Source: Octopus sinensis
Taxonomy: Eukaryota
NCBI RefSeq assembly: GCF_006345805.1
Contig: NC_042998.1
Location: forward strand, 120,652,001 to 120,716,000
Direction of reading: 5' to 3'
DNA length: 64,000 bases
In this document: in pieces, positions 1-64,000 of the stretch
Layout of the letters: each line of letters starts with the position of its first letter
Position numbering within the stretch: the stretch's first letter is position 1
Notes under the pieces: generated by a model
Seen by the model: the letters and a program-made list of their open reading frames with translations, nothing else
The model's database searches: none
Told to the model about the DNA's origin: nothing
Position numbers and translations under genes: made by a program

Positions 1-130
1 GAAGTTCAGCTGGCCATCACTCAAATCGAATGGCTTTGTCATGTTTTTGCTGACTGTTTAAGGTACCTGTGTAATTGTGAGCAGATATAAACAACCTCTT
101 ATCCTTGTCATCTGTTTCTTGGCAACTCAG

Positions 131-228
131 GCAGTAATTCTGCTGAATAGCAAACTACAATCCCACATGTACAGACCACATCACAAGTAATAGAGGACCT
201 TGTCCCAGGTTCAACATATCAGTTCTAG
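131..228 (+). pseudogene. FN3-domain exon remnant of the Trio/Kalirin gene, with two in-frame TAG codons (148-150, 226-228)
   Basis: Follows a pyrimidine tract and CAG acceptor (ends at 130). Translates as (G)SNSAE*QTTIPHVQTTSQVIEDLVPGSTYQF*, which resembles the Kalirin FN3 segment as I recall it (GSQIWQQSVASTLDTYLVIEDLSPGCPYQFRV). Similarity stops after YQF, where a SINE-like fragment begins. Confidence 0.7.
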
Positions 229-239
229 GGTGGGAAGGG

Positions 240-412
240 AAAGGGCTACATCAACACTTGGCTAGTATTCATTGCAGCTGAGCAAACTAGAGTAGTGTGG
301 TGAAATGAAGTGTTTGCTCAAGGCCACAACATGCAGCCCTGTTCAAGAACTGAACTTATGACTTGATGATCATGAATCAAAGCTCCAATTACTAGGCTGT
401 GTGCCTTCACAT
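240..412 (-). mobile_element. Degenerate SINE fragment
   Basis: Contains gaaatgaagtgtttgctcaaggccacaac, the reverse complement of the ttgagcaaaacacttcatttc core in the SINE at 15785-16040. Confidence 0.5.
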
Positions 413-1272
413 TGTCACTGTAGCAGTGTAACATTGCCACTATGGTAGTGTAATAGATATAGAAGCTTTGCTACTAACACTGTCAGGGGAACAGTGTTTA
501 AGCTGTCAGCTGTGCAATGTATCATTGTCATTAGGTCAGTGTAGTATGGTCACTATGGCAGTATAACATTGTAATTTACATAGTGTAATACTGTTGCTTG
601 GGCAGTGTAATATGTTGACCAGACACGAACCTTCTTCCTCAGTTATGGAGTTTCAGAATAATGAACAGAATGAATATCTAACTTAAATAAATGTTTAACT
701 AGTTTATTGGGTCAAAAGTCTCTACATCGACCACAAGTACTCTTTATCACTTATAATTAGCTTTAGATTCAGTTGAGTTTAGTGGGTAACAGAACGGTCT
801 ACTCTCCTATGCAGTTAGACAACTTATTGCCAAAAATGTGTTAGCTCATCTACACAGCTAGACACAGTGAGACATATAAATAGTGTCTTTCAGTATGTTG
901 ATCAAGTAGACCTGTGATCTATGAATTTTATACTGCAGTATCAAATGTCACTTTTGAAAATGGTAGATGTTTAAAAGAGGTTTGGCTGCTAATTTTAGTA
1001 GATCGAGCAATCATGCAGTGACTTTCTTGTTGGTTTGTTAGTATAAAGTTAATGCTTATCATCTAAGACATTTCAGACATGACCATCTTGTTTTTAGTGA
1101 TGTATAGGACTACAGTATGTAAATATGTTCTGTATAAGATAGTAGGGTGCATTTTGAGAGAAATTTATTTGCTATGTCTAGCAACTCAAACGATGATACG
1201 AAGGTTTTTGTCATTGGTGTGTCTGTCGTAAGTAGAAATAATCGCAAGAATTACTTCCCTTGTACTTTATAG

Positions 1273-1308
1273 CTAGTGTTAGTGGTCCCAATGTTGAGCG
1301 ATCTGAAG
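1273..1308 (+). CDS. Candidate 36-nt symmetric (phase 1-1) micro-exon of Trio/Kalirin
   Basis: Acceptor cttcccttgtactttatag, open frame (x)SVSGPNVERSE, donor gtgata (weak). Joins in frame to the exon at 2739. No homology support. Confidence 0.3.
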
Positions 1309-2738
1309 GTGATAGAAAATTTGTTGTGAAATTATAATCTCACAATCATAGTAATTATTAATTAAATGGACAGCAGTTCACATTAAGATGTCCTCAAAAT
1401 ATCACCCATCATTCTATGATAGCTTCATGTTATTGGTACATTGTGATTGATGGTTTTATATAGCTGTATGAGTTTCAACAAAGGAACCTCATCTGTTAAA
1501 CAAGACCAAGAACAGATCTTTCTATAGGAATTTTAAAACAAAGAAAATTCTAATTTGAGGTACAAGGTTGCTAGGAAGGTAGAATGTGTCTTTGACCAGT
1601 GAGGAAGATATTATTTGTATTTTTTAGCTGCCTTCTTATGCCATAAAAGCCGCCTGACTGATAATTTAACCTCCACTCATCGACAAGCTACTACCATAGA
1701 GCCATCAATGAACTGAATTTTTATTGTATAGACACATAATCTTTAATAGCACTGAAACGGCACCCAAAAGATTGCTCTTCCTCTCCAGAACCAGAGGAAG
1801 ACCTCATGGTAGTTATGGGCAAACTGTGGTCTGTGGGACTTTCTGACTGGCATGCCCAACAAAAAATTACCTTTATTTGTTTTAGTAGTGCTGCCAACCT
1901 GATGATGAACCATGTCTCATGCAACCTGCATCTTGGGAAAGTTTGCCTATGCCTACTCTGTGGACTCACTCATCTTGCTAGAAATACCAGCCAGATTTCT
2001 TCAGATCAGACTCTATCATAAATGCAAAAAGATATATTGAACTATAAAGTCACAATTTATGCAAAACGATGGGATTGTCATGCCTGGACTTCCCTTGATC
2101 ACATATCTAGTCAATCATGACTGACCTGCAGCTAAGTAACATCAACTTTAGCTCTCAGCAGTTGCTAAACCTCTGTAAAGCCATTTTGGATTATTGGTGT
2201 TGCTACTGTTACACTCCCCCACAAACATCATATATAGTCTTTAAAAAATTCTGGAAGAGCCATTTCTAAGGAGGGTTAATACCTATAATCTTCTCCTATA
2301 CTAAAGAATCACTCACACAATGAAACAAAGAATGACTAGCAAGATGAGGCATTGGAACTGTTGGCTTGGTGGTTGCAAGTTCAAATCTACTGCTCGTGTT
2401 TTATTGCACTCTTTAGGAATTGTTTTTAATTTCTTAACAGCTGAGACTCGCAATATCTCCAGTAATCTAGGTTCTATCTAGGAGCAGGTTTATCGTCATC
2501 TATTTAACCCTTAAGAAACAATAGGTGTCTACAGTTACTGTCACTCTACATTCATTGTCCCTTCAGAAGTTATTCTAAAACTCATTGTTCCTTATAAAGG
2601 TAGTCACTGTTCCCCATTAAGGTATCTCTACACTGACAGCCCCTTAAAAAAATCATCTCTATAAACAGTAGACACACTCATTTACAATATGTCATCTTGA
2701 TTTTCTGTTGTCATTGTGCTATTTTTTTGTCTTTGTAG

Positions 2739-2823
2739 AATTAAGCGGGCGTGAAGAAATGGTTGGTGCCATTTGGAAAGCAACATTTCATTATGATTAC
2801 AATGAACTTGAGGAACTTGGCAG
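2739..2823 (+). CDS. Trio/Kalirin exon: linker and start of kinase domain (ELSGREEMVGAIWKATFHYDYNELEELGR)
   Basis: ttgtAG acceptor and GTtggt donor; 85 nt. W-K-x-x-F-x-x-x-Y-x-E-L-x-E-x-G-R matches the Trio/Kalirin kinase entry. In frame with the next exon. Confidence 0.9.
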
Positions 2824-4229
2824 GTTGGTATTGATATCAAACAGTAGAACAATACACAATGACAGGTATCTTGTGTGAAGGTTGAAAATGATGTAGTTTA
2901 GTGTGTGTTACCACTCCAGTTGAATCACAGTACCTGATATCATTGTGTGTCAGTTGCTATTGATATAGTTTATTGTAAATTACCACCAAAGATATACACA
3001 GTGATAGATACCATGTGTAGATTAGGATTAATATAGTTTACTGAGGGTTACCACTTCAAACATGACACTCTGCTAATCTCATTTGTGTAGGATGGAATAC
3101 AGTGTATTTAGTGAGATATCACCGTCCAACCCATGCTAGCATGGAGAACGGATGTTAAACGATGATGATGATTTAATGTTGAGAGAAATATTGGTTTCAA
3201 ATTTTGGCACCAGGCCAGCAATTTGGGGGGAAGAGATGAATTGATTACATTGACCACAGTGTTTTTGTTGACTCCAAAAAGATGCAAGGTAGAGTGGACC
3301 CCATGGCATTTGAACTTAGAATGTCAGAACAGAAGAAATGCCACTTAGCATTTATTCCAGCACAGTAACTATTATGTCAGCTCACAACCTTAATGTTGAG
3401 AGAAATCTTACCAATGAACTTTATTGAGCTTTTTTTTTTTTTCAATTCTGCTGTTGCTGTTGTGTAAATACTCCAGACTGACCCCTTATTCATTCTAGTG
3501 CCTGTTAGGGAAAGTTTGAAATACTAAATTATATGCTTCAGCTAGACTCAGAAGGTGAAGTGTAATCAGTGGTGGATGTAGTCAAAGATAAAATACAATG
3601 GTTTGATCAGATAATTTTCTGATTGTGTTAGGTTACAACAGATTCCCTTGAAGATAGTAACATAGTAAATTCCATTGTCTCGACCATGGTCGAACAATGA
3701 TGATGATGATGAAGATTTTTATTTGTATTTGATGCTAAAGTAGTAGATACCATAAAGTCTATAACTTGATAGGCCTGAAGCTACAAACTATTCTTGTAAC
3801 AGATGAACTGTATGATATGCATATCAGATGTGTGAAACATTGGATGTGATGGTAATGAATGGGATGGTAGAGAGTAAGATCTTGAATGTGACTCATTTGA
3901 TATGCAATATGAAACTTAAAAGATAAGTTAATAAGGGAAAATACACTGTTAGAACTACTTTAAATTTTTGTTCACTTGTTTGTAAGAGATGTTAGTATGA
4001 TAAATTGTCAAAATTCCAAGATGTATCAGGCCAGAGCTACTCTTACCTATATTGAAAAATAACATTATTCTCTCCCCAATATATTATACAAAAAGCACAT
4101 TTCAGGATTAAATTCTAAAGTTGGTTGTTCTATTAGTTTATTTATTTCATCTTTTCATGATTTTTAAAATTATTTTCTAGTTTAAAATATGTTTACTTCA
4201 ACTTATTGTTCCTTATCTCCTAATTTCAG

Positions 4230-4430
4230 AGGTCGATTTGCTGTAGTCAAAAGATGTGTCCAGAAATGCTCAGGACAGGAGCTGGCTGCCAAATGTATCA
4301 ACCGCAAGCACTTATCCAAGGAAGCTATTGAAACAGAGTTTAATACATTACAAAGTCTTTTTCACACGCATTTAGTTAAAGTGTTCGATTTATATGAGAC
4401 AAAAACAAATTATATCTTGCTAATGGAGAT
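4230..4430 (+). CDS. Trio/Kalirin kinase exon (GRFAVVKRC...LAAKC...YILLME)
   Basis: tttcAG acceptor and GTaagt donor; 201 nt. Encodes the Gly-rich loop, the AAK lysine and the alphaC glutamate. Confidence 0.95.
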
Positions 4431-5114
4431 GTAAGTCTATTTGTTATTTCAGCTCTTATTCGCCTTTCAATGAATTTTTCAATTGTTTTCCCCCAGAAGT
4501 CATCATTATCATTACCATCGACAACAACAACACAATAACATCATTTTATTGTTATGCACTGGGTACATCTGCCATACAATATGCAGTATGTCACCAGTCA
4601 TCTGATGTTCTGTATGATTAAATAGCAGAGACATTAGTACTAATTATCCTTCCTCCCATCACCCATTATCAGAGTAAACTTGGTGCATTTATTGTGCTGC
4701 TGTTTCTAGAGAGATTGTCTATCAGGACAACTTTAATTCAGAATAGCTGCTATCCTATATATGTTATAGCCACTGTGACTTGGAAGCCATATCTCTGTTG
4801 TATTTTGAGATAAAAGAATAATTTACATTGATAAATTTGTATGAATCAACTAGTTGTTAGATGGGCTTCTTTCAGTATTATCATTTCATTATCATTTTGG
4901 TTATAAAGAAAAAAACGATATACTATTAGCCCATAATTAGAGTGAAGGGGGAGAATAGAGATACACATGTTTAAAGATTATTTCATTGAAAAATGTAGTT
5001 CATAAAGAGAACATCGTTATTCTGAAATGTAAGTATGTAATGATATATATGTGTTTGTTTGCAGTGGAAAGAGTGTGTGTGTGTGTTTTTGTGTCTCTGC
5101 TAAACTATGTTTAA

Positions 5115-5333
5115 CTCTTGATACCAATCTGGCTGAAACATGTCTGGCTCTGTAGTACAAATGTCTTGTTTTCAAAAGTTCTGAATTATAATCTTCCACC
5201 AAACCTTAGTCGCAATTTATGTTCCTAACACTAGCTTAATGATAACTAAGTTGTTTTACTAAATTCTTTGTTATATTTAAAATTAATTGAAAGAAACACA
5301 GAGTATCTCAACAGAAATATGGTAACAAAAGGG
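5115..5333. mobile_element. piggyBac-like MITE
   Basis: TTAA on both flanks and ends CTCTT...AAGGG. Related copies lie at about 29595-29825 and 32599-32817. Confidence 0.5.
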
Positions 5334-5844
5334 TTAAGGCATTCTTTTTTTATGTGGATGCATAAAATAAGCTAGTGAATTTTGAAAAGTAGATGGATGG
5401 CAAATGAATAAAGATGACATAAGATTGAGGGGCTCCACTAATTTTGTCAAGGACATGACAGCATCTTTAGTGCTAGTACCATGATAAAATGCACCCAGTA
5501 CATTCTGTGCAGTAGTTGGTGATAGAAAGGGCATCCAGCCTTAGAAGCAAGCTGAAATTGAAACATATAAGCAAAACAAAAACCTCCAACCTGTCTTGGA
5601 GGACAATAATTCTGCATAAGCACTGACTTTGATTGTAACAAGCCAGCTTGGATGTACAACAATGATGCTCAGATAAAAAGTGTTGTCTTTTCAACCTCGT
5701 TCATCTACTCCTCTATTTCTGCGCAGATCATAAACCCCTTATTAGTTATTTTCATTATGCTTGAACGGAGATGTGCTGCCTCCAAGAAGTAAGGTGGAGA
5801 GGAGGTTCCACTAGGTTCCTCACAGGCAAAGAACACAGTACTGC

Positions 5845-6035
5845 CTGACTGGCCCTCGTGCCGGTGGCACGTAAAAGTATCTGTTACACTCTCGGAGTGG
5901 TTGGCGTTAGGAAGAGCATCCAGCCATAGAAACCATGCAAATCAGACTAAAGTCTGGTGCAGCCACTCAGCTTGTCAGCCCTGGTCAAACCGTCCAACCC
6001 ATGCCAGCATGGAAAACAGACATTAAATGATGATA
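5845..6035 (+). mobile_element. RTE-type LINE 3' UTR/tail fragment
   Basis: ccggtggcacgtaaaa...ggcgttaggaagagcatccagc...ccgtccaacccatgccagcatggaaaacagacattaaatgatgat. The same tail follows RTE RT coding sequence at 43320-45200. Confidence 0.7.
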
Positions 6036-6230
6036 AGATATATATATATATATATAGATATAGATACACACACGTGTAAATATAATCAATCAGAAAGGAG
6101 CTCTATCTCACTCAAAATATCTTTTGATAAGCATAACAAATGCGCAACCGGTAAAAAGAACTTTCACCTAATTAAATACACTCTCCCTTACTTAAATTAT
6201 TTTGTCAGCATTTTCTTCATTTCCTTTTTT

Positions 6231-6278
<48 letters not shown>

Positions 6279-6436
6279 GTGTATTTTGAAATAATAGCAT
6301 GAAATTTAATCTCAAAAAATTCCTCACGAAAATATATGTGTTTGAAATAGTATTGTATTAAAAATATATGTAAATATATGAAATATGACAGTTGAAAAGT
6401 TTGGTAATTAATGCATCTTACGATTGTTTCGCAAAA

Positions 6437-6441
<5 letters not shown>

Positions 6442-6481
<40 letters not shown>

Positions 6482-6482
6482 C

Positions 6483-6520
<38 letters not shown>

Positions 6521-6639
6521 CTATACATATATATATATACTATATATATATATATATATTATATAATATATATACATATATAATATATATATATAATATA
6601 CATATATATATATATACACATATATTATATATATATACC

Positions 6640-6700
<61 letters not shown>

Positions 6701-6855
6701 TATATATATACACATATTATATATATATATATATATATATACAATATATATATATATATATATATACATATATACACATATATATATATATATACATATA
6801 TACACATATATATATATATATACACATATATATATATATACATATATATATATAC

Positions 6856-6953
<98 letters not shown>

Positions 6954-6954
6954 C

Positions 6955-6999
<45 letters not shown>

Positions 7000-7097
7000 C
7001 ATATAATATATATATATATTATATACATATATATATAATATATACATATATATAATATACATATATATATACCATATATATATATATATATACATAC

Positions 7098-7143
<46 letters not shown>

Positions 7144-7192
7144 TATATATATATACATATATATATATATACATATATATATCTATATATAT

Positions 7193-7224
<32 letters not shown>

Positions 7225-7262
7225 CATATTATATATATATATACATACATATATATATATAC

Positions 7263-7355
<93 letters not shown>

Positions 7356-7356
7356 C

Positions 7357-7401
<45 letters not shown>

Positions 7402-7461
7402 CATAATATATATATATATATACATATATATATTATATATACATATATATATATATATATA
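6442..7461. repeat. About 1 kb interrupted (TA)n/(TACA) microsatellite array
   Basis: Seen directly; accounts for the YI-repeat ORFs. Confidence 0.98.
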
Positions 7462-7462
7462 T

Positions 7463-9297
7463 GCCCCGACCTGGGACGTAGTCAGTCCTGTGCATACCTT
7501 CCTTCTTGTGACACTTATGAAGACCTGTTGAGGCAAGTGAAAATCAAATCAAATCAAAACAAATCAAAATAGATGAACATCAGTGGAATTGTATTCTTTG
7601 TGGTACCAGTGCCGGTGGCACACAAGAAAACCACCCAAACGTGGCCGTAACCAGTACCGCATCGACTGGCCTCCGTGCTGTGGGCACAACAAACACCATC
7701 CGATCGTGGCCGTTCGCCAGCCTCATCTGGCACCTGTGCCGGTGGCACATAAAGACACCATCCGAAGACCCGGCGACGTAGTCAGTCCACCTGTGCATAC
7801 CTTCCCTCTTATGACACTTGTGAAGACCTGTTGAGGCAAGTGTGTGACACTTGTGAAGACCTGTTGAGGCAAGTGAAAATCAAAAATCAAAAATCAAAAA
7901 TCAAACCAAATCAAAATAGATGAATATCAATGGAATTTGTATCTTTGTGGTTCCAGTACCGGTGGCACACAAGAAAACCATCCGAAGTGGCCGTAGCTGG
8001 TACCGCATCGACTGGCCTCCGTGCTGTGGGCACAACAAACACCATCTGATCGTGGCCGTTCGCCAGCCTCACCTGGCACCTGTGTCGGTGGCACATAAAA
8101 ACACCATCCAAAGACCCGGCGACGTAGTCAGTCCACCTGTGCATACCTTCCCTCTTATGACACTTGTGAAGACCTGTTGAGGCAGAGGCAAGTGTGTGAC
8201 ACTTGTGAAGACCTGTTGAGGCAGAGGCAAGTGTGTGTGACACTTGTGGAGACCTGTTGAGGCAAGTGTGTGACACGCGTGACACTTGTGAAGACCTGTT
8301 GAGGCAAGTGAAAATCAAACCAAATCAAAATAGATGAACATCAATGGAATTTGTATCTTTGTGGTTCCAGTACCGGTGGCACACAAGGACACGCGTGACA
8401 CTTGTGAAGACCTGTTGAGGCAAGTGAAAATCAAACCAAAATCAAACCAAATCAAAATAGATGAACATCAATGGAATTTGTATCTTTGTGGTTCCAGTAC
8501 CGGTGGCACACAAGAAAACCATCCGATCGTGGCCGTTCGCCAGCCACATCTGGCACCTGTGTCGGTGGCACATAAAGACACCATCCGAAGACCCGGCGAC
8601 GTAGACAGTCCACCTGTGCATACCTTCCTTCTTGTGACACTTGTGAAGACCTGTTGAGGCAAGTGACACTTGTGAAGACCTGTTGAGGCAAGTGAAAATC
8701 AAATCAAATCAAAACAAATCAAAATAGATGAGCATAAATGGAATTTGTATCTTTGTGGTACCAGTGCCGGTGGCACACAAGAAAATCATCCGAACGTGGC
8801 CGTAGCCAGTACCGCATAGACTGGCCTCCGTGCTTTGGGGACGTAACAAACACCATCCGATCGTGGCCGTCCGCCAGCCTCATCTGGCACCTGTGTCGGT
8901 GGCCACATAAAAACACCATCCGAGCGTGGCCGTCTGCCAGCCTCGTCTGGCACCTGCCAGCCTCATCTGGCACCTGTGTCGGTGGCACATAAAAACACCA
9001 TCCGAGCGTGGCCGTCTGCCAGCCTCGTCTGGCACCTGTGTCGGTGGCACATAAAAACACCATCCGAGCGTGGCCGTTCGCCAGCCTCGTCTGGCACCTG
9101 TGTCGGTGGCACATAAAATCACCCACTACACTCTCGGAGTGGTTGGCGTTAGGAAGGGCATCCAGCTGTAGAAACACTGCCAGATCTGACTGGCCTGGTG
9201 CAGCCTTCGGGCTCCCCAGACCCCAGTTGAACCGTCCAACCCATGCTAGCATGGAAAACGGACGCTAAATGATGATGATGATGATGATGATGATGAT
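7463..9297 (+). mobile_element. Concatemer of RTE 3' UTR modules ending in one RTE terminus with a (TGA)n tail
   Basis: About four 300-450 bp units built from gacacttgtgaagacctgttgaggcaagt, (AAATC)n and about 62-bp gccagcct...gtcggtggcacataaaaacaccatcc repeats. Terminal segment at 9120-9297. Confidence 0.8.
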
Positions 9298-9315
9298 ATA
9301 TATATATATATACAT

Positions 9316-9349
<34 letters not shown>

Positions 9350-9366
9350 CATATATATATACATAC

Positions 9367-9397
<31 letters not shown>

Positions 9398-9410
9398 CAT
9401 ATATATATAC

Positions 9411-9500
<90 letters not shown>

Positions 9501-9815
9501 GTAGGCGCAATGGCCCAGTGGTTAGGGCAGCGGACTCGTGGTTGTAGGATCGCGGTTTCGATCCCCAGACTGGGTGTTGTGAGTGTTTATTGAGTGAAAG
9601 CACCTAAAGCTCCACGAGGCTCCAACAGGGGGTGGGGGGTGGCGATGCCTGCTGTACTCTTTCGTCACAACTTCCTCTCACTCTTTCTTCTGTTGGCCTT
9701 CTCGCTTAGCCAACGAGGTGACGCCATTTGAAGGCTAAAACAATGCAAAGCACATTGTGACCAGCGATGTGTAGCAACATCTGATAGCCTTGTTGGTTAC
9801 GGTGATCATGGTGAT
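9501..9815 (+). mobile_element. tRNA-derived SINE
   Basis: A box TGGCCCAGTGG (9511-9521) and B box GGTTTCGATCCC (from 9554), followed by a non-tRNA body. Sits at the edge of a (TA)n tract. Confidence 0.8.
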
Positions 9816-9949
9816 ATATATATATACATGTATGTATGTGTGTGTGTATACATGCAATAATCTAGTAGCTCTGCATCAGTGAGACTTCAAAAAAATATAG
9901 AAAAAAGTGAAAGGGGTTCAGTGAACTTGGGCCGTGACGAGTGGAATAT

Positions 9950-9980
9950 CCAATGTTTCGGATTCAATCCTTCATCAGGG
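9950..9980 (-). ncRNA. Minimal type I hammerhead-ribozyme-like motif
   Basis: Minus strand reads CC-CUGAUGA-A-GGAU(UGA)AUCC-GAA-ACAU-U-GG. Core and stem II are intact. Stem III ACAU may be a CpG-decayed ACGU, and stem I is only 2 bp. Confidence 0.6.
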
Positions 9981-10513
9981 GGTAGAGAAAAAGAGAAGAA
10001 AGTCAAAATGAGTTTACATCCTCTCATCTTGAAAAACTGGCTGCAACATCCATTATCAGTTGCACTCCTCACAGCAAGTTCATTGTACCCCTTTCACTCT
10101 TTTGTATATATATATATACATGCATGCATACATACATACACATCTTGTCATAATGCTGTCTCAGAGATATGTATGGCCTTTGTTTTGTTTGTATATTATA
10201 TTCATACCAACTACTTGTGTCTTGTTTATTTTCATTGCTATCTACTACATTCACTCATTATTCCTAGCAGCTTTTTGCTGTTGACACCACCAAAATGAAC
10301 AATATTATCATAAAAGGCATGAAACTGTAGTGATTTTTGGACGATAACTGACAAGGAATGAGTGTGTCCATGTCTTGTGTGTAAACTCTCTGTTCTCTTG
10401 TACTTCTGTTCAATTTTGTTTGTGTACACACACACACCAACATATATATGCTTGTAAAGTAATTATAACATTTCATTCTCACTCAAGACTATTGCCTTCT
10501 CTTTTGTTGGCAG

Positions 10514-10652
10514 CATTCCTTCTGGTCGTTTGTTTGAATTTATCTGTATCCGAGGACATTTCGATGAACTACAAGCTGCTGAGTATGTCCAACAAATACT
10601 GGATGCCATTCAGTATTTGCACAACTGTCGGATTGCTCATTTGGACATTAAG
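10514..10652 (+). CDS. Trio/Kalirin kinase exon (IPSGRLFEF...YLHNCRIAHLDIK)
   Basis: ttggcAG acceptor and GTttgt donor; 139 nt. Phase-compatible with both neighbours. Encodes the catalytic loop HLDIK. Confidence 0.95.
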
Positions 10653-11339
10653 GTTTGTTTCTGGATTTTCCTTTTTTATCTTTTATTTGTTTCAGTTATT
10701 TGACTGCAGCCTTGCTGTGGCACCATCTTGAAGGAGTTAGTCAAACAAATCAGCTGCAGTCCTTTTCTTCTTTTTTTTTAGTTTGATATATATTCTATTG
10801 GCCCCTTTTGCTGAACTGTTAAGTTACAGGGACATAAACAAACCAACACAGTTGCCATGTGGTAGTGGGTGGGAAAACACGGGGACACACACATACAATG
10901 AACTTCCACAGTTTCTATCTACTAAATATCTCATAAGGCATTGGTTTGCTTGGCACTGTAGTAGAAGACATTTGCCCAAGCCATCACACAGTGGAACTGA
11001 AGTTGAAACTATGAGTTTCTTAACCACACATCTATGCATTTTGTTTTTGTTTTGTTTTTTTATTGTGACTTACTCAGATAAAGGACAAGGATAACACCTT
11101 ATTGTGATCATTCGTCTTTTGGTTTCCTGTAGCTTTGCTCTCTTTTACAAACCCAGTGAACATATATTTCCTATTTCAAAGAAATTCAAACAATAGATAT
11201 AAGACCCAAGTTAAAAAGATTCTCAACAATTCAACTTCTCTGGTTGACATTAAGATCCCCACCCCCATCAGGGGCCTTAACTCTCACATTTTAGAGCTTC
11301 ATGACCGTCATTTTTCAGAAGCAAAATCTTTTTAACAGG

Positions 11340-11562
11340 TTCAATAAGACTGGAATTTTGGAATATGTGCATAAAAATCAGTATTATGGGATACATGTGG
11401 CACGATTACAATTTTTTTAGGGTGTGTAAAGAGGGAAATAACCCTCATCTGCAATTTTGATGAAATTCGAAACAGATATTCCAGTTCATTACAGAAAATA
11501 TAACAGAAAAGTCTAATTCTTCAATTGCATGTAACACAGGCAACGCCAGGTATTTCTACTAG
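11340..11562 (+). mobile_element. Helitron-like 3' end
   Basis: GGC-aac-GCC hairpin (11539-11547), then CTAG (11559-11562) abutting T of a (TA)n run. The 5' boundary is uncertain. Confidence 0.5.
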
Positions 11563-11574
11563 TATATATATATA

Positions 11575-12330
11575 TATCATCATCATCATCATCATCATTT
11601 AACGTCTGCTTTCCATGCTAGCATGGGTTGAACGATTTGACTGAGGTCTGGCGAACCAGACTCTAATCTGATCTGGCAGAGTTTCTACAGCTGGATGCCC
11701 TTCCTAATGCCAATCGTTCCTAGAGTGTAGTGGGTGCTTTTATGTGCCACCAGCACAGGGGCCAGTTTGGTGGTACTGGCAATGGCCACGCCCAAATAGT
11801 GCTTTTTATGTGCCACCTGCACAGGAGCCAGTCCAGTGGCACTGGCAACAACCTCGCTCAAATGTTTCATGTGCCACCAGCACAAGTGCTAGTAAGGCGA
11901 TGTGGTAATGATCATGCTCAAATGGTGTGTTTAATGTGCCATTGGCACGAAGGCCAGCTTGTTGCTCTGGCAATGATCTCACTCATGTGGTACTCTTAGT
12001 GCTCCACTAGCAACATACCTTTCCTTCTTGGGACACAGAACTCCACTTGCGAAGACCCGTTGAGGCAAGTGAAAATCAAAATCAAAATCAAACCAAATCA
12101 AATCAGATATCAGAAAGCAGAACCAAAATCGAAGTCGATCAACATCAATGGAAATTGCAGCTGTGATACCAGTGCCGGTGACAAGTAAGCGAACCATCCG
12201 ACCGTGGCCGTTGCCAGCACTGCCCCGACTGGCCTCCATGCCGGTGGCACGTAAAAAGCACCATCCATTCGTGGCCGTTGCCAGCTTCGCCTGGCCCTCG
12301 TGCCGGTGGCACATAGCACCATCCGTTCAG
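11575..12330. mobile_element. Two RTE 3' UTR fragments in opposite orientation (minus about 11575-11990, plus about 12020-12330)
   Basis: Starts with (CAT)n and the reverse complement of the RTE terminus. The right part has gaagacccgttgaggcaagtgaaaatc(aaatc)n in + orientation. Confidence 0.7.
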
Positions 12331-13089
12331 ATGTATGTATAAGTCGACTGGCTACATACCAGGTAGAGGCCACGGGTTATGGTCTCACTAGTCTTGCCAG
12401 GTCTTCTCACGCGCAGCATACACACACACACACATACAAAGATAAATTGATAGATACAACTGAGTGGGCAAACATGAATATGAGACACAGCCTAGTGCTT
12501 TTTTATGTTGATAAGCCTGGTACTTATTCTATTAGTTTGTTCTTGTGAAACCAGTAATTTATGGAGATGTAAATAAATGAACAGCAGTTTTGAAGCAGTG
12601 ATGAGGGCGAAACACAGAGACAAAGAGACACACATACACTTGCATATATACATATATATACGAATGATTTGTTTCAGTTCCTGTCTACGAAATCCATATA
12701 TATATATATATACACAAAGATAAATTGATAGATACAACTGAGTGGGCAAACAAAAATATGAGGCACTGCCTAGTGCTTTTTTTATTTTGATAAGCCTGGT
12801 ACTTATTCTATCATTTTCTTCTTGTGAAACCAGTAAGTTATAGGGATGTAAATAAACGAACACCAGTCGTGAAGCAGTGATGAGGGAGAAACACAAAGAC
12901 ACACACATAGACTTAAATATATACATACATATATATACAATTGATTTCTTTCAGTTTCTGTCTCCAAAATCTACTGACAAGGCTTTGGTTGGTCTGAGGC
13001 TATAGCAGAAGACATGCCAAGTTACCACACAGCCACACCTGCACATGTGTGTGTGTGTGTATGGGTGTATATATGTATGCATGTATATA

Positions 13090-13127
<38 letters not shown>

Positions 13128-13405
13128 TCTACACATACATCTATATCTATCAAAATATATCTGTAAATATACATGTATATATATATATACAGCTATACAT
13201 ATACATGTATATATATATACAGCTATACATATACATGTATATATATATATATACAGCTATACATATGCATGTATATATATATACAGCTATACATATACAT
13301 GTATATATATACAGCTAAACATATACGTGTATACATATACATCTATATATGTGACCTCGTGTGTACCGTTGGCAATTTTTTTTCCTGTGTCTTCCCTTCT
13401 CCTAT

Positions 13406-13440
13406 GTTTCCGACGAAGAGCTCCGCTCGAAACGTTAATC
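13406..13440 (+). ncRNA. Minimal type I hammerhead-like motif, copy 1
   Basis: GUUU-CCGACGA-A-GAGC(UCC)GCUC-GAA-ACGU-U-AAUC. Perfect stem II and palindromic stem III ACGU; predicted cleavage after GUU (13436). Core carries U4C. Confidence 0.7.
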
Positions 13441-13520
13441 CCTCCTTCTTTCCTGAGCGTCCAATAATACTATGTTTGTTCCACGTCCTCACGTTGTGTT
13501 TTTTTGTGCTTTCTACATCC

Positions 13521-13555
<35 letters not shown>

Positions 13556-13845
13556 ATATATATATGCATCTACACATACATCTATATCTATCAAAATATA
13601 TCTGTAAATATACATGTATATATATATATACAGCTATACATATACATGTATATATATATACAGCTATACATATACATGTAATATATATATATACAGCTAT
13701 ACATATGCATGTATATATATATACAGCTATACATATACATGTATATATATACAGCTAAACATATACGTGTATACATATACATCTATATATGTGACCTCGT
13801 GTGTACCGTTGGCAATTTTTTTTCCTGTGTCTTCCCTTCTCCTAT

Positions 13846-13880
13846 GTTTCCGACGAAGAGCTCCGCTCGAAACGTTAATC
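13846..13880 (+). ncRNA. Minimal type I hammerhead-like motif, copy 2
   Basis: Identical to 13406-13440; predicted cleavage after 13876. Confidence 0.7.
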
Positions 13881-13958
13881 CCTCCTTCTTTCCTGAGCGT
13901 CCAATAATACTATGTTTGTTCCACGTCCTCACGTTGTGTTTTTTTGTGCTTTCTACAT

Positions 13959-14000
<42 letters not shown>

Positions 14001-14832
14001 CATGTAAATTTAAATTTAAAATAATAAGGTTGAAAAATTGAATATTAATTTGATTAATATGAATTGAAAACCAGTGGTGTAGCATATAAGACCATAGCGG
14101 ATCTTCTAGCAAAATAGATGTCCACTGTTGATGGTTCATCCCTCTTATATAATAGTTTCACTTTATTAGTTTCAGTATTAAAGTGAAAGCATGTGACAGT
14201 ACAATAGAGAGATGTTTTTGTTTCACTTTTAACATGTAATACTGAAATAGTGGAGAAGATATGATATTGCTGTGGACTCGCCCTTTTTTTTTTTTTCTTT
14301 TCATTTTTTAGTTTCAGCTCAGAGCTGCGGCCATGCTGATGCACGGCAAGAAGTTAAAAAAATTTTTTGCCCATGACACTACATGGACCCTGTGTAAGGC
14401 ATGTGTAAAATTTTAATGAAATTGGTTGTATAGTTCTCAAGTTTTAGATATCCACACAGACAGACAGACACACACACACATTCTCAGTTTTATATATATA
14501 TAGATTCACTCTTATTTTTTCCCCATAAAATAAAATATCCCATACATATGATACAACCTTTAAATTGCATAAATTTGCATGAATATTCCGCAGTTATGTG
14601 AGAGGTGATATAAAAAAAAACTTAATTCAGTTAAAAAAGATACACTTTTCACTATTCAGTCACCACCACTACCACCATCATCTCTCTCTCCCTCCTCCTT
14701 CCTCCCTCTCCTCCTCTTATCTCTCTCCACCTTTCTGTAACCTCACTATCAGAATATCACTCCTTTGCTAAAATTATATTTTTAACTCTTCTCCTACCTT
14801 CAACTAACATTTTTAACCACATAATAAATATT

Positions 14833-15015
14833 TATTTCTTTACTACCCACAAGGAGCTAAACACAGAGGGGTCAAACAAGGACAGACAAACGGATTAAGT
14901 CGATTACATCGATCCCAGTGCGTAACTGGTACTTAATTTATCAACCCCGAAAGGATGAAAGGCAAAGCCGACCTCGGCAAAGTCGACCTTGGCAAAGTCG
15001 ACCTCGGCAAAGTCG
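14833..15015 (+). mobile_element. SINE-like repeat fragment with a 4x 15-bp terminal tandem repeat
   Basis: Core ggtacttaatttatcaaccccgaaaggatgaaaggcaaag, with related copies near 3200-3400, 45790-45980 and 56710-56930. Four copies of ggcaaagtcgacctc at 14961-15020. Flanking direct repeat accacataataaatatt. Confidence 0.6.
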
Positions 15016-15784
15016 ACCACATAATAAATATTACGTTACCCTTACTTCACATCATGGCCACTTCTCTCTCTCTCACTTTTTCTCCCATTTTCTGTCTCTC
15101 TCTTCACCTTATCCTCTTTTTCTCTTTCCTTTTTCTTCCTCCTCTCTTTCCTTTCAATTACATTCTCTCTACCTCACATGGATGCTTCTCTCTCCTACTT
15201 TTTCTCCTTCCTTTTTCTTTAGTCACATAAAAACATTACCAACAGAGACTAAGTAATGCAATGACAAACAGAATTATTATAAGAAAGTTACAAAACCAGT
15301 TAAAGTAACAACAGTGCATAACTAATATATTTTATTACTACATTATTTCTAATTGGTTTCATAATCTTTCATGTGAAAAAGACACAGTCACACATAAACA
15401 TACACATTATTCAAAAGGAAGTTAGCTGTCAGTAACCTCAAAGATTGTGTAACAGTAGTCAGTGTACATGTGTGTGTGTGTGTGTGTATGCACGCATGAG
15501 TGCATGTGTCTGTGTGTGTGTGTGCACGCATGAGTGCATGTGTCTGTGTGTGTGTGATCATTGAATAAACCATTTTAATGGCACTCCTATACTAGGTACA
15601 TCTGATCAGGTTCTATACCTGAATGAACTCAGAACAATAAAACAACTCACATTTCAAACAATATAATCTTTCTTTATCTTTTTCTCTACCACTCACCTTA
15701 TAAACATGCTCTTCTCCCTCTCTCTTCTATCCAAATTTACTTTCCAGAGTACATATACCAAGCCTAATTATCATTTTACATAGG

Positions 15785-16040
15785 TGTGTGACTTAGTGGT
15801 TAGGGTGTCAGCATGATGATTGTAAGTTTGTGGTTTCGATTCCTGGACCAGGCGATACATTGTGTTCTTGTGTTCTTGAGCAAAACACTTCATTTCACGT
15901 TGCTCCTGTCCACTCAGCTGGCAAAAATGAGTAACGCTGCGATGGACTGGCGTCCCGTCCAGCTGGGGAACACATACGCCATTGAAACCAGGAAACCGAG
16001 CCCATGAGCTTGGCTAGGCTTTAAAAGGGCACATTTATTT
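15785..16040 (+). mobile_element. tRNA-derived SINE
   Basis: A-box-like tgacttagtgg and B box ggtttcgattcc. Body contains ttgagcaaaacacttcatttc and gcgatggactggcgtcccgtccag. Confidence 0.7.
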
Positions 16041-16179
16041 TTTTTAGGAAATCAAAACATCAGAGATAAAACCAAAATAAACTCTACTTACTATGATGAT
16101 GGCTAGCCAGATGAAAATTCTGTTGTAAAAGTATAATATATTCATAAATTATTCTTTAACAATGACTTTGAAGTTTAAG

Positions 16180-17170
16180 ACAGGTAAGCCATCCTGTAGG
16201 AACTACTATATGTTGATGACCTTGCTCTTCTAACGGAATCTGTTATAGAATTGAAGAAGAAATTCCAGGTATGGAAGCAAAACCTGGAATCAAAGGGCCT
16301 TCAAGTTAATCTAGTGAAGACCAAGTTAGTCTAGTGTTATTAGTGTTATTCAAGTTAATCTAGTGTTATTAGCTAGAAAGTGAATAAGATTCTTTGTCAA
16401 GGTAAATGATCCTGCATGTAGACAAGATGTTGGAAGAAATTCCATTTGTTGTGCTCAGTGCAAGCAACAGATACATAAGAGGTGCAGTGGAATCACAGGT
16501 AGGTTAACAGAGAAAGTCGTCTTTGTATGCAGCAGATGCACAGGAGCAATGAGTTCTAAGGACACATTGGAATTAGACTCTCTCAAATGCCCCAGAATGC
16601 TTCCTTGAGGTTGTATACAGTTTCTATTACCTAGATGGCATAATTAGCAGTGGTAGAGGATGTTCTGAAAGTATTGTTGTTAGAATAAGAATAGGATGGT
16701 TGAAGCTCAGAGAGCTATTACCTCTGTTGGCAACAAAAGGTAGATTGTATGATGCTTGTGTATGAACTGCTATGCTCCATGGTAGCGAGACATGGGCTCT
16801 GAATACAGACAGCATGTGTTGACTTGAGAGAAAATGATGCCAATATTCTTCAATGGATGTGCAACATCAGTGTGCCTATACGACAAAGTGAAAATGTGCT
16901 GAGAGAAAAGTTGAACACAAGAGGAATCAGATGCAGAATGAGAGAGAAGACTGTGTTGGTTTGGACATGTGATGCCTATGAATGAAAACAGCTGTTTACA
17001 AAAATGCCAATCATTTGAAGTAGATGGAACCTTTGAAAAAGGGTGACCTAGGGAGACCTGGGTTGAAGTAGTGGACGCCAATCTCATGATGTTGGATCTC
17101 ACAGAGGAGATGACAATGGACTTGAGAGTCTGGCAATGTGAGGTTCTTGAAAAGACCTGTCCACTTCAGT
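16180..17170 (+). mobile_element. Decayed RTE-clade LINE, RT C-terminal half
   Basis: ELLYVDDLALLTES...FQVWKQNLESKGLQVNLVKT, a Cys-rich insert, then RIRIGWLKLRELLPLL and LHGSETW. Contains frameshifts and stops. Confidence 0.85.
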
Positions 17171-18195
17171 GAAACTATTCTGGAAGTGCTGTGTGCACAT
17201 TTAACATTAATTTTTGCACACCCTACCTTAATAAACCAAACTACATCTCCTCTTCTCCTTTTTCTCTCCTCTTCTTTTTGCACTATGCTTATCTCTCCCT
17301 CCCCACTCCTGCAGCCCAAATCTGTCCCCACCTACTATATCAATGCTATTCTTTTGTTCCCTCTACATACTTGTGTTTGACCAGTCACTGCATCCCTCCT
17401 CCCCTTTTTTCTACATTCCTTACTCCCTGGGCAATCCTCTACTATTTCATTTATATTCACATCCTTGTATTTTGAGAGTATGCTCTGGTACTACCATCCC
17501 TCTTGCACTCTCTCTATCTCTCACTCTTTCTCTTACTCTCTCTCTCTCACTGGAACTATGTATTTCCTCTACAGCAAGATATCTGTTTCTATCCCTCTGT
17601 CATACTCTAACACTTTATCACTTAACACAGTGTGACCTCCTTCATTACCACCAGTCACTTTCAAAGGATCTTTGTCTTGCAAGTTATTTGGTGACCTCGC
17701 CAGTAAAAAACACCCAATCCACTCTATAAAGTGGTTGGCATTAGGAAGGGCATCTAGCCATAAAAAAACCATGCCAAAGCAGACAGTGGAGCTTGGCGTA
17801 GTCCTCAGGCTTGCCAGCTCCTATCAAACCATCCAACCCATGCCAGCATAGAAGAGGAACATTAAACGATGATGATGATATACATAGATAGATAATACAT
17901 ACAACACTTGATAAATGATCATTTCACTTTCAATCTGTTGACAGTACTCTATGCATTTGTGTTAGTATTTTATTTATGTGTCATATATACATATCTTATT
18001 GTATGTGTCTATTATGTGTATGGAAATATATTTCACTCCACAGAATGTGCTTTCTTCATTGTATTCCAGAATGTATCATTTACAATGGTGTGTGTTTATA
18101 CACATATAGGTATTTGCAAGCATGTGTATTTACACCCACACATAAACATAACACATTTGCATCTCAAATCAGGGATTGTTTTGTTTGTATTTCAG

Positions 18196-18368
18196 CCTGA
18201 AAACATTGTGGTTGACTGTGGCCTAAATTCCGGTGTCAAATTAATAGACTTTGGTGATGCTCGTCACATCTACAATAACTACTACATCCACCCTGTGGTA
18301 GGTAACCCTGAATTTATGGCACCAGAGCTGGTCAGTGGAACTCCTGTAGGGCTACTCACTGATATCTG
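18196..18368 (+). CDS. Trio/Kalirin kinase exon (PENIVV...KLIDFGDA...GNPEFMAPE...TDIW)
   Basis: tttcAG acceptor and GTaaga donor; 173 nt. Encodes the DFG and APE motifs. Confidence 0.95.
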
Positions 18369-20268
18369 GTAAGATTTTTCTGTAACTTCTTAATACATCA
18401 GAAATATGAAAGTGTTTCTAGTCATTCTTGAAAATAATTTATATAATTTTAGTAAGGGGTTTCTCCAAATGTTTACCAGTTTGCTCACAGTAATCATTAT
18501 TATTATTATGTAGAAACAGGCATGCACACACACACATGCTTGTTTGTGTGTGTGTGTATTTCTGTATCATTTTTGTAAATTGTGTATCCGATTTAATAGA
18601 GTATTTATTAAACATTGAGTATAAATACATTACTTTGGACAGTTAAAAACTGTCAAGTGTTAATGAAATCTCAATGAAGATCGAAACTTCATTGCTTGTG
18701 TTGACAGTGGCTGTATCAGTACTGGTGGTCACTAAGGTAGTATTTGAGGTAATGTCAGTTCTAGCCTCAGCAAACACAGTAGTTGTGGTAGTAGCAGTGG
18801 TGGGATTGTTACTAATGTTAATAGTGGTATAAATAGTAGTAGAGTAGAGGTAATATCAGCAGCAACCTTGGAAGTAATAGTAACATCTGTGGTAATGGTC
18901 GTGATGGCAGATGGCCTATGTCAGCCAATGGCTTAACTCCCATTGACCTTACTTTTAAGCTTCTATCTTCAAATAAAAATGGCTTTTTTGGTCTGCAAAT
19001 TATTAATATTGTACTCCTTCGTTAGGATGATTAGAGAATATATTATTGTTGTTACTTTTCAAGATGTGTTTCTGGGTGGAAGTTACATGTGTTGTCAAAT
19101 GCTCATTCAACAAGTTATGAAGAGATGAAATCACACTGCCAGTACAGTATTCAATGTATTTGGCACGTTGTAGTTGGTGCACTAGACATGTGCAATAGCT
19201 GTTAGTTCATGTCACAGATGGCGGGGTTGGCCAGCATGCATGAGTGCAGGTCACTGTTGACTTGGTTGCTAGATAGGCATTTCTGAAAGGATGGTCTCAA
19301 GTGGGCTAAACATATGCTGAGTCTTTCTCTGTAGATAACAATAGTTGATAGTTGCCTTTCTCTTGAAGTGTGATATCTTCAGGAAGCAGGTGATAATGTA
19401 TTTGCTTTCTTGATTTGGGACCCTAAAGTCAGTTGATAAAAAAGGCCAGATACCTATTGATTTGTAGTGTCCTGAGGAAATATGTATTATTCCACCTGTC
19501 TTGGATATAGATGATGTATAATAGATAGATATATATCTTATCATCATCATTTAATGTCTGTTTTCCAAGCTAGCATGAGCTGGACAGTTCAACAGGAGCT
19601 AGTAAGCCAGAGGACTGCATCAAGCTCCACTGTCTCTTTTGGCATGGTTTTTACAGCTGGACGCCCTTCCTAACACCTACAGAGGGGACTGGGTGCTTTT
19701 TACATGGTACCAGCACTGGGGAGGTCTGTTTGGCATAGTTTTTATATGCCATCCACTGTACAGAGCACGCTGGATATTTTTCTACATGGTTACTAGAGGT
19801 AGGATGACAGAGGACCAAGACACCTGGTGGTTTGCTATGCTTGAAAAGACACATCAAACTAAGTAAAAGCATGGTTTCCCTTGCTTTCAGGCTCATTTCT
19901 TGCAACCTTCTCCAGCTAAACATTCCCTAATCTTGTGGGCTCATAAGTGCTGGTGTCATGTAAAAAGATAAGAAGCACCCAGTACACTCTGTAAAATGGT
20001 TTGCATTAGGAAGGGCACCCGGCTGTAGAAACCCATGCCAAATCAGAATTGCAGTCTGGTGCAGTTCCCCAGCTTGCCATCTCTGATCAAACTGTCCAGC
20101 TTATGCCAGCATGGACAGCAGACATTAAATGATGATAATATATATATATAAATAATATGCTACAACATATCATATATCACATTAAAAAGTAACTAGCTTA
20201 TTAAACTTTTGTAGAGGCCTATTCTTATCACATTACCATATTATATGATACAATGTTTTTTTTTACAG

Positions 20269-20448
20269 GAGTATGGGCGTAATACTCTATGTCTTATTAA
20301 GTGGAGTTTCACCTTTTCTGGATGAAAGTCAGGAAGAGACCTGTTCAAATATTGTTCGTAACGACTATAGTTTTCCCGATGAATATTTTGCTGGAATATC
20401 ACCTGAAGCAAAGGATCTTGCCCGGTCAATGTTGATGGAAGATATGAA
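20269..20448 (+). CDS. Trio/Kalirin kinase exon (SMGVILYVLLSGVSPFLDESQEETC...EDM)
   Basis: ttttacAG acceptor and GTaagt donor; 180 nt. LSGVSPFLDES-x-EETC is characteristic of Trio/Kalirin kinases. Confidence 0.95.
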
Positions 20449-20668
20449 GTAAGTGTGTGTGTGTGTGTGAGTGGCAGTATCTGAAGAGTGGTTGATTATG
20501 TATATGATCTCCAAACATACTGCTCTCAAAAACTACATCCATTCTTGGGACCTGCCAACTCTAATGGTTTAACCTTATTTATTAGCATTTTTTTCACATT
20601 CCCACCTTCGTTCATACTTCCATTTATTCAAACTTCAGTTGTTGTTTGGTCCTGGGTCAACTCTGATC

Positions 20669-23150
20669 ATAATAATAATAATAATAATAATAATTGTGTA
20701 CAGTGCTCAGGTGCACTACAACTCATCTAAAGTGTATATATAATCAGGTGTAGTTTCGGCGGATTTCGGAAAGCATGAGGGCCTTAAAGGATGCAGTGTC
20801 ATGGCAGTCAACAACTGACGCAGGCAGTTTATTCCATGCTTCAGCAACTCTGAGCGTGAAAAAATGTTTCCGAAAGTCATGGGAGCTGTGTTGTTTTCTG
20901 ACTTTGTAGGCATGTCCACATGTGTTAGACACATGGAGATCAAAAAGGTGTTCAGTGTTGTTGTTGGTGAGGTGGTTGATAACCTTGTGGGTGTTTACCA
21001 AGTCCGTCGCCAGACGCCGGAGCTTCAGTGAATCCATGCCCAGGGAAACAAGACGCTCAGAATATGGTAGGTGTCTGATGGAGGGTATGCATTTGGTTGC
21101 ACGTCTCTGGACAGATTCCAGGAGGTCAATGTTCTGAGCAAGATAGGGATTCCAAACTGATGATGCGAATTCCAAGTGTGGTCGTACCATAGCTGTATAC
21201 AGTTTTAAATAGATGGCTGGAGAGCGGCTAACAAAAGTCTTGCTGAGTGATGCCAAGACACCCTCGGCCTTCTTGACAATTTTAGAGATATGCTTTGTCC
21301 AACGCAAATCACTGCTGACAGTGATGCCTAGGTCACGCTCGCAAGAGGATTTCTTGATATCAGTGTTGTGGAGGGAGTATGTGGACGCAGGGTTTTTTCT
21401 CCCAAAATGCATGGTGGTACACTTGTCCACAGCCAGTTTCAGTTGCCAGTCTGTGATCCATTGCTGCATTGTGTCTAGGTCTGATTGCAGGAAAGAGTTG
21501 TAGACATCAGGATCAGTCCTCTTGATTTCAAGGTACAGCTTGATGTCGTCTGCATATTTCAATACTGTGGCATTCTTTAAATTGGCATCTATGTCATTAA
21601 TGTATGCCACAAACAGGAGGGGACCAAGGACAGATCCCTGTGGTAAACCCGATGACATCTCATATGGTGTAGAGTGCTGTCCTAGAACTGTGACTACCTC
21701 CTTTCGGCTGAGGATGAAGGATTTCAACCAGTTAAAAAGGTCATTCCCCACACCCATTGCAGAGAGTTTCACCATAAGCCTTTTGTGTGGCACAGAGTTG
21801 AAAGCCTTAGCAAAGTCAAGGTAGACAACATCCACCCATGAGCCACTGTCAGTGATCTGAGTAATGTCCTCAAGGAACTCGACAAGCTGGTCACTGCAGC
21901 TGGAGTTAGGGACAAATCCATATTGTGAGGGTTGGATGAGACTGTGAGAGCTCCAGAAGTTCCAGAGTGTTTCTCTGACACACGATTCCATCAGTTTTGC
22001 AATACAGCTAGTGAGACTGACTGGGCGATAGTTGACAGGTGAAGTGCGGTCACCCTTTTTGAACAGAGGAATGACACTGGCAGTTTTCCACTGCTCCGGA
22101 GTAGCACCATTGTTGAGACAGTACTGGAAGAAAATAGAAAGCTGGTGTAAAAGGAAGTGCCTGCCACGTTTGAGAAGCAGGTATGTAACTCCATTGAGAC
22201 CAGGGGAGGCATAGTTGCGCTTATTTTGAAGGTGACGTTGCAGCATTGCAGGTGTAAATTCCATAGTTGTTATGGAGTTTGCTGTTAGTGATGGTGAAGA
22301 TGGTACATTTTGACTTTCAATAGTGAATATGTTTGCATAACACTCGGCAATGAGTTCTGCGCAGTCCTTGGGGTCGTCAGTGATCTGGTTTGTGTGAGGG
22401 TTGCGAAGAGGGCCCACTGGAGAGTGAGGTCTCTGCTTTGAATGCACATATTTCCAGAAAACCTTGCTGTCAGGATTGGCTGCTATGCACTGTTCAAATT
22501 CAAGCACTGCATTTTTTGTCACTTGCTTGAGATGGTTGGAGGATTTATTCTGCTTCTTCCTGTTGGTGTCTGATTTATGCAACTTGTATTCCTGTTCAGC
22601 AGTCCGACGTTCCTTCCTGGCAAGTCGGACCGCTGAAGTTTCCCAAATTGCCCTTTTGGGGCGGTTCTGCCCATATTGAGTCCAGGATACTCTGGAGTAT
22701 AGTATTCACATCTCCAGAGTTGTAGAATTCACGCCAGTTTGGGTGCTGTAGTTCAGTGTGGTACAGGTTCCAATCTGCTCTCTTCCAATCGAAGGAAGCA
22801 GATTGGAGATGGTTCAGGTGTTTGTTGCCCGCAAGAGCCAGATTGGCGATGATCATAGCATGATCAGAGTTACCTAGAGGTTCCTCCGTAGTGCAATTGA
22901 TAACCGCTTCAGGAGTTGTGGTGAAGAGCAGGTCCAAGGTGTTGTCGCCTCTTGTTGGAGAGGTGACTACTTGTGACCAGTTTGAGTCCAGCACAAGCTC
23001 AACAAAATCGTTTGCACTCTGTGGCCAATGGAAGGTTTCCCAATCGATCTCAGGATGATTGAAATCGCCTGCAATAAACACATAAGTGGCTGTTTTCCTG
23101 GCAGCAGCTCGGAGGATGTTGCAAAGCTGTGTGTCCTGATGGTAATTTGG
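20669..23150 (-). mobile_element. 5'-truncated CR1/L2-type LINE with near-intact ORF2 (EN C-terminus and RT), antisense in a kinase intron
   Basis: ORF 22596-23081 has EN motifs AGDFNHPEIDW, LDLLFT and SDH. ORF 20744-22582 has YRPVSLTS, YLDFAKAFNSVPH, PQGSVLGPLLF and YADD, plus the CR1-like end GHAYKV...RKHFFTLRVAEAWNKLP. One frameshift near 22660-22690. Short 3' UTR and (ATT)n tail at about 20669-20693. Confidence 0.92.
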
Positions 23151-23911
23151 TAATCATGTAGGCCCTATGAAAAAAGCACTCCAGCTGTGGCCATGCCACC
23201 AAGACTTTATTATTCAAATGTGTCTTTTTCCCTTTTGAAACATTAAGGAGTGATTCATGAGAGATTTGGCTTCTTTTTCTAGAAGGCAGAGCAATTGACA
23301 ATGTAGTAATCCCGTTATTGGCTCTGCTAATATTTGAACTGATGGAAGTGTCATAATGGCTAAGACAGGTTTTGTATTAATTGCTTCTCTAAGAATCTGT
23401 GGTCTGCCTCTGTTGATGGGTTGTGAATTGGTTTCATTTTAAAACAGATCTGACTGAACCACCAACAGCAGTTGTTCATGTGGTAAGTTCATCTGAAGGA
23501 TATAGCTCAGAGTACAAATAAAAATGTAACCAATCTGTGTTTTTTTTTTTCTATAAAACTATTCAGACCAAATGTTGAGTACATGCTTCATGTAAAGATC
23601 ATGTAGGTGGTAGGCAATTGTTCCAGTTGCTTTATGATATCAAGTTCAAAACCTCACATTTCTGAGATCAACATTCTCTTGAGACCAAGTATATTATTTA
23701 CTATTGTAGGATTTGTTAGACAAATACTAGTCATATAATAAATTTGGTTCAACTGACAGCGTCCTTTGCATTAGCTGAAAGAAATTCCTTTTAATGTCTG
23801 AAGTTTATTTATTTACTTGCTATATATCTGTATGTGTCTGTGTTCTGTTTCAGTCAACAACCTTTCAATGTGTAATTGTTAGTAGTGAAAGTGATGACAT
23901 TTCTCTTTCAG

Positions 23912-24047
23912 TAAACGACCATTAGCTCAACACTGTTTAGAGAGTCCTTGGATCAAGAAAGCTAGCATCTCTCGAACATCACCTCTTCGACCCAAACCTA
24001 TTTCAACTACACGCCTTGCTGATTTTGTAGAGAGAAGAAAGCATCAG
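23912..24047 (+). CDS. Trio/Kalirin kinase C-terminal exon (KRPLAQHCLESPWIK...TTRLADFVERRKHQ)
   Basis: ctctttcAG acceptor and GTttgt donor. Ends in RL-x-x-F-x-ERRKHQ, as I recall vertebrate Trio and Kalirin do. Confidence 0.92.
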
Positions 24048-25390
24048 GTTTGTACCTAGTAACATGCTCTTGCCTTAAATTATTTCACGTCGCAGTAAAC
24101 AGACAGCAGATAAATACTTTATTATACTCACTATGCAGTCTTTACAACCAGTCATTTAAGTTGTCTTTGCCAGGTTTCTTCTTCCTTTCTGTTTTTTGTT
24201 TTTTTTAAATCTTCTGAAAATATCTTTGTTGCTCCGCTTTTTGTTTAACAGCAAAAAAAAAATTGTGTATCAGGTGAGTGATCTGATATACTTGTATGGC
24301 AAGCAAGTGGAAATAAAAGAAGTTTTATTAGGAAAAATGTTCGTTTCTGTTCACACCACTATACAAATGAGATTATCAACCAGTTTCTTTGTTTTACTAA
24401 GCAGTGCCACTTGCAACAAAGCTTTTGAAGTCCGAAGATTTTATTACCAATATTACTATCTACTTTTGTTAGAACATTATAATAGATTATAAAGTAGTCA
24501 TGCACACACTCACCTAGCACGAAAATTTCATTCTGTAAATTTGTTCTTAATTTCCTGAAATCAGCTTCTCTTTCTATAATTGCTGCTAGGTTTTTTATTT
24601 TATTTTATCATATTCCAACTAAGAAGCAAATTTCAACCTATTAAGAATTCTTTACATGCATAATTAATTACATCATCACCCCCACCCCCACCATCTAAAT
24701 TCATACCATTGGTCCACTTGTGTTAATCCCTTAGCTCATTCTTTGCAGTGATGCAAATTATACCAATCAAAATTACTTTAACTCTATCCACTAATCAAAG
24801 CAGGTGACAGGGGACTACACATCACTGCTGAGATCTAATATAACTGAAACATATCTTTTGCTTTCATCGTCTGCTAACATAGCAGCAAATTTTCTATTTT
24901 TTTAAGTATGAAAATTTAGTTCCTGTCAAATTACCTCCCTTATCTGTTGACCGTTACTATATGGCATCTTAGAATGATTATTAGCCCATTGGATAGGTGG
25001 TATTCGTTCCAGCTCTCTATGCTCAGAGTTCATATCCTGCCAAGGTCAATTTTACTTTTCATCCTTTAGAGTTTAATAAAAACAAGAATCAGTCCAATAC
25101 TAGGTTCACTTCTCTCTCACCTAATTAAATACTGACCACGGTCACTTATGATGACCATTATCCTTCCACTTTAATCAATTTCTTCTCCTTCTCTGTAGAA
25201 GTAGACACTGAAGACCTATTGCTTGTCTTCCATTCCATAGTCTCAATAAGCCCCATCTTTCAAAACTTTGAAGTTACTATCAGTTATATTATAATAAATA
25301 TTAGATTCTACACATGCATTGAGTCCTTCATTTTGTCAAAGTTTGTTCATAAATATTTATTAACAACAGAAGCAGTATTAATATTGAGAG

Positions 25391-26144
25391 GTAATATTTA
25401 CCCTCACTTAAACATGGATGTTCTGTTGAACAAACTATTCTGTGGCAGTTAACATAAGAGAAACTCTCATATTGGCTTTTAGTGCAAAATGCACCCTTGC
25501 TTATATCACTAGTTAGGAGATAAATCCATGCCATCTTCACTGCCGAGACCACCAGATCACATGCTTTCAACCTTCCTTGGTCTTGTTGCGTGATATGGTG
25601 GGGTTTTATTTCCCTACTAGCAACATAAACAAGGGTGTATTTTGCACCAAAAGCCAATACTCTTTTACTTGTTTCAGTCATGTGACTGTGGCCATGCTGA
25701 AGCACCGCCTTTAGTTGAGCAAATCGACCCCAGGACTTATTTTTTGTAAGCCTAGTACTTATTCTATCGGTCTCTTTTGCCGAACTGCTAAGTTACCGGG
25801 ACGTAAACACACCAGCATCGGTTGTCAAGCGATGTTGGGGGGACAAACACAGACACACAAACATGCACACACATACATACATATATATGCATATATACGA
25901 CGGGCTTCTTTCAGTTTCCGTCTACCAAATCCACTCATAAGGCTTTGATCGGCCCAAGGCTATAGTAGAAGACACTTGCCCAAGGTGCCACGCAGTGGGA
26001 CTGAACCCGGAACCATGTGGTTCATGAGCAAGCTACTTACCAAACAGCCACTCCCACGCCTATATGAGAGTTTCTTTCATCATAACTACTACAGTATAGT
26101 TTGTTCAAACAGAACATCCATGTTTAAGTGAGGGTAAATATTAC
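25391..26144. mobile_element. Fold-back (MITE-like) element whose right arm is split by a SINE
   Basis: 25391-25472 is inverted to 26062-26144, and 25471-25504 is inverted to 25626-25659. Confidence 0.75.
25660..26061 (-). mobile_element. Full-length tRNA-derived SINE (abundant family)
   Basis: Minus strand begins ggcgtgggagtggctgtttgg (A box) ... ggttcagtccc (B box) and ends in an aagtaaaaga tail. Partial copies at about 12950-13050, 37895-38120, 48480-48840 and 60820-60995. Confidence 0.85.
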
Positions 26145-26190
26145 TTTTCAATCTTTGTTTGTTTTATAAATATAAAACATTATTTGTATA

Positions 26191-26222
<32 letters not shown>

Positions 26223-28136
26223 CATACATACATACATACATATACATACACACATATACATATATATACATACATACATTATCATCATCGATTAATGTTC
26301 GGCCTCCATGCTGGCATGGGTTGGACGGTTTGACATGGAACTGGCTAGCAGGGAACTGTCTGGACTCCAACTCTCTGTCGAGGCATGGTTTCTTTGGCTG
26401 GATGCCCTTCCTAATGCCAACTACTTAACAGAGTGTGTTGGGTGCTTTATATGTCACTGTTACAAGTGCATCTATGCAGCACCGGCATGGGTGTGTTAAC
26501 ACAGCACCAGCACAAGTGCATTCACACAGTACTGGCATGGGTGCTTTTTAAATGACACTGGCACCTAAAAGGACAAGTCTATATGTGTGGAAGACATAGT
26601 TGGTGTTAGGAAGGGCATCCAGCCATAAAAACCCTGCCAAAAACAAACGCAGTAGCCTAGGGTAGATTTTCTATCTGGCTGGCCCCTGTCAACCATCCTA
26701 CCCATGCATACATGGAAGATGGACATTAAACAATGACGATGATATATATTGAAGTAATGTTTATTACCACCTAAGCGTGGGTGTTCTTTAGAAACAGACA
26801 ATACTGCTGTTTCAACCACAGCAAGATGCACTAGGAAGGGTACCCAGCCATAGAAACCATGCCAAATCAGGCTAGAACCTGGGGCAGTTCTCTTGCTGCT
26901 AGTTCCAGTCAAACTGGCCAACCCATGCCAACATGGAAAGCAGACATTAAATGATGATGATGATAATGACTTATCCTTTTAAGGGCCCATATATTCGGTT
27001 CTACAAGAGCCTTTTTACAGCTATAAAGTAGATTAAGAATTGGTGATAAGCCTTTTTTTTTCTTTATAGATAAACAAAGAAAGGATTATGGATATTATTA
27101 TATTCTCTTTTGTTACTTATCATCATCATCATTATCACTATCATCTGTTTACAACAAATTTATGCAAGTTTTACTGTACCAGCAGGTGCACCTCCAAGTT
27201 TCTTGAAGTAGTGACATTGTGTTTTCCTTATAATAATGATTTCAATGCTCATAACTCTGTAACAGAGTTTGTAAATGAATTATTGTTTAGTTCTATAAGA
27301 TTAGCTCAAGAACTTGGAGAAAGATTTGATGTTCCTGTAAATGATAACTTACATTATTCTAGGTACATTTTTATGTGTCTGAGTTCAAAATATCCACCAA
27401 TGGCAGGTTGGATGTTAAGTGAAGATGACTTTGTCTTTCCCACATCCAAAACATTATGTTGATAATATTATGTACCAGTAATTTAAAATTGGATTGGATT
27501 GCTCATGTTCTCTCCGCCAACCACAGTCTGATGTAGAGGCTATGGATTTGAGTTTGAACTCATGCTGGTTTGGTGAGCCTACTCTGCCACACAGTCAGGC
27601 AGCCCTGGCATCAATCACGTTCATATAGTGCTTTATATGTGTCACTTGCACGGGACCAGTCAGGGGACATTGGCATCAACTACATTTCAATGGTACTTTT
27701 TACACACCATCAGCACGGGAGACAGTCAGGTAGATCTGGCATCAACCACATTCAGATGTTGTTAATTTCAGTCTTCTGTGAAAAATCTCTGGCCACAGAG
27801 AAATATTACTGTGTTGGAAACGGGTGAGGATTGGCAACTGGAAGGGCATCAGGCCATAGAAAATCCGCCTCAACAAATTCCTTCTAACCCATACAAGCAT
27901 GAAAAAGTGGATATTAAATGATGATGATGATGATGATAGTGACAGTGGTGGTGGTGGGGGTAATGGTGCAGTCATTCAGGCAACAAAAGATTATTGTAAC
28001 AAGCACATGGCAAGACACTCTCATTAACAGTGAATTATTCATTAGCTTTGGACAAATAAACAAACTATTTTTTCATTGTTTGCTTACATAAATATACACA
28101 CACATATATCTTTCTCATTGTCTTTTTCTATTTCAG

Positions 28137-28154
28137 AGCGATACACTGAAGTGA
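28137..28154 (+). CDS. Probable terminal coding exon (SDTLK*), followed by 3' UTR
   Basis: Strong acceptor tctttttctatttcAG, phase 0 matching the 24047 donor, TGA at 28152-28154. SD aligns with ND of the vertebrate RRKHQND. Confidence 0.6.
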   Translation, partial: SDTLK

Positions 28155-28771
28155 GGGCTGTGTGCTGTAGTGCTGACATCATAGTGACCATCTTCCTCAC
28201 TACTCTGATCTCAATAAACTGTTCCCGTCTGCTGTCTCAGATGTGCCTCAACTCAATTGCCTCATCCACTACTGAGTGACACTCAAAACATGCTCCCACC
28301 AACACCACCATCTTTTCTTTTTATACCCCTTTCTTCCACTGGTGTGTGTGTCCCATCCCCACCCACTTTGTTTTTCAAAATCTCACCCGACTGACTCCAT
28401 TCCCAAATATACCTTTTCAATCATCATGTGTCATTGCATGTTGTCAGACCAGTTCTATATTGATTTATTGGCTCACTGAACAGGATGGGTGGGTGGGTGG
28501 GTCTTCATTTATTGTCCATTTCCACAGCAGTAGCCATGCAAACATGAAGACTGTTTCATTACCTTACAAGTGTGTTGCTGTAGCAGGAAACTCTAGCAAT
28601 CTCTTGATTCCCTATTGACATGTCATACAATAATTTTTTTCTTATATAGCTGTCAGACATCACTCAACAAATACAAACTATTCATCACCATAATCTTCCT
28701 CTATCTTTTTCCTTTTTTTTGGCTTTTTTATGTGTTCTGTAGACACACACACACACACAATATATATATAT

Positions 28772-28803
<32 letters not shown>

Positions 28804-28875
28804 GCATGCACATTTACACACACATACATTCACTTACACATCTATATGCATATACATACGTTGTGTGCATGCATG

Positions 28876-28912
<37 letters not shown>

Positions 28913-31900
28913 ATTTTTCTGTTTAGTTTGCTGTTGCTGTCCAACACTAAATATTTACCTCCAAAAGAGTAAAGCATCTATTTAATTATCATTGTCGTTC
29001 TGGAGTAAGTAATCATGAGTGTTGACTGCCTCTGTGATTATTTTGATGGTGTAACCTCTGAGGTTGTTTAGCTGGGTGTGGTCTTCCCTGGTATTATTTC
29101 AATAGGTTTTAGCTACTTGACTTTATTTCTGTGAGTGTGGGCTGCTCCTGGGGTTATTTTAAACTATTAGAGTTACTTTGTCATAATCAACTCTTTTCAT
29201 TTGCACTTTACACAGACATACAACAGAGATAAATAAGACAACAAACAAAAGGGGGGGTTTTTTGTCTCTTAATTTTTTAGAATTAAAAGCATTTTCAGTA
29301 TTTTACATTTATATGCTTGAAGCTGCTTGATCTTCTGTTGTCATCTGGTGTCTCATTCCTGAGTGTGTTCATCATACAGATTCAAAATAACCATTTCTGA
29401 ACTTGTTCAAACCTGGTTTGCTACTAAGACAACCATTGACAATCAGAGATCAAACCAATCAAAACATAGTGTAGATGCAAATATTCCTAAGTATTTTCTT
29501 AAGAAATTGAAGTTAATTTGTTTGAAAAATTAAAATAGCATTAATCCATCTCAAACATTTAAATATTTTAGAGAAAAAGAAGTTATGAATATGTTAATCT
29601 CTTTAATACCAACACACCTGAAGCTGTCCTTTGTTCTCTGAAACAGATTTGTTGTTGTAAAGTAATCTAAATTAAAGCCTTCCCTCAAAATTTCATGTTA
29701 GCACATATTCCAAATGCCAGCTTCATAATGACTGTTATTGTTAGAAATAACTCTTCATTATTTTTCAAAATTAATTGCAACAAAGGCAATATATTTCAAC
29801 ATTGATGTGGTGGCAAAAGGATTAAATTTGAAATTAACCATTCAGAATGATGTTGACATCGTAGACTCCCAGCAGTAGCAAGGGTGAGTTGACTTAGTAC
29901 ATAGTCTGCAACATCTCAGGCATCAACCAGTAGTATTCTGTGGGTTATTATCGACAAATGTATTGCTCCCTATCTTATCAAAAGCAAGTACCAGAATACT
30001 ACTGGAAATCTAAGCAGTTAACAATATGGCCTCCTACTTTGTCAAATAGCACTAATAATCACGTTTCTATATAGGTATGTATGTATATTTGTATGTAAAT
30101 AATAGGTGTATAAGTAAAATGTATGTAAAATGTTCTTGCATTTTTACATTTTTTTTTTCATGCTAGAACAGATTACAGAAATACATATTATTGAGGTGTT
30201 GTTTACTGCCAGATACCCTTCCTGTCATTAACCCTTACCTATTTTTCAAGTAAGGGATTCTTTTTAATTCCCTATGTCTTTGAAAGTGCAGAGCTAGCAG
30301 ACAATATGCTAACAGGGAATGACAACAAATTTCACCATTTTTTCATGCGTGCACACACACACACATAAACATTTGTACATAGAGTTTCCATCTAGCAAAT
30401 TCAGTCACAAGGTATTGGTTAGCTGAGGCTACAAAAGAAAACACAGTTTAACTGAATCCAAAAGTACATGGTTGAGCAGTAAAACTTCTTAACCACACAG
30501 CCATGCCTGTGCCTATGTGAATATACGTATGTGTGTGTGTGTGTGTGTGTAATATTTATACACACATACATATATATATATAAATATATCTGCAATGTAT
30601 TTACATACTTATGTTTGTATGTATGTATGTGTGTGTGAGGGAGGGTGAGCATGAAAAATGCTCTCTTCCACATTTCGACTTTTCGATTTTTAGGTTAAGC
30701 AACCTTTGTTCTGGTGATGTTGATATGGGAGGTCAGTGTTTGAATGTATTTGGGGGTGAGGATAGTAAAAGAAGAAAACAACAGTGAAGGGACTTGTTGA
30801 AACATCACTGGTATCATAAGCTACTCGTAAACATAAGTATGTGTATACATACTTACATACAAGCACATATATATATATGCATACATATATACATACATAC
30901 CAGTACACACACAATAGTTATAATGATAATCTGTAGTATACTAGTTAACTACTATATTACTAGAATATTACTTGCTATGTTATAGTGTAGTAGAGCTATA
31001 CAGATGGCTGTGTATACAGAGTAGCATCTTATCTCTGGCCATGTGCTTCATCCATGGTTGAAAATGGCTCAGTCAACATAGCTGCATGCGGTTATATATG
31101 CTGAATGGTTCTTCATTGTAAGTAGCTGTAGCACTGTAAAAGTCCAACTAATGCAGTGCTTGGTGTAAACCCTTTGTGGGTTTAGATGTAGCAACACGGT
31201 ATCATCCCTATTTATGTTGCAATGACATTAGTAGTGAGGCCAGTATGTGGTAGTTAACTGCTCCCCCTGTTAACACTGATCAAGCATGCTTAATACTGAG
31301 GACATTCCAGCTATGACCTTCCTGTCATTTTAGAGGTATATGTTGGACTTTATTATCTAATGTGTCCTTTCTGAAGACAGTAGGTTGTGACTTGAGATAG
31401 ATATGGTTGCTATTTCTAGCAGATGAAGTGACCACCTAGAGGTAAGGTTGGACCAAATAAGGGTGTGTGTTACAGTGTCTTTTTTTTTTATACAGTCTCT
31501 ATTAGTGTACATACTATATAGTATAGTTGACTACTACTGGGGTAGTATAGTAAGATGCAATGTGGTTAATTATAACCAACTGATAAATGTGTTCATAACT
31601 CAAGTCATTTATTAAAAGCAGGTGTGAATATGTGTTTAGTATAACAGTAAATGTGTTTAGCATAATATCAGAAGTAGTTAGTTTAACATACATGTTTTGT
31701 AAAACAGAAAATGTATTTATGAAACCTTCAAACATGTTTAGTATAACACTGAACATATTTAGTATGATACCAAGTTGTTTGAAGATGGCTTGATCTTTGT
31801 AACTATATGTAGGTAACACACTACTAAAGGGTTCATTATTGTAAGTAGTGACAGCACTGTACCCAGTGTTTTGTTACCATGCAATGTTTAGAGTATTTTC

Positions 31901-32598
31901 AGATGTGTTTAGTCTAGTAGCAGATATATTTAGTATAAAAGAAAACATGTTTACTATAAAACTTAATGTAATTTTTATATGAATCTCTTAGATTAGAAAT
32001 TACTGTGCATTGTATAACCAAAATGAGAGCACTAGTCCAAATAATCAGTGTATAATAGATAAGCTTTGTATGGCACAACTATGTTTAATATGTTCAATTA
32101 GTGTTTATTATAGCACCAAACACGTTTAGGGTAATACAGACCTTTTGTATAACACTGAAAGCATAACACTAACATGTTTAGGATAATACCAAACACATTT
32201 GTGATAAGAGTCAATATAACATGAAATGGGTTTGGTGATGATGATGGTTGATAAAGTACATTAGCAATAGCATTATATTACGGTTATAGGCAATAAAGTA
32301 ACTTTGTTATTGGTCATTACAATGTATTGTTCATTTTCCATTCTGTGTCTTGTTGCATTTGGATGACATGGGAAGAGAGTTAATAGTAATGTCATATGGA
32401 TGTTTCTTGAAATCATGATATGGTGATGGTTTTAGAAAACAACCAGAAAGAAACTATAATTCTTTACTTATAATTTAAACCATATAATTATTAACCCCAG
32501 GTCAGCCCTCATTGAGCATGCTGAAAGGTATTCCAGTCAACAACCATCCCAAATTTTATTGTGTCTGAGAGTAGAGTGTTCGGTGTATCTTTTATTTA

Positions 32599-32817
32599 AC
32601 CCTTTAGTATTTAAACTAGCCATATCCAGCCCAAATATTCCACCAGTTTTATGTTCAACCAGACCAGATCCAGCCTCTCACACCTACCCTACAATGTGAT
32701 TCTAAAATAATAATCACATCAATGAAATCTTAAAGCTATGAAACAATGCATGATGGGTTAAAATCAATGTGAATAAAGGAATATTACACTTGACAGAGGA
32801 ATCTGAATGCTAAAGGG
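32599..32817. mobile_element. piggyBac-like MITE
   Basis: TTAA|CCCTTTAG ... CTAAAGGG|TTAA: perfect short TIRs and a TTAA target duplication. Confidence 0.7.
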
Positions 32818-35403
32818 TTAAGATGGTATGATATGATATGAGGGTGATTTGGCTGCTATGTCACAGATCAAGCAAGTTTATAGAAGCTTCTTTGTTGGTA
32901 AGCAATATAGTGTTACCCTCATCATCTAGTGAAGTGTGTTTGGATTTGAATTTTATGTGAATCACTGAAATCTTTCATTGGCTAATGATGTCTCTAGTCA
33001 TTGGATCTATACATATTAGCATTAATGCACTTCAGGAACTTTATGATGTTGGCCATTGACCTCACAGAGGTTCTTTTCCTCAGTATCATGTGTGCATATC
33101 ACCATTGGTCAGTGACTACACATACACCATGCTACTTCCCTTGATTTCATTTGTAACCCTAGGCTGGGGGTGGGGATTGTCAGGGGCTATGCTTTGCCAA
33201 AAGACATTCTGTATTTGGTTCAGAACAGCTTATTTCCATATTTACCCTTATATCTAGAGGCCATTTCCTCACCTACCACTTGGAGACTTACATGGTAAGC
33301 GTTATCTCTCCCAATCCTATACCAGTAGTATTAAGCTCCCAGTAATTTCTGACTGTGGCTGTTCCACTTCAGTTCATTTAATCAGTAATACTCCTAACCC
33401 ACTTTAAGAAGGACCCTTACAAAATCTCATTTGCCTTCCTCTTCATGTAGTAGTTACCCTCATCTCTTTATTCCTATTTACTTAACAACCCCTGGAGGAG
33501 AGAATGTCTTCACAAATGATTCTTACGTTTTCCATAATTTTATGTTTGCTGTTTTCTTTCCCATCATTTTTGTTTTGCTTCATTAATTTGCTTCTGTTTG
33601 TTTCAACTAGTGGGTTTCCTGCTCACAAGCCTTCACTCTGAGACAACCTCCTATTTTTTCAGTTTCTCAAAGGTTATGGTGACTAACCCTACAAAAAAAA
33701 AGACAAACAAAAGACCTTCATTCTTTTTGTTCACTTACTGAATAAAATAACAAAACTGTTGATCCTGTAGTGTATTTATTACATACTTTACCGATGACCC
33801 TTCATGACTCTAAACAATGACTTTCAACTGTTGACCTTTCATGACCTTCAACAGGTGCATACTTTAAAAACAATTGACAACCCTTTCACTCCTCTCTAAT
33901 CTCAGCTAATCTTTATAAAATTCTGAAAGTGTCACCAACACTATACTCCCTTTAATAAATATTATTCAATAATTTTAATGTGTCAAAATGCTAAAACAAT
34001 GTGCAAACTTGCCCAGTGACAATAAACAAAAAAACAATCATGTTTCTGCTAAATTCTTGAGTCCATGTACACCTGGAATTAATGAGGTCATTCAGGTGTG
34101 TATCTCATGGCACCATCCAATTTTTGTAACCATGAAGATGCTGTGCACTTAAAGTGTTACATTTGTCTAATTATATCCTTGACTCTTTAAGAACCATGCA
34201 ACTGTTTCTAACAAATATACCTTTCTTTTTGTTTTTGTGCAGTGTGATTCCATTTGTGCACAGGTGTGCTTCACGTTCCAGGAAACATTGGTGATGAGCC
34301 CCATTCCCTCCAATAAATGCTCAGTGACCCTTCTTTGAAATGTGCTCTTCATTCTCTCACTCACCCTTCTGATATTTTAGCCACTTCACCATCCCCCCTA
34401 TCACATGACTCTCTATGGCAGGTTACACAGCCTTGACCTGATATAGATCCTGGAATATTCTAAAATAAAGTTAAACTTGGTCCAGACATCAGAATATTCT
34501 TCAAATAAAATGACAGAGATTAAATGAAAACTCACTTTCTTCCTCTCCCTTCTCTCTCTCTTTCTCTATCATCCTCTCTCAGTTTCTCTCTTTAACTTTT
34601 GTTGTCACTACCTCTACATCTCTTTCTTCTACCCCCTTCAAAACTCTGTGTGTTGTGTATGTTTGTAATGTATATGCATGTATGTGTATATGTGCTTGTG
34701 AGTGTGTATGTGTGTGTGCCTGCATGCCTTAGAATTTATTCATTTCTGTTTATTTTTTTTTTATTATTAGTAAACAGAAAATATTTATTAAACCTTTCTT
34801 TTCTTAAACATTGACAATTTTCTAGTGTCAACAGATACACCTCTTTATCTAAATTCTCTCTCTCTCTTTTAATCTATTTATTTATCTATCTGTATATGTA
34901 TATTTACTTATCTATAAATCTATTTATCCTTTCATTTATTCAACTATATAGCTCCCTACCTACCTATCTATTTATATATCAGTCTGTCTACCTAATTATC
35001 TACTTACCAACATATCTGTATGCCTTTCATAGCCATCTATCTGTCTACTTAACTACTTACCTACCTCCTAGAATCTATCTGTTTTGCTCTCTATCTGTCT
35101 ATCTATCTATCTATCTATGCATCTATCAGTCTATCTATTCTACTATCATCCTACCTATCTCTCTAAAAATCGATCAGTCTATATATCTTCCTTTTTTTTC
35201 TTTCTTACCTGTTATTTCTCTATCAGACTTCTGTCAACCCAATCCCAGCTACCCTCATCGCCCTCTCCTCTCCATTTATTTACCTCAATTCACAAATCAC
35301 ACCTGTCCTCTCCACTCCTGTCCTGTTGACCTCTTCCACATTTGGTACATACTCCGAACCATGGAACATTTCTTGAGATGCAGTTATTGTATTTTTTTTT
35401 GTT

Positions 35404-35435
<32 letters not shown>

Positions 35436-37894
35436 AACATATATATTTATACATACACACACACACACACACACATATATATACACACATACATATATGT
35501 ATGTAATATATATATATATACATACATACAAAGAACTCATTTCTTGCTGATCCAATGCATGTGTGGAAGCAAGTCAAGAACCTTGGTCTAACCGGCTGGT
35601 TAACAACAGAATCTGGGCTAAACATTATACATTGAAGTAAATGGTGTTAACTTGTTGTTCATAGACTCATGGCTTGCGTTCACCGTTCACCGTGAAGAAG
35701 TTTTTTTTTTGTTTGTTTTTCTGTAGTCAAATAATGAAATGACTGGCAATAAAAATACATTTGTCTTTTAGTGTATGACATCTTTCCATTCACTCCATAT
35801 TCATGTTCATTCATCAACATCAACAATGGCTGATTGTATTACCAATTCTGTTTTATTCTGGCTTCTGTCACCCAAGCCAGGATACATTGAAATCATAGGA
35901 TGCAGCATGGTGGATGTGAAGTATTTTGGCAGATGAACTTACTGAATCAACAGTAAATATCACAAATGCTGAGTGGATGAACAAACAACTTTTAATGACC
36001 AGTTCGGTGAGAAAACTATTGCTATCATCTGTAGTTGTGGTATATGCAGAGGAGATAATTGTAACTAAAACCCAAGTCAAACCCATGCCACATCACTCAA
36101 AGTGGACATCTAGAAATTTGTTGGCTTAAGCAAGTTAAGCAACGAGGTGATGGTGATGGTGGTGATGATGACAATGACTACTGCTGTTGTTTGTTTTTGT
36201 GTTTTTTGCTCCAAATAGAAACTGGAAGAACTGGTAGAATGTCAGACAGAAATGCCTTACAGTATTTATTCTGGCTTTTAGTATTCTAGTTTCAGATTCC
36301 ACCGATGTCACCTTTGCCTTTCATTCTTCTGGGATTGATTTATAATAAAGCACCAGTCTAGAGCTGTGGACTTGCAGGATCATTATAACATTGGATGGGG
36401 TGCCTTGTGGTATTGGGTTTTACTCTAACATTCTGGATTTAGATCCCTTTTGTGGCTTATTTGAGTGATAGACTTATTGCACTACCTAGTTTAATACTAT
36501 CTCCTAGCTTTTGTATGTCTATACAGAAGTCCACTCTATTGCAGGCATTCAAGCCAGGTCTCCAGTTTAAATAAACTTTCTTTCCTCCCTCCCTCTGGTT
36601 TCACAGGCCCTAAAAAGGCTTATGGGTACAACTGCCCCTTCTTACCAGATAGTTAAAAAAAATTCACGATTTATCAAAATCAGTTTTTATTTTGACTTTC
36701 TTATTGTTGTTACTTTTTTTTTTATCTCAGGTCATTCCAGCTGTGACCATCTTTTTTCTTTTTTGCTTTTCAGATATGGTGTCTCTAGGATCACATTATT
36801 CAGTCAAAAGATGATAGACTGTGATTTGAGGAGTATTTGGCTACTATTTCTAACTGGTTGAACAACCATTTAGAGACTAATTTCAATAACTGTTTGTCAG
36901 TTTGAGACCACTAAAGATGTACTAAGAGTACCTATCATCCTTAGTGTTTGTATCACACTGAATTGTAGTAGATAAACCTGTTGATACAAGCTTAAATAGA
37001 GGCAATAAATTTATTCCATTTTACAGTTCATTTGATATTTCTGAGGTCAGGAATTTCTACACTTCATATTTTTCTTGTAACACACTAATATAGATTTTGA
37101 TTCCTGAGGTATTTCAGTTTCAGCATTGCACACCAATAAAGCACCCATCAGTTATACAAGGATACAGTATCTCTTTTACCCATTTCTAACCCTAACCCTA
37201 CTTATAAAGGATAAAGGTCCCCTTTGGTCATTCATGACCATAGGATTGCACATAAAAAGTTCCCCTCCAAGGCACAAGTCTGGGCAAGGTTGTTTTATGG
37301 AAGACCACCAGTCACCCACGCATACCAGTCTCCCCTCTCCATGCCACCAATGCTATCCAAAAGGCAAAAGCCAATACAGCTTAGTACTAGTGACATCGCA
37401 ACTCATTTTTACAGTTGAGAAAACTGGAATAGCATGAAAGTAAATAGAATTATAAGTTCTCCCTGTATTTTGACTAGAAAGTAGTCTAATATTAGGGCTT
37501 ATAAACACTCATAATGAAAAAAATGGGCATTAGTACATGTGGGAAGTGTTATAGGGGTTTATATGCCCTAGACTATTTTCTATAGTCAGTATATGATGAA
37601 AGCTTTTAATTCTATTTACAAAATTTTCATAATTCATTCAGAATTTGCACATGTTTACAAATTTGCCAATATGAAATCATTGTTCCTAAATTTGATAGAA
37701 AAAAAAAGAGTGAGTATGTTCATGTAATCAGTCATCACACATATCACAAAAGTAAGAGGGTGTGGGTTCATTTTCAAATGTACTAATGCTTACTTTTTTC
37801 ACTTATGGAGATTTATATGCTGTAATAATATTAGACTATTTTCTATAGTCAGTATACAGTGAAGGCTTATAATTCTATTTACTAAATACATATA

Positions 37895-38120
37895 TAGGCG
37901 CTGGAGTGGTTGTGTAGTAAGTAGCTAGCTTACCAACCACATGGTTCTGGGTTCAGTCCCACTGCATGGCACCTTGGGCAGATGTCTTCTGCTATAGTCT
38001 TGGGCCGACCAAAGCCTTGTTAGTGGATTTGGTAGACGGAAACTGAAGGAAGCTCATCATATATACATACATATGTGTGTGTGTGTTTGTGTGTCTGTGT
38101 TTGTACCCACAACAATACCT
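37895..38120 (+). mobile_element. SINE 5' half (same family as 25660-26061)
   Basis: ggcgctggagtggttgtgtagtaag...ggttcagtcccactgcatggcaccttgggc. Confidence 0.8.
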
Positions 38121-38334
38121 GACAACATGTATATATTTAGTAAATAGAATTATATATATATATATATATTGTTGTATTTAGGAATGGTCATTTTGCCAGT
38201 TTAGCCAATAAAAACACGATTTCACATCAAAAATCTTGCAAAACAATATATATATATATATATATACAAATACAGGGTAATATATAGATATATATATACA
38301 TATATACAGGGTGCAGTGAATATACATATATATG

Positions 38335-38580
38335 TCTACTTTTCTAATTAAAATCTTATTTATATACAATTTGGAAAACTCAACGCTATTTGACCACGTC
38401 CACAATGGAGCATCCAGGTGTTCCAGCCTATATGGATCTGCTAGCTGAAAATAACTTAGCAGATCCCAGAAGCCAGGGTTACTTGTCCTATCTGGTCTGA
38501 AGCCAACACAAACTATGCGTGCATCGCAGATTGTATTAAAGTCTCCTAGCAAAACTAGGATTTGTGACTGAGTGAAAATT
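38335..38580 (-). mobile_element. L1/Tx1-type LINE endonuclease fragment
   Basis: LVLLGDFNTICDARI...FQLADPYRLEHLDAPLWTWSN...INKILI follows the APE-endonuclease pattern GDFN...D-x-x-R-x-x-H...TW. Confidence 0.65.
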
Positions 38581-39149
38581 ATCAAACTTTAAACCTCTAT
38601 AACTTTTTTTTTTCTGGTAAAAAGTGAAATATCTCCTGAGATTCAGCTTGAAAAACTACATTAATGTATCAAATTTTAAAAGTTTCAATAAACTTTGAAT
38701 TTTCAAAAATTGGCAGCCAGACTGCAAAGATCTGAAGATATTCCAAAAAGTGTGGCTCCTCTCATCAAGAAAACATTGGCAAATGTGGTACATATAATAG
38801 AGCTAGCAAAAATAATGGCTACAGAGAGAGAGGATATGGAACAAGATCAGGGGTTTGGGAAAAAGGACAACTTCTAGAATAAGGAAGAAAGATAAAATAA
38901 ATGAAACAAAGAAGAGAGAAGGGGAGAAATCAGCCTAGTCAACGAAAATGTCACAGGTGGTAAAGATAAAGTTAAGCATATCATAAATTAGTTTGGAATG
39001 TCAACTGACCAGACAAAGAAGCAGAAAGAGAAAAGCATTGAAATAAAGGAGTATGGGTGGTGATAGCACAGGAGGAAAGTATATTGAGAGAAAGAGGAGG
39101 AAAATTGATATTTACATTACTTGGATAAAAAGTAAAGAAATTCAACCAC

Positions 39150-40400
39150 AATTAGGAGAAATTATAAAAATTTCACATAATGCACAAATTTGGTAAAACT
39201 TATATTTACATGAGATTACATTAGAGAACCAATTGAATAATGAGGTATTATAATGGCAAACAATAGCAAATGATTCTCTGAAATATGAATTACATATGTA
39301 ATGATTAACATTGTTTGGGATGCCCTCATGAACCATGGACCTGATCAAGCTATAGGGAATATCCTGGGACTTGAGTTGGTGTATATATGTAGCTAAGGAA
39401 GTTGAGGGTTTAGAGCAAGGGTACTCAACCATTTTTTATCTATGGACTCCCTCTAATTACAGTTTTATTCTGGTGGACCCCTTTGTAGCCATTCAATGTT
39501 TAAAAACTAGTTTTATAAATACATTTTACAAAATTCCTATTCTGTTTTTCACACTTTCACTTGTGTAGGTTGGACTACGTAAAATGTTAGAGAGAGAAAC
39601 CTAGCTGTTTTTTGCAATACATACATCTAAAGTGAAATTTTTTCAAGGGCCCTGAAAATACTAATGTGGATCCTCAATTTATTTTGTTGTGCCCCCCACC
39701 CGATCTTATATGGACCCTGGTTAAGAACCACTGGTTTAGAGGCTCCATTTGAAAATGAGTTTAGCTGAGCCCAATAGCAATCCTTGAAATCAATAGTACC
39801 ACCAATGGCCTGGTGGGAATGTGGAGTTATGACCCAACATTTATATACCACATTGTCACATAAACAAAATCCATCTAATGGACATATTCGGAAACCTAAC
39901 AATTACAGTGTTCTCCACTACCATTGGGCTTATGCCTAATCTCCACCCTATGCTACTTTATACAATCAGTTATCTTTGAGGTAGAACTAGAGGTGTTATC
40001 ATTTCCAGTATGGAGCTGGGAGAGGTTTCACCATAGTCACAAGTGTTATAGTTACACAAACCAAGGGCAATGATGCTAATATCACTATTGTTAAGGTGGG
40101 TTGGACTCTTGAAACTTGTAAAGTGAGTTCCCACTGGGTCAGGGCAGGGGCCAGATGAATGGTTCATAGGACCCACAATAATGTGGCTGTGCTTGCACCT
40201 ATTGGAGGAGGAATTTGTAGATCCCAAGTTAGGGGTTGTGGAGTATGAGATTTTAACAGATTTGTTGAAGATGGAGTAATATTTATGGTGGGGTAAGTAA
40301 TTAGAGCTAAGGATTTTGGGTAAAGATTTAATCTGGAGAGAATAGGGGTGCAAACTTTAAGCTCTCCCAATTTCTGCCCCTTGATGTTTTAGAACTTAGT
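39150..40400 (-). mobile_element. Penelope-like element remnant (RT C-terminus and GIY-YIG endonuclease), split by a MITE
   Basis: PHHKYYSIFNKSVKISYSTTPNL; CPLDGFCLCDNVVYKC...FKD...NSFSNGASKP, rejoining across the MITE to STSLATYIHQLKSQDIPYSLI...CN...RE.F.I. Confidence 0.8.
39416..39733. mobile_element. hAT-type MITE
   Basis: 8-bp target duplication gtttagag (39408-39415 and 39734-39741). Imperfect 15-bp TIR caagggtactcaacc / cagtggttcttaacc. Confidence 0.8.
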
Positions 40401-42989
40401 GTGTTGACCAAGCTAACCTGGAGATTATTCTATTTCTAGAATAGCTGGAGTACTGGACTAATATTGGCCATGGAGGAATACCATTCGTGGGGGGAGCAGG
40501 ATGGAAGAGGCAAGCCTGGAGAGCTTAGATTCTGTACCAAGAAAGAGAAGTTCAAGTTTAGTTTTCAGTCTAGTATTGAGAATATAGGAAATCCTCTTGA
40601 GGAAACCACTATTCCAGAAGGGTGTGATTATCAAAGATATCCTCATTGGCTGATAGTTTATAGGTTTTAATAGAAATACCTATAACTATGCAGATAAAAG
40701 GAAATCTCAGATGATTAGATTGGATATAGATATAGTGTAATGACTCATTTGGCTTATAGCAAGGCTAATAGAGATTAGCATCTAAGCCAAGAGTCACATC
40801 TAAAATGTTAGTTACTTCAGTACCATTTTTGAATGAGATAGACAGATTATAATTATTATAGGTTTTAATTTACATGTGAACACTTTAAAGTGGAATTTTA
40901 CAGCAGAAAACTAGGATTGGTCTTGAGGAGGTTGTTAAAATACAAAGCTGTTGATGTTCATAAACAACCTCAAGTTGACAGCTGCAAGGTGAAAATTCCA
41001 GGATGTTGACATTCTGGGAGAAAAGATAGGATGTAACAGATAGTGCAGGACTTATCAAGATTAGCACTATATGGATGATGAGGGGAGTAATGAGTGAGTC
41101 TGACCTCAGTGGATGTGGCACAACTTCAGTCAGCTTTGAGGAACATAGACTACAGTAGTAGTGCTAGAAATTATACAGCAAGCAGACAGAATATCTGCCA
41201 GCCAAATGTTGAAGGACCTCAGTTTGCCAGTCAATTCCGTGGTCTGATACAATATTGAGGTACAGTTTTAAGATATAAGATAAATTTAATGTTAAGCTTC
41301 ATTTAAGATATACTTCATGTAGCTCTCTTCAGCATATATTTGATATTAATATATATCTCAAATTTATTGTTTGGGAAGATGTTTGGGGGGGGGGTCCACA
41401 GAAATACAGGGTGTTTGGGCTAATTTGACAGTTTATATAAAAGAAAAGGAAAATACAATATCCCATCCAAAAATAAAAGCACTCTAAAAAATATCAACTA
41501 GATTCTGGCTGAAAGATAACAGTTTACTCAAAGTAGCCACCCTCAGCTTCCATCATGGCTTGAAAACTCTGGAACCTGGTGCATACGTTCTTCATTGTGT
41601 ACCTGGCAAGATCATCAAACACTTGCTTTTGGCCACCAACTCAACTTTGGTGTTGCAGACAGAGCAGTAGGTGTCTTTCACAACCATGCCCTAAATATTG
41701 TAAGTAGTATTAATACCAAAAGGTAATCTTTATGTCCATCTTAGCATGGATGTTTTGTTACAGCATAATACAGTATTCAGTGTTCTAACAAAACATTCAT
41801 GTAAGTTGGACATAAAGCTTGCCTTTTAGTCTTTATGCTCTTCAAAGACATTGACTGTTCATCAATATGTCAAGCAGTCCCTAAAAGAGGAGACATTCTG
41901 TATGCACATTAATAGCAAAATATCTGTTGAAAAGAAATTTCAAATACTGAAGTTATTGTTCTTGCATGGTCTTGACTGTAATGTCTTAAACACTCTACTC
42001 AGACAATGTATCTAGGATCAGAAATGATCCAATGCTTTTTTTTAAAGACAGTAGGTTTTGATTTTAGAAGAACTTGGTTGAAAACCAGGAGACTGAATGA
42101 TCATGTAGAGGCTCTCTCTTTAGTTACCCATATAAATAATAGTAATAATAGATGTCAACATACAGTGCGAGCCTTTTATGCCCAAGAAATTCATTTATCA
42201 GTAGGCAGGCTGAGTGAGATCAGTATAGTGTGGTTGAATAAAATTTGATCTGAGGTTTACTGTCAACCACATTAACCTGGTGTCTTCCTAACACCTAGGT
42301 AAACTGAGTGATAAACTGTGATCTAAGATGGAACCACATTGCCCTGACAAGTGGTCAGTAGTTTGAGATTAAACAGCATTAACCTGGTACCTGCTCCTCA
42401 TGTGAACTGGAATCTTGTTTGAGACTGAACCACATTAATTTAATATCTATTGCTGGCACCTAAACAAACTGACTGATAAATTGTGATCTGAGACTTAACC
42501 AGATTAATATGATGCCATTTCCTTCCAACAGTTGGGTGGGTTGTTGAAAGTGTCCTGTTTAGGGTCCCAACAAAACATCTGCAACATTTCACAGACTTTT
42601 ACTCCTGACTCATGAGCATCATGATGATGCAAGCTGATTTGTTCTCTGTTGAGTAACTTTGTTCCACATATTTATACATACATAAATGTAATAATAATCA
42701 TTGTCTCTTTCAACAACACAAAAATTGGGTCATCCCATAAATAGTGCAGTTTTTTTTATACTTCTTTTATTTTTCAAAATTAAGATAAACAAACTTCTTT
42801 TTTAATCTAAAATATATTCCCCTTCATTTTCTACAATGTTCTTCCATCTATCTGGTAAACTTGCAAGACCCCTGCCTCTTCCAAAATTCACTTGTCCATG
42901 ATGAAAAATACTCCTCTAGTAATGTTCTGACCTCATTTACAGATTATTTACATTTGACAGATATTTGTCCTCATCTTGTTTGTTGTTAA

Positions 42990-43030
42990 CATGTTTCGGC
43001 TGATGTACTCTCCAGATTTCATCAGGTGTC
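42990..43030 (-). ncRNA. Degenerate hammerhead-like motif
   Basis: Minus strand reads CUGAUGA-A-aucug(gagaguacau)cagcc-GAA-ACAUGU-U. Core and palindromic stem III are present, stem II is only partly paired and there is no stem I pairing. Confidence 0.4.
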
Positions 43031-43319
43031 CTGAGGGAATTTCGACCCTGGTTTATCATCATCATCATCGTTTAACATCTGTTTTCCATGCTGGCATGGG
43101 TTGGATGGTTTGACTGGGGTCTGGGAAGCCAGGAGGCTGCGCCAGGCTCCAATCTGATCATATATATATATATATATATATATGCATATATATACACATA
43201 CATATACACACCCAGACACACACACACATATATATGTACAAATACATATATATATATGTGTGCATATGTATATATATATATATATACACATCTATACATA
43301 TATATATATACACATATAC

Positions 43320-45200
43320 ATACAGTCATACCCAATGACTGGTGTAGCAGTACCATAATTAACTGCTACAAAGGTAAAGGTAATGCTTTAGATAGAAATA
43401 ACTACAGGGGTATCAAATTGCTGGATCAGGTGATGAAGGTCACGGAGAGGGTCATAGCCTAACTGAATAGGGAGAGAGTTAACCTAGATGAGATGCAGTT
43501 TGGTTTTGTTCCAGGCAGAAGCACCACTGATGCTATATCTCTGGTAAGACAACTGCAGGAGAAATATTGAGCCAAAGATAAACCTCTGTACTTGGCTTTT
43601 GTTGATTTGGAGAAGTCCTTTGACAGGGTCCCCTGATCCTTTATCTGGTGGTCAATGTGGAAACTAGGGATAGACGAATGGTTAGTGAGAGCTGTACAGG
43701 GATGCTGTCAGTAAGGTGAGGGTTGGCAACGAGTATAGTCAAGAAGTAGGGGTTCACCAAGGATCAGTCCTCAGCCCCTTCTTATTCCTCATAGTCCTCC
43801 AGGCAATAACAGAAGAATTCAAGAATTCTCTATGCTGATGACCTTACTCTTATAACTGAATCACAACCAGAACTAGAGAAGAAATTTCAGGTGTGGAAGC
43901 AAGGTTTAGAATCGAATGACCTTAGAGTCAATGTAGCAAAAACCAAAGTCCTAGTAAGTCCTCTTCAGGTAAATGGCTCTGCTCAATCTGTAGAAAAGGT
44001 GGAGGTAGAAGCTCCATAAGATGTACCCAGTGTAAGCTATGGACACATAAGAGGTGCAGTAATATCAAAGGATGCACAGGGGTAATAAACACTGAAGATG
44101 TTCAGAAGACAGATTCCATCACATGCCAGTGGAATAAATTCTAATTTCAGCTTCCTAGGTGACCAAGTCTGTAGTGGGGGTGGATGCTCTGAGAGAGTTG
44201 CCACTGGAATAAAAGTAGCCTGGGCAAAGTTCAGAAAGCTCCTACCTCTGCTGGAAACAAGGGCCTCTCACTCAGAGTGAAAAGTAGACTGTATGATGCA
44301 TGTGTGCAAACTGCCATGCTACACGGCAATGAAACATGGGCCATGACTGTTGAGGAGATATGTAGGCTTGAAAGGAATGAAGCTAGTATGCTTTGCTGAA
44401 TGTGTAATGTCAGTGTGCATGCACAACAGAGTGTAAGCATGATGGACATAAGTAGCATCAGATGTGATGTACAAGAGAGACGACTGCACTGGTATGGTCA
44501 TGTGCTGCATATGGATGAGAGCTGTGTGAAGAAGCATTACACCCTAACAGTAGAAGGAATCTGTGGAAGAGGAAGACATGGGATGAGGTGGTGAAGCATG
44601 ACCTTCAAACATTGGGCCTCACAGAGGCAATGACCTTTGGAGATATGCTGTGATTGAGAAGACCCAGCAAGTAAAGTAATATCATAACTGTAGCTTACAC
44701 CAGTATCACATAACCAGCCCATTTAAAAGTATCCATGAATCATTGGGCGATTCGCTGAACTTGAGAAGACTTATTGAGTCAAGTAAAATCAAAATCAAAA
44801 TCAAAATCAAATCAAGATTGAAATCAAAATGGAAATTGTAGTTGTGGCTGATGCCAGTGCGGCCTGACTAGCACCCGTGCTGGTGGGATGTAATAAGCAC
44901 CACTTAAGCATGGGTCAATGCCAGTGCCATCTGGCTGGCTTCCTATGATGGTAGCACATAAAAAGCACCATCCAAACATGGTTGATGCCAGTGCCGCCTG
45001 ACTGGCTCCTGTGCCAGTGAAACTTAAATATCACCCACTACACCCTCAGAGTGGTTGGCGTTAGGAAGGGCATCCAGCTGTAGAAACTCTCCCAGATCAG
45101 ATTGGAGCTTGGTGCAGCCATCTGGTTCGCCAGTCCTCAGTCAAATCATCCAACCCATGCTAGCATGGAAAGCGGACGTTAAAAGATGATGATGATGATG
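43320..45200 (+). mobile_element. 5'-truncated decayed RTE LINE: RT, PHD-like insert, 3' UTR and (GAT)n tail
   Basis: [18 protein letters not shown]...NYRGIKLLDQVMKV, QFGFVPGRSTTDAI, LAFVDLEKSFDRVP, GVHQGSVLSP, YADD. Then the 3' UTR ending ggacgttaaaagatgatgatg. Confidence 0.9.
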
Positions 45201-46459
45201 ATATATACACACACACACACATTCTTCTCTTAACAATGTAATAATAGAATTAGATAAAATTGGGTGAAGGATTTTAAAAGAATACTAGTGTTATGTTGTA
45301 GAGAACTACGAGTCTATTCTTCTCAGCTGCATTGAATTTTTTCTGAATTTTTATTCAAAAACAAAGACAATAAAGGAGACACATGCCTGGACTTCACATG
45401 ATAAACCATTGCATGTCAGAGCATGCAGTGCAGTTCTCAGCTTGATAGAAGCATGGTATTCTAACTTAATGTGTGAATTTCAACCAACCTGTTTAATCAG
45501 GTATATCTAAGGGAGGAAGAGATATACAAAGCATTATTGTATTAATTGATGTTGTTTAGCCCCAGGTTAAATAGACCTATTCAAAGCATTCCACCTGTGA
45601 CTATCCCAATTTTATAACGGTATTTAGGACATTATTTGATAATCTCCTTTTTCTAGTTGATAGTGTGTTAGTTCAGGGAAATTTAACTACTATTTCTAGC
45701 AGTTTGAATGACCACAGAGATTCCTCATTTAGTTTTACATTGCTTTGTTTTTTAACATTGAGACATAGTTACAAATCTGGAGGAAAGGAACAATCTGTTA
45801 TATCCTGGCCTTGCTACAAATTTAGGGAGAAGAAACAGTCCGCTTTATCTTCCCCAGTATATGTATAGTATTTATTTTATTGATTTCAGAAGGATGAAAG
45901 ATAAACGCAGCCTCAATAGGATTTGAACTCAAAATGTAAAGGAATGCAACTAAAACCCACAACAATCTGCTGATTCTGCCAACCCAACAGTTTATCATAA
46001 GTTACAAAAATTTGTTGTTGTTTAGGCCCAGTTAAGATCTGATCAAGTAAACCTATGTTCAGAGGCATTCCAACTATAACAGGCTCGTCTTTTTTAAGAC
46101 TCATCATTCCATTTTTAAGTTGTATATTATATGAGTAAGAATTTATCTGCTATTTCTGGCAAATTGAGTGATCATGTAAGATGCTCCAACTTGAGATTGC
46201 ACATAACTGGTGATAGTTATTAACCTTGCTTTTACCTACTTGTAAAACTAGTAAAATGCTTTACTTTTGTTTTTTCCATTTCTTTATCAACTCATATGCA
46301 CAGTCACTTGCCCTTATTGATAAAACACTGAACTTTAAAGTAAATAAACCATAGTTTATCTTCATGAATAGTTGATGCAATGCATATACACACACACATA
46401 CATATACAAAGATGTGCGTGTGTATTTATATTTATATATATATATATATAGCCCTGCCA

Positions 46460-46501
<42 letters not shown>

Positions 46502-46820
46502 TGAATTAGAGATAAAACCACTATTAGGCAACTCAAACAGTGATAGACATAAACCAAAACATAAAAAAATAATAATATAATGTACAATATATATATAGAA
46601 TATAAAATTAAAAATTTTAATTTAAAATTTAAATTAAAATTTGAAATTTTAAAATTTATATTTATAAATTATTATATTTTTATATTTAAAAAAAAAATTT
46701 TAATTTTAAATTATTAAAATGAGAACCTCAATAGCATACATATATATCTTATAATTCAATACATATAAGATAAGAATACAAATTATAAAAGTCATAATAT
46801 AAATTATTGAAATCATTAAA

Positions 46821-46962
46821 ATCACTTCTTACAGCTGTTTCAGCCTATGGCTAAAAGTAGTTATTTTTATTTTTATTGCCTATAGGTGTCAACATACTGA
46901 GGTTGTAGGCATTTAAAAATAGGATATTTATATATATAACCATAGGCCTCATCAGAGGTGAT
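46821..46962 (-). ncRNA. Type I hammerhead-like motif with an 89-nt loop II
   Basis: Minus strand reads AUCACCU-CUGAUGA-GGCCUAUGG-[89 nt]-CCAUAGGCU-GAA-ACAGCUGU-A-AGAAGUGAU. Intact core, 9-bp stem II, palindromic stem III, GUA site, bulged stem I. Confidence 0.7.
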
Positions 46963-47479
46963 AAGGAACTTTAAAAATATTAATATTAATACATTAAACA
47001 TGATACACGTATTCTTTAATATATATAAAAAAATATAACATATATATATATATGTATATACATACATACATGTGTGTATGTATATATATGTATACCCACA
47101 CACACACATACACACACATACATCATCATCATCATTTAGCATCTGTTTCCTATGCTAATATAGGTAAGATAGTTTGACTGGAGCTGGTAAGCCAGAGAGC
47201 TGCATGAGGCTCCAGATTGTTTTGGCTTGGTTTCTGCAGCTGGATGCTCTTCCTAACACTAACCACTCCAGAGTGTGCTGGGTGTCTTTTATGCCACTGG
47301 CAGGGGTACCTTTTATGTGTCACTAACACTGGCTGTGACTATGATTTTATTCGGCTTGACGTTTCTTCTCAAGCACACCAAATCACCAAAAGTCCCACTC
47401 ACTTGTCAACACCTGTGTGAGACTCAACATGCAAAGATTATATTTCACCACTTTGTCCTACATCTTCCTGAGATTACCT

Positions 47480-48450
47480 CTTTCACAGCTTCCCTCCATA
47501 GTTAGAGATCAGCACTTCTTCATGCAGCTGTCTTCGTCCATACACATCACATAACCATACCAGTGCAGCCTTCTCTCTTACACACTACATCTGATGCTTC
47601 TTATACCCAATTTTACACTTACACTGTCGTTTGTGCACACTGATATTGCACATCCAGCAGAGCATATTGGCTTCATTTCTTTCAAGCCTTTGCATGTCCT
47701 CTGCAGTCACAGCCCATGTCTCACTGTCATGTAGCATGACTGTTCACACACAGACATCATGTAATTTGTCTTTCAGTCTGAGGGAGAGGTCCTTTGTTAC
47801 CAACATAGGTAGAATCTCTCTGAACTTTGCCCAGTCCATTGTTATTCTAGCAGCTATGCTCTCAGAGCATCCTCCTCCTCTGCTGACTTGGCTACCTAGA
47901 TAATGGAAGCTGTCTACTACTTCTTAGTATCCCCCCACCTAGGCTTTTGACAATTTATATTTTCTGAGCATTTCTAGTGTTTATTGTACCTATAGTCTGC
48001 TACACACAATGACTACTTTCTCTGTTAACCTTCCTCTGATATTGCTGCACTTCTTATGTGTCCATAGCTTGAACTGGGTACACCTTATGGAGTTCTACCT
48101 ACACCGTTTCTACATATAGAGCAGGGTCACCTCCTTAAAGGGATTTGTGATTTGTCTGTTTTCCTACTTACTAAGATTTTCATCTTTGCTTAATTAACTC
48201 TAAAGCTCTTTGCTTCCAGACCTTGAAATTCCTCTGTTTTAGCCATGAAGATTATGAAGAACAAGAGGATGCTAAGAACTGATCCTGTACACTGACTTCA
48301 TTGCTATACTCACTGCCAACCTACACCTTACTGACAGTATCCCTGTACATGGCTTGTACAGCTCTCACCAACCAATCATCTACTTATCTGCAATGACCAC
48401 CAGATAAAGAAGTGGGGACCCTGTCAAAGGCTTTCTCCATGTCATACATA
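47480..48450 (-). mobile_element. Decayed RTE LINE, RT C-terminal part
   Basis: Reverse complement of the same RT/thumb sequence seen at 16180-17170 and 43700-44650 (for example AFDRVP and W..GLESK.L.V). Confidence 0.8.
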
Positions 48451-48999
48451 TATGTGTTTCAACCGTTGGATTGTGGTCAAGTGTTTACTTGAACAAATCG
48501 ACCCAGTACTTCTTTTTAAGCCTGGTACTTACTCTATCAGTCTCTTTTGCCAAACTGCTCGGTTATGGGAGATGTAAACAAACACCAGTTATCAAGCAGT
48601 AGTGGGGAATAAACACAAGTATAAAGACACACACACATAGATACATATATATATATATATTCATACATATATGCATGTGCACACACACACACACACATAC
48701 ATGATTGTCTTCCATCTAACAAATCCTCTCAGAAGGCTTTGATTGGCCTAGTAAAAGACACTTCTCCAAAGAGTTACACACTGGTACTGAACCCAGAACC
48801 ATGTGGGTGGGAAGCAAGCTTCTTACTACACAGTCATGCCAGAGCCTATATATATATATATATATCATCATCATTTAATGTCTATGGTCTATGTTGGCAT
48901 GGGTTGGACAGTTTGACCAGGACTGGCAAGCTGCAAGGCTGAACCAGACTCCAGTCTTATTTGGCACAGTTTCCACAGCTCGATGCTCTTCCTAAAGCC

Positions 49000-51740
49000 A
49001 ACTACTCTGTGTAATGGCTGCTTAATTGTGCCATTTGCATGACACCGGCATCTGTCAAAACTGCGATTTTGTTCAGCTTGAGGGATCTTCTTCTAAAGCA
49101 CGACATAATTCCAAAGGTCTCGGTCATTGCCTCTGAGAGGCCCAGCACTCAAAAGGAACTCACCTCCATGAGGTCCAAAGCTCAAAAGGTACTCGCCTCT
49201 GAGAGGCCCAACACTCTAAAGGAACTCACCTCTGTGAGACCCAATGCTTGAAAGGTGCTCTTTATGCACCACCAACACAGGTACCAGTTACATGACACCA
49301 GCATCAGTCATGACTACAATTTCACTTGGCTTGTCAGGTCTTCTCAATCACAGCATATTGCCAAAGACCTCGGTTGCTGTGAAACTCAAAGTTCAAAGAT
49401 CATGATTCACCACCTTGTCCTATGTCTTCCTGGGTCTACTGCTTCCACAGGTTCCCTCCATAGTTAGAGATCGGTACTTCTGTACACAGCTGTCCTCATC
49501 CACATGCATCACATGATCATACCAGTGCAGTCATCTCTCTTGCACACCACATCTGATTCCTCTTATGCCTAATTTTTCTCTCAAGATGCTTACACTCTGT
49601 CAAACATGCACACTGATATTACACATCCAGCGAAGCATACTGGCTTCATTTCTTTGAAGCCTACATATGTCCTCGGTTGTCACAACCCATGTTTCACTGC
49701 CATGTAGCATAGCTGTTCACACACAGGTATCATACAATCTGCCTTTCAGCCTGAGAGATAAGCTTTTTGTTGCCAACAGAAGTAGGAGCTCTCTGAACTT
49801 TGCCCATCCTAATCTTATTCTCACAGCTACACTCAGGGCATTCACCTCCACTACTAATTTGGTCACCTAAATAATGGAAGCTATCTACTACCTTTAGCTT
49901 GTTTCCCTGACAGTTGATGGAGTCAAAAGCTAGTTTCCCTGTTAAACTTCCTCTGATATTGCTGCATCTTTTATGTGTCCAAAACTTAAACCAGGTGCAT
50001 CTCCAAGTCAACAAATGCCAAGTACAGAGGTTTATCTTTGGTTAGGTATTTCTCCTCCAGCTGCCTTACCAGAAATATAGCATTAGTGGTGCTTCTACCT
50101 GGAACAAAACCAAAATGCGTCTCATCTAGACTCTTTTCCTAATTAGTTGGGCTATGGCCCTCTCCGTAACTTTCATCACCTGATCCAACAATTTGATACC
50201 TTTGTAGCAATTCACTATGGTGCAGGTACACCAGTCATTGGGTATGACTCCATAAACCACCTGATTTACAATACGGGTGACTAAACCATAACCCACACCA
50301 CCAGATATTTTAAGCATCTCAGTAATGATGCCTCATGGGCCGGGAGTTTTCTCTCTCTTCATATCCTTAATTGCTTTATCTATAAGGGTACTGTTGATTC
50401 AGGTAATTTGTCTCTCAATTGGGTCAACATTTGGCAGACTCTCCTCCTCCCATTTATTCTCCATGTTCAGCAGTCTTTCATAGTGGTATCACCAAGCCTC
50501 TTCCTTTGCAGAATCATTAAATGCAAGTGCACCATCATCCATACAAACACATTTCTCTCCTATGACATCACAATTTTCTCTCACACACTGTCTTGCAATC
50601 CAAAATATTTCAGTTGTTTGACCCTCACATCACTGAACATAGTCAAACGTCTTTTCTGCTTCTCCCTTGGCTAGATATACCTGTCTCCTAGCTTCCCTTC
50701 TGGCTATCTGATACAGTGCCCTGCTAGCCCAACTCTTCCAGGCCTGTTTCTTTGCTCTAATGGCCCTGTCTACAGTATTGTTCTATCACCATGTTACCCT
50801 AGGTCTTGAAGGAACTTTGCACCAACCACAGATTTAGTCTGTGTCACTCAGCAAGCTGTACAAGATCCCAGTTGCCCTCTATGTCACAAGTCTGTAGCTC
50901 TTCCTCCCTATCATCAAATTTCTCAATTTGGATGTCCCTAAATCTCTGACCATATGAAGGGTCTTTAAGCTTCCAAATCTTTCTTTTCTAGATTGGTATG
51001 CTTCTTGGCATCCTTCTGGTCTGAAGTCTAAAGTCACTAATGACTAGTCTATGCTGGGGTGGGTGTAGGTGTACATTCTTCAACAGGGAGGGTCTTTGTA
51101 TTTAAAAGCAACCACGCATCCTGCTTTCTGATGAGAATTTAATTGATCTGGCTACCTGGCTTCCTGAAATTGGTGCTACAGATCAATAGGTTATTTGCAT
51201 CACAGAATCCCAGTAGCTTCGTTCCCTCTTCGTTTGGGGAACCAATTTTATGGCACCCATGTACACCATAGAAGAAGCCAGGCTGCTGTTCAACATGCCC
51301 ATTGAAATCCTCAGCCTCAAAGATGAGATCATTGTCCCTTGTCTTCGAGGTAGCCTGCAGAAGAATATCATAAAAATGGTCCTTCTGTTCATTTGTTAGG
51401 CCTGCTTTTGGGGTGTAGGTAGTGATAATTGTAGCTATACTATTCTGCAAGACTAGCCTGAGCTTAAGCATTCTATTGCGCATCACCTATTCCATCATTG
51501 TTACCTTCCCAGAAGATTCTATACTTATGTATCTTGCCTGTGAGGAGCCTGGCTGAAACTCTTCACCTTACCTCTTAGATGCAGCATACGTCAACATGCC
51601 TTGGTTCAAGTATCTCAACAATCTCACTAGACCTACATTTCAATGTGCCTACATTGACAGTGCCGACTCTGAAAACTGGGAAAGAGATGTGGGAGGGACA
51701 TGGAAAGGAGAGATGTTATTCAGCACCTGAAAAGAAGGTT
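49000..51740 (-). mobile_element. Long decayed RTE LINE with endonuclease, internally deleted RT and 3' UTR
   Basis: FRVGTVNVGTL...EIVEILEPRHVDVCC (about 51600-51680); EN segment YTPKAGLTNEQKDHFYDILL...DFNGHVE...GVHG...NEEGTKLLGFCDANNLLICSTNFRK; IPNDWC...KVTERAIA. Deletion between LAFVDL and HKRCSNI. 66-bp tandem duplication in the 3' UTR (49131-49260). Confidence 0.88.
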
Positions 51741-51959
51741 TCTGTGATCATTTGATAACAAACATATCACATCAGTTGTTCTTGCTTGTAACCTATCATC
51801 ATTCAAATGTTAAAATTGTTGTTTCTACTGGGGGGTAAGAGTAATATAAGCATTGTAAATATAAGTGTTATGAGCATTATAAATATAAGCGTTACAGCTG
51901 CAAATACAAATATGCCAATGCTAAATTAAGTCAGTAAATGGGCAGCTACTTTGTTAGTG

Positions 51960-53830
<1,871 letters not shown>

Positions 53831-53852
53831 ATATATATATATAAATATATGC

Positions 53853-54600
53853 ATACAGGATGCGATGGGTAAATTGTTGCCATTTTATATTTTTAATTTT
53901 GCACATGCACGTTTGTTTTTGATTTTGTCGACTACACAGTATAGTAGGGTCAGTTGGGCAACGTCTGTGAGAAAAAACGGCACCATGACGCAGTTCACTC
54001 AACCAGAAATTTGGAAAAGCATGCTGTACTGCTTGGCATTTGTACCGGAAGCTCCAATATGAACATGTACTGAGAGTGATAAAAATCAAGCATGTAGTCA
54101 ACATCATGGTGTTTGGAGTGATCACTAGTGATGGCAATGTTATGCTTTCATCCATCTTCCCACATGGCCTCAGACTCAACATAGAGGCATACATCAAGTG
54201 CCTGGAAGTTGTAGTGCTGCTCCGGGTGAAGAGAGTGGCTGCTGGAAGACCCTATGTCTTGCAACAGGACTCTGTACCTTGCCACATATGCAGGAGAACA
54301 CAGTTATGGTTGCCAGACAATTTCTGCAATCACATCACCCCTAACTGCAACCCCCTTGATTATTATGTGTGGAGCGTAGTTGAGAGAGAGAGAGACCATC
54401 AAAATTCCTTGTAACACCAAAGACAAACTGAAGGCAACGATTATGGTAGCAAATTAAACAAGAAGACCATCCAGAAGAGTTGCAGGAAATTCTAAAGTCT
54501 TCTGGAGGCTGTGGTTGAAGTTAATGGCGATTTTATTGAATAAATTTACTCTTTAGTATTTCAAGATATTTTTATGTAATTTTGGTAAATATGCCTGTTA
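53853..54600 (+). mobile_element. Tc1/mariner transposase fragment (maT/DD37D-like)
   Basis: IMVFGVITSDG...YIKCLEVVVL...GRPYVLQQDSVPCH...NPLDYYVWSVVE contains the second and third catalytic motif regions. Internal deletions present. Subfamily call is tentative. Confidence 0.8.
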
Positions 54601-54803
54601 AAATGAAATGTCATTTTTGCATAATTTCTTTCATGTAAATAAATCATATTTAGCTGTTATTTCTAGCACGTAATTTTCTTTCATGTAAATAAATGTTTAT
54701 GTTAATTTAAAAGAAAAATATGAATGTGTCTGTGGCTTACAATTGACTAAAATTACCAAAATTTTCAAACTTTAATTACTAATAACTCTGTATTTATTGA
54801 ACC

Positions 54804-55029
54804 CAATTGCAGTGTGGAAAGTGTTTATAAGCCATTAAAGAAACACACAAAATCCATTAGATTCACTTCAAAATTCACTGTCAAAATTCTGTGCAGCATG
54901 GAAATTTGTCAGTGAACAGTCTCAAAGCAACGAAAATATTTTGACAAATTAAATTTAAATGTTGAAGTGAATCTAACGGATTTTGTGTGTTTCTTAAATG
55001 GCTTATAAACACCTTCCACACTGCAATTG
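54804..55029. repeat. Fold-back: 68-bp inverted arms with an inner hairpin
   Basis: 54804-54871 is inverted to 54962-55029; inner inverted repeat at about 54874-54917. Confidence 0.8.
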
Positions 55030-56559
55030 TTTTCGTTCCAGCACATGATCTCAGATCAGGTCACTTGCTATGCAAGTACATCTCTGTATTTATTGATTTA
55101 TAGTGAAAATTACTTTCACTTCATTAATTAGCCTATAAAAGTGTATTATTACACTGAATATGAAATCAATTCAAACAGAAAATTGATGCTGGCAACCAAA
55201 CAGAAAAGATCCCCCAAAAATAGTCTCAAAAATGTGAGAGTACTAAAAAATTTCTGTTATATTATTAGTAGTAAATAATATATCTATTTATTATAACTAG
55301 CTGAACCCATGAAAAATTCATGGAAAACATTAAAAACAACAACTTCCAAATCCTGTGATCAAACTTTAAACCTCTATAACTTTTTAAAAACATTTTTCTG
55401 GAAAAAATGAAATAACTCCAGCATTTCAGTTGGGGCAAGTGTATTATTGTGCCAGCATCAGAGTAACCAGTGAACATGGAAGGATCAACACCAGGAAGGA
55501 AGAAATATTATTTACATATATTTATTCATATGCCTGACAGCTAGTTGGGGACAGTAGTGTTTGTAGTGATAGCGAAATTCTTTTTTGATAGTGACAAAAA
55601 GGTTGCTATCTGCCAGTAGAAAGGGAAAAGTAAGGAATGCACAGTGCTGACTAGAAAGGAAGAAAGGATAAAGGTGGTTCTGCTCTGATTCACTGTATGC
55701 AAATGAGTTCATTACTGGGGTCCAGAACTCTCATGGGAAAAAAAATTTCATGGCACAAACCATGATTATCAGCACCAAAATCAGACTTCAAAAAGTAATT
55801 AACCATTTAATGGTTTTAGTAAATTTATACAGAAAAAGTAAGCATTATACCGTCCAGCATATATTAAAGTCAACTTCATATTTGAGCCATTATTTTTTCT
55901 GTAAAAACCTTTTCTGACATTAAATGAGTCAACTTCAAGTACAAATATTTATGTTTTGTACGTCTTTTTGCAACAACAGAAATTTTTTTTTAAATTCTGG
56001 AAACAATCTACTCATGTAATTTACGCACCCAATAAAGTTAATTTTAATGAAAAAAAGTGCGTAAATTACACGGGTCTTTACAGTGTATTCATGTGTTTGT
56101 GTATGTATGTGTGTGTGTGTGTATGTGATAACTGTCTGATGTTTACTCAGATAAAATTAAATTGTCATGAGACACTAGAGAGCTACAAAACATTATACTA
56201 ACATACTTTTATGGGGTTATTTACAATGTTGTAAGACATACCATTAGTTATGTTTGATAGAAAACATATCATTTACCAGTAAACAATAGATTAAATTTTT
56301 CAAGTCATGGGGTATCAAAATAGATTGAAATAGGTTAAAATATATATAAACAAGATCTGATAAGGAAAGACAAAAACACCAAAATTTCACAAAAAACTTA
56401 TTCTTTTTTATAAAGTTGTCCAAAACTGAATGAATGCAAGCATAGCACTGTAGCTGAGAAGCTTACTTTGCAACCATCAAAAGAAGATATCCTTCCTCAG
56501 AATCCAGCTCTTTGAAAAACCTATGTTGACTACTACATCAACTACATATTACTATTACT

Positions 56560-56572
56560 ACTGCTGCTGCTG

Positions 56573-56605
<33 letters not shown>

Positions 56606-56625
56606 GTAGCAGCAGCAGCAGTAGC

Positions 56626-56660
<35 letters not shown>

Positions 56661-56710
56661 CAGTAGTAGTAGTTACAACAACAACAACAACAATAATAAT
56701 AATAATAATA
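56560..56710. repeat. Compound trinucleotide microsatellite (CTA/CTG/TAG/CAG/CAA/TAA)
   Basis: Seen directly. Confidence 0.95.
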
Positions 56711-57233
56711 GTTTCAAATTTTTGGACAAGGCCATCAATTTCAAGGGAGGGAATAAGTCGATTACATCATCCCTAGTGCTCAGCTGGTACTTATTTTATC
56801 GACCCCGAAAGGACAAAAGGCAAGGTCTACCTCAGTGAAATTTTAACTCAGAATGTAATGACAGACGAAATGCTGCTAAGCATTTTGCCTGATGTACTAA
56901 CCACTCTATCAGCTCACTACTTTGATAATGATGATGATGATGATGATGATAGTAACAAGAGCACTCACAGGGTGCAAACCTCCACCAATGCAACACCACT
57001 GTCCTCTCAACAATTAACTGGAGATGGTTTTTAAAATGAGAATATCTGAAATAAATCCTTCAATGAATATCATGAGACCTTTTGGTTTTCTCTTCTTTTA
57101 AATTCACATCTTCCTTTAGTAATCCTGTTGTTTTAGATCAATGTATAGAATTGTGCATATATGTAAATATACTGTAAAGTGTTAAAATATATGTATAATC
57201 TCCTAATATAATAATAAGCGTTGTCTTTTTACA

Positions 57234-57298
<65 letters not shown>

Positions 57299-57486
57299 AT
57301 AAATAGTAAATTATAGTATATACATATATATATACATGCATATATGGGTACATAACATCACTAACAGTTCAAACAACATGAAATATGTAAACAAACTTGT
57401 CCTGTTCTCCATTTTTTCTTCGTAGTTTACATATTTCATGTTGTTTGACTCACTGCTGATGTCATGTACCCATGTATGCATGTATG

Positions 57487-57528
<42 letters not shown>

Positions 57529-57529
<1 letters not shown>

Positions 57530-57590
57530 TAGCTTAAGGTGACCCGCTCTATGCGCGGGTAAGAGTGTGGTTGTTATTTTCTGTTGCATC
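57529..57590 (-). mobile_element. Helitron-like 3' end
   Basis: Hairpin acccgc(57542-57547)/gcgggt(57555-57560) about 9 nt from CTAG (57529-57532), abutting (TA)n. Confidence 0.55.
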
Positions 57591-60500
57591 CTTTCGGCAC
57601 GTAAAAAGCACCATCCGAACGTGGCCGATGGCAGCGCCGCCTTGACTGGCTTCTATGTCGGTGGCACATAAAAAGCACCAACCGATCGTGGCCGCTGCCA
57701 GTGCCCCTCCCCCCATAGCACCTGTGCCGGTAGCACGAAAAAAGCACCCACTACAATCACGGAGCATGATTCCTAACAAACAAAATATATTTATTCACAT
57801 AATGTTACATTTTGTATAGGATTTGCATATTTAGGAAAAAATATTTGGATTACCATTTTAAACTTGTTAATTCTATTTTCCAGGTTTTATTCAAAAGGTT
57901 TATGGAATTCTTATGCTCCAGCTGATGGTTACTCTTGGCATCATAGCACTTTTCCTTTATGTGTAAGCTTTCCAATTGTTTTTGTTTATTAACAGATGTC
58001 ACTCAAACATTTTGCTGTAAAGCAATGCAATGTCATGTGCTGCTCGTATTTTTAGGACAGTGCTGTTACATAAAAATGATTTAAAAAGAAAAAAAAGACA
58101 TTCTACTGACTCATTCACCAGTATGCTTTAACTACTGGCTCACACAAACAGTATCATTGTTTTCTTTCTCTTCTACATCTTCTGCAATCTAAACTAACAA
58201 ATTGTATACCATCTCTACCCAAGCTCATTTGATGTTACACCTGTCTACCCTGCTCTTATCATTCCAACTGATCCTCATTCTGTAGATGCAAGACCTTTGC
58301 TGTTCTCTATTTTCTGGCAGATGTCTACTTTATAGAAACCAGATATCCACTACATCAATCTCACATATCTTAGAGGGCCTACAAAGGTCATGGTAACTAA
58401 TTAATATAAAACCAGTATATACACAATAACTATTGTACATCTGCTTTTCATTCTGGTATGGGTTGGACTGATCATTACATCCAAGTGTATTCTTTTTTAG
58501 AGTTACTGTCCTTTAGATGAATTGGGAGGGGACTATTTTTTACTCGTATATTCCATTTTTAGCATGGTCAATCCGATGGGATCTAGTGGCCTTTAACCCG
58601 TTCTCAATGCCAAAACCAGACAAACAAACTAACAAACAAATAAACAAACTTTTCGCATTTCAGATTTATAATATAGATATATATATATAAAATACATTAT
58701 TTACTAGTTATTATTTAATTGAATACCATGCATCCATTTCCAAGTAAGCTTATCTTCACCTTTTTGATGTGACTCTTTTCTCTACACTGTTTTCTTCCTT
58801 CATCCTTCTCTAATTCACTTTTTCTCCCCCTCCCTCGTTCACCATTTTCTATCTGTCTCTCTCTCTCCCTCTTTCTCTTTTACTCTCTCTCATTGTTCAC
58901 ACGTGACCATCATTCATCTTTCTTTTCCTCGCGTGACCATCTTTCTTTTCCTGCACAGACGTTCAAAAGAGCAGCTGTCTTTTTTCTCTCTTCTATCTTT
59001 TCTCTTTTCAAAAATGTATTTCTCACAGCATTCACTGTTTTCCTCTCATTCTGGTCTAACGACCCTCCATGTTTGTTTTGATTCGGTTTCCTTGTATGTC
59101 TCCACTGTAATGCTTCTGTTCCCAACTTTGACCCTCCATAAATCCTAAATTTTATTTTAGAATTTATGGGAGCAACTGTCTTTGAAGACTCATATTGTCA
59201 TTGAATGCTTGAAATGAGGATAGACAGCTGACAACTAATGAAGGGACATTTCTCTGTGTTTACTTGTCCTGTTCTCCATTTTTTTTTTTTGTATCTTACA
59301 TATTTCCTGTTGTTTGAACCATTGGTGATATCATGTACCCATATATAAGGCAGTATAGTAAGGTTTGAGAATGATTTAGCTCCTATTTCTAGCAGGCCCA
59401 GCGACCAGTTAAAGATACTCTCATTCATTTCAGACATTTCCTTACATGTTCAATGTAATGATAATATTGACTTGTTATGATCTCTAACTGATTCTATAAT
59501 TGATACAGATTTTGTAGTTTAGTAGTGGTGTCCTTCATCTTTGAAGACATTAAGAAAATTCAGCCAATGAGAGAGCCCTTGCAAAGTCACTTGACTTGGC
59601 AGAAATAGCAACCAAATCCCCCTCACATCACATCTTTATTCATTTTCAAATGAGGTGTTCATTCCCTTTGTTTTTCATATAGCAAACAATTTGACATGTT
59701 TTTATGGCAGATGTAAGCAATGACACTGTCTCTTAAGCAGTGAGATTGTTTGACATGAAATTATGTAAACACTGTCGATACACACACACACACACACACT
59801 TATGAGTAAGACGTTTATGTAAGCATTAAAAGTACATTGAAAATGTAGTGTACAAAACAGATAAAGACATTCTGGGAGGAACAAGTTCTTACAAGTAAAG
59901 GGACAGAGTAAAGTGAAAGAAGAGGGAAAGTGAGCATGAAGGGAAGGCCAGGAAATGTGAGAGTGGGAGCACGAAAGAACAAGGAGTGGAATGAATGAAG
60001 TAAGTGTGAAAGGGCTGATAGACAGAAGGAAAAAATAGAAAGAATAATATATCTAAATTTCATATATATTAATTTAGATATATATATATATACTTACATA
60101 TAAGAGACCAAAGTGTAAGTATGCCTTCTTTCTACCAGCTCTTTCACACTTCATTTATTCCACTCTTCGTTCTTTTGTTCCCCCTCTCTCACGTTTCCTG
60201 GCCTTCTCTTCATGCTCACTTTCCCTCCTCTTTCACTTCACTGTGTCCCTTTCATTCTTTTTCTCGCCCCTCCTTAATTCTTCTATCCCTCTGCCTCTAC
60301 CTTTCTCTCTTCTCTCCCCATGTGACTGGTGTTTGGCTGAGCCTGACCTTTCTTTCTTGGTTTGACTACCATCCATGCAACATCTATTTTCCTCCCTGTG
60401 CCTGTCAAAACTAATGTCACTGCCGTAGGGATTTACTTCCACACACGCCAGTTTAATATAATTCGTCCTTAGTCGAAAGACACCTGTTGTTATGTCCTGT

Positions 60501-61103
60501 TATTTGCATTTGTATTTGTGTAACATTTCTCTGTTTTTCCATCCTTGTTTTTGTATACATTTACTGTTTTCTTCCAAGGAATCTAATGCTCTTAGCTTAG
60601 TTTTTCCTTGGGGTTGGCCAGATTGGAGCAATCTCGAGTATAACCAGCTGAAATTGCAAAGATAATCTGGAAATTGACTGAGGATAGAAAACTCAAAATG
60701 ACCCATCCTTGTTTTCTTTGTATCATCTGTCTGGATGTTTTGTTGTCCCTTTTTTGTATCACCTGTATCACCTGTCTGGATGTTTTGCGTTCTTGTCCCA
60801 TTTTAGTATTTTATGTGTGAGTGTGCTTGAGTGTCTATGTTTGTTCCTCCCCACCAACATCACTTGACAACCGATGCTGGTGTGTTTACATCCCCATAAC
60901 TTAGCGGTTCAGCAAAAGAGACTGATAGAATAAGTACTAGGCTTACAAAGCATAAGCTCTGGGGTTGATTTGCTTGACTAAAGGCGGTGCTCCATCATAC
61001 AAATATACATATATGATGTAATATTCCATGATGGTAAGATCAACAAAAAAGTACTCCATCTGGTGAGAGATAAATACTATGTAATAGACACAATACATGT
61101 TTT

Positions 61104-61162
61104 TATGTGCTACTAATAGTTTCATATGTTGAGAAATACCTCAAACATATCCATCAGGCACA
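61104..61162 (-). ncRNA. Type I hammerhead-like motif in the inverted pLTR
   Basis: Minus strand reads UGUGC-CUGAUGG-AUAUGU(15 nt)ACAUAU-GAA-ACU(AUU)AGU-A-GCACA. All three stems pair and the site is GUA; A9G change in the core. Confidence 0.65.
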
Positions 61163-61862
61163 AACCACATATCATAATGAACTAAAAATTGAATAAGAGA
61201 AGAAACGTGAAAATTTGAGAAGGAAGCATACAGAAAATGTAGAAGGTTAAAAATTTGAAAGCGAAAAGTGAAAAAATGAACTGTTGAGACCCAGGATCCT
61301 GTCCACTTAACCAACAATGTATGATTAAATCTTTCATATATAAGGCAGAAGTTACTGAACACTAGATGAAAATACAACAGTTAAGAAAACCAATATTGGA
61401 TTATGTGAAGGAGAATTTAAAAATTGCCATGCCAATCACATAATCTTCATCTGATATAAGGACAAAGGTAATGCTACTATGTTGGCTAGCCACATATGTT
61501 GTTTGGAATCTAATGCAACACCACATGTGATTAAGTGGAAAATAATTGAAAATCCACACCTTATGTTAACAGATCAAATAAATGTAAGCTATATTTAGCT
61601 GAAAGAGCTCAGATCCTTTTCAGATTTAAAATCCCTCACTATTGAACTCTAGATCTGAAATTTTCAGCAGTTGCAAACAAATGTCTAAGTATATTTTGAA
61701 GAATTGGAAAATTCCACCTATTCCTGATTAACTAGTTGATATCTTTCCAGCCTTTACCTATTTTACTTTTTCCATTTTTTAATCTCCCATGTTTTCTATA
61801 CACTTCCTTCTCAATTTTTCACATTTCTTCTCTCATTCAATTTTTAGTTATGATATGTGGTT

Positions 61863-61917
61863 TGTGCCTGATGAATATGTCTGTGGTATTTCTCAACATA
61901 TGAAATTATTTGTACCA
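61863..61917 (+). ncRNA. Type I hammerhead-like motif in the direct pLTR
   Basis: UGUGC-CUGAUGA-AUAUGU(15 nt)ACAUAU-GAAA-UUAUUUGUA-CCAC. Core and stem II intact; stems I and III mutated relative to the inverted copy. Confidence 0.55.
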
Positions 61918-61954
61918 CATAAAAACATGTATTGTGTCTATTAAATAATATATA

Positions 61955-62886
61955 CAAGGTCTGATTAATAAGTATCGAGACTGTTGCCATAGTAACAAAG
62001 CTAAAGCACACAGAGTGAAGCCACTTGGCAAAGATTGACCTTGAACTCTGCTGTACTTGTGCACTAAGTTATAACATTCTAGCCTACTACTGCTGTTTAC
62101 AGCAGTGCTTGGAAGAAAAGTGTGTAGCACATGATCATCACACTGAATATGACAGAGAAAGTTATCATGGCAATACCTGCTCAGAGGCCTAGGCAAAGTT
62201 GCAGAAAGTCTATGGAGACGTGTGTATGAGCCACACACAGGTGTACGACTGGTTCAGACGTTTCCAAGATGATTGAAAAAATGTCGATATTGATGTATGT
62301 TCTGGGAGACCCACAACCAGCAGACTGAGAAAAACATCGTAGATGTGCATGCAGATGTGAGGGAAAGTTGTCAAATCACCAGCTGTGAGTTATCAGAGGA
62401 TGTGCTGATTAGTCACAATTCAGCTCAGTCAATTATCACAGAAGATTTGGGTATGAGATGCGTGTCTGCCAAGTTTGTGCCAAAACTGCTTTCAGCTGAC
62501 CAAAAGACACTCAGGTTTCAGTTGCACAAGATATTGATTGTCTCAAGAATGATAAAAACTCTTTGAAAACTTTGTGTAGACCTCTGAGTAGATATCACCA
62601 AGCTTTTGGCAAAATGTGATGCAGATTCTCTGCTCACCTTCCTCTGTCATGGTCAATGTGATGATCACACGCTACACACCTTCCTTCCAAGCACTACTGT
62701 AAACAGAGGAAGTGAGCTAGAACATTAAAACTTAGTGTGCATGCACAGTGAAGTTCAAGGTCAATCCAAGTGACTTCACTCTGCATACTTTAGTTTCATT
62801 ACTATGGCATACTTTACATACTTTAGTATGTGCATACTTTACATACTCTGCATACTTTAGTTTCGTTGTTTATTGATCAGACCATG
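61955..62886 (+). mobile_element. Non-autonomous mariner-type element with long inverted ends
   Basis: TA on both flanks; termini caaggtctgattaataa / ttattgatcagaccatg; about 200-bp subterminal inverted similarity. Transposase N-terminal remnant: QVYDWFRRFQD...SGRP and ITEDLGMRCVSAKFVPKLLSADQK. Confidence 0.82.
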
Positions 62887-62944
62887 TACATTGGACTGCT
62901 GAACTCTACACAGTTTTTCTCTCTCCATTTCTTTCCTCTTATTC

Positions 62945-62980
62945 CTTTCTGTTGAAGAGTGTAGGCTCAAAACATAAAAG
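62945..62980 (+). ncRNA. Degenerate hammerhead-like motif
   Basis: CUUU-CUGUUGA-A-GAGU(GUAG)GCUC-AAA-ACAU-A-AAAG. Stems I and II pair; G12 and the stem III CpG appear mutated. Confidence 0.45.
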
Positions 62981-63146
62981 ACTTTTGTAATTTTCCTGAG
63001 CTTTAAACTAATACCCCTGCTTGTTTTTGTACACCTGTCTTCGTCTTTTGTTTATCTGTAAATTTGAAACTATATGTGACCTCGTGTGTACCGTTGGCGA
63101 TTTCTTTTCCTCTGTCTTCCCTTCTCGGGATCTTTCCTCCTCCTAT

Positions 63147-63181
63147 GTTTCCGACGAAGAGCTCCGCTCGAAACGTTAAAC
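63147..63181 (+). ncRNA. Minimal type I hammerhead-like motif (same family as 13406 and 13846)
   Basis: GUUU-CCGACGA-A-GAGC(UCC)GCUC-GAA-ACGU-U-AAAC, with a perfect 4-bp stem I; predicted cleavage after 63177. Confidence 0.72.
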
Positions 63182-63277
63182 CCTCCTTCTTCCCTTCTTT
63201 CCTGAGCGTCCAATAATACTATATTTGTTCCACGTCCTCGCGTTGTTGTGTTTTTTTGTGTTTTCTTGTTTGGATTA

Positions 63278-63317
<40 letters not shown>

Positions 63318-64000
63318 AAACAATAAATTAACACAAGGTTTGTGGCAATCTAATAATGCATATATCTTGTACAATATGCAAGTACAAAAATATTGAAAAT
63401 GTTCCACATATTTATGACACATTACATGGTACTGCAAAGGCTTTGTGTGAGACACATATAATTGTTGTTTGTTTATTCAGAGGGATGACTTAACAGTTCT
63501 TAGCAATAAATGTCACAATATAACTTTTGCAAACTCATTTGGTTGCAAAGAATTACAAAAGAATAGATATATTATCTAAATACCTGGACCTGGGAAAGCT
63601 GTATTGATGGTTTCTCATCAAGGGTTGGCTCCATAGGTCGACAGACCATATTGTTTGAAAGTAGAATATTTTCTGTTCCTCTTACCACATCTTATCTCAG
63701 TAGACCATCCCCTGCAATTTTCACACACTGGCATTATTAGGTTTGCACCAACTGTATAGCTCGCAAGACAAGAAAAATGGATGACTTTATTAACAATGAG
63801 TAATCTCCAGAATGTTTAAAAAGATGTGTGAAAACCCAGACAAAGACCACACAAATCTCTTGCAAGATAAGTGTACATAAAACTATTCTGGATTACTGTA
63901 AAATTTCCAGTTCCCATGGAATGGGAGTGTTTTCTCACAAGGAACCTCTAGTCTCTTTCCAGCTTTCTATTCAAACTCACACTTATTTTTGTTCCCTAGC

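Follow-up and report, generated by a model that had tools for sequence, protein, structure and literature searches.

A tandem pair of hammerhead-like motifs in a Trio-like kinase intron, probably a locally duplicated Penelope-derived repeat

The window analysed here, a 64,000-nucleotide stretch of Octopus sinensis DNA, contains part of a Trio-like kinase gene on its + strand. An exon for the N lobe of the kinase (4228-4431) is followed by an exon that ends in AHLDIK and then gt (10524-10652), by one that begins after cag and runs from PENIVV through DFG to APE (18196-18369), and by a further kinase exon at 20249-20449 (GVILYVLLSGVSPFLDESQEETCSNIVRNDYSFPDEYFAGISPEAKDLARSMLMEDMK). The best named protein matches of the spliced fragment are to Haliotis 'triple functional domain protein-like' (73% identity), and the fragment also matches unnamed kinase-domain proteins of Lottia and Biomphalaria; these matches identify it as a mollusc Trio-type kinase domain. 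The second and third of these exons are separated by a phase 0 intron of 7.5 kb (10653-18195, + strand). The initial annotation had placed a tandem pair of hammerhead ribozymes in the sense strand of this intron, between the catalytic-loop exon and the DFG exon, and the exon boundaries at 10652 and 18196 confirm that location. The preceding intron, upstream of the catalytic-loop exon, is marked at 6000-9550 by a very large AT-rich microsatellite block (GC 0.21 at 6-8 kb), after which GC-richer tandem repeats (GC 0.46 at 8-10 kb) give long repetitive ORFs.

The 27-nucleotide string CCGACGAAGAGCTCCGCTCGAAACGTT occurs at 13410-13436 and again at 13850-13876, both times on the + strand and with 440 nucleotides from start to start, just as had been claimed. 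A third identical motif lies far downstream on the same strand, at 63151-63177, within a dispersed repeat, and is followed there by AAAC. Read as a hammerhead, copy 1 has its predicted scissile bond after 13436 and copy 2 its putative cleavage site after 13876. The 5' core, C3 C4 G5 A6 C7 G8 A9 (CCGACGA), departs from the consensus box C3 U4 G5 A6 N7 G8 A9 at position 4, which is C in three of three copies. An unpaired extra A, at 13417 in copy 1, stands between A9 and G10.1, and helix II, GAGC-UCC-GCUC, consists of 4 bp closed by G10.1-C11.1. The 3' side agrees with the consensus at 13429-13436, with G12 A13 A14, the A15.1-U16.1 pair and U17 (H17, not G). The segment A15.1 C15.2 G16.2 U16.1 (ACGU) is palindromic and has no helix III hairpin; a helix III formed by a dimer would have 4 bp. 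The helix I strands of copy 1 are 13406-13409 (GUUU) and 13437-13440 (AAUC), which in copies 1 and 2 give A-U, A-U, a U-U mismatch and C-G, that is, 2 bp, a mismatch and 1 bp; copy 3 has 4 contiguous bp (GUUU/AAAC). Stem II with its UCC loop, the ACGU after GAA, the GUU site, C4 and the U-U mismatch in helix I had all been described correctly, and three things had been overlooked: the extra A, the third motif at 63151-63177, and the origin of the 440-nucleotide spacing in a tandem duplication.

Among known systems, the closest kind is the minimal hammerhead of Penelope-like elements (PLEs), and to judge from its sequence the motif would either work like that kind or be a decayed version of it. 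According to Cervera & de la Pena 2014 (PMC4209133), the minimal hammerheads in PLE pseudo-LTRs are of type I, have no hairpin on helix III and are believed to function as dimers. What 'consistently emerged' among them was a nucleotide at 9/10.1, a G10.1-C11.1 pair, a palindromic 15.2-16.2 and a short helix I along with a long helix II, typically of 6-8 bp (PMC4209133). The octopus motif has the type I topology, the self-complementary A15.1-C15.2-G16.2-U16.1 and no helix III hairpin, together with the unpaired nucleotide at A9/G10.1, the G10.1-C11.1 pair and a helix I that is short, with 4 bp in copy 3. It differs from the PLE motifs in having C4 for U4, a helix II of 4 bp as against 6-8 bp and, in the intronic copies, a helix I broken by U-U; no PLE ORF adjoins it either, and the link to PLEs is one that we infer. 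Of the earlier assignment to minimal type I hammerheads, the architecture of the PLE minimal hammerhead thus stands, whereas the core is non-consensus (C4) and helix II is short.

Using a descriptor of PLE-type minimal-hammerhead features that allowed one core mismatch, and that was written after the candidate had been seen, we found these three sites only in the real window, none of them with a perfect core. In 77 Mb simulated by a first-order Markov model of the window, the same descriptor found two one-mismatch sites and no perfect-core site. The resulting chance rate of about 0.003 per 64-kb window argues against pure chance, and is a generous estimate in that the descriptor was post hoc and many windows were scanned. 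Against Rfam, the whole window gave no hammerhead or other ribozyme match at the gathering score. The search with Infernal that the initial annotation had proposed as a check was negative even at E<=10, with no hammerhead in regions 13000-14100, 13380-13460, 63120-63200 and 62850-63285, 81-nucleotide searches included. Some matches of the mir-297/mir-466 type, far below the gathering score, were dismissed as (TA/CA)n artefacts. Rfam hammerhead models are built on canonical hammerheads and are expected to score PLE minimal hammerheads without a helix III hairpin poorly. By the base at position 4 and by Rfam alike, the motif fails as a strict member of the hammerhead class.

These results also bear on the possibility of a chance resemblance, in which the carrier would be some other short retroelement or SINE whose conserved imperfect hairpin (AUGUUUC, a 7-nucleotide bulge, GAGC-UCC-GCUC and GAAACGU) mimics a hammerhead with one core error. 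Such a mimic would have no need of the extra nucleotide at 9/10.1 or of the palindromic 15.2-16.2, which are traits of PLE minimal hammerheads, and would turn up at a rate of only about 0.003 per window. Yet the core departs from the consensus at U4, the Rfam hammerhead models give no match even at E<=10, many windows were scanned with a descriptor made after seeing the candidate, and some 0.026 chance matches per Mb-strand would amount to the order of 100 in a Gb-sized genome.

All three motifs lie in copies of one dispersed repeat. Copy 1 (13346-13520, + strand, about 175 bp) has TATA before it and (TA)n after it, copy 2 (13786-13960, + strand) is its exact duplicate, and copy 3B (63071-63266, + strand, about 196 bp) again has TATA before and (TA)n after. 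Copy 3B differs from copy 1 by 7 substitutions in 164 aligned columns and by indels of 16, 8 and 3 nucleotides. At both loci the similarity begins at TGTGACCTCGTG right after TATA, and ends in a T-rich stretch and then (TA)n. Directly upstream of 3B, in head-to-tail arrangement, is an old, decayed monomer of a related repeat, 3A (62874-63066, + strand), which has about 50% identity in the aligned columns and a local alignment score of 56, compared with a shuffle mean of 27.8 (sd 4.1). Its version of the motif, CTGTTGAAGAGTGTAGGCTCAAAACAT, has lost A6 and G12, while its stem II is intact but for a C-to-U change, which leaves a U-G pair.

The CpG observed/expected ratio is 1.26-1.38 in the young copies (1.26 in copy 1), 0.17 in monomer 3A and 0.27 in the whole window, and such high values in a CpG-depleted window mark the young copies as recent insertions. 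As CCGACGA contains two CpGs, which decay would remove rather than create, C4 does not look like a product of decay; being common to two independent insertions as well, it points to a source element that already had C4. The family is represented here by one decayed copy and two independent young ones whose motif is identical. Selection on the motif is not apparent, since an identical run of 51 nucleotides is expected from 7 substitutions in 164 columns (P=0.53); we therefore rejected the idea that the motif is under selection, its identity being no greater than the low overall divergence predicts. The lack of any sign of selection also speaks for a chance resemblance, although a mere mimic would account less readily for a repeat that, like a PLE, has (TA)n as its target and forms a partial tandem, or for the survival of stem II in decayed monomer 3A by way of the U-G pair.

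Further copies were sought through spurious ORF calls in protein libraries, using a 57-aa element peptide and residues 62-118 of a 146-aa ORF, and by a full HMMER scan of 1.84 billion representatives; neither found any. A metagenome scan for GAAGAGCTCCGCTCGAAAC returned 17 loci, and upstream of none of the 17 was there a CYGAYGA box or the remainder of the motif; with a GC content of 49-64% these are probably unrelated DNA, probably bacterial. A tRNA-derived SINE head was likewise rejected, as ARAGORN finds no tRNA-like sequence in the window. No ORF for a PLE reverse transcriptase or GIY-YIG endonuclease adjoins any copy of the repeat. The window does contain other mobile elements. Two regions, 16200-17170 (+) and 43400-44650 (+), are fragments of one kind of non-LTR retrotransposon, each encoding a reverse transcriptase (Pfam RVT_1) and then a PHD-type zinc finger; the intron of the motif pair contains the first, 2.3 kb downstream of the pair. 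With their PHD finger, these reverse transcriptase fragments near the repeat copies look LINE-like. ORFs at 53989-54411 (+) and 62294-62563 (+) appear by eye to be pieces of Tc1/mariner transposase (the DDE region and the N-terminal HTH region, respectively), and Pfam gave no match to either at E<=0.01. The second of them is just upstream of repeat copy 3.

The spacing of the intronic pair is explained by its surroundings. TRF reports a 440-bp tandem duplication at 13080-14004, with 2.1 copies and 98% matches, and the 440 nucleotides between the motifs are the period of this duplication. Direct alignment of the two copies, about 13094-13540 and about 13534-13980, shows 0 substitutions and two 1-nucleotide indels in (TA)n; a 300-nucleotide block is 100% identical between the units. 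Both breakpoints lie in (TA)n tracts. The 440-bp unit is composed of about 190 bp of mobile element and about 250 bp of local microsatellite-like DNA. The 63-kb copy lacks the latter, so the mobile unit measures about 190 bp and not 440 bp. Breakpoints in (TA)n, together with some 250 bp that are not mobile, indicate a local duplication or an assembly artefact and not a multimer made by the element. The pair likely arose by local duplication of the element along with neighbouring microsatellite DNA, for which unequal exchange or slippage would be the simplest route. The 'retrozyme-like' tandem of the initial annotation is consequently not supported, as the 440-bp unit is not the mobile unit and its breakpoints fall in (TA)n.

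The same alignment could be had if the genome contained a single copy and the assembly had written the 440-bp unit twice in a (TA)n-rich region. One-nucleotide indels in (TA)n are a typical error class of long-read assemblies, and two such indels, with 0 substitutions, are the only differences between the two units, whose breakpoints are in low-complexity DNA. The outcome would look no different if (TA)n tracts had very recently undergone unequal exchange, however; tandem duplications of about 440 bp are common beside microsatellites, and the window shows no sign of misassembly. We regard an assembly artefact as improbable, and as it concerns the duplication only, it is compatible with every other reading of the locus.

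Tandem structure is found elsewhere in the window as well. Next to the motif pair is a 279-bp tandem repeat (12436-12971, 1.9 copies, 86% matches), followed at 12940-13040 by what may be an Octopus tRNA-derived SINE in reverse orientation. At about 12607, in the 279-bp repeat, GTGATGAGGGCGAAAC resembles a hammerhead core; there is no room for stem II and the repeat is a different one, so we dismissed it as a chance lookalike. Sequence at 52064-52282 recurs in direct orientation at 53046-53213, and that at 52605-52935 at 53536-53869, a duplication whose period is about 930-980 bp and whose ORF translations are the same in each copy.

To get a wider perspective on the repeat, we compared it with several described families. 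PLEs undergo 5' truncation and form head-to-tail partial tandems, their hammerhead motifs are found close to the 3' end, and certain clades target (TA)n (PMC8557442); these habits can all be seen in the octopus repeat as well. The carrier of the octopus motif is, like theirs, a dispersed and often truncated repeat that forms head-to-tail partial tandems, and the TATA and (TA)n flanks of two independent insertions, together with the 3A/3B partial tandem, are consistent with a PLE-like element. Naiad-type PLEs, which occur in molluscs including cephalopods, have no canonical hammerheads, though in some of these elements there are strings resembling a hammerhead core (Craig et al. 2021, PMC8557442). 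The octopus repeat resembles these elements and their non-autonomous derivatives in its (TA)n preference, 5' truncation and partial tandems (PMC8557442); an assignment to Naiad, made from such described habits, would be speculative.

The metazoan non-LTR retrozymes (Cervera & de la Pena 2020, PMC7229834; 10.64898/2026.07.22.740005) are short, low-GC tandem repeats in which every unit has a hammerhead-like motif of type I, and so is the octopus pair, whose 440-bp unit falls in their published monomer range of 150-450 bp (PMC7229834; 10.64898/2026.07.22.740005). They too are likely related to PLEs and are commonly found in introns. In Xenopus, about 43% of the copies of retrozymes overlap an intron (Li et al. 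2026 preprint, 10.64898/2026.07.22.740005), and the intronic location of the motif pair is thus not special. Unlike non-LTR retrozymes, the octopus locus has two units only, produced by local duplication, shares just about 190 bp with the dispersed copy, and has a non-canonical hammerhead; because the tandem unit is not the mobile unit, it does not belong among them. The amniote hammerheads HH9 and HH10, in introns of RECK and C10orf118, have a canonical form, are ultraconserved and present in single copy, and have been shown by experiment to be active (Perreault et al. 2011, PMC3088659). The octopus pair is like these in that a hammerhead-type motif occupies the sense strand of an intron in a host gene; unlike them, it belongs to a transposon copy, has a variant core and shows no sign of being conserved.

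Whether the motif could cleave is best judged from its fold and from the behaviour of related ribozymes. Without helix III, the hammerhead fold is predicted at -0.7 kcal/mol for copies 1 and 2 and -4.6 kcal/mol for copy 3, compared with -7.1 and -7.2 kcal/mol for a hairpin in which GUUUC is paired with GAAAC. A double hammerhead formed by the two intronic copies comes to +0.5 kcal/mol, as against -14.2 kcal/mol for two competing hairpins, and when enforced in the 496-nucleotide tandem transcript it lies 25 kcal/mol above the minimum-free-energy fold; these are nearest-neighbour energies, which ignore tertiary contacts and protein cofactors. The motif region has no unusual structural stability (z -0.1 to -1.2), and on these z-scores we rejected an unusually stable structured RNA. 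That the minimum-free-energy fold is the hairpin and not the hammerhead is a further point for a chance resemblance, which, with the PLE-type traits and the habits of the repeat set against it, we consider unlikely but worth keeping in view.

Turning to activity, the U4C change 'considerably decreases activity in vitro', although one viroid U4C hammerhead works in vivo (PMC3088659), and the octopus motif is without loops able to give the tertiary contacts that are thought to offset core defects. The initial annotation had stated that the minimal hammerheads of both PLEs and retrozymes cleave efficiently as dimers. This is true of amphibian retrozyme hammerheads, which have a weak helix III and are cleaved efficiently as dimers (PMC7229834); for PLE motifs it is overstated, as even those with a consensus core have low activity in dimer and trimer constructs, and mostly at non-physiological Mg2+ (Cervera & de la Pena 2014, PMC4209133). 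Given C4, the weak helices and the unfavourable predicted fold, the octopus motif is probably inactive.

The contrary proposal is that the pair forms a double hammerhead during transcription, cuts at 13436 and 13876, and frees a 440-nucleotide RNA that may circularise and affect splicing. Both copies are indeed in the sense strand of the intron, the self-complementary ACGU makes a nested double-hammerhead topology possible, a U4C hammerhead is active enough in vivo for viroid infectivity (PMC3088659), and amphibian retrozymes show that a weak helix III can suffice for good cleavage as dimers (PMC7229834). The pair would nonetheless have to cleave with C4 and no compensating loop-loop tertiary contacts, a helix I of 2 bp, a mismatch and 1 bp, and a helix III of 4 bp, from a fold at +0.5 versus -14.2 kcal/mol with a 25 kcal/mol penalty in the full transcript, while a self-complementary, TA-rich tract of 250 nucleotides between the motifs would compete for folding and PLE minimal hammerheads with perfect cores are themselves weakly active as dimers or trimers. 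The claim of a dimer-competent pair that cuts the intron is not supported, given C4, the interrupted helix I, the 4-bp helix III and the predicted energies, and we consider such an active pair very improbable. Fuller still is the idea that a recently active mollusc retroelement family spreads with a C4 hammerhead and that the intronic pair self-cleaves in vivo as a double hammerhead with the help of host factors, cutting the intron of the Trio pre-mRNA and yielding a 440-nucleotide linear or circular RNA; to this we would give the slimmest of chances.

The most plausible explanation, to which we assign a probability of roughly 60%, is that a young PLE-derived repeat that targets TA and carries a variant, probably inactive minimal hammerhead has been duplicated locally. 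The element would be a young, CpG-rich, non-autonomous retroelement of about 175-195 bp that inserts into (TA)n microsatellites, most likely the 5'-truncated 3' end (a piece of a pseudo-LTR) or a short derivative of a Penelope-like element, and it would carry a PLE-type minimal type I hammerhead motif in which C4 was already present at the source. One copy would have inserted in the sense strand of the 7.5-kb Trio-like intron, and that copy and about 250 bp of neighbouring microsatellite-like DNA would later have been duplicated once, likely by unequal exchange or replication slippage between the flanking (TA)n tracts. The host pre-mRNA would then include both motifs, each expected to be dead or nearly so, and the pair would be a neutral passenger of the intron. 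Counting against this explanation are the lack of an adjacent PLE reverse transcriptase or GIY-YIG ORF, the 4-bp helix II, a motif identity no greater than the overall divergence predicts, and the viroid in which a U4C hammerhead works in vivo, a precedent by which some residual activity would be conceivable.

Were the pair active after all, dimeric minimal hammerheads would be shown to tolerate U4C, and a transposon ribozyme to be able to act on a host kinase transcript. More generally, tandem hammerhead pairs can come from ordinary microsatellite-mediated duplication, and the content of the repeat unit should be checked before such a pair is called a retrozyme. If the explanation favoured here is correct, the octopus motif would add a further degenerate copy to the PLE-type minimal hammerheads catalogued by the thousand in invertebrates, with no expected effect on the host kinase gene. 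A young family whose source already carried C4 would agree with the view of Craig et al. 2021 (PMC8557442) that PLE-type elements can multiply even if their hammerhead is not of the consensus kind.
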